From Verrucomicrobiota bacterium (GTDB taxonomy: Bacteria > Verrucomicrobiota > Verrucomicrobiia > Limisphaerales > JBBRPK01): a DNA stretch of 64,000 nt. This document shows, piece after piece, positions 1 through 64,000 of the stretch. Both the position numbers and the translations under genes were made by a program. Each line of letters opens with the position of its first letter. The stretch's first letter is position 1. The notes under the pieces are model-generated. The model saw only the letters and a list, made by a program, of their open reading frames with translations. It was not told where the DNA came from and made no database searches. The stretch spans positions 4,551-68,550 of the forward strand of contig JBBRPK010000010.1 of the NCBI GenBank assembly GCA_038228235.1, read 5' to 3'.

Positions 1-3000
1 AATCCGCTTTTGGCCAATCAAGCAACGGAGTGTTGCGCGAGGTTTATCTGAATATCAGCGGCGGGACGGTGAGCGCATTGACTAATAGTCCGACGTTCCC
101 GAACAGCCCCTCCTTTGAAAGCCTGGAACCCATCTTCGAGTCGCCCAGCAACATCGGCGATAGTTATGGCCAGCGCCTCCGCGCTTTGCTAACGGCCCCT
201 GCCAATGGGAATTATATCTTCTGGATTGCCAGTGACGATCAGGGCTTCCTTTATCTAGGCACTGATGAGACTCCAGGCCAAAAACGTCTGATTTGCGCGG
301 AACCGCAATGGGGCGGCTCGAGGGATTGGGATGTCAGCATCGACCGGCGGACCAACGCCACCGCCATCTTTCCGGCGATGAACCCAAATCTGCCCGCCAA
401 TCGTTCAGACTATGCCTACGGGACCATCACGCTCGCGGCGGGCCAGCGTTACTATATCGAAGCGCTGCACACCGAAGGTGGCGGGGGGGATAACCTGGCA
501 GTGGGATGGCAGCTTGCGGATGGAACTCAGGAACGGCCCATTCCCAATAATCGGCTGACACTTTATGGATTGGGCCCTCCTGTGATCACGCAGGAGCCGG
601 CCAATGTCAGCACAGTCGAAGGCGGCAGCGCCACGTTCCGGGTGGCCCTGACACACATGATCGGCGCGACTTTCCAGTGGCTGCGCAACGGGACCAATGT
701 TCCAGGAGAGACTAATAGCATTCTAGCCGTTGGGTCGCTCACTCTGGCTGATAACTCAAACCGGTTCCGATGTTTTGTGGCCAACGCCTATGGCACGACC
801 AATAGCAGTGAGGCCGTGCTCTCGGTCGTGGCCGATACAACCCCTCCCGCCATCTCGACGGTGGGGAACCTTGGCGATCCCCAGGTCGTATTCGTGGTTT
901 TTTCCGAGCCAGTCGAGGCCGCATCGGGCACCAACCTCGCCAATTACACGATCAACAATGGAATTAGCCTTCTTAGAGCCGCTTTTGGAATCGATTTTCG
1001 CACGGTAATTCTTACCACGACAGCGATCCCGGCCAGCCTCACGAACATCCTGACCGTTAACAATGTGCGGGATCGCGCGACCATACCGAACACGATTCTG
1101 CCGAATACGCAACGGACTTTTTCGCTTACGCTGCGGCCGCTGAATGTCGCGCTCCTGACCTTGCCCAGGGAACCCATAGGTCCTTCGTCTCATCGCCAAG
1201 GGGTGCTCATCTCCGAAGTGATGTATCATCCGACTAACCGGCTCGATGGGCGCAACCTGCAGTTCATTGAGGTTTACAATAGCCAGCCGTGGTTTGAGGA
1301 CATAGGCGGTTGGAGGGTCTCCGGGTCGGCCGATTTTACCTTCCCCTCGAATGCGGTCATGGCCGCCAATAGTTACCTGGCGGTGGCAGCCAGCCCGGCG
1401 GACTTCCGGGCTGTCTATAGCTTTACGAATGTGTTTGGACCGTTCGCAAATCCGACCAATTTGCAAAGCACTCCAGGAACACTGGTCCTCCAGAACAGTC
1501 ATGGCGCAGTGGTTTTCCAGATGAGTTATACAGGCGATCCGCCCTATCCCGTGGCCGCTGACGGCGCGGGCCATTCACTCGTGCTGGCCCGGCCGAGCTA
1601 TGGCGAAGGCGATGCACGCGCCTGGGAAGCGAGCGCTGCGCTTGGCGGTAATCCCGGAGCACCGGATGTGCCCCCAGTGAGCGGTTTCCAAAGGGTCTTC
1701 ATCAATGAATTCATGGCCCATACCGATCCGCCCCAACTCGATTACATCGAATTGTATAATTACAGCGATTCATCCATCAACCTCGGCGGGTGCGCTCTTT
1801 CGGATGACGCGGCCACAAACAAATTCATTATCCCCACCAACACTATAATTCAGGCCCGCGGGTTTCTTGTTTTCGATGAGAGCCAACTTGGGTTTGGGCT
1901 GGCCGCGAGTGGGGAGGCCATTTTCTTCAGACAGCCTAATAATGGCCGCGTCATTGACGCCGTCCGCTTCAGCTCGCAGCAGAACGGCGTTTCGATGGGA
2001 CGCTATCCAGATGGAGCGCCGCAGTTCACGCGCTTATCGACCCCCACGCCTGGCACAAACAACGCGCCGCCCAGGATCTCCGATGTCGTCATCAACGAAA
2101 TCATGTTCGATCCAATCAGCTCGGACTCGAACGACGAGTACATCGAACTTTTCAATTGGAGCACTAACACGGTCGATGTCGGCGGCTGGCACATTCGTGA
2201 TGCTGTGTCCTTCAATATTCCAAGCGGCACGGTGATGTCGGCAGGCAGCTACCTCGTGATTGCCCGGAACGCGAAGCATCTGCGCAATAATTATCACAAC
2301 CTTACCTCCGGGAACACACTGGGCAACTATCCGGGGAGCCTGGGAAATGGCGGAGGGCGCATCGAGTTGAACATGCCCGATCAAGTGGTCAGCACCATTG
2401 GTCCCGGCCAGTTCAAAACGAACACCATCCACGTCACTGTGGATGAGGTGACCTACGCTTCCGGCGGGCGCTGGGGAAATTGGAGCGCTCGCGGAGGCAG
2501 CAGCCTCGAGTTGCGCGACCCGCGCAGCGATCATCGCCTGGCGCCCAATTGGGGAGACAGCGATGAGTCCAGGAAGAGCCCCTGGGTGAATGTCGAGGTC
2601 ACTGGAGTGATGGACAACGGCTGGGCCGATGCTTATCAGTTGCACGTTACGTTGATGGGCCCCGGGGAGGCGCTCTTGGACAATGTAGAGGTTATTCCCG
2701 CCGGGGGCACCAACATTATCGGGAATGGAACATTTGAGAATGACGCCGCTGGGTGGGTCTTTCAGGGGAATCAGAACCAAACGAGTTGGGAACCGAGCGA
2801 AGGCTATAGCAGCGCTCATTCTTTGCATCTGCGCGCGACTGGGCGGGGGGATACCGGCTCCAATCGTGTTCGCACTCAGCTTCCTTACACTCTTTCGCCC
2901 GGGACAACCGTCACGCTGCGGGCCAAGGTGCGCTGGCTGAAGGGCAATCCTAACATTCTCCTGCGCCTTCGAGGCAACTGGCTGGAAGCCCCTGGTTACA

Positions 3001-6000
3001 TGCCGGGGATTCGCACCTTCGGCACCCCGGGCGGGCCGAACAGCATTGCGGCGCCAAATATCGGCCCCGCCATCACCGACGTCCGCCACTCCCCTGCCCT
3101 GCCCGCCGCCAATCAGGCAGTGCTGGTGCAAGCGCGCGTGGCGGATCCGGATGGAATCGCCTATCTGGCCGTGAACTACCGCATCGAACCCAGCACAAAC
3201 TATCTTACGCTGGCTATGACGAATAATGGAGCGGGCTTCTATTCAACGGTGATCCCCGGGCAGGCGGGTGGCAGCGGTGGCGCGTTTTTCATTCAAGCCA
3301 TTGATAACTCCCTCGCTCCTGCCAGCAGCACCTTTCCGAACAATGCGCCCGCGCGCGAATGCATTTTGCGTTGGGGCGACAATCTCAGCCCTGGCAGTCT
3401 GGGCGCTTATCATTTTTGGATCAGCCAAACCAATGTGAGCCGCTGGACGGCGGAAGAGAAGAAAAGCAACAATCCCAAAGACCTCACGTTCATCTATGGG
3501 GCTAGCCGCATCATTTACAATGCGGGGGGCATGTTCCACGGCAGCCCTTACCATGCGCCGGGTTACGATTCGCCGCTGGGGGCCAGTTGTGATTATGACC
3601 TGGCCTTCCCAGCGGACGAGCCCGTGCTCGGGGACACCTCCATGAGCCTGCTCCGGCCTGGGAATGGCGGCGGTGACGCGACGGCGCAAACAGAAATGCA
3701 AGCCTTTTGGTTTGCCTCCCAGTTCGGATTGCCTTTTAACTTCAACCGACCTGTCTTTGTCCTGGCAAACGGCCAGCGGCGGGAAGTGGTATTCCTCGAT
3801 TCGCAGCGACCCAGCGGGGGTTGGGTGAACGAATGGTTTCCGTCCGACGCCAATGGGGACTTGCATAAGATCCAACTTGGTTTTGAGTTTGGAGATCAAG
3901 GGTATAGCGCGGGCGAGGCCGGCTACTCGGTGGTGGGCGCGGACTTAAACCGCTATCTCACGACCGGCGGAGTGAAGAAGCAAGCGCGCTATCGTCAAAC
4001 CTGGCCCCTCCACAACGCCTCACCGTCGCAGCAAAACAACTACTCCAACATCTTTGCCCTTGTCGATGTCGTTATGACCAGCGCGGCGATCGGCAGCGAT
4101 GCCTACACAACCACGTTAACCAACGCAATGGACGTTGAGGAATGGTTCAAAATCGATGTCACCCAGCATCTGTATAACAACTACGACAGCTTCTCCTACG
4201 GCGGGGGTCAGAACGCCTTCGCTTACAAACCGCAACACGACACTTGGAAGCAACTACTTTGGGATGTTGATTTCGCCTTCGGAGGCGATCCTAATGATGC
4301 GAACCTCTACGGCATCGGCAGCAACGAGCACGGTCCCCGCAACGATCATCCGCCCTTCGCTCGCATTTACCGGCAGGCGTTGATCGAAGCGGCCAACGGT
4401 TTCCTCACGGCGGCCCGCTCCAACCCTATTCTGGACGCGCGCTACAACGGGATGGTAGCCGCGGGCGCCGGCATTGGCAGCCCGCAGGGCATCAAGGACT
4501 TTACCGCCACCAAGCGGAGCGTCGTCCTCGCGCAGATCGCGGCCAACCAATCCCCTTTTGCCATAACATCCAATGGTGGCGCGGACTTCACGACCAACCG
4601 CAATCTCATCACCCTCACAGGCACCGCCCCGCTGCAAGTGCGAACCATTCTGGTCAATGGCGCGGCCTATCCAGTCTCGTGGATCTCCCTCAACACCTGG
4701 GTCCTCCGCATTCCTCTGCTCAGCGGAACGAACACCCTGCTGATTACGGGCCTTGATCCGAAGGGGGTCCCGGTGGCGGGGGTGGCCGGCTCCATCCGCA
4801 TCGTTTATACCGGGGTGAACGAACAACCGCAGGATAAAATCGTGATCAATGAAATCATGTACAACCCCATTTTCAGCGGGGCGAGTTACCTCGAGATATA
4901 CAACACCTCCAGTTCGAACGTGTTTGACCTCTCCGGCTGGCGCATGAATGGCATCGATTTCACATTCAATAACGGCACGACCCTCGAGGCGGGAGCTTAT
5001 CTGGTGTTAGCCAACGATGCTTCGGTTTTCGCCAGCACCTATGGCGCGTCCATTCCCATGGCGGGAATATTTGCCCGGAATCTCGATCCAAGCGGGGGAA
5101 CTCTGACTTTGATCAAGCCCGGCGCCACTCCCGACCTGGACACGATTATCGACCAAGTGACCTACGACAGCCAGACGCCCTGGCCGCCGGGAGCAAATGG
5201 AAAAGGAGGTTCATTGCAATTGATTGATCCCCTGCGGGATAATAATCGTGTCGCCAATTGGGCGGCGGTTGCAACCGTGGTTTCCAACAGCTCGCAAGCA
5301 TTGGTTGCGATGAACAATTCATGGAACTACAACCAAATAGACAATCTCGACGGAGTAAACTGGACCGATCCAGCCTACAACGACTCCACCCTGAATTGGT
5401 CGAATCCGAGTCCATCGCTTCTTTATGTAAGCACCACGCCACAAAACATCACAGGCGGGCCTCTCGGGACGGTGCTTGCTTTAACGAACAATAATACGGG
5501 CGGCCAGAGCACCCCGACCTTCTATTTCCGCACTCACTTCAATTATGCGGGCAGCCTGAACGGCATTGCATTGTCACTCCAAACGGTAATTGATGACGGG
5601 GCGGTGTTCTACCTTAACGGCCAGGAGGTTTTGCGCCTTGGCATGCCGGGAGGCGTGATCAGCTATTCGACAGTCAACGGCGTTCGTACGGTTGGCCAGG
5701 CTTCGCTCGAGTCTTTCCTGCTCCCGGCAACTTACCTGGTCCAGGGCGACAACGTTCTGGCCGCCGAAGTGCATCAGTGGACCAATATCAGCAGTGATCT
5801 GGTATTTGGGCTGAGCCTGGACACCGCATCCAGCTCGCAACTGGCCGCCTTTACCCCAGGCGCGCGTAACTCCGTGCGCAGTTCGCTGCCCGCCTTCCCT
5901 TTGCTTTGGCTCAATGAAGTGCTGCCGAGTAATACCTTCTCAGGCACCAATGGAATCACTGACCGTTTTGGGGAACGGGACCCGTGGCTGGAGCTCTATA

Positions 6001-7904
6001 ATGGGGGAACCAACTCTATTAACCTTGGGGGTTATTATCTGGCAAATAATTACACCAATCTCATCCAGTGGGCTTTTCCCTCCAACACAGTAATCGGGCC
6101 GAAGCAATTTCTGCTCGTCTGGCTGGATGGCCAACCCGAGCAGTCGGCCACCAACGAACTGCATGCCAATTTTCGCCTGGCACCGGTGAGCGGCTCGGTC
6201 GTCCTCAGCAAAGGTCCAAGCCTCTCCTCGATTCTCGATTATTTCAACTATAACGTTTCGGTGGCCGGCCGCTCCTATGGTTCCTTCCCAGATGGCGCGG
6301 TAAGCGGCCGGCGGACCTTTTTGATTACCACCCCGGGTGGGACAAACAACCCGGCGTTCCCGTCCGTCGAGGTTCGCATCAACGAATGGATGGCAGACAA
6401 TGTGACGACCCTTGCCGATCCGGCCGATGGTCTCTTCAAAGATTGGTTCGAAATCTACAATCCAAGCGCCACCGTGGCCGATCTCGGTGGGTACTTTTTG
6501 AGTGACACGCTCACCAACAGGACCCAATGGGCCATCCCCCCTGGCACGATTGTGCCCGCTGGGGGTTATCTGCTGGTATGGGCAGACAACACTCCCGGCT
6601 TGAACAATCCTTCCGACGCGGATATTCATGCGAGCTTTTCGCTCTCCAAAAAAGGAGAGTCGATAGCCCTCTTCGCGCCGACTGGCGAAACGATTGACGT
6701 GGTCACCTTCGGGGCGCAGTCGGCGGATGTAAGCCAGGGACGGTTCCCGGACGGCAACACCTCGATCTTCTTCATGACCAATCCAACTCCCCGCGCGGCA
6801 AATTTTATCCAGCTTCCGAACACTCCACCCACGTTAGCTCCGCTCAACAATCGGACAGTGGATGCGGGGACGCTATTGACCTTTACAGCGGCCGCGGGTG
6901 ATGCGGATCAGCCGCCGCAGACCCTCGCGTTTTCTCTTGATCCCGGCGCTCCAACGGGCGCCAGCATCGATCCGGCCAGCGGCGTCTTCACGTGGACTCC
7001 TGCGGGCGGGCAAAGCCCCGGCAGCTACTCCGTAACGATTCGCGTGACTGACGATGGGCTGCCCAACATGAGCGCCACGCAGTCGCTCACCATTAGCGTG
7101 AACGGGGGAAACCGGCCTCCCATGCTCGCGCCCATCCTGAGCCTCAACATCAATGAAGGCAGCACTCTCACTGTGACTAACAGCGCAAGCGATCCAGACA
7201 GTCCCCCCCAAACCCTGACCTTTAGCCTCGGAATTGGCGCTCCCGACGGCATGAGCATCGATTCCGCAAGCGGTCTGATTTCCTGGACGCCGACAGAAGC
7301 TCAAGGTCCCGGCAATTATTCCATCACCGTGCGTGTCACGGACAATGGCGAACCGCCCCTTAGCGATGCGAAATCGTTTTCTGTTTCCGTGAATGAAGTC
7401 AATTCGCCACCTCAAATCTCATTCCCCTCGAATTGGACGGTGCGGGCCGAAACCTTGCTCACTTTCACGGCCAGTGCAACTGACCTGGATTTGCCGGCGC
7501 AGAGAATGACATTTAGCGTTGATCCGGGGGACCCACTCGAAGCCCAGATCGATCGTGCAACAGGCCTTTTTACCTGGTCCCCAATGGAGGCGAACACCGG
7601 GACGAACCTGCTTACCATTCGGGTGACCGACGACGGTTCGCCGCCGCGTTCTGCGGGCAGCGCATTGAGGGTTGTTGTCCTGCCAGCGTTACGCGCCAAA
7701 ATCAGTCTGAGCGGGAATATGGCCGCCATTACCTTCGGCGCGATTGCCGGCCGGTCGTACCAAGTGGAGTATAAAAATAACCTGACTGACCCTGCATGGA
7801 CCCAGCTCGGCGAAAATACAGTCGCGACTTCCTCGACTCTAACATTTAACGATACCTTAAAGACCAGCGGCCAGCGTTTCTACCGCTTCATCCAATTGGA
7901 CTAG
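1..7904 (+). CDS. Giant secreted multidomain protein, 5' end probably outside the window: PA14-like, Ig-like, six lamin-tail (LTD) domains, CotH-like domain, three cadherin-like repeats, conserved C-terminal domain
   Basis: ORF 30..7904 stays open back to base 3, and there is no signal peptide after the GTG at 30, so it is likely truncated by the window edge. The LTD signature recurs six times (VLISEVMYHP..LQFIEVYN; VFINEFMAH..DYIELYN; VVINEIMFDP..EYIELFN; IVINEIMYNP..YLEIYN; LWLNEVLP..PWLELYN; VRINEWMADN..DWFEIYN). A CotH-like block lies at ~3400-4450 (..WDVDFAFGG). Three ~95-aa repeats lie at 6819-7680 (PPQTL.FSL...G.F.WTP...Y..T.RVTDDG). Confidence 0.85.
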   Translation, partial: SAFGQSSNGVLREVYLNISGGTVSALTNSPTFPNSPSFESLEPIFESPSNIGDSYGQRLRALLTAPANGNYIFWIASDDQGFLYLGTDETPGQKRLICAEPQWGGSRDWDVSIDRRTNATAIFPAMNPNLPANRSDYAYGTITLAAGQRYYIEALHTEGGGGDNLAVGWQLADGTQERPIPNNRLTLYGLGPPVITQEPANVSTVEGGSATFRVALTHMIGATFQWLRNGTNVPGETNSILAVGSLTLADNSNRFRCFVANAYGTTNSSEAVLSVVADTTPPAISTVGNLGDPQVVFVVFSEPVEAASGTNLANYTINNGISLLRAAFGIDFRTVILTTTAIPASLTNILTVNNVRDRATIPNTILPNTQRTFSLTLRPLNVALLTLPREPIGPSSHRQGVLISEVMYHPTNRLDGRNLQFIEVYNSQPWFEDIGGWRVSGSADFTFPSNAVMAANSYLAVAASPADFRAVYSFTNVFGPFANPTNLQSTPGTLVLQNSHGAVVFQMSYTGDPPYPVAADGAGHSLVLARPSYGEGDARAWEASAALGGNPGAPDVPPVSGFQRVFINEFMAHTDPPQLDYIELYNYSDSSINLGGCALSDDAATNKFIIPTNTIIQARGFLVFDESQLGFGLAASGEAIFFRQPNNGRVIDAVRFSSQQNGVSMGRYPDGAPQFTRLSTPTPGTNNAPPRISDVVINEIMFDPISSDSNDEYIELFNWSTNTVDVGGWHIRDAVSFNIPSGTVMSAGSYLVIARNAKHLRNNYHNLTSGNTLGNYPGSLGNGGGRIELNMPDQVVSTIGPGQFKTNTIHVTVDEVTYASGGRWGNWSARGGSSLELRDPRSDHRLAPNWGDSDESRKSPWVNVEVTGVMDNGWADAYQLHVTLMGPGEALLDNVEVIPAGGTNIIGNGTFENDAAGWVFQGNQNQTSWEPSEGYSSAHSLHLRATGRGDTGSNRVRTQLPYTLSPGTTVTLRAKVRWLKGNPNILLRLRGNWLEAPGYMPGIRTFGTPGGPNSIAAPNIGPAITDVRHSPALPAANQAVLVQARVADPDGIAYLAVNYRIEPSTNYLTLAMTNNGAGFYSTVIPGQAGGSGGAFFIQAIDNSLAPASSTFPNNAPARECILRWGDNLSPGSLGAYHFWISQTNVSRWTAEEKKSNNPKDLTFIYGASRIIYNAGGMFHGSPYHAPGYDSPLGASCDYDLAFPADEPVLGDTSMSLLRPGNGGGDATAQTEMQAFWFASQFGLPFNFNRPVFVLANGQRREVVFLDSQRPSGGWVNEWFPSDANGDLHKIQLGFEFGDQGYSAGEAGYSVVGADLNRYLTTGGVKKQARYRQTWPLHNASPSQQNNYSNIFALVDVVMTSAAIGSDAYTTTLTNAMDVEEWFKIDVTQHLYNNYDSFSYGGGQNAFAYKPQHDTWKQLLWDVDFAFGGDPNDANLYGIGSNEHGPRNDHPPFARIYRQALIEAANGFLTAARSNPILDARYNGMVAAGAGIGSPQGIKDFTATKRSVVLAQIAANQSPFAITSNGGADFTTNRNLITLTGTAPLQVRTILVNGAAYPVSWISLNTWVLRIPLLSGTNTLLITGLDPKGVPVAGVAGSIRIVYTGVNEQPQDKIVINEIMYNPIFSGASYLEIYNTSSSNVFDLSGWRMNGIDFTFNNGTTLEAGAYLVLANDASVFASTYGASIPMAGIFARNLDPSGGTLTLIKPGATPDLDTIIDQVTYDSQTPWPPGANGKGGSLQLIDPLRDNNRVANWAAVATVVSNSSQALVAMNNSWNYNQIDNLDGVNWTDPAYNDSTLNWSNPSPSLLYVSTTPQNITGGPLGTVLALTNNNTGGQSTPTFYFRTHFNYAGSLNGIALSLQTVIDDGAVFYLNGQEVLRLGMPGGVISYSTVNGVRTVGQASLESFLLPATYLVQGDNVLAAEVHQWTNISSDLVFGLSLDTASSSQLAAFTPGARNSVRSSLPAFPLLWLNEVLPSNTFSGTNGITDRFGERDPWLELYNGGTNSINLGGYYLANNYTNLIQWAFPSNTVIGPKQFLLVWLDGQPEQSATNELHANFRLAPVSGSVVLSKGPSLSSILDYFNYNVSVAGRSYGSFPDGAVSGRRTFLITTPGGTNNPAFPSVEVRINEWMADNVTTLADPADGLFKDWFEIYNPSATVADLGGYFLSDTLTNRTQWAIPPGTIVPAGGYLLVWADNTPGLNNPSDADIHASFSLSKKGESIALFAPTGETIDVVTFGAQSADVSQGRFPDGNTSIFFMTNPTPRAANFIQLPNTPPTLAPLNNRTVDAGTLLTFTAAAGDADQPPQTLAFSLDPGAPTGASIDPASGVFTWTPAGGQSPGSYSVTIRVTDDGLPNMSATQSLTISVNGGNRPPMLAPILSLNINEGSTLTVTNSASDPDSPPQTLTFSLGIGAPDGMSIDSASGLISWTPTEAQGPGNYSITVRVTDNGEPPLSDAKSFSVSVNEVNSPPQISFPSNWTVRAETLLTFTASATDLDLPAQRMTFSVDPGDPLEAQIDRATGLFTWSPMEANTGTNLLTIRVTDDGSPPRSAGSALRVVVLPALRAKISLSGNMAAITFGAIAGRSYQVEYKNNLTDPAWTQLGENTVATSSTLTFNDTLKTSGQRFYRFIQLD

Positions 7905-7990
7905 AGTCCTCCGGGCTGGATCGCGGACAGAGCTGGATCCGTCTTGGTTCGGTCAGCCCGCCTCTCTCCCCGGCCCTGCCGATAAACCTC

Positions 7991-8016
7991 GTAGCAGCCG
8001 GCGTGAGCCGGCTCAC
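7991..8016. repeat. REP-like palindromic element, family D, copy 1 (interrupted by MITE A1)
   Basis: GTAGCAGCCGGCGTGAGCCGGCTCAC matches one arm plus the inner palindrome of the 68-70 bp elements at 22059-22128 and 25023-25090. A degenerate second arm (GCAGCAGCC on the minus strand, 8306-8314) lies on the far side of the MITE. Confidence 0.6.
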
Positions 8017-8028
8017 TTTTCTCGCTGA

Positions 8029-8302
8029 GAGCCTGTTTTAAAATTGCGTGGGGTCCTGCGGCGAGGGATTTTGGCTGTGGCCAAGGCGGCGAGGCCGGAG
8101 CATCCCCGCCAGCGGGCTGTGACGGCGAGTCAACGCAGGCCGCAGACAAGAGACCCGCCGCCCGGAGGGTTTTCGGGGAAAAGGCCGACTGGCTTCGTTG
8201 CTCCTCGGTCGCAGATCGCTGGCGGATATGCTCCCCTCGTCGCGCCTCGCCCTCCGGCCTTTTCCCCGAAAACAGGACCCCACGGAATTTTAAAACAGGC
8301 TC
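8029..8302. mobile_element. MITE-like non-autonomous element, family A, copy 1 (274 bp)
   Basis: 30-nt terminal inverted repeats GAGCCTGTTTTAAAATT[G/C]CGTGGGGTCCTG with one mismatch. Flanked by TGA / TAA. A second copy lies at 40066-40328. Internal perfect 19-bp stem 8169-8187 / 8255-8273. No plausible coding capacity. Confidence 0.8.
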
Positions 8303-11300
8303 TAAGGCTGCTGCGGGGTGGCAATTCGATAATACCTGCGCCCACCTGTGCCGGGGAAGGGATCGAACATTTCGATTCTGTTCGTGCCAGGCTGGGCCGC
8401 CACGTCGTTGAGTTTGCGCCATGTCCCTTGCGCCCAATTCGTTCGATACTGGATCGTGTAGCCCACGTTTGGCATGGCCGTAAAACCCATGAAGGCACCG
8501 CCATTGTGGGCGTCCAACAACTGCGCCTTCAACACGCTCAAAGGGTCCTGCGGATCAGTCCCGGAGAGATATTCATCCAGGTTGCTCATCCCGTCGTGGT
8601 CTGGGTCCGCCGAAGCATCTGAGGGGTCGGATGGATTCAGTCCATGCGCCACCTCCCAATCGTCCGGCATTCCATCTCCGTCGCTATCGCGCAGAATCAT
8701 GCGCAGGATGGCGACCTTACTAGTGACGGCGCCGTAAGCGTTGCTGGCTGAGAGCGAATAATTCCCGGCCGCAGACATCTGCGCATTGGTAAGCAGGAGA
8801 TCGGGGGCTGTCGCTGCCGGGAGGGCATCGCCGTTGAAAAACCATTGGTACGTTAATGGGAATTGGCCTACCGCCGCGCCACTGACCGTGACATTGGCGC
8901 CGGTGAGCGCCGTTTGAGACGCAGGATCGGTCACGACCAACGGAAGAGGGTAGAGCTGGCTTTGCGGGATGATCTCCTTGGATTGGTTGATGGAGGACCA
9001 TGAGAGCCAAGCCGTCCCGCCGGGCTGACTTTGGTAGTATTCCATTCGCATCGAGTAGAGCTGGCCCGCTTGCAGGAAGATGACAGCGCTATTTTCTTTC
9101 GGCGAGTGATCGTTGAATTTGTCCATTAAAAGCTGGCCGTCAATGTAGAGGCGCACCCCTTGATCCGCATACGTGTAGAAGGTATAGATTTCAGAATAAA
9201 ACGGCTGCACCGCTCCGGTCCAGCGCGCCGAGAACGTGTCGGCCGGAAAGCCGGCAGGCGGGAAATTTGCGAAGCTTGCATCAAAATAGATCGTTGGATC
9301 GATTTCGGCCGTCATGGCCGCGCTGAAGTTCGTATTGTTGAAATATTCCGCATAGACGCCCAGGCCCTGGCCGGGCAATGGGGGCAGCACAGTGATGCCG
9401 GTCGGGTCGGAAACGGCTGTTTTCCCGCCCGCATCCGTGGCTTTGGCGGTGAGGACGTATTGGCCCGGCGCGGGATTCGTCCAGGGAAGTGTGAATGGAC
9501 TGTTAGTGGATTCGCCCCATTTGAGGCCATTCCCGAAAAACTCGACCCTCGTGACGGCTCCCTCAATATCGGAAGCCGCCGCTACGATCGTAATATTAGT
9601 GGGATATTGACACCTCGACCCATTGGTGGGGCTGGTGATGCTGATGGCCGGGGGGAAGTCCAGCACCGTGGTGATGGCAACGGACGCATTGTTCGTGGGA
9701 TTGGGATCGGCCTCGTTCCCGGTCATGGTAGCCCTATCGATGATGTCGCCAAAGACTGATGGGCTAAGAGCCACAATCCGCATGATGGCATTGCTGTTTG
9801 GGCCCAATGTCCCGAGGTTGCAGGCAACGGCATTTCCAGCGTGGGCGCAACTCCCCTGACTCGAAGACACAGAGACAAACAGCACTCCCGTGGGCAGGAA
9901 GTTCGACAAGACGATCCCCGTGGCTGGCCAGGGGCCAGGGTTAAAAACGGTCAAGGTGTACATGAAGGGACTGTTAGTCGAAATCGGGCCGGGCGAAGCA
10001 GAGAGGGAGAGCGAGACATCCCCGGCGCCAAAAACATCGAAACCATTGCCGGAACCGGCATGTCCATCCCTGTCATCGGCCATAAGTTGCACGTTGGCGC
10101 CAATGGCCAGCATCGTCATGTTGCCCATCCAAACCCCATTGCTGAAATTGCCGGAACTGGCCGGACTGACCGCGAGGGGATTTCCGCTGAGAGCCACCGT
10201 GGCGCTGAAATTAGTGACAGTCGCGTTGAAGATGTCCTGGGCTGTTATTCTAACCGTGAACGGCCGGCCAAGATATTGGAGGGATGGGATAGTATCCCAG
10301 GTAAAATGGTCAACCTGTCCGGGCAAGCCGTCGTCATTAATGATGGCGCCTATCGCGTGGCCGGCGCCAATGTTGGCATTGTTCGCCTCTAACAAGTGAA
10401 CAGAAAAAGTCTCGTCCGGCTCTATCAGCGTGTCTCCGTACACCGTCACGCCTATTGTTGCATTTGTTTGGCCTGGGGAAAACGTCACGGAACCATTGGT
10501 CACAGCCCGGTAATCGCTGGGCGCGATGGCGCTGCCATCGGCGGTCTCATAAACGACGGTGATGGTCTGGCTGCTGGGTGGAAACACACTTAAGCTGAAT
10601 AAGAGGTTGGTGGCGCCTGCGTTGCCTTCGAGCACCGCGGCGTCGGAGATGGATACGTTCGGGAATGAATCGTCATTGAGAATAATGTTCGTGCCACGGC
10701 TTCGGCCCAGCACGGCGTTGCTCGGACTGGAGAGATTGACCATGCAAGTCTCATCCATCTCCCACTGAATATCCCCGATCACCGCCACGCCGATGGTCTT
10801 GCTGGTTTCACCAGGCAGAAAAATCAGCGATCCATTCGTCTCTAAATAATCAATTCCGGCCAAGGCCGTGCCGTTGGTGGTGGCGAAATTGACCGTGACG
10901 GTATTGCTCGTCACGGGCGAAAGTTGCACCGTGAAAACAGCGCTGGTTATACCGTCGTTCCCTTCCAATACAGACGTGTCGTTGATAGCGAGCGACACAT
11001 TCTGCACACTCGTGATGGTGAGGGCAGAGTTGTTGCCCGAAAAAACGTCAGCCTCTGATCGTGAAAGGTCCACACGGTTGGTGATATTGCCCAGAGCCCC
11101 AGGTGTGACGACCACTGTGATAAAAACATTCGTGTCCGCGGCGAAAGTTCCCAAATCGCAGGTAATAATTCCGCCAGTATTCGTACATGCTCCTTGCGAG
11201 GCTGTCACCGAAACCAGAGTAACGCCAATGGGCAGGACGTCGGTCAGCGTGACACCCATCGCTCTGGAAGGACCAATATTGGTGATAGCAATCAAATATG

Positions 11301-14300
11301 TAAGGTTCTCACCCAGGGCTGAGGGCTCGGGCGAGGCCGTCATGGTTACCCCAATATCATCGTGCAGCAGCACGGAAAAGCTATTCCCGGAGGCCTGATG
11401 GCCCATGCCGTCATCAGCCAGCACGACCATATTGATGGCCGGTTCCGCCACCGTGAGGTTTCCGCTCCAAATGCCGTTGCTAAAACTCCCCGCATTGGTC
11501 GGAATGAATGCGACTGGAACAGAAACCGCAACCTGATAGCGAAGGTCCACTGCCCACCATCGGATCGAGTCCCGATGAGTCGGAAAAGCGTCTCCCGATA
11601 TCTCATAGGCTTGGTTTATGGTCCCATCCGGGAAGGCGGAGGGCTGGTCGTCACCCCAATAGAACATTCCATTGTCGGAATAGAAAGCCACGCGAAAAGT
11701 CGAGCCTGCCGAGAGCCACAAAGGAACGGACAGCGGAGTCTCCACCCAAGTGCCTGGAATGCTGCTGACCGCCTGGCTGGCCAGAAGGACACCTGCATCC
11801 GTCCAAATGGACACCTTTGTGCCAGAATAGTGTCGGACGTGGGTCACCATCAGATTGGTGTTGGGAGTGAAAGAATAGCCCAAAGTGAAGCTATCGATGT
11901 CTCCGAAGTTATCGGGGAGCGCGTCGTTGAGGATTTTATTTGTTCGGAACCCCCCATGTTGCGATCCAGTGAGCGCGACCATCCCCGTGAAATTGCTTAC
12001 GGTGGTGTTGAACTCGTCCTTGGCAGTGATGGCAACGTTAAAGGGCTCGTTGACAAATTGAGTCGAAGGGATCGGGCTCCATTCAAAATGGTTGGCCCCG
12101 CGCGTGATGAACTGCCAAACCGGACCGGTCGTGGTTGACGGGCCGCGGCTCACGATTTTCCAGTAGTACGTCGTCAGTGGCGCCAGCAAGGGCAAATCCC
12201 AGCTTAAGTTGGTCGTGTTCCCCTGCAACTCGGCCGGACCTGGATTGGGATTTGTTCCGAGGTAAACGTCGTTCGTAAACGGAATGGTAAAGCCAGCGAG
12301 CACACTCACGCTGTCCAGATGCACGTCCAAATGAAACCCGCCTGGGTTAACTATGTAAGCAACACGAATGGTTTGGCCGATAAGGTTGCCAAGATCAAAA
12401 CTGTTCGTTGCCCAATCCCCCATTAACGGATCGCCCGGCTGGGTGGCGAAAGCAACGGCCAGCACGTCGCCGCTAGTATCCTGAATCTCGACTCGAAATT
12501 CCTGGAAGGGGGTCCAGGCGGTGTAAAAATTTCGGAGCCGATGCGCCCAGCTCAAGGTGGCGCCAACCGCCTCTGCCGGGATGCTGAGCTGCTGATAAAT
12601 GGAGTGGCTGCCGGGCCCCGAATGCTCGGCCAGGGCGCTCTCCTTCCCTGCATACGGCGGCAGAGGCCCATCCGTGCTTGGTGGATCTACGGTGCCGTCA
12701 TTGATGATGAAATCCCCATTAGGACTCGCCATTTTCACCCAGCCCGTGAAGTCGCCTGTCTCGAATCCCCCGTTTGTGATCAATTCAGAGACCCGAGCGA
12801 TGCTCTTCCACCTGAGCGTCAGGCGGGCGGGAATGTTGGAAGAAAGGTCGGGGGGAAAAGGCGCCGATGGCAGCGGGGGACTCTCATTGTCGTAAACCGC
12901 GATCATGGCCGAACCGCTGCTGAAACCTGGCGCGCTTGCCGTTACGGTCGCGATTTGCACGCCATCCACTTCCGTATCATCGATAATAGTTACATCAAAA
13001 CTCGCAAACTTTTGCCCGGCGAGAATCGTGACCGTAGCCGGGACTGTCGCTTCTGTCGTGTCGTCCACCGTCAACGCCACCACCAGGTTGGTCGGCAAAT
13101 ACCCTGAGATGCTGACGGAACCCGCGTTCGGCAACACGCCATCCCCTTCCGTGGCATTTGGGGGCAACTTCACCACCAGGTTGGTATCGGCGTGATCGTG
13201 AACAATAATGGTCGCCATGCCGTCGGTCCAATTAGCCACGTGGGCGGTGATGGTTGCCGTTTGATCTCCTTCAATTTCACCATTATCGATCACGGTTAGA
13301 TTAAAGACCGCGGAGGTTTGGCCCGCCGGCATCAGAACAGACAGAGGCACTTGGATTTCGGTCGCGTCACTGGAGAGCAGATTGATTTGCACGTCTGACC
13401 CAGGCGGTGCGCTGACTTGCACCGTGCCGTGGATCACACTATCTCCCTCCACCACGCTGGCAGGCGCGTTAACGGTCAAAATCGCGGTTTCGTTATCCTG
13501 CACAGCTATCGACGTGCTCCCATTTGCATAACCGGGAGCCGAAGCGGTCAGTGTCGCCATCCGGGTCCCATCTAAAATGGCATCGTCCACGATCGTAATG
13601 TCAAAGAAGGCCTTCGTGTCTCCAGCCAAAATGATCAGGCTGGAGGGGACAGTGGCCTCCGCGGTGTCGCTCGAAGCGAGATTCACCGTCAGGTTCGAGG
13701 CAAGAGGTGCAGCAATCCTCACCTGTCCGCGGCTAGTGAGAACACCGTCTCCTTCGGTCGCGGTAGCGGGAGCCAACACCAGAAGCGTCATATCTTGCAA
13801 GGGGAGGTACGCCATCACGATGCCTGCGCCCGAATTGCGATCTGTTCCAGGCGGCCCGATGTCCAGCGCAGTGCTGGTCAGGGCGCTGCGAACCTGCGCG
13901 GGGGTCAAAGCGTGATTATACGACAGCAGCAAAGCGGCGATGCCAGCAGCATGCGCCGCCGCGGCCGATGTGCCAAAAAAAGTGGAAAAGCCAGGCACGG
14001 TGGTTGAAACCCCATCGGCGGCGGCAAAATCCGGTTTTTGGCGGATGGCGCCGCCGGTGGACGAAAAATCTGTCGGGGAAATCGCCGTCCCATCGGCGTT
14101 AAAAAACACCTGCCGTGGTCCGTCGGAGCTGAAACTCTCCACTGGATTTGCCGCGCCCCCCGTGAAGGCATTGGGATAGGCAGTGGCTGCATTCACTGCC
14201 GCAACACTCAAGGCGTTTGTAGCCGCCGAGTGCCCCGAAGTGGCGCCCGCAGTGCTGATACTCAACCGGCCTCCCGCCGTGTCGAGGTGGAGAAAGCGGG

Positions 14301-15792
14301 TTTCTCCTGAGTATTTGACGATCACAATTCTTTCACCAGCGTTCAAAGTGGAGATGTTCTCATAGGGATCCTGAGTGCCAGTCTGAGGGGTCGTGGAACT
14401 GCGCAAAACATTGGAGCCCGTCGAGTCCAACACGAACAGATCATAATCGTTTGTGGAAGCGCCTAGCGGGTCGGCCCAGAATAAATCCACGCCTCTCGAG
14501 ATCCTTCCCGGAGCTGCCGTATTATAGGTGAAAGCTCCAAAGGTATGAACACGCCCCGCTTCAGCAATGGGAAGGCTCACCGCGCCGCCATCGACAAAAT
14601 CACCTTCCCAAGTGCCGGATGTGCCCGCATCCTGGTTCCCCGCATTTGCCGCGGCCGAGAAATAAAGCGCGCCGCTGGCGGTCACACTATTCACTGCTTG
14701 CGCGATGATGGCGTCCTGAAAAGGCGATTCGCTGGTATAGCCCGCGTCATCGACAATGATGTCACAACCCGCGTTGCGAAGATCCAGAATGTTTTGCGCG
14801 AAGCTGGCCTGGCTGTTGAAGGCCGTGGCAAAAAAGAGCTGAGACCCCGGCGCAAGATCATGGATGATTTGTAACAGGGCCGTTCCTTCCCCGGTTCCTT
14901 TTCCCGCTTGGCCGGGCAGCACCATCACCGTTCCCAAATCACCAGAAGATTGCGAATTGGTTAGATAGTCCACGCTGTCCGAAAGCACACCCACTTTAAC
15001 GCCGCTTCCCGTGACGCCAAAATCGGTTCGCGCGGCCGCAACTCGATGCGTCACATCTCCTTGCGAATCCACGATGCCCGCGTGGGTGTGGGCTTGTTCG
15101 GCGCGGCGGATGAAGATCACGTCATCGGAACTGGCCAAAGTTTCAAGTTGCCCCAGAGGCACCAGAGCGCGCACGGCGTGAAATCGCTGGAAACTGTTCA
15201 TCACCTGCCCGCCCCCCCGTTCGATGAGGCCGAGCAAACTGGGAGTTACTTTGGCGTTAATGTCCACGAGGGCGCGTCCGTCGGGACGCAGCGCCACTTC
15301 CATTTGCAGACGTTTCACTCCGGTGGCAAAGGCTTGGCCCCGGTTATTCTTCAGGGCGTGGATTAATTGGGATTCCATTTTGGACTGCGCCGGGGTCCAG
15401 GACGCCTTTTCATTGAGCAAAGCGCCGATTTCTTCCAACGCTCTCTGATTGACGCCGTTTGGCGCGCCAAAAGCGGGAAGATGGGAGAAAAAAAGCGAAA
15501 CCGTTAACCAAACAATCCAGTTTTCCTTTCCTTGAAATAGGAATCGGCGGAGGACGGATCGGGCCGGCAGCAACTGCTTGAAGCAATCACCAGTCCAGCC
15601 TTCCCCCCCCGCTCCCCGCAGAGCACCCGTCAAGTCGGCGGTTTTTAGTCCCACAATGGTTTGTTCCTTAACCTCTCCGAGGGGGTTGGCCCGGCTCAGG
15701 GGCCTGAAAGGAACGTTCCCAGAGTATCCTTCTTTTCCGGCCCCTGTCAAACGAATCTCCCAGGAATCTCCGGTTGCGTGTTTGTTCTCCAC
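8302..15792 (-). CDS. Giant secreted subtilase-like (S8/S53 superfamily) protein with Calx-beta-like, DUF11-like, PA14, Ig-like and thrombospondin-type-3-like modules
   Basis: Asp box GVKVGVLSDSVD, oxyanion AAANAGNQ and Ser box GTSAAAAHAAGIAALLLS are present. The His box reads GEGT instead of HGT. Repeated ..ATVP..I.AG....F.VTIIDD...DG blocks are Calx-beta-like. PA14-like YAEYFNN..ARWTG..LYIDG. DSDGDGMPDDWE..DPDHDGMSNLDEY. The ATG at 15792 has no signal peptide. An in-frame TTG at 15573 gives RSVLRRFLFQGKENWIVWLTVSLFFSHLPAFG-AP, which is signal-peptide-like, so the start is uncertain. Confidence 0.85.
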   Translation of the reverse strand: MENKHATGDSWEIRLTGAGKEGYSGNVPFRPLSRANPLGEVKEQTIVGLKTADLTGALRGAGGEGWTGDCFKQLLPARSVLRRFLFQGKENWIVWLTVSLFFSHLPAFGAPNGVNQRALEEIGALLNEKASWTPAQSKMESQLIHALKNNRGQAFATGVKRLQMEVALRPDGRALVDINAKVTPSLLGLIERGGGQVMNSFQRFHAVRALVPLGQLETLASSDDVIFIRRAEQAHTHAGIVDSQGDVTHRVAAARTDFGVTGSGVKVGVLSDSVDYLTNSQSSGDLGTVMVLPGQAGKGTGEGTALLQIIHDLAPGSQLFFATAFNSQASFAQNILDLRNAGCDIIVDDAGYTSESPFQDAIIAQAVNSVTASGALYFSAAANAGNQDAGTSGTWEGDFVDGGAVSLPIAEAGRVHTFGAFTYNTAAPGRISRGVDLFWADPLGASTNDYDLFVLDSTGSNVLRSSTTPQTGTQDPYENISTLNAGERIVIVKYSGETRFLHLDTAGGRLSISTAGATSGHSAATNALSVAAVNAATAYPNAFTGGAANPVESFSSDGPRQVFFNADGTAISPTDFSSTGGAIRQKPDFAAADGVSTTVPGFSTFFGTSAAAAHAAGIAALLLSYNHALTPAQVRSALTSTALDIGPPGTDRNSGAGIVMAYLPLQDMTLLVLAPATATEGDGVLTSRGQVRIAAPLASNLTVNLASSDTAEATVPSSLIILAGDTKAFFDITIVDDAILDGTRMATLTASAPGYANGSTSIAVQDNETAILTVNAPASVVEGDSVIHGTVQVSAPPGSDVQINLLSSDATEIQVPLSVLMPAGQTSAVFNLTVIDNGEIEGDQTATITAHVANWTDGMATIIVHDHADTNLVVKLPPNATEGDGVLPNAGSVSISGYLPTNLVVALTVDDTTEATVPATVTILAGQKFASFDVTIIDDTEVDGVQIATVTASAPGFSSGSAMIAVYDNESPPLPSAPFPPDLSSNIPARLTLRWKSIARVSELITNGGFETGDFTGWVKMASPNGDFIINDGTVDPPSTDGPLPPYAGKESALAEHSGPGSHSIYQQLSIPAEAVGATLSWAHRLRNFYTAWTPFQEFRVEIQDTSGDVLAVAFATQPGDPLMGDWATNSFDLGNLIGQTIRVAYIVNPGGFHLDVHLDSVSVLAGFTIPFTNDVYLGTNPNPGPAELQGNTTNLSWDLPLLAPLTTYYWKIVSRGPSTTTGPVWQFITRGANHFEWSPIPSTQFVNEPFNVAITAKDEFNTTVSNFTGMVALTGSQHGGFRTNKILNDALPDNFGDIDSFTLGYSFTPNTNLMVTHVRHYSGTKVSIWTDAGVLLASQAVSSIPGTWVETPLSVPLWLSAGSTFRVAFYSDNGMFYWGDDQPSAFPDGTINQAYEISGDAFPTHRDSIRWWAVDLRYQVAVSVPVAFIPTNAGSFSNGIWSGNLTVAEPAINMVVLADDGMGHQASGNSFSVLLHDDIGVTMTASPEPSALGENLTYLIAITNIGPSRAMGVTLTDVLPIGVTLVSVTASQGACTNTGGIITCDLGTFAADTNVFITVVVTPGALGNITNRVDLSRSEADVFSGNNSALTITSVQNVSLAINDTSVLEGNDGITSAVFTVQLSPVTSNTVTVNFATTNGTALAGIDYLETNGSLIFLPGETSKTIGVAVIGDIQWEMDETCMVNLSSPSNAVLGRSRGTNIILNDDSFPNVSISDAAVLEGNAGATNLLFSLSVFPPSSQTITVVYETADGSAIAPSDYRAVTNGSVTFSPGQTNATIGVTVYGDTLIEPDETFSVHLLEANNANIGAGHAIGAIINDDGLPGQVDHFTWDTIPSLQYLGRPFTVRITAQDIFNATVTNFSATVALSGNPLAVSPASSGNFSNGVWMGNMTMLAIGANVQLMADDRDGHAGSGNGFDVFGAGDVSLSLSASPGPISTNSPFMYTLTVFNPGPWPATGIVLSNFLPTGVLFVSVSSSQGSCAHAGNAVACNLGTLGPNSNAIMRIVALSPSVFGDIIDRATMTGNEADPNPTNNASVAITTVLDFPPAISITSPTNGSRCQYPTNITIVAAASDIEGAVTRVEFFGNGLKWGESTNSPFTLPWTNPAPGQYVLTAKATDAGGKTAVSDPTGITVLPPLPGQGLGVYAEYFNNTNFSAAMTAEIDPTIYFDASFANFPPAGFPADTFSARWTGAVQPFYSEIYTFYTYADQGVRLYIDGQLLMDKFNDHSPKENSAVIFLQAGQLYSMRMEYYQSQPGGTAWLSWSSINQSKEIIPQSQLYPLPLVVTDPASQTALTGANVTVSGAAVGQFPLTYQWFFNGDALPAATAPDLLLTNAQMSAAGNYSLSASNAYGAVTSKVAILRMILRDSDGDGMPDDWEVAHGLNPSDPSDASADPDHDGMSNLDEYLSGTDPQDPLSVLKAQLLDAHNGGAFMGFTAMPNVGYTIQYRTNWAQGTWRKLNDVAAQPGTNRIEMFDPFPGTGGRRYYRIATPQQP

Positions 15793-15860
15793 GCTTTAGC
15801 AAATCAGCCCTTTTTAAGGGCGGGAAGACTGGTGTAACTGGGAGGGGTACTTGGAAGCGT

Positions 15861-17090
15861 TCAAAATGAACCAGTGAACGGAAGCAACATGGAGACGCTG
15901 CCACCTTCAAAGTAGTCGATGTTGCCAACGATATGCCACTGCCCTCCGGCGCGGCGGAGTTTCGCCGTTATAACAAACGGCCTGATATTGCTATTCTTGA
16001 AGGACTTCTCGATTGTTACTTTCACTTCGTTCGGCTGTTTGGCTGGCTCGATTGATACAATCCTAAAGGATTCAATGTCTTTGAGGGCGGGAGCGAGAAC
16101 TGACATTAAAGTGATTTGATGTTCAAACTCGGGTTTGGCGCTATACTGCATACCTTTCTCGTCCCATTGCATCAACGCTTCGGCGCGGTCAATTTTGTCG
16201 TGGGTCAACGCCCACACCAGACTTTGCAATGCCGCCTTGGGCGTCGATGCCCCAGCATCCGACCACGGTTCTCGCGCTACGGAGTATTGTTTCCCTTCGA
16301 TATGTTTTTGGACGAGAACCATTGTCGTTCCCGCCCCCAGCAACACACCGACGCCAACCACAATTGCCGTCTTTGCTTTTGTCCACGCCATAATTTTCAA
16401 TGCTCCTTTGATGAGGCTGAAAGTTGAACCGATGACCTTCGCACTTTCCGCGATCGCAACGGCAGTGACAGTTTTCGCTAAAACAGAGGGAGCAGCTTGG
16501 ACCGAGTTGGCCGAGATGACGACAACGAGTCCGCTCGCGCCGACAGTGACGCCGCGTTTGGCAAAAAATTCGCGCAGACTTTCCACGGCGCGCCTCACGC
16601 GTTTTTGCGCTGCTTCGTCACTCACGCCAAGAGTTTGCGCCATCTCACGCGCGGACTTGCGTTCAAAGTAGCGCAGCAACAGCGCGTCGCGATCTGACTC
16701 GCTCAATTCGCCCAGCGCGTCGTCGAGATGCGGCCCGATGTGTTCCCAAGTGGTGTCAGGTTCGACGGAAAGTAGTTCATTCATGGTGGCGGCCTCCTGT
16801 TCGCGGGCGCGGCGGCGCACATCGGTGCGGACGGCTTGTGCAGCAATGTTTTGCGCCGTGCGATGCAGCCAGCCGGACAACACCGGATGTTCTGTGAGTT
16901 GCCGAGTATTTCTCGCCAGCGCGACAAATACGCCCTGCGTTACATCCTCCGCCAATTGTCTATCGCGAACTATCCGGAGCGCAGCGGAATAGATGAGATC
17001 AATGTGGCGTCGCACGAGTTCGGCAAATGCCGATTCCGACCGGGACTCGGTGTAATGGCGCAACAACTGTTGGTCCGTCAAACTGTTCAC
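15861..17090 (-). CDS. ECF-type sigma-70 factor fused to a transmembrane segment and a ~150-aa C-terminal extracytoplasmic domain
   Basis: Region 2 (FAELVRRHIDLIYSAALRIVRDRQLAEDVTQGVFVALAR) and region 4 (LSESDRDALLLRYFERKSAREMAQTLGVSDEAAQKRVRRAVESLR) are followed by hydrophobic stretches (VVVISANSV.., TAIVVGVGVLLGAGTTMVLV) and a globular tail. Confidence 0.85.
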   Translation of the reverse strand: MNSLTDQQLLRHYTESRSESAFAELVRRHIDLIYSAALRIVRDRQLAEDVTQGVFVALARNTRQLTEHPVLSGWLHRTAQNIAAQAVRTDVRRRAREQEAATMNELLSVEPDTTWEHIGPHLDDALGELSESDRDALLLRYFERKSAREMAQTLGVSDEAAQKRVRRAVESLREFFAKRGVTVGASGLVVVISANSVQAAPSVLAKTVTAVAIAESAKVIGSTFSLIKGALKIMAWTKAKTAIVVGVGVLLGAGTTMVLVQKHIEGKQYSVAREPWSDAGASTPKAALQSLVWALTHDKIDRAEALMQWDEKGMQYSAKPEFEHQITLMSVLAPALKDIESFRIVSIEPAKQPNEVKVTIEKSFKNSNIRPFVITAKLRRAGGQWHIVGNIDYFEGGSVSMLLPFTGSF

Positions 17091-17191
17091 TCATTGAATA
17101 GTAGCCGCCGACTGGGAAATCGGACAGGAAAAGGAAAAGTTCCATTCAACGGCCCGTGGCGCCACCGTGACCAAGGCCGAGCCCCAGATGA

Positions 17192-17359
17192 GACCAGGCA
17201 GCGCCGCCTGAAATAAAATACATCCCGCTCGACTCCAGCATCTTCACCCGCCCGCCTTTTACCTACCAGGGCGGACGAGCAGGGGCCCGGGCCTTGTTCG
17301 GGCGCGATCGGCTCACGACCATTATGGAAGAACTAAACCAGATTATCGCCGCAGCGTGA
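17192..17359 (+). pseudogene. Possible C-terminal fragment of a type I restriction R subunit (hsdR, EcoEI-like C-terminal domain)
   Basis: A frame open for only ~55 codons after a TGA reads ..EIKYIPLDSSIFTRPPFTYQGGRAGARALFGRDRLTTIMEELNQIIAAA*. From memory this resembles HsdR C-terminal tails (PFT..GG....LFG...L....ELN). It sits just upstream of hicBA and an hsdM fragment. Weak and unverified. Confidence 0.3.
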
Positions 17360-17397
17360 CGATTGACGCGGCAGACCCGCCAGCGCATTATTCGCTT

Positions 17398-17613
17398 ATG
17401 AAAGTGCAAACCTACAATGCTGTCCTACGCAAGGATGAGGGGTGGTGGATTGGCTGGGTGGAAGAAATTCCGGGCGTTAACTCGCAAGGCAAAACGCGCG
17501 CGGAACTTCTGAAAAACCTCCGCTCTGCTCTCCGCGAAGCCTTGGAGATGAACCGGGAGGAGGCGTTGGCCCAGGCCGGGAAAGGTTATGAAGAAGCGGT
17601 GCTGAAAGTGTGA
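17398..17613 (+). CDS. hicB: HicB-family antitoxin (short UPF0150-type)
   Basis: MKVQTYNAVLRKDEGWWIGWVEEIPGVNSQGKTRAELLKNLRSALREALEM.. is the typical HicB N-terminal fold signature. The stop overlaps the hicA start (GTGA). The ORF track extends to a GTG at 17356, but the ATG at 17398 is preferred. Confidence 0.75.
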   Translation: MKVQTYNAVLRKDEGWWIGWVEEIPGVNSQGKTRAELLKNLRSALREALEMNREEALAQAGKGYEEAVLKV

Positions 17614-17795
17614 AGCGTCGCGAGTTGATCCGCCACCTCACTGCGCACGGCTGTGTGCTTGTGCGCGAGGGCGGCGATCATTCCTGGTGGGGCAACCCCG
17701 CCAACAACCGCCGTTCGGCTGTTCCTCGTCACACAGAAATTAACCGCTTTCTCGCCCGCAAAATCTGCCGCGACCTCGCCATCCCGGAACCTTAA
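17610..17795 (+). CDS. hicA: HicA-family mRNA interferase toxin (YcfA-like)
   Basis: 61 aa. RRELIRHLTAHGCVLVREGGDHSWWGNP..RRSAVPRHTEI matches the HicA pattern (G.H....P......VP.H.E). There is a 4-nt overlap with hicB. Confidence 0.85.
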   Translation: MKRRELIRHLTAHGCVLVREGGDHSWWGNPANNRRSAVPRHTEINRFLARKICRDLAIPEP

Positions 17796-17799
17796 TCGT

Positions 17800-18100
17800 A
17801 TGGACAACGCCTCGCTCCAAAATCTTCTCAAGCGGCTCTGCAAGGTGATGTGGGAGGCCAACGTCACAAACCCCATTACCTATGTCACCCAGATTTCCTA
17901 CCTCATCTTCTTGAAAATGCTGGAGGAGATGGACGCGGAACAGGAGGACAATCCGATAAGCGGCGGCGGCAAACGCCAGCCAATCTTCATCAAAGTCAAA
18001 GTTGCCGGTGAAACCGTGGATTTCGGCAAACTCCGATGGTCGATCCTCACCTCCGACCCCGATAACGCGCGCATGTTGGAATCCTTGCGCACGCTGCCGC
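17800..18100 (+). pseudogene. N-terminal fragment of a type I R-M methylase subunit (hsdM), lacking the methyltransferase domain
   Basis: MDNASLQNLLKRLCKVMWEANVTNPITYVTQISYLIFLKMLEEMD.. resembles the EcoKI HsdM N-terminus (..LWKLCDNLRDGGVSYQNYVNELASLLFLKM). It starts 5 nt after the hicA stop. No AdoMet or NPPF/Y motifs follow. The frame runs without a stop into the next gene. Confidence 0.5.
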
Positions 18101-18171
18101 CCAAACTCGCTCTTCATCCCGCGCTTTCGCCTGCCGCCCTCAGCCTGATTTGGCGATGCAATATTCCTGCC

Positions 18172-21096
18172 ATGAGGCTTGTCCTCCTTCTGGGGACCAT
18201 CCATGGCATTGGAGGGGATGTCTGTGTCGCGGCGGCCCGTGTGCCGTGGACGACTTCCCGAGTGGTCGGGTCGCCGAATCCGCCCGCACCCTACACTACA
18301 GTGCGACAATTTCCGGCGCTCAACTTTCAGCATCCAGTGGATCTTGCCCCGGCGCCGGGTTCGGAACGGTTGTTTCTTCTGGAGCAAGGCGGCAAGCTGT
18401 TTTCGTTTCTAGGCCACACCAACTCACAGAGGGCGGATCTTGTGTTCGACTTCAGCAAACACCATCAGCCCTTCGACAGTTCCTACGCGATTGCGTTCCA
18501 TCCACGGTTTGCCGAGAACCACTTTCTGTTCGTCTGTTACGTCGAACCCGGCGGCCGCACCAATGGATCGTTCATTTCCCGTTTCACGGTTTCCGGCTCA
18601 GACCCCCCCACAATTGATCCTGCGAGCGAACGAATCATCATTCGCTGGCTGAGCGGTGGTCACAATGGATGCACCGTGGCCTTCGGCAACGACGGTTTTC
18701 TATACATTTCCACAGGGGATGGGGCGAACCCCGACCCACCCGATGTTCCCTATAACACCGGCCAAGACATCAGCGACTTGCTGGCGGGCATCCTGCGCCT
18801 CGATGTCGATCACGCCAAAGGGACAAACTCGTACGCTATCCCTGCGGATAATCCGTTCTTGAAGATTGCCGGGGCGCGCCCGGAAGTCTATGCGTTTGGT
18901 CTGCGCAACCCATGGCGAATGAGTTTTGATCGCCCCACTGGCGATCTTTGGGTAGGGGACGTGGGCTGGGAACAATGGGAAATGGTCTATCGGGTCCACT
19001 CTGGCGGCAACTACGGCTGGTCGATTACCGAAGGGCCGAACACTCAGGTGCGACCGGACCTCAGGGCCGGGCCCGGCCCCATTCAGCAGCCGCTGATAGC
19101 ATTGCCGCACAGCGAAGCGGCCAGCATTACCGGCGGTGTGGTCTATCGCGGCAAGAGACTGCCCAAATTGCGGGGCGCTTATGTCTATGGCGATTGGGAA
19201 ACGGGCAAGTTTTGGGCGTTGCGACACGACGGCGACAAGCTCCTCTCGAATGATGAGTTGTGCAACACCACGTTGAAGCCGGTGACATTCGCACTCGATC
19301 GCGAGGGCGAATTGCTGTTCCTGGATTATAACGGCGGTATTTATTCGCTGGCGCCGAGCATGGCGCCGCCAGCCAATCTTTCCTTCCCGCGCAAACTCAG
19401 CGAGACCGGGATTTATGGGGACCTGGAAAAGCTTTCGCCCGCGCCCGGCGTCGTCCCGTATCGAATCAATGCCGAGATGTGGAATGATCTGGCGAGGGCC
19501 GAACGCGTGCTCGGCGTGCCTGGGGAGGGCGCGATCGTCACTGCCGGCGGACGGGAAACTATCGCAGGCCAAATGTGGTTTTTTCCCTCGAACACCGTCT
19601 TTGCTCGCACCCTGACGCTCGACGCGGAACGTGGCCGCCCATCGACGGGCCGTCGCATTGAAACGCAGGTCCTCCACTTTGAAGGCCATACCTGGAATGC
19701 CTACAGTTTTCGGTGGAACGCGGCTCAAACGGATGCTGAACTTGTGCCCGCGGAAGGTGGGAAGGATGAATTCACGGTCACGGATGCTGGGGCTCCGGGG
19801 GGGCGGCGGGAAGTTCCATGGCGCTTTCATGGCCGTGCCGAATGCCTGCGCTGTCATAATGTGTGGGCAGGCGAAGCGCTTTCCTTCAATGGGCTGCAAT
19901 TGAACACGCGCGGCCAACCCAGCGAACTGGAGCGGCTCGAAAAACTTGGTGTGTTGAAAGTGAAGGACGCGCCCGCAGAGTTATCACGCCTGGCCAATCC
20001 CTACGACACCGGACACGGACTGGCCGATAGAGCGCGCTCCTGGCTGCACGTGAATTGTTCGACCTGCCATCGGAATGGCGCGGGAGGCAACGTGCCATCA
20101 TGGTTCAATTACGACCTGCCGCTTGAGAAGTCACGCGCTTACGATGCCAAACCGGTGCGCGGCGACTTTGGAATTGCCGGCGCACGGGTGATCGCGCCTG
20201 GCGATGCGTTCCGCTCAACCTTATTTTACCGAATCAGCACGGAGGCTTCGGGCCGCATGCCGCACGTCGGCTCGCGCGTGGTGGACGAGGCGGGCACCCG
20301 CCTGATGCGCGATTGGATCGGCTCTCTGCCCAGTTTGACCAATGACACGTCGGAGTTGCTGGCAGCGCGCAGGATCGCTGAGGAAAACAATTCGCTGCTG
20401 GCCGGTTGCGAGAGCTTGGACCGTGGGGACCGCGGGGCGACGATGGCGAAGCTGTTGCGGACGGGAAGTGGCGCCCTCAGCTTGCTGGATCACATTTCTT
20501 CCGCGCCAGACAAACAGCAATTGCGCGCCGAAGCAGCCGCGCTCGCTGCGTCGCACACCAATGGGGTCATCCGCGACTTGTTTCAACGCCTGTTGCCCCC
20601 CGAGCAGCGGCGACGCACGCTCGGTGCAGACTTCAATCCGCAGCCGGTCCTGGCTCTTCACGGCAGCGCCGGACGCGGCGAACAAATCTTCACGGGCAAC
20701 TCGCAATGTGCGCGCTGCCACATCTGCAAGGGGGCCGGACGGGCCTTTGGTCCTGATCTGACCGGCATTAACCGCAAATACAACCGCGCTCAGGTGCTCG
20801 AACAAATTCTCTATCCCTCGCGGATCATAGCGCCCGAATATCGGACCACCATCGTGACCTTGCGCGATGACACTGAAATCAGCGGCTTCGTCTTGAAGCG
20901 CACCGCCACAGAACTGATTCTGCGCGACGAACAGTTGACTGAACACAAGCTTGCGCTTGCGGACTTGAAGGACACACGCGAGTCTGCGCTCTCCGCGATG
21001 CCCGAAGGCCTGCTTTCGTCCCTCACTGCGCAAGAGGCTGCCGACCTTCTGGAGTATTTGTGTTCACCTGACGGCGTTAACGGATCCACACGTTAG
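18172..21096 (+). CDS. PQQ-dependent sugar (glucose/sorbosone) dehydrogenase-like beta-propeller fused to c-type cytochrome domains
   Basis: GGHNGCTVAFGNDGFLYISTGDG, YAFGLRNPWRMSFDRPTGDLWVGDVGWEQWE and GGNYGWS match the GSDH family. Three CxxCH sites are present (CLRCH, CSTCH, CARCH). The ORF track starts at 17653 but that part covers hicA and the hsdM fragment. The ATG at 18172 (MRLVLLLG..) is the first plausible start. Confidence 0.8.
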   Translation: MRLVLLLGTIHGIGGDVCVAAARVPWTTSRVVGSPNPPAPYTTVRQFPALNFQHPVDLAPAPGSERLFLLEQGGKLFSFLGHTNSQRADLVFDFSKHHQPFDSSYAIAFHPRFAENHFLFVCYVEPGGRTNGSFISRFTVSGSDPPTIDPASERIIIRWLSGGHNGCTVAFGNDGFLYISTGDGANPDPPDVPYNTGQDISDLLAGILRLDVDHAKGTNSYAIPADNPFLKIAGARPEVYAFGLRNPWRMSFDRPTGDLWVGDVGWEQWEMVYRVHSGGNYGWSITEGPNTQVRPDLRAGPGPIQQPLIALPHSEAASITGGVVYRGKRLPKLRGAYVYGDWETGKFWALRHDGDKLLSNDELCNTTLKPVTFALDREGELLFLDYNGGIYSLAPSMAPPANLSFPRKLSETGIYGDLEKLSPAPGVVPYRINAEMWNDLARAERVLGVPGEGAIVTAGGRETIAGQMWFFPSNTVFARTLTLDAERGRPSTGRRIETQVLHFEGHTWNAYSFRWNAAQTDAELVPAEGGKDEFTVTDAGAPGGRREVPWRFHGRAECLRCHNVWAGEALSFNGLQLNTRGQPSELERLEKLGVLKVKDAPAELSRLANPYDTGHGLADRARSWLHVNCSTCHRNGAGGNVPSWFNYDLPLEKSRAYDAKPVRGDFGIAGARVIAPGDAFRSTLFYRISTEASGRMPHVGSRVVDEAGTRLMRDWIGSLPSLTNDTSELLAARRIAEENNSLLAGCESLDRGDRGATMAKLLRTGSGALSLLDHISSAPDKQQLRAEAAALAASHTNGVIRDLFQRLLPPEQRRRTLGADFNPQPVLALHGSAGRGEQIFTGNSQCARCHICKGAGRAFGPDLTGINRKYNRAQVLEQILYPSRIIAPEYRTTIVTLRDDTEISGFVLKRTATELILRDEQLTEHKLALADLKDTRESALSAMPEGLLSSLTAQEAADLLEYLCSPDGVNGSTR

Positions 21097-21111
21097 CTCA
21101 CACGTAGCAAT

Positions 21112-21150
21112 GCGCGATAACACTGAAATCAGCGGCTTCGTCTTGAAGCG
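21112..21150. repeat. 39-bp duplicate of an internal coding segment (copy of 20862-20900)
   Basis: GCGCGATAACACTGAAATCAGCGGCTTCGTCTTGAAGCG differs from 20862-20900 at one base. It lies 16 nt after the stop codon at 21094-21096. Confidence 0.85.
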
Positions 21151-21248
21151 TCTGGATTCTCATACCTCAGCTTACATCGGCTTCGGGAGGGCGGGCTTGA
21201 TCAAGCTGAGCCTTGAATTTCTAAGCTCCTCTAATTACCCTCCGGTCT

Positions 21249-22034
21249 GTGGTCGCTGAGATTTCCGTCCTGGTCCCGGTTTATAATGAGGCCGATAACA
21301 TCCTGCCGCTGGCGCGAGAGGTCGCGGCGGCATTGGAGTCTCGCCCTTACGAACTTTTGTTCGTGGACGATGCCAGTACGGATGGCACCTGGGCGAAAAT
21401 CGAAGAGGCGCACGCACAGGATCATCGTGTGCGCGGTTTGAAGCATTGCCAAAACAGCGGCCAGAGCGCGGCCCTCTGGACAGGGCTTCAAAACTCTTCG
21501 AGCGCCATCATTGCTACTTTGGATGGTGACTTGCAGAACGATCCAGCCGACCTGCCGCGGATGCTGGAGGAATTGGAGCGAGTGGATTTTGTGAGTGGCA
21601 TGAGGCTCACACGGCAGGATAATTTCGTGAGGCGCGCCTCTTCAAAGATCGCCCGCTGGGCGCGCAAGACGATCCTGAAGGTGGATTTCAGGGACACCGG
21701 CTGTGCTATCCGGGTATTCAAGCGTTCGGCATTAACTGGCCTGTTTGCTTTCAATGGACTGCATCGTTTCCTTCCTGTATTGGTGCACGGCAACGGCGCG
21801 AAGACACTCGAGATCCCCGTCAACCACCGCCCCCGCGTGGCGGGAGTTTCGAAATATGGCGTGTGGAACCGCCTCGGGCGCGGACTTTATGACTTGTTCG
21901 CCTTGAATTGGTACCAAAAACGGCGGCTGCGGCCTGTGCCCGTTACAGAGATTGAATACGGAAGCGGGGCGACTGACTTGAACGCGGCATCGGTTTCTCC
22001 CTCGCCCCATCGGATCCGGAGAGGACCGGGGTGA
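21249..22034 (+). CDS. Family 2 glycosyltransferase (polyprenyl-phosphate glycosyltransferase, DPM1/GtrB-like)
   Basis: ISVLVPVYNEADNI..YELLFVDDASTDGT..ATLDGDLQNDPADLP contains the GT2 DxD and ED motifs. Confidence 0.85.
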   Translation: MVAEISVLVPVYNEADNILPLAREVAAALESRPYELLFVDDASTDGTWAKIEEAHAQDHRVRGLKHCQNSGQSAALWTGLQNSSSAIIATLDGDLQNDPADLPRMLEELERVDFVSGMRLTRQDNFVRRASSKIARWARKTILKVDFRDTGCAIRVFKRSALTGLFAFNGLHRFLPVLVHGNGAKTLEIPVNHRPRVAGVSKYGVWNRLGRGLYDLFALNWYQKRRLRPVPVTEIEYGSGATDLNAASVSPSPHRIRRGPG

Positions 22035-22058
22035 GAATTCCCCCAAACAAAATTTCGC

Positions 22059-22128
22059 GTAGCAGCCGATGTGAATCGGCTCTGATCTTTCGCGGAAAAT
22101 TAGTGAGCCGGCTCACGTCGGCTGCTAC
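22059..22128. repeat. REP-like palindromic element, family D, copy 2 (70 bp)
   Basis: Outer arms GTAGCAGCCGA / TCGGCTGCTAC enclose two inner hairpins (GCCGATGTGAATCGGC and GTGAGCCGGCTCAC). It is the reverse-orientation homologue of 25023-25090. Confidence 0.8.
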
Positions 22129-22224
22129 GATGATGGAGAGGGCTCTTTGCAGCGTTCCCGCCTCTGGAAGTACCTGCGAGTGTTTTTTGGTGTCAGGAGC
22201 CGACAAAACTGATTTGCTTTTGCA

Positions 22225-23022
22225 GTGAAAGAACAACCCATCGTCATAAAGGGAAAGATTCGTCTCAAAGATTTTGATCCCGATTATTGTGCCGGGTTGG
22301 ACAAGGAAGGAGCCAAAGCCAAAACCGAGAAATTTGCCGAACGCATTGGAGATTTGCAGCAATTATTCTACGCCAATTCCAACCACGCGATTTTGCTTCT
22401 ATTCCAAGGCCTGGATGCCAGCGGCAAGGACGGCTCAGTTCGCAGTGTGTTGAAGCACGTCAATCCTGCCGGCGTCGAGACTGCCAATTTCAAAGTTCCT
22501 TCCGACGAGGAACGGGCGCATGATTATCTTTGGCGGGTGCACAAAGCTGTTCCGCGCTATGGCAACATCGGCGTGTTTAACCGTTCCCATTACGAGGCGG
22601 TGCTGGTCGAGCGCATTTTGGAAATTGTGCCCAAAGAAGTCTGGTCCAGGCGCTATGGCCAGATTGTGGATTTTGAACGAATGCTCGTGGAGAACAATGT
22701 CATCCTGCTGAAATTTTATTTGCACATCAGCAAAGACGAACAGGCCACACGATTTTTGGAACGCCTCTCCAACCCGCGCAAGAACTGGAAATTCTCACAA
22801 GCCGATTTGACGACCCGCCAGCATTGGGGTGATTACATTGAGGCCTATGAGGACATGCTCAACGCAACCAGCCATAAACAGGCGCGGTGGCATTTGATTC
22901 CCGCCGACCGCAATTGGTATCGAGATTACATCATTGTCCACACGGTGGTCCGCGCCATGGAAGGGCTCAAGATGAAGTGGCCCAAACCCAAACAGGATTT
23001 ATCCAAAGTGCGAATCGTCTAG
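22225..23022 (+). CDS. ppk2: Polyphosphate kinase 2 family protein (PPK2)
   Basis: LLLFQGLDASGKDGSVRSV (Walker A-like), DYLWRVHKAVPRYGNIGVFNRSHYE and RWHLIPADRNWYRD are PPK2 hallmarks. Confidence 0.9.
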   Translation: MKEQPIVIKGKIRLKDFDPDYCAGLDKEGAKAKTEKFAERIGDLQQLFYANSNHAILLLFQGLDASGKDGSVRSVLKHVNPAGVETANFKVPSDEERAHDYLWRVHKAVPRYGNIGVFNRSHYEAVLVERILEIVPKEVWSRRYGQIVDFERMLVENNVILLKFYLHISKDEQATRFLERLSNPRKNWKFSQADLTTRQHWGDYIEAYEDMLNATSHKQARWHLIPADRNWYRDYIIVHTVVRAMEGLKMKWPKPKQDLSKVRIV

Positions 23023-24078
23023 CAGATAAGGCGCGCCGGAAGCCTCGGCAACACCGCGGATTTGTTGCGCCAATGGGGGCGGAATCGGGATGCCATCACG
23101 GCTGCGTTCCTCGCAACAGGCCCGTTCAGGATCGCCGGGAACCAGCACAGGCTGATTCTCGTCGGCGCGTTTGGTGGTGTGCAGAGTATCGATGAGGTGG
23201 GCAAGGTCTTCCTCGAACTCGCCTTCCGCGCGGAAGGCGCGAGGATCCAGCGCGAGGAAGAAATGACCCACATTGTATCGGTCTGAGTTCGGATGCCGGC
23301 GCGAGCGGGTAGTGGCAAAAAAAGCGCCTGGTAACACCGTTGAGAGAATTTCCACTAAGGCTCCCAAACCGTAACCTTTGTGGCTGCTCATCTCGGCGGT
23401 GCCGCCGAGCGGCGTCATGGAGCCGTGCCTCAAAGCCTCCTGTGGCTCTGTGATGGTCTCTCCTTCCTCATCGACAGCCCAACCCGGATTTATTGGTGTG
23501 CCATTCATGGCAGCCAGTTTGATTTTGCCCAAGGCCACAGTGCTGGTGGCCATATCCAGACAAAAAGCAGGATGGCTTCCCGCGGGCGCAGCGAAGGCGA
23601 TGGGATTGGTGCCGAACACTGGCTCAACGCCAAAAGTTGGGACGACCGTCTGCCGCCAAACCGAACTCGTGGAAAGGCCGATGCAACCCCGTTCAGCCGC
23701 CAGCAGGGCATACACACCCGCCGCCCCGTAATGATTGGAGTTGCGCACGGCCACCGAACCGATGCCGGAAGCAAGGCACTTTTCAATCGCCAGGTTCATG
23801 GCTTTGAAAGATGGGTAATGGCCCAGCCCGCCTCCTCCATCAAATAACGCGGTGGCGGGAGTTTCCCGCAGAATTTTTATTTCGGGGTTCAGTGTCAGCT
23901 TTCCCGCGAGGCGAAATTCGTCGTAAAGAGGCAACAGGGCGATGCCATGGGAATCGATCCCCCGCAAGTCTGCCGCCAGTAACATGCGGACGATGATATC
24001 GACCTGTTCGCCCTTCATGCCCCACGCCTCGAAGATGGCCTTTACCTGGCGGGTCAAAAGTTGCGCTGGGACTTTCAT
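22999..24078 (-). CDS. Ldh2-family (malate/L-lactate/sulfolactate-type) NAD(P)H-dependent oxidoreductase
   Basis: LLAADLRGIDSHGIALLPLY, VRNSNHYGAAGVYALLAAERG, PIAFAAPAG and HKGYGLG match the Ldh_2 family. There is a 4-nt start/stop overlap with the upstream aldolase gene. Confidence 0.85.
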   Translation of the reverse strand: MKVPAQLLTRQVKAIFEAWGMKGEQVDIIVRMLLAADLRGIDSHGIALLPLYDEFRLAGKLTLNPEIKILRETPATALFDGGGGLGHYPSFKAMNLAIEKCLASGIGSVAVRNSNHYGAAGVYALLAAERGCIGLSTSSVWRQTVVPTFGVEPVFGTNPIAFAAPAGSHPAFCLDMATSTVALGKIKLAAMNGTPINPGWAVDEEGETITEPQEALRHGSMTPLGGTAEMSSHKGYGLGALVEILSTVLPGAFFATTRSRRHPNSDRYNVGHFFLALDPRAFRAEGEFEEDLAHLIDTLHTTKRADENQPVLVPGDPERACCEERSRDGIPIPPPLAQQIRGVAEASGAPYLLDDSHFG

Positions 24079-24833
24079 GCTTTGAATTTGGCCGCCAGCG
24101 CCTCACTACCGCGGGCCAGCAAACCCAAATCGCTGCCCACTGCCACGATGGTGAAACCTTGCTTCAGCCAGTGTCGAGCGTCCGCTTCGGCGGTGGCGAG
24201 GATGCCCGCGGCTTTACCAGCTTTGCGGATGCGGCAGCCGGCATCTTCGATAGCCGCTCGCACTTCGGGATGATCGCAATTGCCCAGGTGGCCGAGCGAC
24301 GCAGCGAGATCGTTGGGGCCGATGAATAAACCATCCACGCCATCGACCGCCGCAATTGCTTCGATTTCTCGCAAGGCGGAGCCGGTTTCAATTTGGACCA
24401 GCACGCAAAGCTCATCCTGAGCGCGTTGGAGATAATCCTTCACACGCCCATAATGGTTAGCGCGGTGCAAGACCGCCACCCCGCGCACACCGGCGGGAGG
24501 GTAGCGAGTGGCGGTGACGGCGGCGCGCGCCTCGGTCGCATTTTGCACATAAGGAATGAGCAAATTCTGCGCGCCGATGTCCAGAAATCGCTTGAGGAGC
24601 ACGACGTCGTTCCAAGCGGGTCGCACGACAGTTGCGACTCGGCTGCCGGCCAGAACCTGCAGTTGGTTGAAGATCGACGGCAATTCGTTAGGGGCGTGCT
24701 CCGTGTCGAGCAGAATCCAGTCAAAGCCGGCGCCACCAATGACTTCTGCGCTCAGATTGCTGCACAGGCTGCTCCAGAGACCGATTTGTGGCCGACCCTC
24801 GCGGATGGCTTGCTTGAATGGATTGAGGGGCAT
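24075..24833 (-). CDS. HpcH/HpaI-family 2-keto-3-deoxy-acid aldolase
   Basis: MPLNPFKQAIREGRPQIGLW...GFDWILLDTEHAPN..VVRP..LDIGAQNLLIPYV..RYPPAGVRG..QIET matches HpcH/GarL/RhmA-type aldolases. The ATG at 24833 is preferred over the ORF-track start at 25010. Confidence 0.85.
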   Translation of the reverse strand: MPLNPFKQAIREGRPQIGLWSSLCSNLSAEVIGGAGFDWILLDTEHAPNELPSIFNQLQVLAGSRVATVVRPAWNDVVLLKRFLDIGAQNLLIPYVQNATEARAAVTATRYPPAGVRGVAVLHRANHYGRVKDYLQRAQDELCVLVQIETGSALREIEAIAAVDGVDGLFIGPNDLAASLGHLGNCDHPEVRAAIEDAGCRIRKAGKAAGILATAEADARHWLKQGFTIVAVGSDLGLLARGSEALAAKFKA

Positions 24834-25022
24834 GGTCGTGCTGGTCACGAGAGAAATATCCGGGCAGGGCAGGCCGGCGGCAAGAACTTTCGAGGGCGCG
24901 AGGAAGTGAGTTAGGCTTTTGGTGGAGCGCCGGCCGGCGTGAGCGCGCCATGTCTTTCTCGGCTTGCAAGGGATCGCATAGCCGGAGAAAACTCGCTGTT
25001 CGAACTCCATGCCCTTCCGTTC

Positions 25023-25090
25023 GTAGCAGCCGAGGTCAGCCGGCTCATATCTCTCCGGAAAGATCAGAGCCGACTTACATCGGCTGCTAC
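25023..25090. repeat. REP-like palindromic element, family D, copy 3 (68 bp)
   Basis: GTAGCAGCCGAGGTCAGCCGGCTCAT..GATCAGAGCCGACTTACATCGGCTGCTAC. It has the same architecture as 22059-22128 in the opposite orientation. Confidence 0.8.
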
Positions 25091-25121
25091 AGTCACTTTG
25101 GAGCTTCGGTTCCGCAGCAGC

Positions 25122-27275
25122 TCACTTGCCGGTGGAGGTAAGGCTTCTGTTGGAAGCCTTGGCTGGGCCAGCGGACGCCTTCTCCAGCGCCTCAAGCACA
25201 ATTCCAGGAGTCAGAATGGTCGGCAAAACAATGGGCTGCTCCTGGGGGTCCTTTGGGTACACCAAAACGAGAGGCACCCCAGCCCGGTTATACTTCTTCA
25301 ATTCCGCAGCGATCCGTTCGTCGCCATCAGAAAAATCTCCCAGCAAGGCCACGGCATTAATCTCCTTCAGCTTCGAGCGGGTGGAGGGGATTTCCAGGCT
25401 CGTCCGCTTATTGACCTGGCAATTCAAGCAATTGTCCGCTGTGAAATCCACCAGCACGGGACGGGCTTCAGCGCGGGCCCTAACGATCGCTTCAGGGCTC
25501 CATTTTTGCCAGTCGATCCCGTCGGGGCTGTCTCGCAAGGCTTCATCCGTTCCCCTGACCACTTTAGTTCGCCAATGCAATTGCGATTCCAACAGACCGA
25601 AATAACCCGCGCCGAGCAATGCCAGACCGATGGCGAGAGCCAAACCTCGGCGGCTCCTGCCACGCTGCACAAATTCTCCCCAGACCCATGCGGCCATCGC
25701 CAGCACTACGAGAAAAAGACCCAGCCAAAGCACGCCGCTCTTTCCAAAACGTGGTGCTGTGAACCAGAACAACCAAACCGCAGTCGCCAGCATGGGGAAG
25801 CCCATCGCCACCTTGAATTTTTCCATCCACGCCCCCGGTCTTGGCAGCACCTTGAGCCAACCCGGCTGAAAACATAATATGACAAACGGAGCTGCCAGGC
25901 CCAGGCCGGTCGCCAGAAAAACGAGCAGCGTGATCAGCGGCGGCTGCGTGAACGCAAAAGCGATCGCCACACTCAAAAATGGGGCCGTGCAGGGAGTAGC
26001 GAGGATGGTTGCAAGCACGCCGTTGAAAAAGGCTCCGGAGACTCCTTCCTTTGCCGCCAAATCACCGGCGGTCCCCAGAACCCGCCCGCTGAGAGTGATC
26101 TCGAATAGGCCGAACAAATTCAGAGCCACCAGCGTGACGACGACAGTCAGCACCACTCGGAAGGGTTGGTTTTGCAAAATCATTCCCCAACTCGCCAGTC
26201 CCCCGGCCTTCTGCGCCCCGATGGCCAGTCCAGCTAAAACGGCAAACGAAACCAGCACTCCCAATCCATAAACGACGCCAAGGGTCCGGACTTGCGCCGG
26301 GCTTTCCTTGCTCTGATTTACGAAGCTCAGAATTTTTAAGGCAATCACCGGCAGAACGCAGGGCATGATGTTCAGGATCAGTCCTCCTAGAAATGCGAAG
26401 CCGAGCATCGCCCAGAGCGAACGCGGAACGGCCGGCGAGCCCACTTCCCCTTCGGGAGCAACGGCCAGGCTGGCTTCAAACGCCTGGAGTGACTTTCCCT
26501 TTTGCGCGAGCAACCCGGCGATTTCCTTCGGCCAATTGCCCTCGTCCGGTTTTTCCACCAGCTTGCGCAAGCGGACCTTCCCGGGGCCGGCCTCGAGCAC
26601 TTCGGTTTCGCCTTTAACCGAAAAATTTTCAGTGAGATAGGGATAAAAGTCCGGGTTTTTCACATCGGCAGGGGGCGACCATTCGATGAGCAATGGGCGG
26701 GTGTTGGTCTTGGCTGCATTTTCCCACAAGGCGCGGGTGGCCAAGCCTGGATTTTGCCGAGGAATTCGCTTTTGCCAGTCTTCTATCAGAGATGCGTTCG
26801 TAGAGGGTTTCGATTCCGACCCGATGGTCAAATTAGCTTGGACATTGCCTTTGCCGGGAACGCAGAGTTCCTCGCACTCAAGCCATGAAACCACCGCTTT
26901 TAGTTCCAAAGGCCCCTGTGCCAGGGCGCCGGCCAATTGGAGGGGAACGAGCAACAGAACCTGATCATGATAGATGTAGGTCGTGAAGCCCGCCACCGTG
27001 AGTTTTTCCGGAGGTGGCCATTGGATTTCGCCCGGTGTCACGCCTGGAGGAAGCTGCCATTCGATTTTGGTGCGCTCGCCAGAATCGCCTGGATTTCGCC
27101 AGTAAGTGTGCCATCGCGGGGCCATGCGCAATTGAATGGCCGCCATAACGGTTTCCCCGGCCACCGCCGTTTCCTTCGACAACAGCAATCGTGCCGTCGT
27201 CTTCCCGGCTGCCTGAACGGTCAAGCCGCTGGCGATCAAACAAACGAACCCAACCAGTAAAAAAGCCCTTCGCAT
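25122..27275 (-). CDS. dsbD: DsbD-family thiol:disulfide interchange protein (N-terminal DsbD-alpha-like domain, CcdA-type membrane core, C-terminal thioredoxin)
   Basis: Signal peptide MRRAFLLVGFVCLIASGLTVQA. Membrane core with NIMPCVLPV and TPCTAPF cysteine motifs. C-terminal thioredoxin CLNC (VDFTADNCLNCQVN). Confidence 0.85.
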   Translation of the reverse strand: MRRAFLLVGFVCLIASGLTVQAAGKTTARLLLSKETAVAGETVMAAIQLRMAPRWHTYWRNPGDSGERTKIEWQLPPGVTPGEIQWPPPEKLTVAGFTTYIYHDQVLLLVPLQLAGALAQGPLELKAVVSWLECEELCVPGKGNVQANLTIGSESKPSTNASLIEDWQKRIPRQNPGLATRALWENAAKTNTRPLLIEWSPPADVKNPDFYPYLTENFSVKGETEVLEAGPGKVRLRKLVEKPDEGNWPKEIAGLLAQKGKSLQAFEASLAVAPEGEVGSPAVPRSLWAMLGFAFLGGLILNIMPCVLPVIALKILSFVNQSKESPAQVRTLGVVYGLGVLVSFAVLAGLAIGAQKAGGLASWGMILQNQPFRVVLTVVVTLVALNLFGLFEITLSGRVLGTAGDLAAKEGVSGAFFNGVLATILATPCTAPFLSVAIAFAFTQPPLITLLVFLATGLGLAAPFVILCFQPGWLKVLPRPGAWMEKFKVAMGFPMLATAVWLFWFTAPRFGKSGVLWLGLFLVVLAMAAWVWGEFVQRGRSRRGLALAIGLALLGAGYFGLLESQLHWRTKVVRGTDEALRDSPDGIDWQKWSPEAIVRARAEARPVLVDFTADNCLNCQVNKRTSLEIPSTRSKLKEINAVALLGDFSDGDERIAAELKKYNRAGVPLVLVYPKDPQEQPIVLPTILTPGIVLEALEKASAGPAKASNRSLTSTGK

Positions 27276-27364
27276 ACCGAGATAGACTTACCAGATTTTG
27301 GGAGCTTTTGACACAAGTTTTATTTCTTCGTGTCTAGGGGGGTGATTGCTGGCAGACTGGCGGG

Positions 27365-29353
27365 ATGAGCGCCATCGACGATCTGTTATCCGCGGCGAGC
27401 GAGAAGATTTACGATATCAAAACCACGTCGCCCGGCCCCATCGGGAGTTTGCCGTTGACGGAGGAACTGTTGTTGAACAGCCCCAGCGGTGATCTGTTTG
27501 GTCTCACCCAAAATGCGGGCATGGGGTGGACGCCCAGTGAATTGGGCCGCAAACAATTTCTCATCCTGAGCACGCAAGGCGGTTTGCGCGCGCCGGATGG
27601 CAAACCTGTGGCACTCGGCTATCACACCGGCCATTGGGAAATCGGCCTTCTCGTAGAAGCGGCGGCGCTCGAACTGCGCCGCCTCGGGACCATCCCCTTT
27701 TCCGCCTACTGCTCGGACCCATGCGATGGGCGCACCCAAGGCACACCAGGAATGTTCGATAGCCTGCCGTATCGGAACGACGCGGCCGTGATATTTCGGC
27801 GCCTCATCCGCTCCCTGCCCCAGCGCGCCGGAGTGATCGGTGTGGCGACGTGCGATAAAGGATTGCCGGCCATGATGATGGCTCTGGCGGGAATGAAGAA
27901 CCTCCCGAGCGTGCTCGTGCCGGGCGGGGTCACGCTCCCGCCCGCGCAGGGGGAAGACGCCGGCATGATTCAAACCATTGGCGCACGGTTCGCGCACGGA
28001 TTGCTCTCGTTGCAGGAAGCGGCTGATTTGGGATGCCGCGCCTGCGCTTCGCCCGGGGGCGGATGCCAGTTTTTGGGCACGGCGGCGACTTCGCAAGTAG
28101 TTGGCGAAGCGCTCGGGATGTCGTTGCCCCATTCGGCGCTGGCGCCTTCCGGTCAGCCCGTTTGGACGGATATGGCAGTGCGATCCGCGCGGGCTGTTTG
28201 CGCCTTGGAGCAAAAGAGGCTGGCCATGAAAGACATTCTCGCGCCCGCCAGCATTCGAAATGCGATGGCTGTCCACGCCGCCGTGGGCGGCTCGACGAAT
28301 CTTTTGCTGCACGTCCCAGCCATTGCCCATGCAGCCGGGCTCCGCCGTCCCAACGTGGAGGATTGGATCGCGGTCAACCGTCAGGTGCCGCGGCTGGTCG
28401 ATGTTCTTCCTAACGGTCCGACGCACCACCCAACGGTGCGCGTTTTTCTCGCTGGCGGGGTCCCCGAAATAATGTTGCGCCTGCGGCGAATGGGCGCGCT
28501 GGACACGGGGGTGCTGACGGTGACGGGCCAAACACTCGAAGAAAATCTCAAGTGGTGGGAAGGCTGCGAACGTCGCCGGCGTTTCCGCGACATTCTTCGC
28601 GCGGCAGACGGAGTGGATCCGGAGGACGTGATTATGTCACCCGAAGGGGCGAAATCCCGCGGTTTGACTAACACTCTTACTTTTCCAAGAGGCAATCTGG
28701 CGCCGGAAGGCTCGGTGATTAAAAGCACGGCCATCGATCCCGCCATTGTCCAACCCGATGGAGTCTATCGCAAGGAAGGACCTGCCCGCATTTTCATCAG
28801 CGAGAAAGCGGCCATCGCCGCAATTAAAAAAGGGCGAATTCAGGCTGAGGACGTTCTCGTGCTGGCCGGTTGCGGCCCCCTGGGGACCGGCATGGAGGAA
28901 ACTTATCAACTCACCTCGGCCCTAAAGCATCTTCCCTTCGGCAAACATGTCGCGCTTCTCACCGACGCGCGCTTCTCCGGCGTATCGACCGGGGCCTGCA
29001 TCGGACACATTGGGCCGGAAGCGCTGGCCGGCGGTCCCATTGGAAAACTGCGCGAAGGGGACTGGATTCGAATCGTGATCGATCGGCAGAGGCTGGAAGG
29101 CAGCGTTGACTTTATCGGGGAGGGCGGGAGAAGATTCAGCCCTGAGGAAGGGGCGGAAATTCTCTCGCGACGAGCCTCCCGCGATGACCTTGCCCCCGCT
29201 GCCCAACTGCCCGAGGACACGAGACTATGGGCCGCGCTCCAGCAAGCTGGTGGCGGCGCATGGGGCGGTTGTGTTTATGACACGGATGCCATTCTGCAGC
29301 GACTGGCCGCGGGGGCGGAGGTCGTCGGAGGCAGGGCCAGTTTCGAGCTTTAA
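27365..29353 (+). CDS. YjhG/YagF-family D-xylonate (pentonate) dehydratase, IlvD/Edd superfamily
   Basis: Near-collinear similarity to recalled E. coli YjhG: [90 protein letters not shown]. Confidence 0.9.
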
Positions 29354-29449
29354 ATCCCTGAATCCTCCCCGTGCTTCTCCCTCTCCTCGGTGCCCTGGGG
29401 ACGGTTAGCCACCATTACATATCTGTAATACTGGAGAAAGTCTCATGTC

Positions 29450-31021
29450 ATGCGGGCGCATCATGTTAAAGACGATATGAATAATGAAACAACGACTTCA
29501 ATTATGAAAAAATGGATTCTTAGACTCGCTCCGCCTGTTCGCGTCGCGCTCCTGGTGGGAACGCTCGCGGCGGCGGGAGTTTCGGGCCTGGCGTGGATGC
29601 ATCCATCGCAGGCGACAGAGGCCGCAGCCCCCGTCCGTTTAAACGTCATCGACCAACCAGTGTCGCGCGAGGGAAGGGGCGGGACCAGTTTTGCGCCCGT
29701 GGTCAAAAAAGTCGCTCCCAGCGTGGTGAAGGTTTTCGTCACGACCAAAGGGAAAAATATTCCCAGCGCGGACATACCACCCTTGGATGATCCGTTTTTC
29801 CGCCGCTTCTTCGGAGAGGATTCCAGCCGGGGTGGAAGGCGAAACTTTCCCACCCCCAAAGAGCACGGACTAGGCTCGGGCGTGATCGTCACCAAGGACG
29901 GTTATATCCTGACCAATAACCATGTGGTGGAGAACGCGGATGAGGTCAAAGTGGCGTTGAACGACGGTCGCGAACTCATCGGCAAGATCGTCGGCAAGGA
30001 TCCGAAATCCGACGTCGCCGTGTTAAAAGTGGATGCCAAGGATCTGCCGGCAATAGATTTGGCCGACAGCGACAAGATAGAAGTGGGAGACCTCGTGCTC
30101 GCCATTGGCAACCCATTCGGAGTGGGCCAAACGGTGACAATGGGGATTGTCAGCGCCAAGGACCGCGGCAATCTGGGTCTTGATTATGAGGACTTCATTC
30201 AAACGGATGCCGCCATCAATCCGGGAAACTCCGGCGGTGCGCTCATCGATGCCGATGGGCGTCTGATTGGGATCAACACCGCCATCCTCACCCGCAGCGG
30301 GGGCAACCAGGGCATCGGTTTTGCCGTGCCGTCGAACATTGCGCGCAACGTTATGGAGGGCTTGGTCAGGAATGGCCGCGTCGTGCGAGGTTTTCTCGGC
30401 ATTAATATCCAGGATCTCACTTCCGCGCTAGCCAAGGAGTTTGATTTAAAGAACACCTCTGGCGTGGTGGTTTCAGACGTGGTGCCGAAGAGCCCGGCGG
30501 AAAAAGCCGGCCTGAAAAACGGAGACGTAATAACCGAGTTCAATGACAAGGCAGTTCGCGATAGCCGTCACCTGAGACTCCAGGTTTCCCAGATCGCCCC
30601 GGGCACCAAAACCTCCGTCAAGATACTGCGCGATGGCAAGGCGCGGACCCTTGACGTGGTGGTGAAGGAGCTTCCCAGCACGGATGTGGCGTCATCAGAA
30701 CACAAAAACCAGGACGCCTCCGGCAGTGATTCTCTCAATGGGGTCGCAGTGACAGATATCGACAATGGAGCGCGCCACGAGCTTGGTTTGCCAGCAAACG
30801 TCAAAGGCGCGCTGGTGACAGATGTAACCCCGGATTCTGCCGCTCATGAGGCGGGCCTGCGTTCTGGCGATGTCATTCAGGAAATCAACCGCAAACCCGT
30901 CACCAGCGCGGATGATGCCGTCAAGCTCACGGATAACGTGAAGGACAAAAAACTTCTGCTTCGCGTGTGGAGCAAAGGAGGAAGCCATTATGTCGTAGTG
31001 GACGAGTCCAAAGCCGGCTAA
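29450..31021 (+). CDS. htrA: HtrA/DegP/DegQ-family periplasmic serine endoprotease with two PDZ domains
   Basis: GSGVIVTKDGYILTNNHVV (His), DVAVLKV (Asp) and NPGNSGGALID (Ser) form the catalytic triad, followed by two PDZ-like segments. The start is uncertain: ATG at 29450, 29477 or 29504 (MKKWILRLAPP.. signal-like). Confidence 0.9.
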   Translation: MRAHHVKDDMNNETTTSIMKKWILRLAPPVRVALLVGTLAAAGVSGLAWMHPSQATEAAAPVRLNVIDQPVSREGRGGTSFAPVVKKVAPSVVKVFVTTKGKNIPSADIPPLDDPFFRRFFGEDSSRGGRRNFPTPKEHGLGSGVIVTKDGYILTNNHVVENADEVKVALNDGRELIGKIVGKDPKSDVAVLKVDAKDLPAIDLADSDKIEVGDLVLAIGNPFGVGQTVTMGIVSAKDRGNLGLDYEDFIQTDAAINPGNSGGALIDADGRLIGINTAILTRSGGNQGIGFAVPSNIARNVMEGLVRNGRVVRGFLGINIQDLTSALAKEFDLKNTSGVVVSDVVPKSPAEKAGLKNGDVITEFNDKAVRDSRHLRLQVSQIAPGTKTSVKILRDGKARTLDVVVKELPSTDVASSEHKNQDASGSDSLNGVAVTDIDNGARHELGLPANVKGALVTDVTPDSAAHEAGLRSGDVIQEINRKPVTSADDAVKLTDNVKDKKLLLRVWSKGGSHYVVVDESKAG

Positions 31022-31206
31022 GGGTAACATGAACGCAAAACGACCCCGAAACAGGAACCTTGCAATTGACGTTGAAAATATGAGAACTCGCGCTCAACAA
31101 CATGAGTCTAGCGCTCCAACGCCAGCGGGGCGACTGTTTCGGGGAAGTTCCACCCTGGCCCTCATCGGGGTGACCCCTTTTCCTCTATCCCTTCCCATGC
31201 GTTCGC

Positions 31207-31281
31207 GGAAGGACGAGTTCCACGAGTCCCTGAAGATGCCGGGGCCAAGGGATTCGAGGGACTCGTGGAACTCGTCCTTCC
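31207..31281. repeat. Long-hairpin repeat, family B, copy 1
   Basis: 24-nt arms GGAAGGACGAGTTCCACGAGTCCC / GGGACTCGTGGAACTCGTCCTTCC are perfectly complementary around a 27-nt loop. Other copies lie at 39694-39882 and 55507-55569. Confidence 0.85.
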
Positions 31282-31575
31282 TCTTCATAGGGGAGAAGCG
31301 AGGGATGAGGGGCATCGGAGCAACGCGGGAGCGAACCCGGAACAAAATGCGCCGATGCCAGGACAAGCCATCAGAGGGCCGCAGTTCTCCAAAACGTGCC
31401 AAGGGCGGTTCTTCTATTCCCCTCCAGTGGAAGAAGGGCGAAGGCGAAGGCTCCGTTCGCCTGAATAATGGGGTGGAGCCAGGGTTCGAGTGAAACCCCC
31501 GCAGAATCTAACGACCGTTTGCGGAGGCCCGCTATTGTATTTCGCGCCAGGAGCTTTACTGTGAATCCAGACACG

Positions 31576-32250
31576 ATGCGACTCTTGGTGGTGGAAGATG
31601 ACAAGAAGATTGCCTCTTTCGTGGTGCAGGGTTTCAAGCAGAACGGATTTGCGGTGGACCATTGCCTCGACGGGGAGGAGGCGCTCCTGATGGCGCGCTC
31701 GGTTCCGTACGACGCGGCCGTCGTGGACCTCATGTTGCCGAAGCTCGATGGCTTGAGTCTCGTCCAAACTTTACGGCGCGAAAAAATGCAACTCCCCGTG
31801 CTCATCCTCAGCGCCAAAGCCACCGTCGATGATCGGGTTAGGGGCCTCCAGGCTGGAGGCGATGATTATCTCGTAAAACCGTTCGCATTCTCTGAATTGC
31901 TGGCGCGGCTACAGGCGCTGATTCGCCGCGCGACTCATGCGTCCGAACCGACCAGGCTGACCGTTGGCGACCTCACACTGGATTTGCTTAACCGGGAAGT
32001 CATTCGTAATGGCCGGGTCGTCGAGTTGCAGGCCCGCGAGTTTTCGTTGCTGGAATTTCTGATGCGCCATGCAGGCCGGGTTGTGACCAAAACCATGATT
32101 TTGGAGCATGTGTGGGATTACAGCTTCGATCCCCAGACCAACGTGGTGGACGTGCTCGTCTGCCGCTTGCGCAACAAGGTGGACAAAGATTTTCCCAAGA
32201 AAATGATCCAGACGTTGCGGGGGGTTGGCTATGTCATCAAACCTGCTTAG
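31576..32250 (+). CDS. OmpR-family response regulator, CusR/CopR-like (heavy-metal type)
   Basis: [73 protein letters not shown]...LR.K.D is close to recalled E. coli CusR. The ATG at 31576 is preferred to the ORF-track start at 31468. Confidence 0.9.
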
Positions 32251-33622
32251 ACGGTTGGGGCGCAACTTCAGCGTCCGGCTGAGCCTCTGGTACACCTCCA
32301 TTTTTACCCTGAGCGCGGCAGTGTTGTTCCTCCTTGTTTATCTGCTGCTGGCTTCGGCGTTGCAGCGCAAAGACCGTGAAGTGATCGAATCTCACCTCAA
32401 AGAATACTCGGCCCTTTACCAGAGTGGCGGCGTCGGGGCGCTGAGGAGTTGGATTGCGCGCAGCGGCGAGGCGCGAAAGGAAAAATCTCTTTTCGTGCGA
32501 GTGGTCGGGCCTTTCAACAATGTTCTATTCCTCACCGCGCCCGAAGATTGGATTCAATTTGAGCCACCTACGCTGGAATTCGGACTGCCGCGCGGCGTCG
32601 TTTGGGTCCGAATCCCCAAAGACGAGGAGCGCGACTTCACTCTGGCCGCCAGGCGGTTTTCCGACGGCTCGATTTTGCAGGTGGGCCGCAGCACCAACAG
32701 CCGGGAGATGATCCTGCAACCGTTTCGGAGGAACTTCCTGGCCGTCACCATCCCCATCCTGTTGTTGGGATTCATTGGCGGGGTGCTTTTTGCGTATCGG
32801 GCCATGCAACCCATGCGGGAAATCGTCTCCACGGCGCAATCGATCATCGACACCGGCGATCTCAGCCGGCGCGTTCCCCTGCGCGCCTCGGAGGACGAGT
32901 TGGATCAGTTGGCCCGGTTGTTTAACCGCATGCTGGAAAAAAACCAATCCCTCATCAAGAGCATGCGCGAGTCCCTCGATAACGTTGCCCATGACCTCCG
33001 CACTCCCCTCGCCAGGATGCGAGGCTCGGCCGAAATGGCTCTCCGCTCCCCCCCAGACAGCGCGCAACTGAAAGAAGCCCTCGCTGACTGTGTCGAAGAA
33101 TCGGAACGCGTGCTGACTATTCTGAGGACCCTGATGGATGTCGCTGAAGCGGAATCCGGCGCCATCAATCTCTCCCTGCAGAAGTTGGACGTGTGCTCTT
33201 TGGTTCGTGAGGTGGTGGACGTTTATGCGGGAGTCGCGGAGGAAAAAAAGATCAGCATCACGACCGATTTCGCGGCCCCTTGCGAAGCGGTGGTGGATCC
33301 GGCGCGCATCCGACAGGTCTTTGCAAACCTTCTCGATAACGCCCTTAAGTACACCAACGAAGGGGGGCAGATAAACATCCAGGGCGCCCATGACACCTCC
33401 GAAGTCACCCTTAAATTCCGCGACACCGGAATGGGGATTCCGGCGGAGGAACAAGATAGAATTTGGGACCGTCTTTACCGTGGCGACAAAAGCCGCTCCC
33501 AGCGCGGCCTCGGATTGGGACTCAGTCTTGTGAAAGCCTTCGTGCAAGCACACCATGGACGCGTGGAAGTCGCCAGCCAGGTTGGGCAAGGCTCCGAATT
33601 CACCGTCCACTTGCCCGCCTGA
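32225..33622 (+). CDS. Sensor histidine kinase (two TM segments, HAMP, HisKA, HATPase_c), CusS-like partner
   Basis: H-box [12 protein letters not shown]-box [10 protein letters not shown] and G-boxes DTGMGIP / GLGLGLSLV are present. It overlaps the regulator gene's 3' end. Confidence 0.9.
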
Positions 33623-33754
33623 TCTCCCGGACCTGGCCAGAAGTCCGCACGCCGCCGCTTGCGGCTTCATCATGGCTGAAGATCTGTCATACCTATTGAA
33701 TGAGATGGTTGTTGGCTATTGCATTTTTGGCTGGCAGAACCACAATTAGGTGGC

Positions 33755-34654
33755 ATGATAATTTTGCGGCTTTTGTGGTTGGCACCGCTCCCCGGTTTCT
33801 TCGTATCCTGCTGCTGCCACCCCCCCCACCTGCTACCCTCCCCTTCTGCATCATCTGCGACGGGGTTTCGAACATTTTTGGTGAAAGGAATTGTCAAAGA
33901 ACTGAAGCCGGACGAACAGACAGCAATCATTCAACATGAGACGATTTCAAATTATATGGTCTCAATGACTATGCCCTTCAAAGTTAAGAATCCCGCAGAG
34001 CTGAGGGGCTTGCAAACCGGGGACGAAATATCCTTTCGACTGTTGGTTGCAGAAGAGCAAAGTTGGATTGATCGCATTTGCCGAACGGCTCGAAAAACGC
34101 TGCCCTTCCCGCAATCCAATCTCACAACCTCTAGCCAGGGACCGCCGGTTGCGGACCATCATCCCCTCCTTGATTACCAGTTTACCAACGAGTTAGGGCA
34201 GGCCGTAAGCTTGAGCCGGTTTAAAGGTCAGGCTCTGGCGATCACTTTTTTCTTCACTCGATGCCCCATTCCAGACTATTGCCCCCGTTTATCCAAAAAC
34301 TTTGAGGAAGCCTCGAAAAAACTGGCTTCTTTGCCTGATGCTCCGGCCAATTGGCACTTTTTGTCCGTGTCCTTCGACACCGACTTCGATTCGCCGGCGG
34401 TGCTCAAGGCCTACGCGGAGAGGTATCACTATGACCCAAAGCACTGGAGCTTTTTGACTGGGCCGCGGGAGAAGATCGCCGAACTGGCCCGGCTTTCGGA
34501 AGTGACGATTGAATCCGAAGGCGCATTCTTCAATCACAGTTTTCGCACGCTTATAATCGATGCCGCCGGACAGTTGCAGATGAGCTTCCCCATTGGAGGA
34601 AATCTGTCCGATGCCCTGGTGGCAGAAATTTTGAAGGCCGCCGCCAGCAAGTGA
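33755..34654 (+). CDS. Lipoprotein fusing a CusF-like Cu(I)-binding domain to a SCO1/SenC copper chaperone domain
   Basis: Lipobox-like LPGFFVSCC. The CusF-like part is GIVKEL..IIQHETISNYMVSMTMPFKV. The SCO1 part is FFFTRCPIPDYCP (CxxxC) ..HSF. The ATG at 33755 is preferred over 33719. Confidence 0.8.
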   Translation: MIILRLLWLAPLPGFFVSCCCHPPHLLPSPSASSATGFRTFLVKGIVKELKPDEQTAIIQHETISNYMVSMTMPFKVKNPAELRGLQTGDEISFRLLVAEEQSWIDRICRTARKTLPFPQSNLTTSSQGPPVADHHPLLDYQFTNELGQAVSLSRFKGQALAITFFFTRCPIPDYCPRLSKNFEEASKKLASLPDAPANWHFLSVSFDTDFDSPAVLKAYAERYHYDPKHWSFLTGPREKIAELARLSEVTIESEGAFFNHSFRTLIIDAAGQLQMSFPIGGNLSDALVAEILKAAASK

Positions 34655-34835
34655 GGAAAGACTTCGCAAATCTCGAGGTCCGGATCGAATTGTCGAGGCA
34701 CGTCGTGTCACACCCTGCTTGAGCGCCGCTTCAACGGGGGGGGTCGTTGTTCCAAGCGTGAGATCAAAAACCGTTGAAACAGTGTATGCGCCTAGCGCGA
34801 GACACTACTGCGCGACGCGACGTTTTTGAAAGTAA

Positions 34836-34925
34836 GCGGATTGCCAATCCGCGATACAGCCGACTGCCAGTCGGCGTTACCGACGAAACTGTAGCGCAGA
34901 TTGGTAATCGGCCGTATCGCCGATT
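34836..34925. repeat. Cluster of short perfect hairpins / ~27-bp direct repeat pair
   Basis: GCGGATTGCCAATCCGC (34836-34852), CCGACTGCCAGTCGG (34860-34874) and AATCGGCCGTATCGCCGATT (34906-34925). The units GATTGCCAATCCGCGATACAGCCGA and GATTGGTAATCGGCCGTATCGCCGA are related. Confidence 0.6.
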
Positions 34926-34992
34926 GTTTATCGGCGAAGCGATGGGCGGTGTGAAAAAGACTGGCCCAAGGAAGGGCGGGGGTTAGTGAAGC

Positions 34993-35105
34993 TAGCCTGT
35001 GTTAAAAATTATGGGTTCGCCGAGTGAGGGCACGCCCGCCTACACGAAATGGCTTGAAACCGGACTGCTCTGCAGGCGGGTCCCCGACCCGGGGATTTTT
35101 CACAG
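34993..35105. mobile_element. Degenerate MITE-like element related to family C (and to the family A termini)
   Basis: Left end TAGCCTGTGTTAAAAATT. The internal GAGGGCACGCCCGCCTACACGAAATGGC..GCAGGCGGGTCCCCGACCCGGGGATTTTT aligns with 39770-39840 of the family C copy. The right terminus is eroded and overlaps the stop of the aminotransferase gene. Confidence 0.55.
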
Positions 35106-36188
35106 ATTCTTCATGGCCTTATCCAGCGCATCATAAAGCTGCTGCATAGTGGCTTCGGTTTCGTCCCCCATATTCGAGATGCGGAACGTGGTGCCTTTGA
35201 TTTTGCCGTAGCCGCCGTCAATCAGAAATCCTTCGTCTTTAACCAATTTCTGCAGTTTGGCCACATCGACAATGCGCCCTTCGGGCTTGGCCCCGTTGCT
35301 GATGCAGGTCAACGTGACCGATTCGTATTCGTCTTCGGGAAACAAGGTAAAACCTTGGCGCCGAGCCCAGGCGCGAGTGTTTTTGGCCAATTTTAGATGG
35401 CGCGCGTAACGCGCCTCCACTCCCTCGGCAAAGATATCGTCCAGCTTCGAGGCCAGCGCATAAATGTGGGCGATGCTCGGCGTGCTTGGCGTCATGTTCT
35501 GTTCCGCATTTTTTTGAAACTCAACGAAGTCGAAATAGTATCCCCGGTCCCTGGCTCGCGCCGCCTTGACAAGCGCCGCGGGCGAACACGTGAAGATGGT
35601 CAATCCCGGGGGCAGAGCAAAGGCCTTCTGAGTGCCGGCGAGCAGCACGTCCACCCGCAAGGCATCGAACTCTATTTTGGTGGCGCTCATCGAACTGACA
35701 GCGTCGATGATGAACATGACATCTGGAAATTTTTCCTTGAGGGCGGCGATTTGGTAGAGCGGGCTGACCACCCCGGTAGAGGTCTCATTGTGGATGAGTG
35801 TGAGGGCGTCGAACTCTCCGGTGGCGAGTTTGGCCTCAATTTGCTCGGCTTGGATGGGAGAGCCCCAATTCACCTTTAAGGCCTCGGCTGCCTTGCCGCA
35901 ACGCTGGGCGACGTCGAGCCATTTGTCCGAAAAAGCTCCGCACATGCAGCACAGGACCTTTTTCGAAACCAGATTGCGGAGGGCCCCTTCCATAACCCCC
36001 CAAGCGGAACTGGTGCTAAGAAAGACCAGTTGCCGGGTGTAAAGCAGGGTCTGTAATTGCGGTTGGATTCGGCCATAAAGCTCCTTGAATCCCTGCCCCC
36101 GATGCCCGATCATCGGCGAGCAAAAGGCGCGGAAGGTCTTCTCACTGACTTCGACCGGGCCAGGAATGTGCAGTTTAAGGTGTTCCAT
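35100..36188 (-). CDS. Class V pyridoxal-phosphate aminotransferase (serine-glyoxylate / alanine-glyoxylate / phosphoserine aminotransferase-like)
   Basis: MEHLKLHIPGPVEV..HRGQGF..IHNETSTGV..IIDAVSS..GTQKAF is typical of the AGXT/SgaA family. The start at MEHLK (residue 13 of the ORF-track product) is preferred. Confidence 0.85.
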   Translation of the reverse strand: MEHLKLHIPGPVEVSEKTFRAFCSPMIGHRGQGFKELYGRIQPQLQTLLYTRQLVFLSTSSAWGVMEGALRNLVSKKVLCCMCGAFSDKWLDVAQRCGKAAEALKVNWGSPIQAEQIEAKLATGEFDALTLIHNETSTGVVSPLYQIAALKEKFPDVMFIIDAVSSMSATKIEFDALRVDVLLAGTQKAFALPPGLTIFTCSPAALVKAARARDRGYYFDFVEFQKNAEQNMTPSTPSIAHIYALASKLDDIFAEGVEARYARHLKLAKNTRAWARRQGFTLFPEDEYESVTLTCISNGAKPEGRIVDVAKLQKLVKDEGFLIDGGYGKIKGTTFRISNMGDETEATMQQLYDALDKAMKNL

Positions 36189-36311
36189 GCCGGAAGAGTT
36201 TTCACAAGCTGAGGGGGATGGCAAGCGCCGAGTAGGAATTGAATTGCGGAAATCTTTGCAAACGTCCGTGCGGCTGTTACCTTTAATCAGGCTTGAGCTC
36301 GGCTGGCTTCT

Positions 36312-37106
36312 ATGACCAAGACCAAATCGAAATCTTTACTGCACGATAAGCAGAGCGAGCGGGACCATCGCCAATTGCGCATCGACAAGGTGGGCGTGCG
36401 AGGCTTGCGCTTTCCCGTCCAAATCCGCGACAAGGCGCATGCTCTTCAGAATACCGTCGCCACCATCGGATTGTTTGTGGATTTGCCGAAGGAATTTAAA
36501 GGCACCCACATGAGCCGTTTTATTGAGGTGCTCAACGCGCATGGCAGTGTCGTCCATGTGGACAATATCACTGATATTCTGCTGGCCATGCAAAAGAAAC
36601 TGAACGCCAGCACCTCGCATCTGGAGATGGAGTTCCCATTTTTTCTAACCAAAAAAGCGCCGGTTTCGGGCAGGGAAGGCGTGGTGCATTACATGGCTCG
36701 CTTCGACGCGACCGCTTGCGGAAAGGACATTGATTTTGTGCTGACGGTTAAGGCGCAGGTGACCACCTTGTGCCCCTGTTCCAAAGCGATCAGCGCCTAC
36801 GGCGCGCACAACCAGCGCGGGGAGGTCACGGTGCAACTTCGCTCTGCCCAAGCCATCTGGATTGAAGACGTGATCGCCATGATCGAAAGCTCGGCCAGCT
36901 CTGAATTGTTCTCATTGCTCAAACGGGAGGATGAAAAAGCTGTCACGGAGCGGGCCTACCAAAATCCCGTTTTCGTGGAGGACCTCGTCCGTAATGTGGT
37001 TGTGAAACTCAATGCCCATCCCGACGTAACCTGGTACAAGGTCGAAGCTGAAAACTACGAAAGCATCCACAACCATAATGCCTATGCCTCGATTGAGAAG
37101 GGCTGA
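36312..37106 (+). CDS. folE2: GTP cyclohydrolase FolE2 (type IB)
   Basis: IDKVGVRGLRFPV..GTHMSRFIEVL..TTLCPCSKAIS.YGAHNQRG matches the FolE2/MptA (DUF198) signatures. Confidence 0.85.
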   Translation: MTKTKSKSLLHDKQSERDHRQLRIDKVGVRGLRFPVQIRDKAHALQNTVATIGLFVDLPKEFKGTHMSRFIEVLNAHGSVVHVDNITDILLAMQKKLNASTSHLEMEFPFFLTKKAPVSGREGVVHYMARFDATACGKDIDFVLTVKAQVTTLCPCSKAISAYGAHNQRGEVTVQLRSAQAIWIEDVIAMIESSASSELFSLLKREDEKAVTERAYQNPVFVEDLVRNVVVKLNAHPDVTWYKVEAENYESIHNHNAYASIEKG

Positions 37107-37260
37107 TAATTCCCGAAACCCTCGCTGCTTCTCTTTTTTTTCATTTTCTTGTGGCTTATTTGAATTCCTTTGCTACATTCGCCCACTCTCGATGGATGAA
37201 GGGATAAGGTCCACCTGAAACGAGAAGCAATTTAGCAATGCAAGTTAAAAAAACCCTGTT

Positions 37261-37851
37261 GTGACAACGCATAAAAAACCAACGAAAAAGAGCGTTCCGG
37301 CGGCGAAAAACAAGCAGCGAGTCATCGCCACGGCCGCGGCCATCCTGGGCCAGATGCCTCAGAAAAACGCGAAGTTTAAGCCGGCCAATATAAAAATCAA
37401 ACCGGAGTGGGCCAAATTTCATAAGGATTTAATGGATCTCCGGGATCGACTGCTCAACCAGATGAATGGCCTGGCCAAAGAGTCCGCTGAAGAAATGCCT
37501 GGCTACAGCCTCCATATGGCCGATTCAGGGACCGATAATTTTGATCGCGATTTTGCCTTAAGTTTGCTATCCTCAGACCAGGATGCCATTTACGAAATCG
37601 AGGAGGCCCTCAAGCGTATCGAGAAAAATACTTATGGTGTTTGCGAATTGACCGGAAAAACCATTCCCAAGACCCGTTTGGCGGCGATTCCCTGGACCCG
37701 TTTCACGGTCGAGGCCCAAGGCCAGTTGGAACGGGAAGGGGCCTTGCGTCAGCGCCGCCTGGGCGCTCTGGGCACCGTCGATAGCGCTGGCGCCGTCGAG
37801 GTGGAAGAAGAAGATGAAGTGGAAGAGAAGCCGGTGAAGGAAAAGGAATAA
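37261..37851 (+). CDS. DksA/TraR-family protein, non-canonical (only one Cys in the zinc-finger region)
   Basis: FALSLLSSDQDAIYEIEEALKRIEKNTYGVCELTGKTIPKTRLAAIPWTRFTVEAQ aligns with the DksA C-terminal region, but CxxC..CxxC is reduced to a single C. There is a basic N-terminal extension and an acidic tail. GTG start. Confidence 0.6.
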   Translation: MTTHKKPTKKSVPAAKNKQRVIATAAAILGQMPQKNAKFKPANIKIKPEWAKFHKDLMDLRDRLLNQMNGLAKESAEEMPGYSLHMADSGTDNFDRDFALSLLSSDQDAIYEIEEALKRIEKNTYGVCELTGKTIPKTRLAAIPWTRFTVEAQGQLEREGALRQRRLGALGTVDSAGAVEVEEEDEVEEKPVKEKE

Positions 37852-37857
37852 CAAATC

Positions 37858-38025
37858 ATGGCCCGAGAAATCATTACCATCGAATGCACCGAGGCGCGCA
37901 AAGAAGGCAAGTCGCCCTCCCGCTATACCACCACCCGCAACAAAAAACTCAAGACCGAAAAGCTGGAGATTAAAAAATATAATCCGGCCCTGCGCCGCCA
38001 TACGCTGCATCGGGAAGTGAAGTAA
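37858..38025 (+). CDS. rpmG: 50S ribosomal protein L33
   Basis: Not in the ORF track (55 aa). [55 protein letters not shown] matches the L33 pattern YTTTKNKR...EKLEL.K..P..R.H....E.K. ATG at 37858, TAA at 38023-38025. Confidence 0.9.
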
Positions 38026-38029
38026 TTTT

Positions 38030-38296
38030 ATGCCTCGTAAAACCCACACAGAAAAACGCGACTCAAAAAGAGGGCGCGGCAAGTCCACTTCAGTCGAGAA
38101 ACGCACTCCACGTCCCAAACCCAAGATTGATTTTACAGTGGATGCGCTCGACTACAAAAACGTCAATTTGCTCAGGCAGTTCGTCACCGATCAAGGCCGA
38201 ATACTACCCCGCAAATACACGGGTCTCCCGGCGCATTATCAGCGCCAGCTCAACCGCTCCATTAAACGCGCTCGCCAAATGCTGTTGATGAAGTAG
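38030..38296 (+). CDS. rpsR: 30S ribosomal protein S18
   Basis: DYKNVNLLRQFVTDQGRILPRKYTGLPAHYQRQLNRSIKRARQMLLM is the S18 core signature. Confidence 0.9.
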   Translation: MPRKTHTEKRDSKRGRGKSTSVEKRTPRPKPKIDFTVDALDYKNVNLLRQFVTDQGRILPRKYTGLPAHYQRQLNRSIKRARQMLLMK

Positions 38297-38317
38297 GCCC
38301 CGTCGGCGAACGGGGCC
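38296..38317 (+). terminator. GC-rich hairpin immediately after rpsR (possible terminator, no clear U-tract)
   Basis: GGCCCCG-tcggcgaa-CGGGGCC begins within the stop codon of rpsR. Confidence 0.3.
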
Positions 38318-38556
38318 AGCAGGCTGTGTTCAAAGCGAAGGGCCGAAGGCCTTGCCCAATGCCGAACGGGTTTTCTACCCCGCTAAGCGAAACTCCTTAT
38401 ATTGAGCCCGCAACCGCCTGGCTCCTTCCGCCATCGCTCGCAGTCCGTGAGAGGACAAGCCCTGCCACCGTAGCAAGATTCCTCGCAGATATGCTCGCTC
38501 GTCACGCCTCGTTCTAGAGACAAATCCACTCAACGGCGGCTAACCGATTTTTGGGA

Positions 38557-39600
38557 TCACCGTTCTTTGGTTCGAAACTCTCGGTGGTGTCCCGTCGCGG
38601 GAATGCTAAGCGTATAGGACTTCGTGTCGAGCGCCACGGAGAGCTTGATGAAACTCCCGGCACAATCGCGGCCGAGGTTGGCGATAAGATCATCCTGCGT
38701 GTTGTTTTCTTCGTCTGGTCGCAGATTTTTGTGGAGTTGATAACTAGCCTGGATCGAAGGCGTGCTTCTAAGCGTGGACATAGTTTCCGGCCCGGTGCCC
38801 TTAGTCGAGCCGTTGTTCATCACCGTAACAGTCGGAGCGAGGGATTTCACCAGAAGCGGGTTGTTGCTGACATCAAGGCCATGATGGTCCACTTGGTAAA
38901 CGTCCACGGTGCCAATCCAATTGGTCGGGCATACCAAGTCCCTTTCGGTGTTCCAGGTGAGATCGCCCCCATCGAAAAACCGAAAGTCACCGTAATCGAG
39001 GATGATTACAATGCTGTTCCTGTTGTCAGAGGTGTCGGGGTCCTTTTCCTGTCCACCCGCGCACAGAGCGTTGTTCGTCCTAAGCGTGCCGGGGAGATGA
39101 AAGAACTCTTGCTTCGCCGCGACGCAGCGCAGAACCAGCTTTTGCGTGCCCTCGAGTTGTTTCAGCAACAACACCGTGCCAGGAGTAATTCTTCGGCGGC
39201 TCTCGCATTTCATCTTCTGGTAAGGCGCCGCCGTGTTAAGCCATCGCTCCGTGTTTGTGCCGCCGTCCGGGTCAGTCGCGGGAACGCCATTGTCCCAAAC
39301 CGTGCCCACTTGGATTTTCTCCGACAGTTCCGCCGCGCCGCCGAAATGGTCGAGGTGGAAATGAGTCGTGATGTAATGATCGATGCGCTTGATTCCGGCC
39401 ACTTCGCTGGCAACTTTGAAAATCCGCGAGGCGTCGCGCCCGCCAGGATTTCCTGAATCGATCAAGACTGCTTGATTCGCAGGCGTGACGATGAGTGTTG
39501 ACCCACCGCCTTCGGAATCGATCCAGTAAACCTCCAGCGTTCTCTGGGCGCTGAATGACGCAAGCGCGCTGCAAAGCAAAATGAGCAAAATGGATTTCAC
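38557..39600 (-). CDS. Secreted MBL-fold metallo-hydrolase (ComEC-C/Rec2-related beta-lactamase fold)
   Basis: Signal peptide [41 protein letters not shown]...[16 protein letters not shown] contains the HxHxDH motif. Confidence 0.8.
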
Positions 39601-39693
39601 GCGGGCAGTTTATCCCCAAAAACATTCAGAATGCAAGCGGTGTTGCGCGGGGCTCAGCAACCCTCATTATGGCAGGGGATCGGCACAATTTTC

Positions 39694-39882
39694 GGAAGGA
39701 CGAGTTCCACGAGTCCCCATTTTCTTAAGAGCGTGTTTTAAAAACCTACGAACGCGCCGCGTGAGGGCACGTGGCCTACACGAAACGGCGGGAAATCGGC
39801 TCTTTTGTAGGCCCGGTCCCCTGACCGGGCGATTTTTAAAACACGCTCTAATAGATCAGGGACTCGTGGAACTCGTCCTTCC
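39694..39882. repeat. Long-hairpin repeat, family B, copy 2, carrying a nested family C MITE in its loop
   Basis: Arms at 39694-39717 and 39859-39882 are identical to copy 1. The loop is expanded from ~21-27 nt to 141 nt by the element at 39729-39848. Confidence 0.85.
39729..39848. mobile_element. MITE-like element, family C (120 bp), inserted into hairpin B2
   Basis: 16-nt perfect terminal inverted repeats GAGCGTGTTTTAAAAA / TTTTTAAAACACGCTC. It is flanked by an identical TAA on both sides (39726-28, 39849-51), consistent with a 3-bp target-site duplication. Confidence 0.8.
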
Positions 39883-40065
39883 GACCATGTCGTCCCACAT
39901 TGCCATGATGAGAACTGCTGCGCGCGTATTTATACGAAGCGCGGAAAATGGACGTGGAGCGGAGCCAGCAAGAAAGTCCTCGTCGCTTTTTTGGCCTGCC
40001 GCAAGGCAAATGAGGCGCTCCCGGGGTACGATCAACCCTGGACAAATTATCAGGAGAAAGTTTTA

Positions 40066-40328
40066 GAGCCTGTTTTAAAATTGCGTGGGGTCCTGCGGCG
40101 AGGGATTTTGGCTGTGGCCAAGGCGGCGAGGCCGGAGCATCCCCGCAGCGGGCTGTGATGGCCGAGTCAACGCAGGCAGCAGACAAAAGACCCGCCGCCC
40201 GGAGGGTTTTCGTACGCCGACTACCTTTGTTGCTCCTCGGTCACAGACCCCTGGCGGGTATGCTCGCTCGTCGCGCCTCGCCATCCAGCGCACGAAAACA
40301 GAACCACACGGAATTTTAAAACAGGCTC
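40066..40328. mobile_element. MITE-like element, family A, copy 2 (263 bp)
   Basis: Same 30-nt terminal inverted repeats as 8029-8302. It is flanked by an identical TTA (40063-65 and 40329-31), a 3-bp target-site duplication. An internal stem is retained with different sequence (GTTTTCGTACGC / GCGCACGAAAAC). Confidence 0.85.
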
Positions 40329-40401
40329 TTATAGGCCAAATTACAAAAACTCTGTCGGGTTTGCCGCTGGTAAGACATTCTTTATATGAAGCTTCGTGTT
40401 T

Positions 40402-43400
40402 ATGAACGATTTTGAACTGTTACAGAGCTATGCCCACGAACGTTGTGAGGAGGCGTTCCGCACTCTCGCAACGCGTTACATTGACCTGGTCTATTCGGCG
40501 GCATGGCGCCAGACTGGCCAGGTCCAGGCGGCACAGGATGTGACCCAGGCCGTTTTTATGGTCCTTGCCCGCAAAGCCGGAACCATCCGGCGGGAGACGG
40601 TTCTGGCAGGCTGGCTTTTGCGCACCACCCGGTTCACGGCGAGCAATGCGCGGCGTCTCGAAAATCGACGGCGGCATTACGAAGGGGAAACCATGCAATC
40701 CGACATTTATCCGACCGAAACTGAGGCCGCCTGGAAACAAGTTGCGCCATTGTTAGACGAAGCATTGGAGCATCTTGGCGAGAAGGACCGCATCGCCATT
40801 CTGCTTCGCTTTTTTGAGAAGAAGACGTTGAAGCAAGTAGGAGTCGCAATGGGTGTGAGCGAGGACAGCGCCCAAAAACGCGTCACACGAGCGATCGACA
40901 AATTGCGGATCCTGCTTGCTCGTCGCGGCAAGGCGGTTTCGATGGGAGCTTTAAGCGGAGGTTTGGCCGTTTACTCGGTTCAAGCGGCTCCGGGAAGCTT
41001 GGCTGCAGTCCTGGCAACAGCGTTCCGTTTGGCCGGAACGATAAAGGGGGCTGGCGTTGCCACCCTGGGCGGCGAAACCTTGAAGGCTTTGGCGCGTGAG
41101 CATTTCAAGATCCTCGCTGTGCGATTCGGGAGCATCGCGATGCTAATCGCAATGGCGGTTGTGATATTAACTCGGAAGCGCGAACCGGAAGCGAAGACGC
41201 AGTTTTTGGCGAAGTCAACGCCACCTCCGTCTTCGCCTGCCCCGGCGCAGGTTGCACTTGGAACTCCGGCCAAGGCTGGAGTCGCAGGCACTCCGCTCGA
41301 TATGGCAGAGATGCAGATGCGCGTGCTGGACTCGCAGACCGATGCTCCTGTAACGAACGCTCGATTGACCCTCGTGTCAGAAACCTCTGCTGACCGGACG
41401 ACGAACAGCTTCGTTACAGATGAGAAAGGCGCCACCATGATCTCGTACTCCCCTATGGCAGGCAATTCGTGGAGTCATCAGATCGAGATTTTCCGCGACG
41501 GCTACGTGCCGAAATTCCTGAGCTGGTCGAAATCGCAAGAGGACCACATTGGCGAAATCCCGGCGGAATACACTCTAAAGCTCGATCCCGCTGTCACGAT
41601 TGGAGGAGTTGTTTTAGATGAGCAACAGGCTCCGATTTCCGGCGTGAGGGTTGTTTTCAGCGTCTCCGGCCCGAGTCCGGGCGCTTCGAGATCCCGTGAG
41701 CGCCTCACCATGATGGGCGATTATCACGTGGAAGCGACGGATGAACGCGGGCGCTGGACTTGCAGCCACGTGCCGAAAAGGTTTGGGATGATCGACTACC
41801 GACTAGTTCACCCGCGCTATCAGGAGAAGCTCTATGCCTCCGACTCGCCGGACTCGCCCGCGACCGTGGGTGTGGAACGCGTGGCTGAGATGGATCTTCT
41901 GGCGGCGAAATCAGTAATGCAGATCAAATCCGGACTCATAATTGTGGGCGCGGTGATCGACGAGGCGGGCCAGCCTGTCGCCGGGGCGAAAATTACACAG
42001 GATTTCGCCTTTCGCGATCCGCAGCGAACAAGCCTGACCAGTGACGAGGGCACCTTCCAGTTCCACAATGGTTGTCCTCGTGAAGTTTCCCTCACCGTGC
42101 AGGCGGAGGGCCTTGCCCCCCTCGTTACGACGGTTTTCGTCGATGCGCGAGCAGAGCGGCTGCGCGTGACGCTTCCTCATGGCCAACTCTTGCTTGGGCG
42201 CGTGGTGGACGAATTGGAGCAACCCATCGCGCACGCGATCATCAAACCGCGAAGCCCCACAGCGGATTCGAGGACGATCTTCGAATGGCACACCAAGAGC
42301 GATACTGAAGGCAGGTTTTCCTGGGAAAATGCGCCTTCCAGCCAGGAATATGCGGTCGAGGCCTCCGAACATGAGTCCGAGGGAAGGATCCAATTGATCG
42401 CGAATGGGACAGAGCAGGTCATCAAACTGACAAAGCAAACCGGGGCTCCCGTGCGCATTGTCATTCAGGTCGTGGAAGCCGAGACCAAAAGGCCACCATC
42501 CGGAGCGCGCGTGCAAATTTGGGAAACGACGCGTGAAAAAAATGGAAGCTTATCGAGCTTTACTACGCGACCTGAGGACGCGGGCACCGACGGGATCCTT
42601 CGGCTCAAGACTTCGCCCGGGGCAATTCGTTATGCCCTTGAGGCACAAGCCGATGGTTATCGGCCTTGCCGGTTGACGAATGAGGTCACGGCAGTGGGGA
42701 ACGTGCACCTGCAAATGGAACTCTCCAGATCTCCCCTGTGCTCGGGAGTTGTCCTCACTCCAAAAGGCGAATTCGCGGCGCGGGCGACACTAGTCATATG
42801 CAGCCACAATGAGTGGGCCCAGATGAGCCAGCCCGGCAAGCTGGGGATTGACACGTTCTACATCGGCACGATCTCCGATGGCGAAGGCCAATTCCGTTTG
42901 CCGCCTAAGTACGCTCCGGAGTCCGTAGTTATTGCTCATGCAGAGGGCTTCCAAGCGGTGCCTTATGATAAGATGAGTTCCAATGTCGTCATCACGCTGC
43001 AACCCTGGGGCCGGATTGAAGGGACGTTGCGCCTCAACGGCAAACCACTCGATCGAGCCGGCATCCGCCTTGATCGGCTGCATGATTCTGACGGGTCGCC
43101 ACATGTTTCGATGGCGTTCGACGTCCAGACGGATCAAGAAGGCAGATTCGTCTTCGAGACCGTTCCACCCGGAGAATGGATGGTCGAGCATGCCATCCGC
43201 GTTCGTCCACTTGGCAAACTGCGCGTGGATTCCCCGATTGGCAGCCACGGGGTACCAGTTCGCGTTCACCCTGGAGAGACCGCTCGCCTTAACCTGGGTG
43301 GCACCGGCCGGCCCGTCCTGGGCAGGACTATGGTGCCGGGGAACACCAGGCCAATCCTCTGGACTGAAAACTCGGTGGTCCTCACGCTTAAAGCTGCTTC

Positions 43401-43674
43401 GGGCGTCCCACAGTTGGCCCAGGTCTATGGCGCCGTTTTCGCAGCGGACGGATCATTCCGGATCGAGGATGTTCCATCCGCCGATTACAAGCTCAAGATT
43501 AATCTACTCGATTTACCCACCACGAATTTTGATAATGTGCGTGAAAATCTCCGAATCATCGGCTCCCTCGAAATGGATGTGAATATACCTCCGACGCTTG
43601 GTGACGGGGAGGAGCAACCTGTGGATTTGGGCATTCTCCGACTGACGACCGCGAGCCCCGGGTCGAGCGATTGA
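40402..43674 (+). CDS. ECF sigma-70 factor fused to a transmembrane helix and an ~800-aa extracytoplasmic region of carboxypeptidase-regulatory-like/Ig-like beta-sandwich repeats
   Basis: Region 2 is FRTLATRYIDLVYSAAWRQTGQVQAAQDVTQAVFMVLAR and region 4 is LGEKDRIAILLRFFEKKTLKQVGVAMGVSEDSAQKRVTRAIDKLR. TM segment FGSIAMLIAMAVVILT. These are followed by repeated G.V.D..G.P..GA.V modules. The ATG at 40402 (MNDFELL) is preferred to the GTG at 40396. Confidence 0.8.
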   Translation: MNDFELLQSYAHERCEEAFRTLATRYIDLVYSAAWRQTGQVQAAQDVTQAVFMVLARKAGTIRRETVLAGWLLRTTRFTASNARRLENRRRHYEGETMQSDIYPTETEAAWKQVAPLLDEALEHLGEKDRIAILLRFFEKKTLKQVGVAMGVSEDSAQKRVTRAIDKLRILLARRGKAVSMGALSGGLAVYSVQAAPGSLAAVLATAFRLAGTIKGAGVATLGGETLKALAREHFKILAVRFGSIAMLIAMAVVILTRKREPEAKTQFLAKSTPPPSSPAPAQVALGTPAKAGVAGTPLDMAEMQMRVLDSQTDAPVTNARLTLVSETSADRTTNSFVTDEKGATMISYSPMAGNSWSHQIEIFRDGYVPKFLSWSKSQEDHIGEIPAEYTLKLDPAVTIGGVVLDEQQAPISGVRVVFSVSGPSPGASRSRERLTMMGDYHVEATDERGRWTCSHVPKRFGMIDYRLVHPRYQEKLYASDSPDSPATVGVERVAEMDLLAAKSVMQIKSGLIIVGAVIDEAGQPVAGAKITQDFAFRDPQRTSLTSDEGTFQFHNGCPREVSLTVQAEGLAPLVTTVFVDARAERLRVTLPHGQLLLGRVVDELEQPIAHAIIKPRSPTADSRTIFEWHTKSDTEGRFSWENAPSSQEYAVEASEHESEGRIQLIANGTEQVIKLTKQTGAPVRIVIQVVEAETKRPPSGARVQIWETTREKNGSLSSFTTRPEDAGTDGILRLKTSPGAIRYALEAQADGYRPCRLTNEVTAVGNVHLQMELSRSPLCSGVVLTPKGEFAARATLVICSHNEWAQMSQPGKLGIDTFYIGTISDGEGQFRLPPKYAPESVVIAHAEGFQAVPYDKMSSNVVITLQPWGRIEGTLRLNGKPLDRAGIRLDRLHDSDGSPHVSMAFDVQTDQEGRFVFETVPPGEWMVEHAIRVRPLGKLRVDSPIGSHGVPVRVHPGETARLNLGGTGRPVLGRTMVPGNTRPILWTENSVVLTLKAASGVPQLAQVYGAVFAADGSFRIEDVPSADYKLKINLLDLPTTNFDNVRENLRIIGSLEMDVNIPPTLGDGEEQPVDLGILRLTTASPGSSD

Positions 43675-43759
43675 TGTGGCTTCCAGCTCGCGAGCGAAGA
43701 AATTAAATAGCGAAATGCGTGCCTCCAATAGTTGTCTACCTTCTCTCATGGGTTACGCA

Positions 43760-44017
43760 CTACTGGACTGCTCCACCCAACGCGCCACCCGCGCTCCGCA
43801 GGATCATGAGGTGCTGCTGGACAAGTCCGACCGCCTCGATTGGACCACCCTCTGCAAATGTGATTTTAATTATGCGGTGCCCCGCGGTGAGCTGAAGAAC
43901 CACGTCGTTCTGCACAATCCCGCGTTGGGCGAAATTGGAGAGTTCAGCCGTTCGCTCAATGGCGTATTTCTCGAAAATTGCGGGGACGATAATGTCCGCC
44001 ACTTGGGTTTTTACCAT
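43760..44017 (-). pseudogene. N-terminal fragment of a phage major capsid protein
   Basis: MVKTQVADIIVPAIFEKYAIERTAELSNFAQRGIVQND.. resembles the N-termini of HK97-fold capsid proteins recalled from podo/siphophages (..SDVIVPEVF.PYV...T.E.S.L.QSG.V..D). The ORF ends after 85 aa. It lies directly downstream of a scaffold-like gene. Confidence 0.4.
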
Positions 44018-44043
44018 GGATTAAACTCCGGTTGTAATCCTGC

Positions 44044-44790
44044 TCAGGCAGCCGCTTTCAGTTGGCCAGCAAGGGCGGGATTGGTTCTGAGCAAGCGCAT
44101 TTGCTCGGTCAAGTTCCAGTCCGCGCCTTTGCGGAAAGGATTCTTTGCGCTCGCAGCCCCGCCGGAGCTGTTGCCCGTGGCCCCGCCACCGGCACTTGGT
44201 TCGAAGAGATGAGGGGCCTCTGTGACGAGAGATTCCACCCACTCATCAAGGGTTATTGGAGTCACACCATCCTTGCCGTAACGGATTCTGTCACCGTCCT
44301 GAGCCTGGGGAACGCCGTTCACCAGCTTGAAGACGCGCTGCGCCCTCAAAGTGACATCCGCAATGGCCGTGGAGCGCAGCCCGCGCTTGGACGCCGCCAC
44401 GATCACGCCCTGGTTAATCTGAATGTCGGAGAGCCGGGCGTTCAAGGCATCGCGTTCAGCCGCAGTGCGCTCCAAGTCGCCCTTGATTGACTGCACCCGG
44501 CTGGCGACGACCTTATCCACTTCACCCGCTTTGAGCGCAACCTTCTCTTCCAGATCACGTTTGGCCTGTTCGAGTTGCCTGGCCGTATCAGAGTCGATCC
44601 CGTCATATTTCCGTTTCAGATCATCGACCTGTTTGAGGAGTGCGACGTTGTTCGTCCGAAACTCATCGAGTTTCGCTTTGTCCGCAACGCCTTCGGCATC
44701 GAGGAAGAACGCGCCGTCGCGCTCGACGTAATGGGACTGGAGTTCCGCCGGAGCTTCGTCCTTCGATTTCAGTTTGTATTTTAACGACAT
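44044..44790 (-). CDS. Phage capsid scaffolding-like protein (coiled-coil)
   Basis: MSLKYKLKSKDEAPAELQSHYVERDG.FFLD..KLDEFRTNNVALLKQVDDLKRKY.. followed by the C-terminal NPFRKGADWNLTEQMRLLRTNPALAGQLKAAA is typical of the scaffold/GP20-like architecture. The ATG at 44790 is preferred. Confidence 0.55.
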   Translation of the reverse strand: MSLKYKLKSKDEAPAELQSHYVERDGAFFLDAEGVADKAKLDEFRTNNVALLKQVDDLKRKYDGIDSDTARQLEQAKRDLEEKVALKAGEVDKVVASRVQSIKGDLERTAAERDALNARLSDIQINQGVIVAASKRGLRSTAIADVTLRAQRVFKLVNGVPQAQDGDRIRYGKDGVTPITLDEWVESLVTEAPHLFEPSAGGGATGNSSGGAASAKNPFRKGADWNLTEQMRLLRTNPALAGQLKAAA

Positions 44791-45229
44791 AGATCGGCCG
44801 CATATTTCGCGGAGAGCGCAGATTACACCCTGTTTTCGCGGGAAAGGCGGCACACTCATCGCGGATATCCGAGCGGTCGAATCGCCGCGAATCGTGCCGC
44901 AAATAGGCGAAGGACCACGAAAAAGATTTTATCGAAAAAGGTTGACGTGTTGGGCGTAAGAGTGCGGTTGACAAACCCCTCTGTTGAAGCCGTAGCGCAA
45001 CGGTACCGAATCACAGGAATTGCTCGAAAGGTCACCAAAGTGTGGGTGGGCATCGAAGCCACTGAAACGACCGCCAAAGCGTCGCTCGACCCGCCGCATT
45101 CACTATAATGCACCTCAAAGGCTCAATTTTTCGGGGGACAGCTCCCCTAGCGGGCGTTTCCATGGTGAAGGCAGATTTGTGTTTTCTATAAACCAAAACT
45201 AAAACTCGTCGCGCCACCAAAACCAACCT

Positions 45230-46063
45230 ATGAAAAATGCCTTAGCCACTCTTATCCAGTCTCACCGCGGCAGTTTGCGGACGACCTTGGCGGTACTTGC
45301 CCTATTCGCAGCAATATTTCCCGCCCCCGAGCTCAATGCCCAGATCGCAGCTCCATTCCGTCCGCCAACCAAAGAGGAGCCAGCAAAGGCTTGGATTGGG
45401 AGAATCGCAGATGGAGGGTTGTTCTATAGCATGAAATTTGACGGTGGTCCTATGGTCAGGCTGAAACAGGTCTGGACGAATGCATTTACCAACGATAACT
45501 TCTTGATCGTCGCGTCGGCAGAAAATGTGGATCTGCCTCGTTTCGAAATTCGCGACGTGCTTTTACCCGAACTGGCGAGATCCATTGCCTTTCTCAGCCA
45601 AGGTGTGCTCACCGTCGAAGTGGTCGATCAGTCTTCGTTGATTCATCATTCGCACCAGGTAGCAGGGAATGAGGATGAGGCGGCGGAGATTATCAAAAAA
45701 ATTATAGAGGCGAAAAACGGGGGAAACATCTGGAGGATCACGGCGTCGTCCACGGAGGCTCCGACCGTCAAGATGCGTGCGGTCGCTGCTCCACATCTTT
45801 TTCCCGGAACGGGCAACATCACGCGCTTAGTGAAAGCTGCCGAGACGCTCGAGCAGGAGAGGCTCAAACTTGTCCAAATTTCCAGTGGAGTCCCGCGACG
45901 CGACCCTTCCAGAAATCCATTAACTCGTATTATTCCGCTCGACGATCAAAAAGTCGTGGTGCTCATCGGGGTGGAGGATGGGATTGCCGGAATCGAGAGC
46001 TTCATCCAAGCTTCCGAGCAGGCTTTTGCACAGTCGATGAGGCGGATGCCCGGTGAAAAATGA
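45230..46063 (+). CDS. Secreted hypothetical protein, first gene of the ECF sigma operon
   Basis: Signal-peptide-like LRTTLAVLALFAAIFPAPELNAQ. No recognisable motifs. The 3' end overlaps the sigma gene's start. Confidence 0.6.
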   Translation: MKNALATLIQSHRGSLRTTLAVLALFAAIFPAPELNAQIAAPFRPPTKEEPAKAWIGRIADGGLFYSMKFDGGPMVRLKQVWTNAFTNDNFLIVASAENVDLPRFEIRDVLLPELARSIAFLSQGVLTVEVVDQSSLIHHSHQVAGNEDEAAEIIKKIIEAKNGGNIWRITASSTEAPTVKMRAVAAPHLFPGTGNITRLVKAAETLEQERLKLVQISSGVPRRDPSRNPLTRIIPLDDQKVVVLIGVEDGIAGIESFIQASEQAFAQSMRRMPGEK

Positions 46064-46673
46064 CTCTAGAGCTGTCGCGTGGTCTCATATCCTTGCGGAA
46101 ATGGAAAGCGGGATCAATGAGCGGTGTGCCAAGCGTCCCCTGGCACAATGGACGCGCCGCTTGGCCGCTGGCGATGAGCAGGCTTGGGCTTGGTTCCACG
46201 AACGATACTACCTCTCACTCCTACGCTACGGCGCCCATTGTTGTGGCAATCCGTCAGCCGCGAGTGAAGTCGTGCAGCAGGCGTATATGCGGATCGCCCG
46301 GCATGCCAAACCCTTCGCCGAGGAATCGGATTTTTGGGGGTGGCTTTCCTGCCTGGTTCGGTGCGCTGCGGTCGATTACGGCCGCAATGTTAGGCGCCGG
46401 ATGGTTCTCTTGGAGAAATTCGCCCATTGGCGCGCCTTGCATTCCGAAAAGGAGGCCTCTTGGCATCCGTCTAGCAATCATGCCTCAGCCCTTGCTGAAG
46501 ATGCGTTGGCAAAATTGCCAGTTGACGATGCGGCGTTGTTGCGTCGCAAGTACTGCGACGGTTGGTCCACCTTGGAACTGTCGGCAGATCTCGGCGCGAC
46601 GCCCAAAGCCATTGAACACCGCCTCGCTCGACTGCGTGAGCGGCTGCGCGAAATCATCTTAAGCATTCAATGA
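46053..46673 (+). CDS. ECF-type sigma-70 factor
   Basis: Region 2-like WAWFHERYYLSLLRY..VVQQAYMRIARHAKPF..FWGWLSCLVRCAAVDYGR and region 4 LPVDDAALLRRKYCDGWSTLELSADLGATPKAIEHRLARLRERLR. Confidence 0.8.
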   Translation: MKNDSRAVAWSHILAEMESGINERCAKRPLAQWTRRLAAGDEQAWAWFHERYYLSLLRYGAHCCGNPSAASEVVQQAYMRIARHAKPFAEESDFWGWLSCLVRCAAVDYGRNVRRRMVLLEKFAHWRALHSEKEASWHPSSNHASALAEDALAKLPVDDAALLRRKYCDGWSTLELSADLGATPKAIEHRLARLRERLREIILSIQ

Positions 46674-47122
46674 ATCCTCCGCCCGATACCCTCCATCCAT
46701 TCCTGAAGAGCCTCATTGACGAAACGGCAGAACTGCCCCGATTGGCAGCCAGCGAAGCTCGGCGGTTTACCGCGCGGCAGGCTGAACGCCGCGCCCAGTT
46801 AACTTGGGCAGTGGCCATCGCCATGCTTGGCATGTGCTCTTGGGAAAGCCTCCATCTGCGGTGGCCTATTCCGAGGCAGGCTGGATCACCGCCAAAATTC
46901 GTCCAACAACCGCCCGCCCCGAAAGCGCCGCGACCGGCTGAATTCATCAAAGTCCAGACGATCCAGGAAGCCATGTCACAACCATTGCCAACTCCTCCTG
47001 GAGCCAGCCAGGAGCAAAAGGACCTGCTTGAAGCTGCCCGCGGTTTGCCCCTGGTCCTAGTGCTAGATGAGTCGGGTAAGCTGGCGCGAATTCACGTGGT
47101 CGAGCGCGTCGGGCCGCCTTAG
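46670..47122 (+). CDS. Putative single-pass anti-sigma factor
   Basis: ATGA overlap with the sigma gene. One TM segment (LTWAVAIAMLGMCSW) is followed by a Pro-rich linker. The call rests on position only. Confidence 0.45.
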   Translation: MNPPPDTLHPFLKSLIDETAELPRLAASEARRFTARQAERRAQLTWAVAIAMLGMCSWESLHLRWPIPRQAGSPPKFVQQPPAPKAPRPAEFIKVQTIQEAMSQPLPTPPGASQEQKDLLEAARGLPLVLVLDESGKLARIHVVERVGPP

Positions 47123-47366
47123 CGGGGGCGTTCCACATTCTTCTCGGCGAAGGAACTGAGGCGAAATCAGAGCTTGATGCCGTGTCTGGCAAAGCGGCTT
47201 CGTCACCGCGCCAATCGCTTCGTGCGATCCGAAGTGCCTTGGCTTTATTGTAGAGCGTTTGCCGGCCGATGCCGAGCAGCCCCGCCGCGCCATTCCATTT
47301 GCTGCTCTTCTCGAAGGCATTGGAGAATCTCCCGGCGCATTGCCAAACCAAGACGACCCTCCGCCT

Positions 47367-48338
47367 TCATGCGGGAGGTCTGGAGGGCGGCGGGGACACA
47401 GGGGGACTCGGTAAGGACGACATAGGCCGCAGCGGGGACGGCTCTGTCCGAATCAGTTCCAACTCCTGCTCATTGGTCCGCGCATTAGGAAGGATTTCAC
47501 CGGTCCGGAGGTTGTGAAGGAGGGTGTCCTGGCTGATGGCGCCGAACTGCCAGGCCGAAACGAGGGCTTGAATTTTAACCGCACTCAGAAGCGCTGAGTC
47601 AAAGTCCGTGTTCAGCGTGTAATTGAGATGCTCAACACTGATGTCTTCCGGTTTGTTCTCCGTCGAGTGCCACCAATAGACCCAGCGCAGCACCGCATTC
47701 ATCGAGAAAGTCACCGAGGTCGAGATCGAACCGACCACGCTGCCCTCGCCAGCCTGCCGAATGGCCAAAGCTTCAGCACTCTCAGCCTCACGTTTCTGAC
47801 TTTCCAGCAGACGGGACCCCAGGACAGTCAGGAGGCGTTCAACGCGATCTAACGCCCGCTCAAAAGTCATCAAACCGTCGCCCTTAAATTCGAGATACCC
47901 AGCAGTGGCGCCAAGCGTATCAGTCACCCAGGCAGTCGTGGAGCCGATGCGCAGTTGCGCGTTCTTGTCGAAGCCCGTCACGAAGGCGGTTGGGAGCGCA
48001 GTGAAGTGCATCCCGTGTTTGTAATCGGTGTTCAGGCGGTAATGGTCAATGTTCGCGGCAACAATGTCGTCAATCGGCGATCTGTCAATCTCAGGCCGCG
48101 AATCGTTCGGGCCGTGGAAGACAAACGGGATGTTCGTCAGAGGTTTCCCCAGGCGAAGGGGCGTGAGCGTCTGGACACGCTGCCACTTCTTTTCCTTCGT
48201 CCCGTCCGGAAGGTCGAGAAGCTGCCAGATTTCAACCTGGTATCCTCTGAGCTGTCGATAATCATGGAGTCGGGGTCGTCGTACGAAACGTATGCTGAGA
48301 ATTCGACCTCGGCATCGAAAGCGATAGTGCAACCCCAT
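47367..48338 (-). pseudogene. C-terminal half of a phage portal protein (DUF4055-like), N-terminal half missing
   Basis: ..NIDHYRLNTDYKHGMHFTALPTAFVTGFD...LRIGSTTAW......GATAGYLEFKGDGL..FERALDRVERLL..LGSRLL.. matches the remembered portal/DUF4055 pattern. 323 aa is roughly half the normal portal length. Upstream sequence is frame-broken and abuts a repeat. Confidence 0.55.
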
Positions 48339-48360
48339 TGCTTCGAGGATGCAGCTTCAC

Positions 48361-48447
48361 GCCCCGGAATCCGAACCAATCCACTGCCCCGAACCTCTAG
48401 CCCTGAGCGCGGGCAGCGCGACCGGAAGCGCTGCTTCCTTCTCCGCG
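48361..48447. repeat. ~87-bp imperfect direct repeat, copy 1 (partner at 53162-53250)
   Basis: GCCCCGGAATCCGAACCAATCCACTGCCCCGAACCTCTAGCCCTGAGCGCGGGCAGCGCGACCGGAAG.. against GCCCCGGACACCGAACTAATCCACTGCCCCGGACGTATAGCCCTAAGCGCGGGCAGCGCACCCGGAAA... Contains the hairpin CTGCCCC..GGGCAG. Confidence 0.7.
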
Positions 48448-49536
48448 CACCAGCAATCGCCGGAGATCACGCCAATGGCCGCGCCGCCGTAAGCGCAGCA
48501 GCTTTGACCGCAGCCGAGTTCGCAGGTCGTCCGGGATTTGGTCAACTTGCTCGCTTGCCGCGCTCGCCCAATGCTCCGGGAAATAGGTAAGCGACCATCG
48601 TGATTCACATGCACGCTTGAGTTTTTCCGGCAAAGCCGATTGCTCAATTTGGCACAGGTACGCGCGCCGCTCCTCAGAACGCGCCCGAGACTTGCGGAGA
48701 TGCACGATCCGCTTAGTCAACCCATGCCAAGCCGGAGACATGCGCTCGCCGGACAGCCTTTGCACGACCGCTTCGAGCAGGTCGTCAGAGAGTAAGCTAA
48801 GAGCCTTCTCAGGGATTTTCGCCCAACGCTCAGGACATGCAGACGCGATTGCCGGTGCAGCATCCGCGACCGCCCGAAGGACCGCCGCCGGTCCTTCGCC
48901 TTCGACGGCCTGGAATCGCACTTCTTGCGCCGCTGCTTCGGCCTTGCATCGTTCAATCTCCCGTTGCTCCCGCTCCTTCTGACGCAGCAATTCTGCTTTC
49001 CGCTCCAACTCGCGCCGCTCCAATTCTGCCCGCCAAGCCGGAAGCGCTTGTTCAAGCACAGGATGGCGATTTGCGATTGCCTCGAAATAATCGAGAAGGT
49101 GCATCGCGTCTTCCCGTTGCGCCTCAGGGCGGACAGTCGCCGCCAGGAGCGAGGGAGCAATGGCGGAATGAAGATGGAAGAGGGGTCTGAATGCCGGCGG
49201 CCGGCATCGGATATTGAACCTCCAGACACCCTGATTGCCGACGGAGAGGTGTATAATTTGCCACGCGAGACGAGGATCAAAAGGCGCTCGCTCAGCCCAT
49301 TTGCTGACAAACCCCTCGAATTCGGCATCATCCAACAACGCCAGCAGCCAAAGAAGTTGCCGGTGCTTTTCAAAGGTCGGCACGTCGCAGGAAGAAATGG
49401 CGTCCACAATCAGCTTGCGGCTGCCCTGGTCCAGCTTCTCAAACTTCAGTCGGATTCCGTAGTTGCATTTCAGGCAATCCCAACCACAGCCTTTGTTCTG
49501 CTCCAACCACTCGATAGCTCTTTCTATGGCCGCCAT
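48397..49536 (-). CDS. Hypothetical protein (Cys-rich N-terminus, central coiled coil)
   Basis: MAAIERAIEWLEQNKGCGWDCLKCNYG.. followed by RAELERRELERKAELLRQKEREQREIERCK. No recognised domain. The ATG at 49536 lies 14 nt after the integrase-tail stop. Confidence 0.6.
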   Translation of the reverse strand: MAAIERAIEWLEQNKGCGWDCLKCNYGIRLKFEKLDQGSRKLIVDAISSCDVPTFEKHRQLLWLLALLDDAEFEGFVSKWAERAPFDPRLAWQIIHLSVGNQGVWRFNIRCRPPAFRPLFHLHSAIAPSLLAATVRPEAQREDAMHLLDYFEAIANRHPVLEQALPAWRAELERRELERKAELLRQKEREQREIERCKAEAAAQEVRFQAVEGEGPAAVLRAVADAAPAIASACPERWAKIPEKALSLLSDDLLEAVVQRLSGERMSPAWHGLTKRIVHLRKSRARSEERRAYLCQIEQSALPEKLKRACESRWSLTYFPEHWASAASEQVDQIPDDLRTRLRSKLLRLRRRGHWRDLRRLLVRGEGSSASGRAARAQG

Positions 49537-49549
49537 ACACACCGCCGTT

Positions 49550-50000
49550 TTACATCTTTGCCAGCAGTGGCAGCAAGCACGCATTGCTCTGTTTCAGCTT
49601 CTTCGCCTTCATCCCCTCGACAATCCCCCGCATTTCATCCTTTGCCGACGTCTGCCCGTTGGTGGGCAGCTTTGGAATAGCCGATTGCAGCACCAGCGGG
49701 AAATCCTCACGCCGCCGCCCCAACCGGCAGTGCCACGATGTTCGATGGCCTCTGACCTCTGCTTCCGGGTCGCTTCCACCGCCTCAGGGGTAATTCCGAA
49801 CCACTTCTCCGCATCCGCTGGCCGGACGATCTCACGGTAATTCGTGAACACCATCCGAGGCGAGCTCCCGGCTTCCGGGCGGCTGCTTCTCGATGAGATG
49901 GCCCAGGATGCCGCAGGAGATTTTGCCTGCCAGCGAGGCGCGAGGGGGGCGCATATCCGCAGCGATCTGTAACGACCGAGCAACGAAGCTGGAAGGCAAG
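49550..50000 (-). pseudogene. Frameshifted 3' remnant of a tyrosine integrase gene (copy 1)
   Basis: ..EAGSSPRMVFTNYREIVRPADAEKWFGITPEAVEA.. is homologous to 54671-54945 (93 nt at 49772-49864 against 54741-54833, ~90% identical by eye). A LLRHPG (box II-like) segment lies upstream in another frame. The tail ..SAKDEMRGIVEGMKAKKLKQ.. is in a third frame. Confidence 0.55.
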
Positions 50001-50132
50001 AGATCAAGGCATGTTGGGCCAGGTATGAGGGAACAGCCGCCTTACGCCACCGCCGCAACCGTAATTGCCAATCGTTCCATCTCTGAAGGCTGATTCATAG
50101 CAGCGGATTTACCAAACCGCCGAAGGTCAGCC

Positions 50133-50822
50133 TTAGGGCTGAGGCAGTACAGAGGATTCCTCTTTAGTGAAGGCGATCTGCCAGAGGAAGAAATTATCCT
50201 GAAGAAATACGCGTGAGAACCAACCGGGCGTCCAGAACCTCGTCAGGAGCTGCGAGAAATTATCTCCTAAGGGTTCAACCTCGGATTTCATTCTCCCCAC
50301 CGGGTCAACGAGAACCAGCCAATCCTCATCCCCATGCGCAAAGGCTTTCCCGGCGACCACCAGAGTTTTGGCGTCGAGGCTGGCCCTTGCCTGCTCGCAC
50401 CAGATACGGTGTTGCTCATCCGGGGAGAGAGGAATCACCATCGCGGGCCTTCCGAACCCCTCCTGCATAACCTCTGTCCTCTTGCGCGGGCCAGTTGGCT
50501 GTGAATAGACGCTTGAAACCGCAAGTGTCCTCCTTACCCCTTTCTGCTGGAGCGCTCGTCCGTGTTCTACGTCCTGAAACGCGATTCTGGTTAGCTCTAC
50601 TGCAATCCTGCGCCCGCCTACCTCCAATTGAAAGTCCGGAACCTGATCGCTCGTATGGGACACTCGAATCGGATATTGGAGAATCGGCGTGTGTGCCAAT
50701 GCTTCGAGCAGGTGCGCCATTTGACTCCTTTCATTGGCCACGGTATTTGTGAATCTGCCGTTGAGCAAGGCTGGGCAGATCGAGTCCGAAAGTTCTTCCG
50801 GCGTGTTCGCGCTAAAATCCAT
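50133..50822 (-). CDS. Hypothetical protein, possible PD-(D/E)xK-like nuclease fold
   Basis: MDFSANTPEEL... The only motif-like feature is VPDFQLEVGGRRIAVELTRI (D...E.T in place of D...E.K). The ATG at 50822 lies 2 nt after an integrase-tail stop. Confidence 0.55.
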   Translation of the reverse strand: MDFSANTPEELSDSICPALLNGRFTNTVANERSQMAHLLEALAHTPILQYPIRVSHTSDQVPDFQLEVGGRRIAVELTRIAFQDVEHGRALQQKGVRRTLAVSSVYSQPTGPRKRTEVMQEGFGRPAMVIPLSPDEQHRIWCEQARASLDAKTLVVAGKAFAHGDEDWLVLVDPVGRMKSEVEPLGDNFSQLLTRFWTPGWFSRVFLQDNFFLWQIAFTKEESSVLPQP

Positions 50823-50824
50823 CT

Positions 50825-50945
50825 TCACAGGTTTGCCCACCGCATCAGCAAACGCGCCTTGTCCTTCTTCCAGCTTTTCGCCGTCATGCCCTCGATAATC
50901 TCACGCATTTCGTCCTTCGGCAACTTGCCCGCCTCGCCTTAGCCT
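50825..50945 (-). pseudogene. Tail-only remnant of an integrase 3' end (copy 2)
   Basis: GEAGKLPKDEMREIIEGMTAKSWKK.. parallels the ..SAKDEMRGIVEGMKAKKLKQ tail at 49550-49660. The DNA is similar (..TCATSCCCTCGAYAATC..CGCATTTC.TCCTT..). Confidence 0.4.
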
Positions 50946-51011
50946 CGTCGGGAAGGCAGGTGCCCGCTTGCCGCGCCGGAGGCAGACACAAGCGGGGTCA
51001 ACAGCCTCGGC

Positions 51012-51209
51012 ATGGCCGATTGCAAAGCCCGCAAGAAATCCAAGAACAACAACCTGACCCTCGATTCCTTCATCATTTCAAAAACGCCCTACGATGACTT
51101 GGTTAAACGTCACGGTCCTGAGTGGACGAGGGAAAAGTACGCGGAGGCCCACATATTTTTCGGTGACGAGCCAGAAAGGGCTCACATTGAAGCGGTCATT
51201 AAGGGCTAA
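51012..51209 (+). CDS. Small hypothetical protein (65 aa)
   Basis: ORF only. No motifs recognised. Confidence 0.35.
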   Translation: MADCKARKKSKNNNLTLDSFIISKTPYDDLVKRHGPEWTREKYAEAHIFFGDEPERAHIEAVIKG

Positions 51210-51570
51210 CGCGTGCCAACCCAAGGCCATACGCTCGGCGAGCGGGCAAGGGGCCGCGTCTCAGAAATCAAAAACGCGGACACTCCCGCACTCCCGCAGT
51301 CATGCTGCCTCTGCCCCGCCATTCTCCCGTCCCGGTTCAGCCTTTTTTGGCTCTCTTTCTTGAGTCTGTACAATGGCTGACCCAGTGCTTAAGCTGCTCC
51401 CGCAGCTTTGGTATCATCACCGCACGAAGTCCCGGAGGCGATTTGATCATTTGGACTATTATCATCGGCGAATCGCGTGATTTGCAACGAATACTGTAGC
51501 CCGTTTCGGGGTCATTTCGGAGTCGGTCAACGGTATTGACATGCAGGCGTGGCGAGCGATTCTCGTGGGT

Positions 51571-51663
51571 ATGGCCAGAAAATTAGTAATTCAGCATCCG
51601 GGAGCGATTTACCACCTGAGGACCCGTGGTGAAGAACGACATGAATCTCGAAAGTCGAAATGA
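51571..51663 (+). pseudogene. N-terminal fragment of an IS200/IS605-type Y1 (REP-associated, RAYT-like) transposase
   Basis: MARKLVIQHPGAIYHLRTRGEERHE.. matches the conserved N-terminus (MARP.RI..PG..YHV..RGN.R) of Y1 transposases. It stops after 30 codons. Confidence 0.5.
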
Positions 51664-51998
51664 GAGTTTATCCAGTCGATCCAACAGTTCAAAAGATTTG
51701 GAAGTTCTACCCGATCAGAATTCCAGGCGGGTCTAAGTGTTCCAAATGCCGCGAGGAAACCGTCCTCGTCCAAAGCATGACGGGCGGCTTCGTCACACGA
51801 AACTGCCCCACCCACAACATTCCAATGAAGCTGCCCGAAGCGACCTTCATGAAACTGGGCCTGTGGGTTGCTTGCCCGCGGTGCAGGCGCCGCATGTCGG
51901 CTCAAATCCTGCAAGACCAGAACTACGGATATGCGTGTGGCCCCTGCGGTCTAGTAATCCAACTCTTTAAGCTGCTGCCTCTGTACTCTGATCTGTGA
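51660..51998 (+). CDS. Double zinc-ribbon hypothetical protein (112 aa)
   Basis: CSKC..(18)..CPTH and CPRC..(17)..CGPC spacing is typical of zinc ribbons. The ATG overlaps the stop of the RAYT fragment (ATGA). Confidence 0.5.
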   Translation: MRVYPVDPTVQKIWKFYPIRIPGGSKCSKCREETVLVQSMTGGFVTRNCPTHNIPMKLPEATFMKLGLWVACPRCRRRMSAQILQDQNYGYACGPCGLVIQLFKLLPLYSDL

Positions 51999-52016
51999 TG
52001 CAATGGGCCGGAGCTG

Positions 52017-52157
52017 ATGAAGCACGAAAAGATACCCGCCGAGGACGTCGAGCGTGCAAGTGGACGCCTTGACGTATGCAGCGTTTGCACAAAGTTCTTC
52101 AGATCGAATTCGACAGACACGGGCATTTTTCTTTGTCCGAAGTGTGGCATGAGGTAA
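52017..52157 (+). CDS. Small zinc-ribbon protein (46 aa), not in the ORF track
   Basis: MKHEKIPAEDVERASGRLDVCSVCTKFFRSNSTDTGIFLCPKCGMR has a CxxC..(16)..CxxC pattern. It starts 19 nt after the previous gene. Confidence 0.4.
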   Translation: MKHEKIPAEDVERASGRLDVCSVCTKFFRSNSTDTGIFLCPKCGMR

Positions 52158-52208
52158 CAAAGATGAACTCTGATCAGCATTCCGGGACCGAGCCCGAAAT
52201 CCGAACGC

Positions 52209-52616
52209 TCAAAGTCCCCTGTCATCACCCTCTCGCCAGATCCACTCCAGCGCAGGGTCAGCCAGTCCCCACAATTTCATAGCATTCCCGCCGAAGCCCA
52301 TAGCCTCGCCCAGCCATCGCCGCCCCTCGTCCCGCCTGTTCAATCGGCAAGCCTCCACCGCAAGCGCGTAGCACGTTTCCGTCCGCAGTCCCGGCGCCAT
52401 TCTCATCACCACGGAAGCCAATTCCACCGCCGTTTCCCATTTCCCGGCAGCCGCATAGATGCGCCAGCGCACCGCCAGAACCTCCGGATGCCCCCGAAGA
52501 CGAGCATCAATCTGCTCCAGTTCCTCGTTCGCCTCGAGGTAGTTCCCCAAGCCGAGCCAACCCATGTCGGCCTCGACGAAACGCACCGCCTCGATTGGAA
52601 ACGGCCCCATATTCAT
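52209..52616 (-). CDS. Small TPR-like repeat protein (135 aa)
   Basis: GLGNYLEANEELEQIDARLRGHPEVLAVRWRIYAAAGKWETAVELASVVMRMAP shows TPR-type helical hairpin periodicity. Its ATG overlaps the HNH gene's stop (ATGA). Confidence 0.65.
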   Translation of the reverse strand: MNMGPFPIEAVRFVEADMGWLGLGNYLEANEELEQIDARLRGHPEVLAVRWRIYAAAGKWETAVELASVVMRMAPGLRTETCYALAVEACRLNRRDEGRRWLGEAMGFGGNAMKLWGLADPALEWIWREGDDRGL

Positions 52617-53173
52617 TGCACCGCCAGGACAGTCGTGAGGCCATCACCGCTCAGCAACCCGGCGTTGTTCAACTGCCTCGCCAGACTCCTCTGCCGTTGC
52701 CCGATTTTGGCGCTTTTCCCCTCATTCATCCGTAGCGGCATCAGCTCGAGATTGGCAATCACATGGTCCAGCTCCGGCGCGACCTTGAGGGGAATAATAT
52801 GGTCCACGCTCGCATGGTCGCCCGCATAAGGACCACGGCGGACCGTCGCTCCATGGCCCTTCCGCATCCCGGCTAATCCCGCCTCATCCAGACACCCAAG
52901 CCGCTCCGCAATTACCAAATTCCGCAGCATCGCCTCCGAAGTTAATTGTGCCGCCGCTCCCTTCATTCCCACGAGCGCCACCGCGTCCTTCACCACGCGC
53001 TCAGGCGGAAGTCCCGCCGCCTTGGCCTCTGCGAGTTGCGCTACATATTTCTCCACCCGCGGATTCGCCCGCCGTTGTCCCAGGGTGGCAAGTTTCGCAG
53101 GGTCAATAAGGCTGGCAACTTTCTGGGAATAACTGGCCAGTTCCACCGCAGGCACCAAGAGGGCCCCGGACAC
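52613..53173 (-). CDS. HNH-family nuclease domain protein (186 aa)
   Basis: C-terminal GDHASVDHIIPLKVAPELDHVIANLELMPLRMNEGK fits the HNH motif (DH..P...N......N). There are no zinc-binding cysteines. The N-terminal ~110 aa is unassigned. GTG start. Confidence 0.7.
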   Translation of the reverse strand: MSGALLVPAVELASYSQKVASLIDPAKLATLGQRRANPRVEKYVAQLAEAKAAGLPPERVVKDAVALVGMKGAAAQLTSEAMLRNLVIAERLGCLDEAGLAGMRKGHGATVRRGPYAGDHASVDHIIPLKVAPELDHVIANLELMPLRMNEGKSAKIGQRQRSLARQLNNAGLLSGDGLTTVLAVQ

Positions 53174-53250
53174 CGAACTAATCCACTGCCCCGGACGTAT
53201 AGCCCTAAGCGCGGGCAGCGCACCCGGAAACTCCGTTTCCTTTTCAGCCG
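53162..53250. repeat. ~87-bp imperfect direct repeat, copy 2 (partner at 48361-48447)
   Basis: See 48361-48447. It lies in the divergent region between the HNH gene and the 269-aa orphan. Confidence 0.7.
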
Positions 53251-53326
53251 CCGCAGTTCACCGCACCGACCGTCAGTCCCAGCACCTTGACAATAGCACT
53301 GGCACCGCGACAATACGCTTGAGCCG

Positions 53327-54136
53327 ATGATGCTACAGTCAACCACAGAAGAATTGCTGATCGTCACGAAAACCTACCCTTCGCCAAGCACCAAATATCG
53401 AGAGACGACATGCGTTGCAGCTATCAACGTTCAAGGCCAGATGCGCCGCCTTTTTCCAGTGCCTTACCGTTTGCTCGATGGAGACTCACAATTCAAAAAA
53501 TGGGAGTGGATCAACGCGCGAATCAGCAGGGCCGACGGGGATAATCGCCCGGAGAGCCACCGCATCGACGCGGATTCAATAGATCGTCCCGGCAAAGTGA
53601 TCGCAACGAAAAATGGCGACTGGACTGAACGCCTCGGCTGGATAAAGCCCCATGTCGTGGAAAGCTTCACTGCGTTGGAGGCTCGACGCCAGAAAACCGG
53701 CGAAACCCTGGGCTTCATTCGCCCCGACCGGATCACTTTAAAAATCAGCCCGACCAAAGAGCCTGACTGGACGGACGCCGATAGAATAAAGCTCTCCCAA
53801 GATGGACTTTTCGACAGCATCGAGGTCAAGGGCCGCCACCCACTGCGTAAACTGCCGTATGACTTCCATTATGAGTACGAATCTGGCAACGAGACGCAAA
53901 CCCACAAGCTGACGGATTGGGAAATCGGGGCACTGTATTGGAAGTGCATCGCGGCCTACGGGCCGAAGGGATGGGAGGAGAAGTTCCGTCTACGGCTGGA
54001 ACAGGATTTCGCCACGAAGAATCTCCATTTGCTGATGGGCACGATTCATCGGTTCCCCGAGCAATGGCTCATCGTTGGAATTGTTTACCCGCCTAAGCAG
54101 CAACAGCTTCACGCCGAACAACTCGGCCTGTTATAG
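53327..54136 (+). CDS. Conserved-looking hypothetical protein (269 aa), no recognisable domain
   Basis: Long clean ORF with ordinary composition (LIVTKTYPSPSTKYRETTCVAAI..RLFPVPYR...DWEIGALYW..). The 3' end overlaps the DUF488 gene by 44 nt in convergent orientation. Confidence 0.65.
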   Translation: MMLQSTTEELLIVTKTYPSPSTKYRETTCVAAINVQGQMRRLFPVPYRLLDGDSQFKKWEWINARISRADGDNRPESHRIDADSIDRPGKVIATKNGDWTERLGWIKPHVVESFTALEARRQKTGETLGFIRPDRITLKISPTKEPDWTDADRIKLSQDGLFDSIEVKGRHPLRKLPYDFHYEYESGNETQTHKLTDWEIGALYWKCIAAYGPKGWEEKFRLRLEQDFATKNLHLLMGTIHRFPEQWLIVGIVYPPKQQQLHAEQLGLL

Positions 54137-54578
54137 GCCCGGTGAGATGATAAATCCGCACGCTGTCACCCGCCAGAGCAACAACCCGCTCCGCGACAAA
54201 TGAGCGGTGACAGAAATTGTAATCTTCTTCGTAACAGACAAGGCAACACCGTTCGGTTTGCATCCACGCGGCTAGGCGTTCAAGGGCTGTCTCCTGAGTT
54301 TCCAAATACTCCTTGAACCGTCGCGTATAGTTAGTCCAGTCACCATCATCCCGGTATTCATGCCGAACGGCCCGAGGGCAGCCTAACTCCGCAACATGCT
54401 CGTATTTCATGCCCCGTGCCGTCACAGCCGCTTTTAAGGCCGATTTGGCAAAGCCAGGCCGCCGACTAATCGGCAGTTCTCGCACATCCACCAGCATCGA
54501 AACGTGACACCGCTCCAGAAGCTCGAAAAACGCCTCTGGCGTCTGCCCCTCATAACCGACTGTCATTAGTTCAATCAT
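54093..54578 (-). CDS. DUF488 (YeaO-like) family protein
   Basis: LMTVGYEGQTPEAFFELL....V..LVDVRE.P.SRRPGFAK..L........Y.H...LG.P......Y.....W..Y...F..YL........L..........CL.C.E.....CHR matches the DUF488 consensus as remembered. Confidence 0.85.
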   Translation of the reverse strand: MIELMTVGYEGQTPEAFFELLERCHVSMLVDVRELPISRRPGFAKSALKAAVTARGMKYEHVAELGCPRAVRHEYRDDGDWTNYTRRFKEYLETQETALERLAAWMQTERCCLVCYEEDYNFCHRSFVAERVVALAGDSVRIYHLTGPITGRVVRREAVAA

Positions 54579-54670
54579 GGACTTGCCGCTTTTAATGCCA
54601 GAGCGAACCCGCTCCGGCCAGTTTAATCAACCCACGTATCATGCGCACAGCAAAAGCAGGTCCAACGGCC

Positions 54671-54945
54671 TCACGCCGCCGCGACCACGGGCAACGCCAC
54701 GATGTTGGACGCTGCTCCGGTCTGCCGCGCCGCCTTGGCCGCTTCCACCGCCTCAGGCGTGATTCCAAACCACTTTTCTGCATCCGTTGGCCGGACGATT
54801 TCCCGGTAATTCGTGAACACCATCCGAGGCGAGTTGCCAGCTTCCAAGGAAACCTTTGCCACGTCCTGCGTTTGCGCCACCCGATAGCTGATGAACGAAT
54901 GCCTCAGCGCATTGTGCTTCCAGGCAAAGAGCCTTTCCCCTGCCC
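54671..54945 (-). pseudogene. C-terminal ~90 codons of a tyrosine integrase (copy 3), truncated upstream by a tandem repeat, next to ssrA
   Basis: ..ERLFAWKHNALRHSFISYRVAQTQDVAKVSLEAGNSPRMVFTNYREIVRPTDAEKWFGITPEAVEAAKAARQ..* contains a box II-like H..LRHS and the catalytic-Tyr region (..NY). No N-terminal or core-binding part is present. Confidence 0.7.
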
Positions 54946-54946
54946 C

Positions 54947-55002
54947 GTCCTCGGTCCTCCGTCCTCGGTCCTCCGTCTTCCGTCTTCCGTCTTCCGTCTT
55001 CC
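54947..55002. repeat. Tandem repeat: 2 x 14-mer (GTCCTCGGTCCTCC) followed by 4 x 7-mer (GTCTTCC)
   Basis: Read directly from 54947-55002. It lies between the integrase remnant and the ssrA 3' end. Confidence 0.9.
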
Positions 55003-55063
55003 GTCCACATGGGGCGATACTGTCCGAAGCGCAAACACTTTCTTCATTTTCCCAAGAAAAAAG

Positions 55064-55415
55064 TGGTGGAGGCGGCGGGAGTTGAACCCGCGTCCCTGAA
55101 CAAGGAACCAGCCGCGACTACATGCTTAGTCAGAAGAGAGTTTCAGCCGCCGGATAACGTTCTGACCCGAATCCGGTTGCCTAGTCAGCATGGAAAAGTT
55201 TCAGCGTACCGCGCGCTGTCTCCGCGTTTCGCCAAGCCTGCTGTGGCGTTCATCCACCGTAGCAGGCGTCCAGTGGTGAACGTCGCGACACGTTAGGCCG
55301 CGAGAGCTAATTCTTGGTTAGCAGTTATTTTTGGTCCGATGATTTACGAGGCCCACGAACCATCCTCGGCATGCCGCCTCTGGCGCATTTTCCAGGTCGA
55401 AACCAGTACGCCCCC
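55064..55415 (-). ncRNA. ssrA: tmRNA (transfer-messenger RNA)
   Basis: 5' end GGGGGCGTACTGGTTTCGACCTGG and 3' end GGACGCGGGTTCAACTCCCGCCGCCTCCACCA. The acceptor stem has a G3:U70 pair and the T-arm is GCGGG-TTCAACT-CCCGC. The internal tag frame AAAAATAACT GCT AAC CAA GAA TTA GCT CTC GCG GCC TAA (55293-55322) encodes ANQELALAA. Confidence 0.92.
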
Positions 55416-55426
55416 GACAATTGAGA

Positions 55427-55457
55427 ATAATATCAGAGAGAAACCGGCTAAGGTCAA
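55427..55457 (-). promoter_or_regulatory. Candidate sigma-70-type promoter for ssrA
   Basis: The minus strand reads TTGACC (55457-55452), a 17-nt spacer, then GATATT (55434-29, overlapping TATTAT). This lies ~13 nt upstream of the mature 5' end. Sequence pattern only. Confidence 0.3.
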
Positions 55458-55506
55458 GGATGAACAGACGGCAGTGGCATCGTGACAATTTGAATCCTCC
55501 CATGGC

Positions 55507-55569
55507 AGGACGAGTTCCACGAGTCCCGATTTCCTCGAGGGTCGATCAGGGACTCGTGGAACTCGTCCT
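55507..55569. repeat. Long-hairpin repeat, family B, copy 3
   Basis: AGGACGAGTTCCACGAGTCCC (21-nt loop) GGGACTCGTGGAACTCGTCCT. It lies between the SGNH-like gene and ssrA. Confidence 0.85.
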
Positions 55570-55596
55570 TCCCAGGGGGGCGACTGAAAGGCCTAA

Positions 55597-56784
55597 TCAC
55601 GGACTTTTTAGCCACTGCTGAAAACTCTCAGTCTTGTAGAGCGTTTGCGCCAGCAGCTCGTAGCCCGCGGTCAACGGATGACTGGCGTCGGCGTAAAGGG
55701 AACTCGGCAGCGTCTCCGGCACAACGTGGGGGACTTGATGTTGGGACAGCCAAAGCGCGATTCCGTCGCGCACTTTCCGGTAAGCCGGTCGATTTTCCTC
55801 GGCCACTATATGCTCGTTGAAAGGCCCAAGCACAATCAGAACGTCGTCTCCCCGCCGCTGGAGGATTCCGATCAAGCGTTGGAAGGCGTGCCATTGCAGG
55901 GAAGAGTCAAGATCTACCCAGTCAAAGCGAGTCGGGCTGCCAGCGGTCTCCCAGGATTTGTGCCTGGGACTGTTCGGACCGCGTAGTGGATCGTTCGGAG
56001 GAGCGGACGGGACGGAGAACGTGATCTGGCTGAAAGGGTTTTTGCGGACATTTGGGTAGCGCGGCGGATCACCAGCATCCTCAGCCAGCGTCCATGTCAA
56101 AATGCTCTGCTGACCGAAATAGGCATTTTGCAAATGATTTCCCCAAGACACAAAACCCACCTCGCGCTCCACGATTGCGCTCAGTCGTTCGGTGGCCTCG
56201 GCTTTGTAACAAAGGATGCGCGGAAAAAACTGCGGAACGAGGCGCGAATGGTTGAAGGGCTCCTCTTTGTCTGTGCTCAGGTCGGCTTTGGCGCTGCTCA
56301 TCCAAAGCACGTTGCATTGCACAATGACCTTTTGGTTGCGCAACGGCTGGCCGTAGTAATGGATCAAACCTTCGAGCGCCAGCGGGAAAAGCCCGTTCAC
56401 TCCCCCATTGATGAACCGGTCCTTCCCCCCTGCTTCTCGATTGAGAAAATGCGACCAGGTTCCGTCGGGCAAAACGTATTCACCCCAGACCACCGAGTCC
56501 CCCAGCACAATGATTTTCTTTTTATCACTCACCCGTGTTAGCCGGCGATGATATAACCAGTAATCTTTGCTGAGAGTGTAAGGGATGCGGTAGTCAGGGC
56601 CGGTCTCGAACCGCTCGACTTTGTCCCAGAGCCGCGGCGTCAGCAGGATTACCACCAGCAGGATGATGAAGGTGGCGAGCCATTGTGGTCCGTTCAGCCG
56701 GACCTCGTTCACGCCAAATGGAACTTCGAGAACCGAAGGTTTTCTCCTCTCCCCGACCGGACTTGGAGGTGTTGGACTTGCCAT
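55597..56784 (-). CDS. SGNH/GDSL-like hydrolase/acyltransferase partner of the MBOAT protein (DltD/AlgJ/AlgX-like role)
   Basis: One N-terminal TM segment (WLATFIILLVVILL) and GDSL block I (KIIVLGDSVVWGEY). It lies immediately downstream of the MBOAT gene. The start is either the ATG at 56784 or the ORF-track start at 56814. Confidence 0.7.
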   Translation of the reverse strand: MASPTPPSPVGERRKPSVLEVPFGVNEVRLNGPQWLATFIILLVVILLTPRLWDKVERFETGPDYRIPYTLSKDYWLYHRRLTRVSDKKKIIVLGDSVVWGEYVLPDGTWSHFLNREAGGKDRFINGGVNGLFPLALEGLIHYYGQPLRNQKVIVQCNVLWMSSAKADLSTDKEEPFNHSRLVPQFFPRILCYKAEATERLSAIVEREVGFVSWGNHLQNAYFGQQSILTWTLAEDAGDPPRYPNVRKNPFSQITFSVPSAPPNDPLRGPNSPRHKSWETAGSPTRFDWVDLDSSLQWHAFQRLIGILQRRGDDVLIVLGPFNEHIVAEENRPAYRKVRDGIALWLSQHQVPHVVPETLPSSLYADASHPLTAGYELLAQTLYKTESFQQWLKSP

Positions 56785-56785
56785 A

Positions 56786-58387
56786 TCAGAACTGAAAGTA
56801 AATGAACGCCCCACCGCCGGAGGAGCAGAGGCAAAGATAGATCACGAGGAAAACCGCCAAGGCCACGCGAACCACTGCGGTTTTAAGAAGCGGGCGAAAC
56901 TGCGATTCGTAGAGGAATTCGTAGAGCCAGACCATCGCCACCAACGCCACCATCAGCATCGGAATCTGGGGATCCTGCCAGGCGCCCGTGAAAATGCGCT
57001 GGACGATAAACAATGCATCGTGGAGGGAATCAGCGCGAAAGAAAATCCAGGTGAAGGAGACGAACATGAACACCGCGCCTTGCTTGAGCAGCTTCGGCAC
57101 CCGCTCGCGATAGAAGGCGGACCGTTCCAATTCGCGGGTGACCAGCACCCCCAAACCGTGCAGCAATCCCCAGATGACGAACGTCCAGGCCGCGCCATGC
57201 CAGATGCCGGAAATCAGAAAGGTGAGCAGGAGATTCCTATAAGTCTTGAACGCTCCCCCTCGATTACCGCCCAGGGGGATATAAACATAATCCCGAAACC
57301 AGGAGGAAAGGCTTATATGCCAGCGGGACCAAAATTCACCCAGACTTGTTGACAGATAGGGATTGTTGAAATTTAAAATCAAATTGAAGCCCATCAGTTT
57401 GGCGACCCCGCGGGCCATGTCCGTGTATCCGCTGAAGTCGAAAAAAATCTGCCATCCAAATGCAATGGTGGCGAGAATGAGGGCGGGGGCGCCGAAGGCC
57501 GCGGGACGATCGTAAACGCGCTCGACATAAAACGAAAGATAGTTGGCCAGCGCCAGCTTCTTGAAGAGGCCGACGAGGAAGAGCGACGCGCCGTCCGTAA
57601 AATTCTGCAGGCGGATGGGAGGAAATTGATGAAATTGGGGGAGCAGATGTTTGGCCCGCTCGATTGGGCCGGCCATCAATTGCGGAAAAAAACAAACGAA
57701 CGTCGCGAATCGAAGAAAGTTTCGTTCCCGTTGCACATTACCTAGATAGAAGTCGATGGTGTAACTCATGGATTGAAATGTGAAAAACGAGATGCCGACC
57801 GGAAGCACGTAAGCGAAGCCATAGGGCATAAGGGCGGACGGATCGGGCAAATGCACCGTAGCATGAAGCCAGGACAAAGCGGCGTTCAAGTTCTCAACAA
57901 GAAAGCGGGCGTATTTAAAAAAGAGCAGCAGCGCTAGATTGTTCACAAGGCTGATGATGAGCCAAATTCGGCGGCTGCTAAATAAGGCGCCCAAAGCCAT
58001 AAGAAGCATGATCAAATCGAATCCCAGCATGGCAGGCCGCAGCGTCAGTGGCCCGGCCAAAGCCACGGCCAGGAGGCCAAGCGCGGCCAGTGACGAGGTA
58101 ACAAATCCGACTAGCAGAAACCGATCCTGGAACCGCAGGCGGGTCAAACGGGCGAGTACGTCCACTTTCTGTTTCTCGCGCGGACAATGGTCCATAAATG
58201 CGACCAGGAAGTAATCCAAAGTAGTGGAATAAGCCACCAGCAACAGATAATAAGGATTCCACCAGCCATAGAAGAAGTAGGAGGCGATTGCCAGCCACGG
58301 AAGCCAAAGCCGGGTTTTCCGCAACGCGAAGAAAACCGGAAGGACGATCAGCAGAAAAATCAGGAACGGCCAGGTGTGGAAAAGCAT
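56786..58387 (-). CDS. MBOAT-family membrane-bound O-acyltransferase (AlgI/DltB-like)
   Basis: Polytopic membrane protein with FWSRWHISLSSWFRDYVYIPLGG and FLISGIWHGAAWTFVIWGLLHG, the conserved His-containing MBOAT motifs. Confidence 0.9.
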   Translation of the reverse strand: MLFHTWPFLIFLLIVLPVFFALRKTRLWLPWLAIASYFFYGWWNPYYLLLVAYSTTLDYFLVAFMDHCPREKQKVDVLARLTRLRFQDRFLLVGFVTSSLAALGLLAVALAGPLTLRPAMLGFDLIMLLMALGALFSSRRIWLIISLVNNLALLLFFKYARFLVENLNAALSWLHATVHLPDPSALMPYGFAYVLPVGISFFTFQSMSYTIDFYLGNVQRERNFLRFATFVCFFPQLMAGPIERAKHLLPQFHQFPPIRLQNFTDGASLFLVGLFKKLALANYLSFYVERVYDRPAAFGAPALILATIAFGWQIFFDFSGYTDMARGVAKLMGFNLILNFNNPYLSTSLGEFWSRWHISLSSWFRDYVYIPLGGNRGGAFKTYRNLLLTFLISGIWHGAAWTFVIWGLLHGLGVLVTRELERSAFYRERVPKLLKQGAVFMFVSFTWIFFRADSLHDALFIVQRIFTGAWQDPQIPMLMVALVAMVWLYEFLYESQFRPLLKTAVVRVALAVFLVIYLCLCSSGGGAFIYFQF

Positions 58388-58423
58388 AAGCTGATCAACG
58401 ACTCACCAGGAGAGGCATCCGAT

Positions 58424-59554
58424 TCATTTTCCGTTTCTCAAACGCTGCAACTCCTCGGCGGTGACCCGCCGCACACAACGGAAGCCGCAATAATCGGTGA
58501 AGAAGCAGGCGTCGGTGTCGCCAGTTCGTTGCCCCTGGCGGAACGTGGCCCGGCACATTTCGGCGCTGGCTTTCCAGTTGCCGCCGCGCATTACCCGCCG
58601 CACGTCCTTGCCGGGGCTCGGCGGCCCGCGCGGATCAAGAGCCGGGCTCTCCTTATAATAAGCCGGGCTGTAAACATCCTCACACCATTCGGAGACATTT
58701 CCATACAAATCATAAAGTCCCCAGCGGTTCGGTTTTTTTTGACTTACCGGATGAGTTTTCTGGTCAGCGTTGCCGGCAAACCAGGCGTATTGCCGTAATT
58801 TGTCCGGCTGCCCAAAATCGTAGGCGCCCTCCGCCCCAGCCCGGCAGCCATACTCCCATTCAGCTTCAGTAGGCAGGCGATAACCATTCGCTGCATAGTC
58901 GCAGTCCCAATCGGGGGTTTTTTCGTCATAGCAGGGTTTCAAACCTTCCAGCAAGGAGCGCTCGTTGCAGTATTGCTTGGCGTCGCGCCAGCGCACGCGC
59001 TCGACCGGTTTCTTGGGCTGATCCTGCCAATGCGAAGGGTTGGGCAACTCCGCCTTCGCAAACATCTCGTGGGTCACCTCAAATTTGTCCATCAAAAACC
59101 CAGTGAGCTTGACCTTGTGTGCCGGCGCTTCGTCCGGATTTCCCTGATTACTCCCCATCAGGAATTCACCGCCAGCTAAGTAAACCATCTCGATTCCCGA
59201 CTTGGTGGAGATTTCGATAGGGCTGCTCGAATCGTTCCGCGCAAGTTCTGGCTTGGCTCCGCTTCCGGAATCGGACCTGCTTTTTTCACAGGATACCAAT
59301 GAAGCGGTGGCAACAGCCAACACCAGGAAACGGAGCGCCACGCCCAAACGATGACCCAGCGCCAATGCCCAGGGCCTAGAGAGTCGCACAGGCGGCCGCA
59401 CCGGAGCGCGGACTGCAGTCCGCTTCGAGGCCTGATTACTCCGAGATCCCGCAAACCAACCGCCTCGATTCCATAGCGCGCGTTGGAACGGACTAAAGTC
59501 CGCGCTCCGAAAAACTCGCAGGGTGCGAAGAAATTTGATAATGCTGGTCATCAT
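58424..59554 (-). CDS. Formylglycine-generating-enzyme-like (SUMF1/FGE-sulfatase domain) lipoprotein
   Basis: MVYLAGGEFLMGS......EAPAHKV.L..F.MDK.EVT...F, YRLPTEAEWEY.CRAG, GLYDL.GNVSEWC.D and RV.RGG.W match the domain. Lipobox-like LAVATASLVSC. The start is uncertain. Confidence 0.85.
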   Translation of the reverse strand: MMTSIIKFLRTLRVFRSADFSPFQRALWNRGGWFAGSRSNQASKRTAVRAPVRPPVRLSRPWALALGHRLGVALRFLVLAVATASLVSCEKSRSDSGSGAKPELARNDSSSPIEISTKSGIEMVYLAGGEFLMGSNQGNPDEAPAHKVKLTGFLMDKFEVTHEMFAKAELPNPSHWQDQPKKPVERVRWRDAKQYCNERSLLEGLKPCYDEKTPDWDCDYAANGYRLPTEAEWEYGCRAGAEGAYDFGQPDKLRQYAWFAGNADQKTHPVSQKKPNRWGLYDLYGNVSEWCEDVYSPAYYKESPALDPRGPPSPGKDVRRVMRGGNWKASAEMCRATFRQGQRTGDTDACFFTDYCGFRCVRRVTAEELQRLRNGK

Positions 59555-59601
59555 GGCTCACTGAAATTGTTCGGCTATCCCGCCATGGACAATGAGTTCG
59601 G

Positions 59602-60708
59602 TCATCGCGGCGAGAACCAGGCGGGTTCCTTGTTGCTCCATCCATTCGTCGTCAGCATCGTGAAGTCTCCCTCTGTGGCATGGTTGAGATCCAGAACGCC
59701 GTCCCGTTCCGCTGATACCGCGCAAAGGTTCCAGCCCGAGGCATACACGCCCACGATTCCAAACGCGGCCTGGAACGTGCCCAGTTTGCCTGGCTCACCC
59801 CTTCCTTCCGGCCCGCGGCTGAAGCACAGAAAGCGGCTGTCGGGCGACCAGTCCACGTGGATGATTCGGTTTTTTTCGTCCTGAATGCGCAAGCGCCTGG
59901 CCGCAACGGCCGGTTGATCCGAGTCCAGGTCGATGGGAGCAGCCGCGATTTCGTAGTCGCCAGCCCCCCATGCAATCTGCCGGCCATCCGGACTCAGCGA
60001 GGGGCGGCAGCCAGTAATTTCCAGGTTAATAATCTTTGGTCCATGCGTCTCGATAAGCAAAATGCCGTGGCTTACTCCCATTCCCGCGTGCACGCTGGCC
60101 ACGATCCATTTGCCATTGGGCGCAAAGCAAGGGTTGTAGAGATGATGGAGATTTGTGCTGTTTGGGTGCGGTTCGGTTTTATCCGTGGCAAGATTGTAAA
60201 ACATCATTCCTTTGGTGTAGTAATCGATCACATTGAACTTGGGATACTCCTGCGGCAGGTAGCCGAGTGTCTTGCTGTCCGGTCCCCAGAATGGTTCGCG
60301 CGCATAATCAGCGATCTTTTTTCGATGCTGGCCATTGACATCCATAACGTAAAGACTGCGGATGGTTTCCCTTCCTTCCCCTTCATCCACTGAAAAGCAA
60401 ATCTTCGTCCCATCGGGCGACACTTGTGGATAGTGCTCGTGCGTCCTGGGAGTGCGGGTAAGGTTCATCGGCTGAGAGCCATCCGCGTTCATGACGAAAA
60501 TTTCCCAGTTATCATCGAGATAACATTCATATGCGATCTTGAACGGCAGGACCTTCAATCGCTCCCGAAGCGAATTCTGGGCGCCCGACGTGGTCATTGC
60601 AGTCAGGCACAGCGCTGCCAAGCAGCAGGCCCGGAGTGCGCCCGTCCCCGGGCGCAGCAACGCGCGAAAACCCGAGCGGAACCAATTTTGCTCTTCACCG
60701 TGCGGCAT
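59602..60708 (-). CDS. TolB-like beta-propeller (PD40/WD40-like repeat) protein
   Basis: Repeated PD40 signatures are present: YPQVSPDGTKICFS, PFWGPDSKTLGY, PCFAPNGKWIV, PSLSPDGRQIAW, VDWSPDSRFLCF. N-terminal signal-like segment. Confidence 0.75.
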   Translation of the reverse strand: MPHGEEQNWFRSGFRALLRPGTGALRACCLAALCLTAMTTSGAQNSLRERLKVLPFKIAYECYLDDNWEIFVMNADGSQPMNLTRTPRTHEHYPQVSPDGTKICFSVDEGEGRETIRSLYVMDVNGQHRKKIADYAREPFWGPDSKTLGYLPQEYPKFNVIDYYTKGMMFYNLATDKTEPHPNSTNLHHLYNPCFAPNGKWIVASVHAGMGVSHGILLIETHGPKIINLEITGCRPSLSPDGRQIAWGAGDYEIAAAPIDLDSDQPAVAARRLRIQDEKNRIIHVDWSPDSRFLCFSRGPEGRGEPGKLGTFQAAFGIVGVYASGWNLCAVSAERDGVLDLNHATEGDFTMLTTNGWSNKEPAWFSPR

Positions 60709-60896
60709 GGCTCCAAGCTAAATTGCGGCAACCCTTCTCTCAAGCCGGAACTTCGCAGGAGCGCGGAATTTATTCCGCACCACCTTGGGTAATCAAGGCC
60801 AGGGGCGGAATTGATTCCGCTTCAACGAAAACAGGGTGCGCAGTGCGGTGCATCGGAGACGCTGACAACCCCAACAGAACCTGTTACCATTCCCTG

Positions 60897-63611
60897 ATGA
60901 CTTCTCTAAACCCCTGGCTGAAGAGAACAACTGGCCCCAGCGGCGCCTTTTTCCTTATTCTTATGACCTTGCTTTTGGCAATTGGGTGTAAGGCAGCCGA
61001 GCCGATTGGGACTGCCACAAAGGCGACGCAAGGAACCCCCACGTGGAATGCGTTTGTGGAAACCAACTTTCCTTTCATTTCATCGGTCCTCGATGGGCGG
61101 CGCCTCGACCACGGATTGCCAGCCGACAACCTCACCCCGCGCGGCATCGTCCTGAATCTCGGAAATAAATGCTGGGCTTGTTTCGACATCGACTTGCTTC
61201 GGATGGCAGCGGTCTGGAGGGGCGAGGGTGTCTCGGCCATTTCCATGTCCCAGGTTTCCTATCATACGGCTGGCACTAAAACCCCCGTCGGCCAGGAGGA
61301 TCTCCCGGTAGTTGTCGGCGAGGCTTGGATGGCAAACGGCATCTATCCAGGCTGGCAAGCGGGCGAAAACTTTTCACTCATCGACCCACGTGAACCTTGT
61401 CCCGATAAAAGGGAAGTCGGGCGCGGTCCGCTTCCAACGAATGCAGGCCGGTTCATAGCAGTGCGCCAAGGAAAAAGCGGCGTCTGCCTGGAGTATGAAG
61501 TCGCGGGCACCATGATAACCGAATGGGTGGAAACGCGCATCATCAAGGGTCAGCCTGTGGCGCAGCGCCGGTTCCATCTGGACCGCGCTGCGCAAGAATT
61601 GTGGTTGCTTCTCGGACGCCGGCCGTCAGAAAAAGGCTTGACGCCATTACAGATTGCGCTGAACACAACCGAAGGATCTGCGCAGGGGCCGGGCTTAGTC
61701 GCCTACCTTCAACACCCGAGTGGTTTGGATGTGGTCAGGATTCGGCCGTCCGAACACCCGATTGAGTTTGAAGTAGCGATCGGGTTTGGCGGTTCTATGA
61801 AGCCCTGGAAACCGGCGAGCACTGCGAGAGATGCGCCTCCGCCCGCGCGTTGGGCCAAAACATTGACGACTCGCGGCGCACTCTCCTCTGCGAGCGATGC
61901 TTACGTGGTAGATAACATCCCCCTTCCGCTGGACAATCCTTGGAAGCGAAATATTCGTTTCGCCGATCTCGGCTTTTTTCGTGATGGCCGGGCCGCGGCG
62001 GTCACATTTGATGGCGATGTGTGGATGATTTCAGGGCTTGACGGGGACCTGAATGAAGTGAAGTGGAGGCGGTTTACCTCGGGACTGCACGAGCCGTTGG
62101 GATTGTGTATACGCGAGGAAAATGTGTTTGTCTTTGACCGCAACGGAATCTGGCGACTGCGCGACACGGACGGAAACGGAGAGGCCGACGTGCATGAACT
62201 GTTCTCGAACGCCTTCGCCCAAACGGCCGAGACTCGAGAATTTGCCGACGGGATGAGACTGGCGCCCGATGGCTCGTTCGTCCTCGCCAAGGGCGGCATT
62301 CAGGGATCAACGCTGGGCAAGCACAATGGCTCGGTGCTGCGCGTGGCCCCCGACGGGAGGTCATCGACGGTGCTTGGCTGGGGTTTGCGCGGGCCATTCA
62401 TTGGCGTGCATCCGAAGACGGGTCTGGTCACGGCCAGCGATCAACAGGGCAATTATGTGCCGACGACCCCACTGCAGATTATTGGCAACCATCAGTATTA
62501 TGGTTTTCTCAGCAGCCTGCTGCCCAAGGAGAAGTATCCCGCTCCCATCGCCGAGCCGCTGACGTGGATCCCATATCCGGTCAATGCTTCCGGCGCGGGG
62601 CAGGTATGGTTGACTGATGCGCGGATGGGACCTCTCAATGACGGCCTGATCCATCTTGGCTATAACCGCCCCGAAATCTTCCTCGTGCTCCTCAATCAGC
62701 GGGCGCCCCGCTTGCAAGCCGCCGTGCTGAGTGTAACACGCGACCTCGAGTTCGCGCCACTCAATGGCGCGGTGAATCCAAAGGACGGCCAACTCTACGT
62801 GACCGGCTTCCAGATTTTCGGCACGACCGCTAAACAGGTCAGCGGTCTGGCGCGTGTGCGCTATGCCGGCAAGCCCAGCACCCTGCCGCGCGAGGTTGTT
62901 CCGATGGATTCGGGCATCTTGCTGCGTTTCGATGTGCCGCTGGACGCGGGCCAGGCAACCAACCTGGCAAACTTTTCGGCGGAGAGATGGAATTACGCGC
63001 GCACTTTCAATTATGGTTCACCCCACTTCAAACTCGATGGCAGCAAGGGCCAGGAGTCGATGGCTCCGAGTAGCGCCTATCTTTCCCGGGACAGAAAAAG
63101 CGTTTTCATCGGCATCCCGGACATGAAACCCGTGATGCAGATGCGCGTCGGTTGGGCGCTTGCATCGCGAGACAGTGTGAGTTTCGAGCAGAACGCCTAT
63201 TTCACCCCGTATGAATTGGTCCGCTTCGATCCCTCGGCGGAAGGCTTTGAACCCCTCGCTGTGGATTTGACGCGCAAAACCACCCTGGCGGCAGTTGAGA
63301 GACCCGTGAATCCCGAGGAAGGCAAACGGCTGGCGGAGTTGTTAGGGTGTGCGGCTTGCCATTCTGCGGATGGCACCCACATCGAAAAGGTCGGGCCGAC
63401 GTGGAAAGGTTTGTTTGGGAGTCAGCGAGTGTTTGCCGACGGCAGCAAAGGGATTGCAAATGAGGCCTACATCCGGGAATCAGTCCGCCAGCCCGCGGCC
63501 AAGGTGGTGCGTGGATTTGAGAAGTCTGACATCGGCATGCCCAGCTACGAGGGATTGGTTTCAGATGCGCAGATTGAGGCTCTGCTTCTTTACATTAAGA
63601 CGCTCCGTTGA
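60897..63611 (+). CDS. PVC-type membrane-bound-dehydrogenase-like protein with a C-terminal c-type cytochrome (heme-binding CxxCH) domain
   Basis: Signal/lipoprotein-like FFLILMTLLLAIGC. The central propeller-like region is ..DGDVWMISG..GLHEPLGL......V..R.GI.RL.DTDGNG.AD... C-terminal CAACHSADG ..GP.WKGLFG ... The ATG at 60897 is preferred, because the ORF-track start at 60597 overlaps the divergent TolB-like gene. Confidence 0.8.
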   Translation: MTSLNPWLKRTTGPSGAFFLILMTLLLAIGCKAAEPIGTATKATQGTPTWNAFVETNFPFISSVLDGRRLDHGLPADNLTPRGIVLNLGNKCWACFDIDLLRMAAVWRGEGVSAISMSQVSYHTAGTKTPVGQEDLPVVVGEAWMANGIYPGWQAGENFSLIDPREPCPDKREVGRGPLPTNAGRFIAVRQGKSGVCLEYEVAGTMITEWVETRIIKGQPVAQRRFHLDRAAQELWLLLGRRPSEKGLTPLQIALNTTEGSAQGPGLVAYLQHPSGLDVVRIRPSEHPIEFEVAIGFGGSMKPWKPASTARDAPPPARWAKTLTTRGALSSASDAYVVDNIPLPLDNPWKRNIRFADLGFFRDGRAAAVTFDGDVWMISGLDGDLNEVKWRRFTSGLHEPLGLCIREENVFVFDRNGIWRLRDTDGNGEADVHELFSNAFAQTAETREFADGMRLAPDGSFVLAKGGIQGSTLGKHNGSVLRVAPDGRSSTVLGWGLRGPFIGVHPKTGLVTASDQQGNYVPTTPLQIIGNHQYYGFLSSLLPKEKYPAPIAEPLTWIPYPVNASGAGQVWLTDARMGPLNDGLIHLGYNRPEIFLVLLNQRAPRLQAAVLSVTRDLEFAPLNGAVNPKDGQLYVTGFQIFGTTAKQVSGLARVRYAGKPSTLPREVVPMDSGILLRFDVPLDAGQATNLANFSAERWNYARTFNYGSPHFKLDGSKGQESMAPSSAYLSRDRKSVFIGIPDMKPVMQMRVGWALASRDSVSFEQNAYFTPYELVRFDPSAEGFEPLAVDLTRKTTLAAVERPVNPEEGKRLAELLGCAACHSADGTHIEKVGPTWKGLFGSQRVFADGSKGIANEAYIRESVRQPAAKVVRGFEKSDIGMPSYEGLVSDAQIEALLLYIKTLR

Positions 63612-63636
63612 CTCGGTGGAATCGCGCAATGATGGG

Positions 63637-63711
63637 TGGTGGGCGATGAAGGATTCGAACCTCCGACCTACTCCGTGTAAGGGAGCTGCGCTACCGCTGC
63701 GCTAATCGCCC
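63637..63711 (-). tRNA. tRNA-Val (anticodon TAC), CCA encoded
   Basis: GGGCGAT TA GCGC AGCGGTA GCGC A GCTCC CTTACAC GGAGT AGGTC GGAGG TTCGAAT CCTTC ATCGCCC A CCA folds into a canonical cloverleaf of 75 nt. Confidence 0.92.
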
Positions 63712-63764
63712 GACCCCTGCGAACCTATAGCATCCCCGGCATCTCGGCAACGAGGAACATGGCC

Positions 63765-64000
63765 TTACGCCTCTCCGCGAAACCCTTGCTGTCGCAAAGC
63801 CTCGAAAAGGGCAATCGCGGCACAGTTAGAAAGGTTAAGCGAGCGGGAGAGAGGATTGAACATGGGGATGCGCAACCAGGTATCACGATTTTCTTCAAGG
63901 AGGCTCTGCGGCAGCCCCGCAGTCTCACGTCCAAAGACCAAATAGTCTGCCGGCCCGAAGTGGCCTTCAGTATAAAGGCGCGGTCCATTGGATTCCACGA
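63765..64000 (-). CDS. trmL: tRNA (cytidine/uridine-2'-O-)-methyltransferase TrmL (SpoU/TrmH family), C-terminal part; the gene continues beyond the window
   Basis: ..DYLVFGRETAGLPQSLL....WLRIPM....RSLNLSNCAAIALFEALRQ matches recalled E. coli TrmL (DYLMFGPETRGLP..IRIPM...RSMNLSNAV..V.YEA.RQ). Confidence 0.8.
   Translation of the reverse strand, partial: VESNGPRLYTEGHFGPADYLVFGRETAGLPQSLLEENRDTWLRIPMFNPLSRSLNLSNCAAIALFEALRQQGFRGEA

What the first reader, a model, noticed from the sequence alone, without database searches (positions are those of the whole stretch)
49550..55415. Decayed, serially accreted island anchored at the 3' end of ssrA, full of orphan genes
The tmRNA gene (55064-55415, minus strand) is followed on its 3' side by three same-orientation 3' remnants of tyrosine-integrase genes.
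- 54671-54945 reads ..WKHNALRHSFISY..GNSPRMVFTNYREIV...
- 49550-~50000 is frameshifted and shares ~93 nt at ~90% identity with the first.
- 50825-50945 is a tail-only piece.
The two distal remnants are followed within 2-14 nt by an unrelated small gene, and the ssrA-proximal one by the DUF488 gene ~90 nt downstream. tmRNA 3' ends are classic integration sites, so this looks like repeated integration and erosion. The cargo is almost entirely unannotatable: an HNH + TPR pair, a 269-aa orphan + DUF488, two zinc-ribbon proteins, a nuclease-like orphan and a RAYT stub. That makes this the best place in the window for an undescribed conflict or defence module.
Basis: partly seen in the sequence, partly recalled or inferred. 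Interest (0 to 1): 0.7.

Follow-up and report, generated by a model that had tools for sequence, protein, structure and literature searches.

The report
Decayed genomic island beside tmRNA gene
Next to the tmRNA gene of this Verrucomicrobiota genome lies an ordinary, immobilised patchwork of old integrated elements: two dead integrase stubs, phage head-gene fragments and one intact-looking candidate anti-phage gene pair.

Summary
The tmRNA gene is confirmed at 55064-55415 (-). Two of the three claimed integrase remnants are real.

- **Tail 1 (54671-54979)** matches the last 75 residues of a full-length integrase that follows the tmRNA gene in a metagenomic relative (E 8e-30).
- **Tail 2 (49705-49931)** is a frameshifted copy.
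- **The third piece (50825-50945)** is not integrase. It is a pseudogene copy of the small ORF that follows tail 2.

Tail 1 comes from an internal deletion. The 53-nt leader and the integrase ATG survive next to ssrA, followed by a 62-nt heptamer repeat and then the tail. A 97%-identical strain still has an intact integrase N-terminus at this spot.

The integrase belongs to a large Verrucomicrobiota family that sits after tmRNA or tRNA genes. About 48 of 80 metagenomic loci hold a full-length copy.

The island (about 43.7-55.06 kb) also holds portal, scaffold and capsid fragments. No attR repeat and no compositional deviation were found.

The "269-aa orphan + DUF488" is PADLOC candidate PDC-M19, which is widespread and untested.

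Verdict: a new member of a known kind. One side observation stands out: a conserved 54-nt motif specific to these islands.

The parts
55064..55415 (-). tmRNA gene (ssrA), tag ANQELALAA; integration target
   Evidence: ARAGORN; Rfam RF00023, 172.5 bits; 97% identical in L106
55008..55063 (-). Retained integrase leader (53 nt, one degenerate copy of the TTCCTGACAG repeat) plus the integrase start codon ATG (55010-55008)
   Evidence: blastn: window 55415-55008 aligns to L027 516-926 (82%), ending on the int ATG of L027. Leaders of 10 tmRNA loci are listed.
54945..55006 (-). Heptanucleotide tandem repeat (AGGACGG x 8.9) at the deletion junction, probably linker-derived
   Evidence: TRF score 82. 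A similar TEDRGQK-type linker occurs in homologue P0001.
54671..54979 (-). Integrase tail 1: last ~75-100 codons (box II LRH, GNS, catalytic-Tyr region, C-terminal extension), out of frame with the retained ATG
   Evidence: tblastn vs L001 int residues 346-420, E 8e-30; blastn to L027 2011-2265, 79%; translation
54093..54578 (-). DUF488 protein (161 aa), PDC-M19A-like partner
   Evidence: Pfam PF04343 5e-29. PADLOC PDLC04505 8e-35 covers only the C-terminal half of the profile. Orthologous pairs with 161-183 aa DUF488 proteins occur in L053, L112-L114.
53327..54136 (+). PDC-M19B protein (269 aa), convergent with DUF488 and overlapping its 3' end; predicted tandem OB-fold-like
   Evidence: PADLOC PDLC04508 7e-56, full length; phrog_25907 3e-37; 1408 homologues; AF2 pLDDT 87.6; weak Foldseek hits to LEF-3, HIN-200 and RPA
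53192..53245 (-). D2 motif copy b: conserved 54-nt island-associated element
   Evidence: the repeat finder D2; 98% identity over 44 nt to L004; CM R1 72 bits
52613..53173 (-). HNH-like nuclease ORF (186 aa), weak
   Evidence: Pfam HNH E 0.043; PHROG endonuclease VII / HNH E 0.004-0.006; no phage match
52209..52616 (-). TPR-like ORF (135 aa), overlaps the HNH stop
   Evidence: Pfam TPR_19 E 7e-4, below cut-off
51660..52157 (+). Two small zinc-ribbon ORFs (112 aa at 51660-51998; 46 aa at 52017-52157)
   Evidence: Only sub-threshold Zn-ribbon Pfam hits
50828..51076 (-).
   Evidence: tblastn X1 vs window 51040-50846, 40% over 65 aa, E 1.6e-5; no integrase hit
50133..50840 (-). 235-aa ORF of unknown function
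   Evidence: No Pfam, PHROG, PADLOC, NCBIfam, PDB or phage hit
49705..49931 (-). Integrase tail 2, frameshifted, with an internal ~37-nt deletion
   Evidence: tblastn E 1e-11; 109-nt repeat at 89% to tail 1; alignment A1
49550..49723 (-). X1: 57-aa small ORF overlapping the end of tail 2
   Evidence: ORF list; paralogue of X2; no family hit
48397..49536 (-). 395-aa ORF (probable true start at Met17, 49536); small real protein family, function unknown
   Evidence: 29 representatives at E<=1e-3 and 13 at <=1e-30; alignments start at residue 17; no family or PDB hits
48390..48443 (-). D2 motif copy a
   Evidence: the repeat finder D2, 83% to copy b; CM R1 69.5 bits
47367..48338 (-). Phage portal protein fragment (lacks about 190 N-terminal residues)
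   Evidence: Pfam DUF4055 3e-30; phrog_145 1e-53, profile positions 198-470/493; phage portals at 33-38% identity, E 1e-33
45230..47122 (+). Opposite-strand block between portal and scaffold: 277-aa ORF, ECF sigma factor (46053-46673), putative anti-sigma (46670-47122)
   Evidence: Pfam Sigma70_r2/r4_2/ECF; position inferred from the ORF map
44044..44859 (-). Phage head scaffolding protein (apparently full length)
   Evidence: phrog_206 7e-37, profile 2-262/263; Pfam Phage_scaffold 9e-7
43760..44017 (-). Major capsid protein N-terminal stub (first ~56 of ~350 residues); innermost recognisable island remnant
   Evidence: phrog_247 major head protein 7.5e-6, profile 3-60/351; phrog_19632 2.7e-8

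Best explanation
The stretch from about 43.7 kb to the 3' end of ssrA (55063) is a fixed, degraded composite of integrative elements.

**How it was built.** The elements were delivered by a Verrucomicrobiota family of tyrosine integrases. This family inserts at the 3' ends of tmRNA and tRNA genes and leaves its own gene immediately downstream of the target, in the same orientation.

**The ssrA-proximal element.** Its integrase was killed by one internal deletion running from codon 2 to the variable linker just before box II. What remains is leader + ATG + a heptamer repeat + an out-of-frame 3' tail. Its first cargo slot still carries an apparently intact DUF488 / PDC-M19B gene pair, followed by the family's conserved 54-nt D2 motif and an HNH/TPR pair.

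**The older element.** About 5 kb further in, a second and more decayed left end has the same layout: frameshifted tail 2, a small ORF X1, a 395-aa gene and a D2 copy. It runs into fragments of a phage head module (portal, scaffold, capsid stub) that is interrupted by an ECF sigma / anti-sigma block. A pseudogene copy of X (X2) followed by a 235-aa ORF may be the scar of a third element.

**Consequence.** With no working integrase and no detectable att repeat, nothing here can excise. It now behaves as ordinary chromosome.

**Shown and inferred.** Shown: the identities, the deletion anatomy, the family's habit and the strain polymorphism. Inferred: the order and number of integration events, and any activity of the cargo.
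For: 1. tmRNA gene confirmed.
2. Tail 1 and tail 2 match the C-terminus of a roughly 420-aa recombinase that follows the tmRNA gene in L001. Its N-terminal part hits XerA/XerD models (2.6e-8). A full-length member, L053, hits Pfam Phage_integrase at 8.9e-5.
3. In 80 metagenomic loci retrieved with the tail, about 48 hold a full-length gene and 46 of those have no in-frame stop. The gene sits 60-200 nt after a tmRNA gene (9 loci) or after tRNA-Leu, Val, Arg, Ser or Pro.
4. Window 55415-55008 aligns to tmRNA + leader + ATG of L027, and window 54924-54670 aligns to the last 255 nt of the same gene. A 7-nt x 8.9 repeat lies between them.
5. L106 is 97.3% identical over 4.3 kb of flank + tmRNA. It continues into an open integrase N-terminus of 205 aa, up to the contig end.
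6. Relatives at 55-85% identity keep the upstream four-gene operon. They have no ssrA and no window genes downstream of it.
7. Portal, scaffold and capsid fragments are present.
8. L053 carries the same DUF488 + M19B pair (66% and 69% identity, same arrangement) behind an intact integrase at tRNA-Val, next to Mrr-like and type I R-M genes.
9. The D2 motif follows int or a tail on the same strand in 16 of 16 hits. It is absent from about 250 kb of control loci and from the rest of the window.
Against: - No direct repeat of the ssrA 3' end (attR) and no leader-like scar was found anywhere in 43.6-54.6 kb. The best match is a 13-mer inside an ORF at 29.57 kb, at chance level. The distal boundary (about 43.7 kb) therefore rests only on where recognisable mobile-element genes stop.
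- GC and tetranucleotide composition do not set the region apart.
- No close relative with an empty site was found.
- The tail sequence does not discriminate tmRNA-specific from tRNA-specific integrases, so tail 2 need not have entered via ssrA.
- Tails 1 and 2 are more alike (89%) than either is to any outside relative (<=82%), which fits duplication as well as serial integration.
- The L106 contig ends inside the integrase. It is therefore unknown whether that strain carries the same island.
Confidence: 0.82

Rival explanations
1. There was one island, not several. The second module (tail 2 ... D2a) arose by a segmental duplication of the first (tail 1 ... D2b) inside a single element, followed by replacement of the intervening genes.
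For: - The two tails are 89% identical over 109 nt and the two D2 copies 83% over 86 nt, with similar spacing (4969 and 4802 nt).
- The tails are closer to each other than to any of 80 outside relatives.
- No att scar lies between the modules.
Against: - The sequences between tail and D2 are unrelated in the two modules: DUF488/M19B in one, X1/p395 in the other.
- The layout int - variable slot - D2 is the standard left end of independent elements of this family (L030, L032, L050, L052, L058 and others). Two such left ends are what two elements would leave.
- Tail 2 is clearly more decayed than tail 1.
Confidence: 0.15
2. The integrase is split as in archaeal SSV-type elements. In this reading attP lies inside the int gene, so integration places the C-terminal fragment next to ssrA and the N-terminal fragment at the far end of the element.
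For: - The tail lies right after ssrA on the same strand.
- tRNA-Leu genes followed within about 100 nt by a tail alone recur in L030 and L043.
- All 120 best protein-database hits to the tail are short ORFs.
Against: - The window keeps the normal leader and the int ATG between ssrA and the tail, which is the signature of an internal deletion.
- 46 intact full-length genes sit directly after their tDNA.
- No N-terminal integrase fragment exists anywhere in the 55 kb downstream of ssrA.
- No ssrA-like sequence was found in the retained tail 1 / linker remnant or elsewhere in the window; linkers of intact integrase genes were not searched.
Confidence: 0.02
3. The tails are not random debris. Either a site-specific or hotspot process cuts integrase genes at the variable linker just upstream of WKHNALRH, or the tails are retained because they do something (for example interfere with incoming integrases, or carry signals for the cargo).
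For: - Among about 21 non-edge 5'-truncated remnants, 12 retain <=78 nt upstream of the WKHN codons and none retains 505-1025 nt.
- Left junctions differ between remnants: ATG, residue ~55-70, or foreign genes.
- Heptamer repeats sit at several junctions.
Against: - The search required the tail, so erosion of old pseudogenes plus this ascertainment also piles remnants up at the minimum detectable length.
- The tails carry frameshifts or stops (window tail 2; L004), and tail 1 is out of frame with its ATG. This argues against a protein function.
- Different tDNA targets are involved, so one shared secondary att site is unlikely.
Confidence: 0.15
4. The region is ordinary, vertically inherited chromosome. 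In this reading the integrase-like pieces are chance similarities or belong to a single old pseudogene with no island.
For: No compositional deviation, no att repeats, and no empty-site relative.
Against: - E-values of 8e-30 and 1e-11 to a tmRNA-adjacent integrase.
- Phage portal and scaffold hits at 1e-53 and 7e-37.
- Strain polymorphism at the exact junction.
- Loss of synteny at ssrA in all relatives.
Confidence: 0.02

Closest known systems
tDNA/tmRNA-anchored genomic islands as catalogued by Islander/TIGER (PMC4383910, PMC12424338); examples are E. coli CP4-57 at ssrA (own knowledge) and the tandem ssrA islands of Dehalococcoides (PMC3146451)
   Same: - A tyrosine integrase gene lies immediately downstream of the tmRNA gene on the same strand.
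- The cargo is variable and includes defence genes and phage genes.
- Several element remnants lie in a row at one tDNA.
- Content is polymorphic at strain level.
   Different: - The defining displaced 3' fragment of the target (attR) is not detectable.
- Both integrases are dead, so this is a fossil rather than a mappable island.
- The integrase clade (long variable linker before box II, GNS instead of GHS, sub-threshold Pfam score) and its Verrucomicrobiota host range were not found described in the literature searched.
PADLOC phage defence candidate PDC-M19, one of 145 untested candidates predicted by guilt-by-embedding (bioRxiv 10.1101/2024.01.29.577857)
   Same: - The 269-aa protein matches PDC-M19B end to end (7e-56).
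- Its neighbour is a DUF488 protein that matches PDC-M19A (8e-35).
- The convergent, 3'-overlapping arrangement is conserved across phyla and occurs inside R-M loci (L112, L053).
   Different: - The DUF488 partner here, and in four other loci, is the short 161-183 aa form. It covers only the C-terminal half of the 294-position PDC-M19A profile.
- Defence activity is untested for any member.
Cryptic or defective prophages (head-module remnants of tailed phages)
   Same: Portal (DUF4055 / phrog_145), scaffold (phrog_206) and major-capsid (phrog_247) genes lie in phage order on one strand.
   Different: - The portal lacks about 190 N-terminal residues and the capsid gene is a 56-residue stub.
- No terminase, protease, tail or lysis genes are present.
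- An ECF sigma / anti-sigma block is wedged between portal and scaffold.
Variable cargo hotspots of integrative elements, such as defence hotspots of P2/P4-like elements (own knowledge) and pipolins (PMC11551731)
   Same: A slot of unrelated genes sits between two conserved landmarks: the int 3' end and the D2 motif. In different copies the slot is occupied by PDC-M19, an AAA+NUDIX protein, a HEAT-repeat protein or unknowns.
   Different: The distal landmark is a 54-nt non-coding motif rather than a core gene. Enrichment for defence genes was not shown: 1 of 10 slot proteins had a PADLOC hit.

Membership tests
Tyrosine recombinase / phage integrase superfamily | Significant match to a curated integrase profile (Pfam PF00589 or NCBIfam Xer models) | tested here: inconclusive
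   - The fragments themselves give no Pfam hit at E<=1.
- The full-length relative L053 scores 22.8 bits, E 8.9e-5, below the 27.1 cut-off.
- The N-terminal part of L001 hits XerA at 2.6e-8 and XerD at 5e-4, far below the equivalog cut-offs.
- Superfamily membership is credible; no named subfamily applies.
Tyrosine recombinase / phage integrase superfamily | Box II motif (H-x-L-R-H), the G-H/N-S turn and the nucleophile Tyr in the C-terminal ~60 residues | tested here: met
   Tail 1 reads WKHNALRHSF..EAGNSPRMVFTNYREIV. K, N, A, L, R, H, S, G, N, P, F, Y and E are invariant in 17 family members. Catalytic competence is irrelevant here because the gene is truncated.
tDNA/tmRNA genomic island (Islander definition) | Integrase gene adjacent to a tRNA or tmRNA gene | tested here: met
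   A remnant with leader and ATG lies 53 nt after ssrA. An intact gene occupies the same place in L106 and in 9 other tmRNA loci.
tDNA/tmRNA genomic island (Islander definition) | Displaced 3' fragment of the target gene (attR direct repeat) marking the far end | tested here: not met
   The 26-mer with <=3 mismatches matches only ssrA itself. The longest exact repeat is 13 nt, inside an ORF at 29.57 kb. Local alignment of the ssrA end + leader against 43.6-54.6 kb scores no better than shuffles.
tDNA/tmRNA genomic island (Islander definition) | Absent from, or different in, close relatives at the same site | tested here: met
   In L106 (97% identical) the sequence diverges from the window inside the leader and continues into an intact int. 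Relatives at 55-85% identity lack ssrA and all island genes after the conserved operon. No true empty site was seen.
PADLOC PDC-M19 candidate defence system | PDC-M19B protein present, full length | tested here: met
   PDLC04508 7.1e-56, residues 8-262 on profile positions 4-267/269.
PADLOC PDC-M19 candidate defence system | PDC-M19A protein present, adjacent | tested here: inconclusive
   The adjacent DUF488 protein hits PDLC04505 at 7.9e-35, but only on profile positions 150-293/294. The same short form accompanies M19B in L053, L112, L113 and L114, so it is a natural variant rather than a truncation.
PADLOC PDC-M19 candidate defence system | Protects against phage | not testable with these tools
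   The authors list PDC systems as untested candidates.
Intact prophage | Complete head, packaging, tail and lysis modules | tested here: not met
   Only a portal fragment, a scaffold gene and a capsid stub were found. No terminase, tail or lysis hits appear among the island ORFs that were scanned.
   The 40-aa peptide MARKLVIQHPGAIYHL.. gives no Y1_Tnp hit at E<=0.5. The resemblance to RAYT N-termini is from memory only.

The most novel reading that the evidence does not exclude
The window preserves two fossil left ends of an undescribed family of Verrucomicrobiota tDNA/tmRNA islands. Their architecture is integrase - variable cargo slot - conserved 54-nt D2 motif.

In this reading D2 is a functional site: a recombination or protein-binding site, or a cis-regulatory element that delimits a cargo-exchange hotspot. 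The surviving slot cargo would be an active two-gene defence system, made of a tandem-OB-like DNA binder (PDC-M19B) and a DUF488 effector.
Probability: 0.25. Interest if true: 0.5.

Novelty: new member of a known kind. Interest (0 to 1): 0.3.

Why it matters
As it stands this is a textbook outcome. tmRNA genes are integration hotspots, and old islands decay there. It adds a Verrucomicrobiota example and shows that the 'orphan' cargo is mostly already catalogued or uninformative.

Three by-products may be useful:
- **An integrase clade.** It is large, mostly intact, and targets tmRNA and at least five tRNA species in Limisphaerales-like bacteria. It could serve as a handle for mapping islands in this poorly studied phylum.
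- **A conserved 54-nt motif.** It is specific to these islands and fixed in orientation.
- **Context evidence for PDC-M19.** The DUF488 + PDC-M19B pair travels on such islands and inside R-M loci. The B protein has a confident model that weakly resembles tandem OB-fold DNA binders. This gives a starting hypothesis for testing PDC-M19.

Tried and rejected
- **Pfam on the three fragments:** no integrase hit. I went through full-length relatives instead.
- **Protein-database search with the tail:** it returned only short ORFs. This briefly suggested a conserved stand-alone tail gene or a recoded integrase, because L001 has an in-frame TAG and L003 a frameshift at nearly the same place. I rejected this after the DNA-level scan showed 46 of 48 full-length genes without stops.
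- **SSV-type split integrase:** rejected by the retained leader + ATG.
- **attR search:** 26-mer with 3 mismatches, exact k-mers >=11 nt, and Smith-Waterman against shuffles. All were negative. The 13-mer at 29.57 kb lies inside an ORF with unrelated flanks.
- **Relatives via the upstream 405-aa gene in genome contigs:** 19 loci, none with ssrA. These were too distant to define the island boundary.
- **'Mini tail end' at 50040-50080 (..LAITVAAVA*):** only 66% over 41 nt of GC-rich sequence. I treat it as not significant.
- **D2 as a known RNA:** no Rfam hit. Single-sequence folding energies are not unusual, with z-scores from -2.0 to +0.6. The pattern scan of IMG/VR gave 11 partial, spurious matches.
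- **D2 as a marker of a phage packaging module:** HNH, portal and a TerL-like ORF follow three copies, but other copies have unrelated neighbours. Rejected.
- **DUF488 structure from a single sequence:** pLDDT 46, unusable.
- **Other ORFs:** p235 vs p395 showed no similarity. p235 and HNH had no match in phage genomes.
- **Heptamer repeat as an integrase-specific feature:** period-7 arrays are the commonest tandem repeats throughout these genomes.

Full report
**1. Observation**

ARAGORN places a tmRNA gene at 55064-55415 on the minus strand, with tag ANQELALAA. Rfam agrees (RF00023, 172 bits).

The minus-strand translation downstream of ssrA reads ..GERLFAWKHNALRHSFISYRVAQTQDVAKVSLEAGNSPRMVFTNYREIVRPTDAEKWFGITPEAVEAAKAARQTGAASNIVALPVVAAA*, with the stop at 54671.

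A second, frameshifted copy lies at 49705-49931. Its DNA repeat 49768-49876 vs 54737-54845 is 109 nt at 89% identity.

Pfam does not recognise either fragment at E<=1, so I looked for full-length relatives.

**2. What the tails come from**

A protein search with tail 1 gave 224 hits, and the best 120 were all ORFs of 50-156 aa.

One of these lies on a 328-kb metagenomic contig (L001). There, a tmRNA gene with the same tag is followed 64 nt later, on the same strand, by a roughly 420-aa recombinase gene with one in-frame TAG.

- Its N-terminal part hits XerA/XerD models (2.6e-8).
- tblastn of this protein against the window finds tail 1 (residues 346-420, window 54979->54749, E 8e-30) and tail 2 (residues 389-420, E 1e-11). 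It finds nothing at 50825-50945.

It shares 40% identity over 65 aa, at E about 2e-5, and carries an in-frame stop.

**3. The integrase family**

A metagenome scan with an alignment of tails (A2) returned 80 loci.

- About 48 hold a full-length gene, and 46 of these have no in-frame stop.
- The gene lies 60-200 nt downstream of a tmRNA gene (L027, L028, L029, L034, L038, L048, L050, L062, L070) or of tRNA-Leu, Val, Arg, Ser or Pro, always on the same strand.

This is therefore a common and mostly functional family of classical tDNA-targeting integrases in Verrucomicrobiota. The short-ORF bias was an artefact of that search and of scattered pseudogenes.

A full-length member (L053, 541 aa) reaches only 22.8 bits on Pfam Phage_integrase. 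The reason is a long variable linker that splits the catalytic domain just before box II.

**4. Anatomy of tail 1**

Window 55415-55008 aligns at 82% to tmRNA + leader + start codon of L027 (516-926). Window 54924-54670 aligns at 79% to the last 255 nt of the same gene. Between them lies a heptanucleotide repeat, 54945-55006, 8.9 copies.

The ssrA-proximal remnant is therefore an internal deletion running from codon 2 to the linker. It is not a truncation by an incoming element, and it is not an SSV-type split gene. The retained ATG (55010-55008) is out of frame with the tail.

A contig from a near-identical strain supports this. L106 is 97.3% identical over window 59335-55016. It has the same operon and tmRNA gene, then a leader with two TTCCTGACAG repeats (the window keeps one degenerate copy). 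It then continues into an open integrase N-terminus of 205 aa, up to the contig end. The site is therefore polymorphic within the species, and the deletion is probably recent.

**5. Extent and content of the island**

*Synteny.* Relatives at 55-85% protein identity share the four-gene operon at 55.6-60.7 kb. They have neither ssrA nor any window gene after it.

*Gene order.* Reading away from ssrA, the region contains:
- tail 1
- DUF488 (54093-54578, -)
- a 269-aa gene (53327-54136, +)
- motif D2b
- an HNH-like ORF and a TPR-like ORF
- two zinc-ribbon ORFs and a 65-aa ORF on the other strand
- X2 (pseudogene) and a 235-aa ORF
- tail 2, X1 and a 395-aa ORF
- motif D2a
- a portal fragment (DUF4055 3e-30; phrog_145 1e-53, profile 198-470/493)
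- a weak Fis-type HTH fragment
- an opposite-strand block of a 277-aa ORF, an ECF sigma factor and a putative anti-sigma
- a scaffold gene (phrog_206 7e-37)
- a 56-residue capsid stub (phrog_247)

*Boundary and att sites.* The capsid stub ends at 43760, and a 1092-aa sigma-fusion gene ends at 43674. No attR was found. The ssrA 3' 26-mer with <=3 mismatches occurs once. The longest exact repeat is a 13-mer inside an ORF at 29.57 kb. Alignment of the ssrA end + leader against 43.6-54.6 kb scores no better than shuffles.

*Composition.* GC and tetranucleotide profiles do not single out the region. This fits long residence, or donors of the same clade.

**6. One element or several**

Each tail is followed after 1.3-1.4 kb of unrelated genes by a copy of the same motif, D2.

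The same layout occurs in many independent elements: int (or tail), then a variable slot of 0.14-2.8 kb, then D2 on the int strand. Examples are L004, L030, L032, L033, L040, L046, L048, L050, L052, L058 and L063.

Two such left ends 5 kb apart, the inner one more decayed, are best read as two elements. X2 + p235 may be the scar of a third.

This remains an inference, for three reasons:
- No att scars separate the modules.
- The tail does not discriminate target classes.
- The two tails are closer to each other than to any outside relative, so duplication cannot be excluded (given 0.15).

**7. Cargo**

*The DUF488 / 269-aa pair.* PADLOC identifies the 269-aa protein as PDC-M19B (7e-56, end to end). 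It identifies the DUF488 protein as PDC-M19A (8e-35), but only over the C-terminal half of that profile.

- PDC systems are 145 untested candidates predicted by guilt-by-embedding (bioRxiv 10.1101/2024.01.29.577857).
- M19B has 1408 homologues across phyla.
- The convergent, 3'-overlapping pair with a short DUF488 recurs in four places. In L053 it sits behind an intact integrase of this family at tRNA-Val, next to Mrr-like and type I R-M genes. In Ornatilinea apprima it lies between a DNA methyltransferase and a ResIII/endonuclease gene. It also occurs in L113 and L114.
- An AlphaFold2 model of M19B is confident (pLDDT 87.6, pTM 0.86). Its best PDB matches are tandem OB-fold DNA binders (LEF-3, HIN-200 domains, RPA, telomere end-binding proteins). 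The scores are weak, with E from 1e-4 to 1e-2 and TM 0.3-0.36. I take 'nucleic-acid binder' as a hypothesis only.

*Other ORFs.*
- The 395-aa ORF belongs to a small real family: 29 representatives, with alignments starting at Met17.
- The 235-aa ORF, X, HNH, TPR and the zinc-ribbon ORFs gave nothing above threshold.
- The 'RAYT stub' has no profile support.

**8. Side observations**

*D2 motif.*
- A covariance model (R1) finds 16 credible copies in 738 kb of held sequence. All are in integrase-bearing loci and all are on the integrase strand. None occurs in about 250 kb of control loci or elsewhere in the window.
- One soil copy is 98% identical to the window's over 44 nt.
- Covariation in its two short hairpins is modest: 8 double-sided changes against 3.2 expected.
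- Folding energies are unremarkable and no Rfam family matches.

*Breakpoints.* 5'-truncated remnants of this integrase pile up at the linker: 12 of about 21 retain <=78 nt upstream of WKHN. Because the search required the tail, erosion plus ascertainment can explain this.

*Heptamer repeats.* Period-7 tandem repeats are the commonest repeat class in these genomes and sit at several tail junctions.

**9. Verdict**

The core of the finding holds: a decayed, immobile mosaic of integrative elements at ssrA.

- Two of the three claimed integrase remnants are real.
- The mechanism that produced the proximal remnant is an internal deletion.
- The 'orphan' defence pair is an already listed, untested candidate.

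This is a new member of a well-known kind of locus. Interest is low to moderate, and it comes mainly from the integrase clade, the D2 motif and the PDC-M19 context.

Noticed in passing
window 53192-53245 (-) and 48390-48443 (-); also L004 8336-8389, L052 7352-7405, L063 7754-7806, L032 4180-4233, L033 8032-8085 and 10074-10127, and others: A conserved 54-nt motif (GGAAAC-GGA-GTTTCC GGGT GCGC-TGCCC-GCGC TnAGGGCTAAAGG) lies 0.14-2.8 kb downstream of this integrase family, always on the integrase strand. It is absent from control loci and from Rfam. It often sits 30-270 nt upstream of a cargo gene transcribed towards int. Its function is unknown.
   Followed up: partly
loci L026-L105 (metagenome), L001, L053, L106: A large, mostly intact clade of Verrucomicrobiota tyrosine integrases sits directly after tmRNA, tRNA-Leu, Val, Arg, Ser or Pro genes. 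Members have a highly variable linker (about 20 to more than 120 residues) just before box II, and GNS in place of the usual GHS. They score below the Pfam gathering cut-off.
   Followed up: partly
window 54945-55006; L004 7727-7761; L037 168-383 and 906-1047; L091 729-753; controls L010, L011, L023, L024: Heptanucleotide tandem repeats with many different unit sequences are the commonest tandem-repeat class in these genomes (40 of 200 arrays in 850 kb). They occur right at the 5' junctions of several integrase tail remnants.
   Followed up: partly
L030 5965-6255, L043 179-466, L032, L083, L091, L094, L098, L104, L004, window tails: 5'-truncated integrase remnants cluster at the linker: 12 of about 21 keep <=78 nt upstream of WKHNALRH. 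Some are in-frame internal deletions that fuse the first 55-70 residues to the tail (P0120, L097). This could be a hotspot, or erosion plus ascertainment.
   Followed up: partly
L004-L006 8001-10700: The same integrase tail, carrying an in-frame stop and with no tmRNA gene nearby, lies next to a BubE / ThiF-JAB / Prok-E2 operon, a ubiquitin-like conjugation defence-type operon, in soil contigs.
   Followed up: no
window 55496-55527 / 55549-55580: A 32-nt inverted repeat (88% complementary, 21-nt loop) lies between the stop of the 405-aa gene and the 5' end of ssrA. It is probably the terminator of the upstream operon. L106 keeps it.
   Followed up: no
window 45230-47351: An ECF sigma / anti-sigma pair plus a 277-aa ORF on the opposite strand, and a weak Fis-type HTH fragment, are wedged between the portal and scaffold remnants. 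ECF-sigma genes also follow the integrase in L001, L003 and L033, so they may be regular cargo of these islands.
   Followed up: no
L001 7992-7994; L003 ~7990: Two independent integrase pseudogenes are broken at almost the same place, just before the linker: TAT->TAG in L001, and a 1-nt frameshift in an A-run in L003.
   Followed up: partly
window 49550-49723 and 50828-51076: A small ORF family X (..DFLRALQSAMPRL..KDEMREIIEGM..) occurs twice. Each copy lies immediately upstream of an unrelated larger ORF (395 aa and 235 aa). No homologues were found in any fetched locus and no profile hit was obtained. It is possibly a small partner of two-gene modules.
   Followed up: partly

Follow-up and report, generated by a model that had tools for sequence, protein, structure and literature searches.

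A truncated HNH-family gene and its overlapping TPR gene in a Verrucomicrobiota genome: probable relic of an exported-nuclease module

Two overlapping genes in a decayed accessory island

The window analyzed here, a stretch of 64,000 nucleotides from a Verrucomicrobiota bacterium, carries on its minus strand two open reading frames (ORFs) that had been predicted to form a translationally coupled pair of an HNH nuclease and a small TPR protein. Both ORFs were found as described. The HNH ORF (52613–53173), which is 5′-truncated, starts with GTG and encodes 186 amino acids (aa), and the TPR ORF (52209–52616) starts with ATG and encodes 135 aa. The stop codon of the former and the start codon of the latter share the four bases ATGA (52613–52616), a configuration consistent with translational coupling. 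Relatives show that both ORFs are genuine genes under conservation rather than frames open by chance: 1,329 homologs of the HNH protein were recovered from a collection of 5.8 billion proteins, and of 301 related genomes, 268 carry the TPR family.

A 269-aa gene (53327–54136, plus strand) that is divergent from the HNH gene encodes a PDC-M19B-like protein (PADLOC PDLC04508, E = 7e-56; phrog_25907, E = 3e-37). Convergent with it, with an overlap of 44 nt, is a DUF488 gene (54093–54578, minus strand) whose product is PDC-M19A-like (Pfam DUF488, E = 5e-29; PADLOC PDC-M19A, E = 8e-35). These two genes constitute a PDC-M19 candidate system (53327–54578), which sits between the pair and a tmRNA gene (55064–55415, minus strand; ARAGORN; Rfam RF00023, 172.5 bits). 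In searches against PADLOC-DB 2.0, only these neighbors produced matches, and neither the HNH nor the TPR protein did at E ≤ 0.1. PADLOC thus names neither member of the pair, which the first reading had not recognized as a named system. PDC-M19, a DUF488 protein with a partner of ~270 aa, is a neighbor of the window pair whose genes are unrelated to it. The idea that the pair travels with PDC-M19 or with other ORFs of the island was rejected, as no co-occurrence was seen at the other loci examined. The adjacent PDC-M19 candidate pair, the tmRNA gene and the absence of a signal peptide from the HNH ORF had all escaped the first reading of the sequence.

The region around the pair is a decayed accessory island, and the tmRNA gene is its likely anchor. 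The island had been described as littered with integrases on account of what were taken to be 'integrase tails', which are two copies of a 40–70-codon repeat (49705–49876 and 54669–54845). That description was not borne out: the repeat segments gave no Pfam integrase match, no full-length genome integrase and no plasmid match.

The 5′ end of the HNH gene is joined to D2, a dispersed repeat of ~110 nt that is present in five copies in the genome. One copy lies at the HNH gene (53163–53248, minus strand) and pairs with a second at 48361–48446, which abuts a broken DUF4055 portal-like gene; the remaining three are on other contigs. When the copies were aligned, the other four were seen to run on with GTGAAACTGCATCCTCGAAGCAA, whereas the copy at the HNH gene breaks off at ...TCCGGGGC and enters the HNH coding sequence instead, fused to approximately codon 5. 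The junction falls midway through the expected signal peptide of the HNH protein. D2 stands in for the first ~13 codons, which would encode the n-region and one half of the h-region, and for the native upstream region of the gene. An in-frame stop codon is located 27 codons 5′ of the called GTG with no ATG, GTG or TTG between them, and a search for sigma-70-like promoters in the gap separating the HNH gene from its divergent neighbor was negative for the minus strand. The window nuclease is a beheaded copy of its family, and no second copy exists elsewhere in the genome. An assembly artefact at the repeat was ruled out as the cause of the truncation, because the D2/HNH junction reads without a single difference in two Logan assemblies, which come from two samples. 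No RNA-seq run was found to contain the locus.

We also considered that D2 might be a tRNA- or tmRNA-derived att site or a structured RNA and rejected these possibilities, since Rfam gave no match and the fold z-score was −0.7. Outside this genome, D2 had weak partial matches only, in 3 of 100 relatives.

A divergent HNH family with predicted export signals

The 186-aa protein had been predicted to contain an HNH core devoid of cysteines, and the motif DHASVDHIIPL..NLELMP..MNEGK was indeed found and contains no cysteines. The ~110-aa N-terminus, originally called unassigned, matches nothing in Pfam, NCBIfam, PADLOC or PDB sequences. With the complete protein, the Pfam HNH match was sub-threshold (E = 0.043; 14.4 bits versus a cut-off of 21.4), the PHROGs matches to endonuclease VII and HNH entries were weak, and NCBIfam and PADLOC searches returned zero matches. 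Searches of PDB sequences with the single sequence or with a profile produced noise only (a globin at E = 0.05–0.9). All of the 1,329 homologs are annotated as 'hypothetical' and lack a precomputed Pfam domain. A profile search defined a family of 1,087 clusters at 50% identity, typically ~200 aa in size, that is covered by no Pfam or NCBIfam model. Among aligned members, a weak HNH match was obtained with 15/15 and a match to HNH_4 (Cas9-type) with 7/15, the best having an E-value of 0.0055. Since the HNH protein did not reach the Pfam thresholds of PF01844 and PF13395, the scores place the family in a divergent, unmodelled branch. The longer members contained no informative domain fusions, and their extensions resemble over-called ORFs.

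To relate the family to known HNH proteins, a comparison profile was made of canonical Cys4 HNH proteins taken from related genomes. In hhalign, this profile aligned to the family profile with E = 1e-4, placing DH, N and N(x2)K in register. The HNH core spans approximately residues 119–153, and D124, H125, N141, N150 and K153 are all present in the window protein. In 56 diverse family members these positions are conserved in 51, 48, 56, 51 and 52 proteins, respectively. The family thus shares with the HNH superfamily (PF01844, PF13395) the D-H ... N ... N(x2)K signature, read here as (S)VDHIIP ... IANLELMP ... MNEGK, and a predicted ββα-metal core. Unlike the superfamily, it lacks the CxxC zinc-binding pairs and has a five-helix domain fused to the core, and unlike most HNH proteins its members bear a Sec signal peptide or a lipobox.

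An AlphaFold2 model built from a 56-sequence alignment had a pLDDT of 96.4 and a pTM of 0.91. It predicts five helices at residues 7–104, strands at 120–125 and 142–146, a helix at 147–152 and two C-terminal helices, and in this prediction the ββα-metal element is present. An earlier run with a 15-sequence alignment gave a pLDDT <50 at residues 126–148, within the HNH core, and Foldseek searches with that model were meaningless. Foldseek, proposed together with the original prediction as a check on both proteins, was run with the nuclease model. Only short local matches to HNH endonucleases were obtained in BFVD (35 columns, rmsd 1.0 Å, probability 0.90), and the whole chain had no neighbor in the PDB (best E = 1.0). 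The five-helix domain had no structural match in either the PDB or BFVD. From the profile comparisons and the predicted model, we conclude that the HNH protein belongs to the HNH superfamily as part of a divergent branch whose active-site signature is intact and whose N-terminal domain is new. The conserved signature suggests that the family has nuclease activity, and for brevity its members are called nucleases below.

The proteins of the family are strongly basic, with a pI of 9.7 in the window copy and ~10 in the family. In a hydrophobicity screen, 106 of 117 homologs had an N-terminal signal peptide or lipobox. Their aligned N-termini consist of a basic n-region, a hydrophobic stretch and an AxA-type site, followed by the conserved sequence 'YA..(V/I)(A/S)xLIDPAKL'. 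Two close relatives that were apparent exceptions (P0004 and P0002) regained a full signal peptide when read from an upstream GTG start. A signal peptide or lipobox was also present in each of four relatives on IMG/VR contigs, and all five intact nucleases with a TPR partner that were read (L034, L037, L038, L062/P0005) have a signal peptide. Going by these N-terminal signals, the family is predicted to be exported, and the window ORF is without a signal peptide. An exported family is a poor fit to an intracellular toxin-antitoxin or abortive-infection effector.

Within the order, 41 of 301 genomes have the nuclease, and most of these have just one copy. It is 60–75% identical across many lineages, highly conserved and not polymorphic. 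Its hosts are soil and sediment Verrucomicrobiota and their mobile elements; besides the four IMG/VR contigs, tblastn searches of phage and plasmid collections gave zero matches. In a distant clade (38–47% identity), every sampled member of two genera has the nuclease, and the context is fixed, with ABC-transporter and GntR genes adjoining and no partner gene. Genera g46 and g68 pass the gene on vertically, in a fixed setting that is housekeeping-like. Members of the close clade (>50% identity) were found in varied genomic places: as the last gene of an N6_N4-methylase and ResIII operon in an integrative element with a DUF3987 primase and an excisionase, downstream of an N6-methylase and a 493-aa protein of unknown function, amid housekeeping genes, and on putative viral contigs. 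The nuclease gene ends a restriction-modification-like operon at two loci, an unexpected place for an exoenzyme of purely nutritional function.

Linkage of the nuclease to a widespread TPR family

The 135-aa protein had been described as all-helical and TPR-like. The window copy matched TPR_19 (E = 7e-4) and TPR_2 (E = 0.007), both short of the cut-off, and its relatives matched as well, TPR_19 being hit by 18/20 and TPR_14 by 16/20 with E-values down to 4.6e-12, which bears out the TPR assignment. The protein is acidic (pI 4.98) and has no signal peptide, and the TPR proteins adjacent to HNH genes likewise have a pI of 4.7–5.7 and no signal peptides. In the alignment, the window protein is a short form with one helical hairpin (~35 residues) fewer than the usual family members of ~165 aa. 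P0123 (66% identical) has the same short form, as does the TPR partner at L062, the locus of the closest intact nuclease, indicating a variant rather than damage. Of the 301 genomes, 268 have members of the TPR family, at 1–7 copies each, but only 41 have the nuclease. The first ~75 residues of the TPR proteins are well conserved.

To assess the linkage between the two genes, we looked for TPR homologs at 20 separate loci of the close clade, that of the window among them. A TPR homolog adjoins the nuclease at 7/20 loci and is missing from the other 13. The TPR gene is downstream with an ATGA overlap in the window and at L037, where it carries an internal stop; downstream with a 12-nt gap at L062–64; downstream with one gene between at L038; upstream at L034 and L035; and divergent at L036. 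It is the sole neighbor family that recurs across lineages of the close clade. At the distant-clade loci, a TPR gene was found beside the nuclease in 0 of ~22, and no other conserved partner gene was found. With 2–3 TPR genes in a total of ~4,500, the two would be expected to adjoin by chance at ~0.2%. The comparison of 7/20 with this value indicates that the link is real and non-random.

In contrast to what would be expected of an obligate toxin and its protector, however, the genes were together at only 7/20 close loci and at none of the ~22 distant loci. With 13 of the 20 close loci and the whole distant clade lacking it, the TPR partner is dispensable. Nor did the TPR family look dedicated to the nuclease, being present in 268/301 genomes, mostly beside other neighbors, and scattered in the phylogeny: when 85 TPR proteins were placed in a maximum-likelihood tree, those adjacent to HNH genes (n = 7) fell into at least three TPR lineages. 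HNH adjacency required 7 changes on this tree, compared with a mean of 6.8 after shuffling, and at least three of the changes are forced by well-supported branches. The link is non-random yet neither obligate nor exclusive. Conservation of the gene neighborhood, which had been put forward as a check on the pair, was thus partial, in that the pair recurs at seven close-clade loci but is absent from most family members.

The scatter could mean that there is no direct link at all, both genes being passengers of variable islands that persist in this genome as decaying leftovers. Such a reading agrees with a ubiquitous TPR family whose neighbors are heterogeneous, with HNH-adjacent TPR proteins that do not form one clade, and with a geometry that ranges over upstream, downstream, divergent and interrupted arrangements. 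Damage at the loci points the same way: the window HNH gene is cut at D2, a repeat that also abuts the broken DUF4055 portal gene, the TPR gene at L037 has its internal stop, and the window TPR protein could be taken to have suffered an internal deletion. The last point is countered by the occurrence of the same short form in P0123 and in the L062 partner, which speaks for a variant. Chance placement also does not account for pairing at seven loci against the ~0.2% expected, and the repeated independent juxtaposition, with ATGA overlaps in two lineages, argues for selection for co-expression. We regard unlinked passengers as a rather unlikely explanation.

The predicted export of the nuclease and the signal-less protein beside it also bring to mind a Sec-dependent secreted nuclease toxin used against competing bacteria, with the TPR protein as cytoplasmic immunity protein and the five-helix domain serving for target uptake. 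The layout of a signal peptide, a nuclease and an adjacent signal-less small protein is that of T2SS/Sec-dependent polymorphic toxins (PMC3482391). The patchy, island-borne distribution of the nuclease in 41/301 genomes would be in keeping with this function, and the TPR copies that lack a nuclease could then be seen as 'orphan immunity' genes. However, most nuclease genes have no conserved partner of any kind, their inheritance in genera g46 and g68 is vertical in a fixed context, and the high conservation of the protein (60–75% identity) is not that of a polymorphic toxin. Furthermore, the N-terminal half of the TPR protein is conserved throughout the order, unlike fast-evolving immunity proteins, and a recognizable delivery or receptor domain is absent. 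A secreted toxin with its immunity protein therefore appears improbable.

The neighborhoods of the TPR family itself were surveyed in an uncontrolled sample of 80 loci, in which 51 operonic neighbors were scanned. The same-strand neighbors in this uncontrolled sample were heterogeneous, and most were ordinary genes. They included GDSL hydrolases (n = 3, two of them with a 4-nt overlap), response regulators, GNATs, an MFS transporter, S41 and trypsin-like peptidases and GH16. Others were a CAP12/Pycsar-type TIR protein (4-nt overlap), cpYpsA-SLOG and, at L117, a signal-peptide-bearing PLDc_2 nuclease whose gene overlaps the TPR gene; one further locus had a row of HIT, HNH (347 aa) and SNase genes. 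In this uncontrolled sample, ~6/51 neighbors matched PADLOC models at the domain level. A TPR family that lies beside many unrelated genes is unexpected for a dedicated inhibitor.

Rare effector-type domains among the 51 neighbors (the TIR protein, a DrmC-like PLD nuclease with an overlapping gene, the HIT, HNH and SNase row, cpYpsA-SLOG and the trypsin-like peptidase) might be taken to suggest a two-gene anti-phage module in which the TPR protein is the sensor or brake and the HNH protein the effector, as part of an architecture of 'TPR + variable effector'. The proximity of the window pair to the PDC-M19 candidate system and the position of other nuclease copies at the end of restriction-modification-like operons would agree with such a module. 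It is at odds with intracellular sensing, however, that the effector is predicted to be exported in nearly all relatives. In addition, PADLOC matches neither protein, the pair and PDC-M19 are not together at other loci, and most TPR neighbors in this uncontrolled sample were ordinary genes. An anti-phage function is highly doubtful.

A broader version of this idea is that the small TPR family is the constant partner of interchangeable enzymes in an undescribed two-gene architecture of Verrucomicrobiota, an 'effector + TPR brake/sensor', of which the window pair may be one damaged instance. It draws on the HNH, PLD, TIR, cpYpsA-SLOG, GDSL and peptidase partners, whose stop and start codons often overlap with those of the TPR gene. 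We give such an architecture little chance.

Possible function of the pair

Taken together, several features that had led to the prediction of a toxin/immunity or defense pair stood up to analysis, namely the intact HNH residues, the tight coupling, the recurrent TPR partner and the location in an accessory island beside a PADLOC candidate. The assignment to such a system did not, given an exported family whose members mostly lack a TPR partner, a promiscuous TPR family, the absence of a PADLOC match and a truncated window copy. The pair is probably not a new toxin or defense system but a relic of an exported-nuclease module. A relic of this kind is, from the arrangement of the genes and of D2, the most likely identity of the window pair, with the proviso that the HNH ORF is fully open and its catalytic residues are intact, which leaves the status of relic unproven.

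As to what an intact module does, we tentatively favor a module in which an exported nuclease has a TPR protein in the cytoplasm as its 'safety' partner and of which the window pair would be a relic; the reading as a whole, relic status included, has slightly less than even odds. In intact modules such as those at L062, L037 and L034, the exported nuclease and the signal-less TPR protein would be co-transcribed. While still in the cytoplasm, the precursor of the nuclease would be bound by the TPR protein and held harmless until export, and the mature nuclease would cut nucleic acids in the periplasm or outside the cell. At the window locus, D2 has taken the place of the signal peptide and the native upstream region in a decayed island next to the tmRNA gene. 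Any nuclease still made from this pair would not leave the cytoplasm and would be dependent on the TPR protein. That the TPR protein binds or inhibits the nuclease is suggested by analogy with known pairs, and the promiscuity of the TPR family is the weak point of an inhibitor role.

Shielding of the producer by a cytoplasmic inhibitor before export is a general principle (PMC2790893, PMC13522737). The intact modules resemble barnase/barstar of Bacillus and NucA/NuiA of Anabaena in that a basic nuclease, here predicted to be exported, lies beside a small, acidic, signal-less protein. Unlike barstar or NuiA, to which it has no sequence or fold relation, the TPR partner belongs to a ubiquitous family, is found at about one-third of the close loci and also occurs beside unrelated genes. 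If the reading is correct, a cytoplasmic TPR partner would be a new answer to the problem of producer protection, comparable with barstar and NuiA, and a small TPR family that is very common would deserve more notice.

By itself, the locus in the window is of minor importance, its nuclease gene being a truncated copy in an island under decay. The family to which it leads would, if the predictions are true, be large (>1,000 clusters at 50% identity) and consist of exported HNH-fold nucleases that carry a new helical domain and are unmodelled by Pfam and NCBIfam. Exported nucleases have a part in extracellular-DNA turnover, in biofilms and in DNA uptake, and a new family of them would help the annotation of metagenomes. 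The case also calls for caution, as a small nuclease next to a small repeat protein, seen in sequence alone, does not amount to a toxin/immunity or defense pair.

Other small exported nucleases, some of them on mobile elements, include the periplasmic or extracellular ββα-metal enzymes endonuclease I (EndA/Vvn) and Serratia-type NucA and the periplasmic PLD-family Nuc of plasmid pKM101; the PLDc_2 nuclease coupled to a TPR relative at L117 likewise has a signal peptide. The HNH protein had no sequence match to any of these in Pfam and PDB searches and belongs to a different family, the likeness being that all are small and, for the HNH family by prediction, exported.

A dispersed repeat beside truncated genes

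The genome carries five copies of a dispersed repeat of ~110 nt with the core GGTTCGGGGCAGTGGATTGGTTCGGAGTCCGGGGCGTGAAACTGCATCCTCGAAGCAA, two in the window (53163-53248 and 48338-48446) and the others on further contigs (C124:363-444, C111:1183-1261 and C108:15165-15224). Of the five copies, one adjoins the HNH gene and another a DUF4055 portal-like gene, both of them 5′-truncated. A type I HsdR gene directly precedes one copy. The DUF4055 gene, a 323-aa ORF on the minus strand (window 47367-48338), encodes a phage portal-like domain (E=3e-30) and seems to lack its N-terminal part, the break falling directly after the repeat copy. Searches of the repeat found neither an Rfam match nor a folding signal. 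Of 100 related genomes, 3 gave partial matches, all weak, and the others none.

A second repeated segment, this one coding, occurs in the window at 49705-49876 and 54669-54845, with 83-89% identity between the two copies; its translation contains ..MVFTNYREIVRP(A/T)DAEKWFGITPEAVEA... The original prediction read these segments as integrase C-terminal tails. Searches gave no Pfam integrase match, no full-length relative in the genome and no plasmid match.

Partners of the small TPR family and the exported HNH-like gene

A cytoplasmic TPR family of ~165 aa occurs in 268 of 301 genomes, with 1-7 members in each; its conserved N-terminus reads ..AAxGWLELGNxxEANEELExIxPxLRAHPDVL.., and one member lies at C55:28305-28511 of the genome studied here. 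When loci from 80 genomes of the order were sampled (L106-L185), translational coupling of the TPR gene to its upstream gene was frequent. The partners included three GDSL hydrolases, a secreted PLDc_2 nuclease, peptidases, a CAP12/Pycsar-type TIR protein, a cpYpsA-SLOG protein and an MFS transporter. At one locus (L119:577-3231, contig C23 of genome G175), a TPR member stands in a same-strand row with a HIT protein, a 347-aa canonical HNH protein and a staphylococcal-nuclease homolog that bears a signal peptide.

At L037:1472-2026 (contig C1091 of genome G127), an in-frame stop breaks the TPR gene that is joined through an ATGA overlap to an intact exported HNH gene. This stop sits inside a short duplicated segment (..RTEE*..RTEE..) and comes either from decay or from faulty assembly.

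At three loci (L053:2962-8600, L054:2669-8434 and L062:2557-7002), the exported HNH-like gene stands at the end of a restriction-modification-like operon, or one gene before the end, with 10-14 nt between genes. One operon type combines an N6_N4-methylase with ResIII, on an element with a DUF3987 primase and an HTH_17 excisionase; the other combines an HSDR_N_2/N6_Mtase fusion with a 493-aa unknown protein.

Further genes in the window

Two convergent genes with a 44-nt overlap (window 53327-54578), encoding a 269-aa protein (+) and a DUF488 protein (-), matched components B (E=7e-56) and A (E=8e-35), respectively, of PDC-M19, a candidate defence system in PADLOC. The 269-aa protein also matched phrog_25907.

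A 32-nt inverted repeat (window 55496-55580; 88% complementary, 21-nt loop) lies directly upstream of the tmRNA gene.
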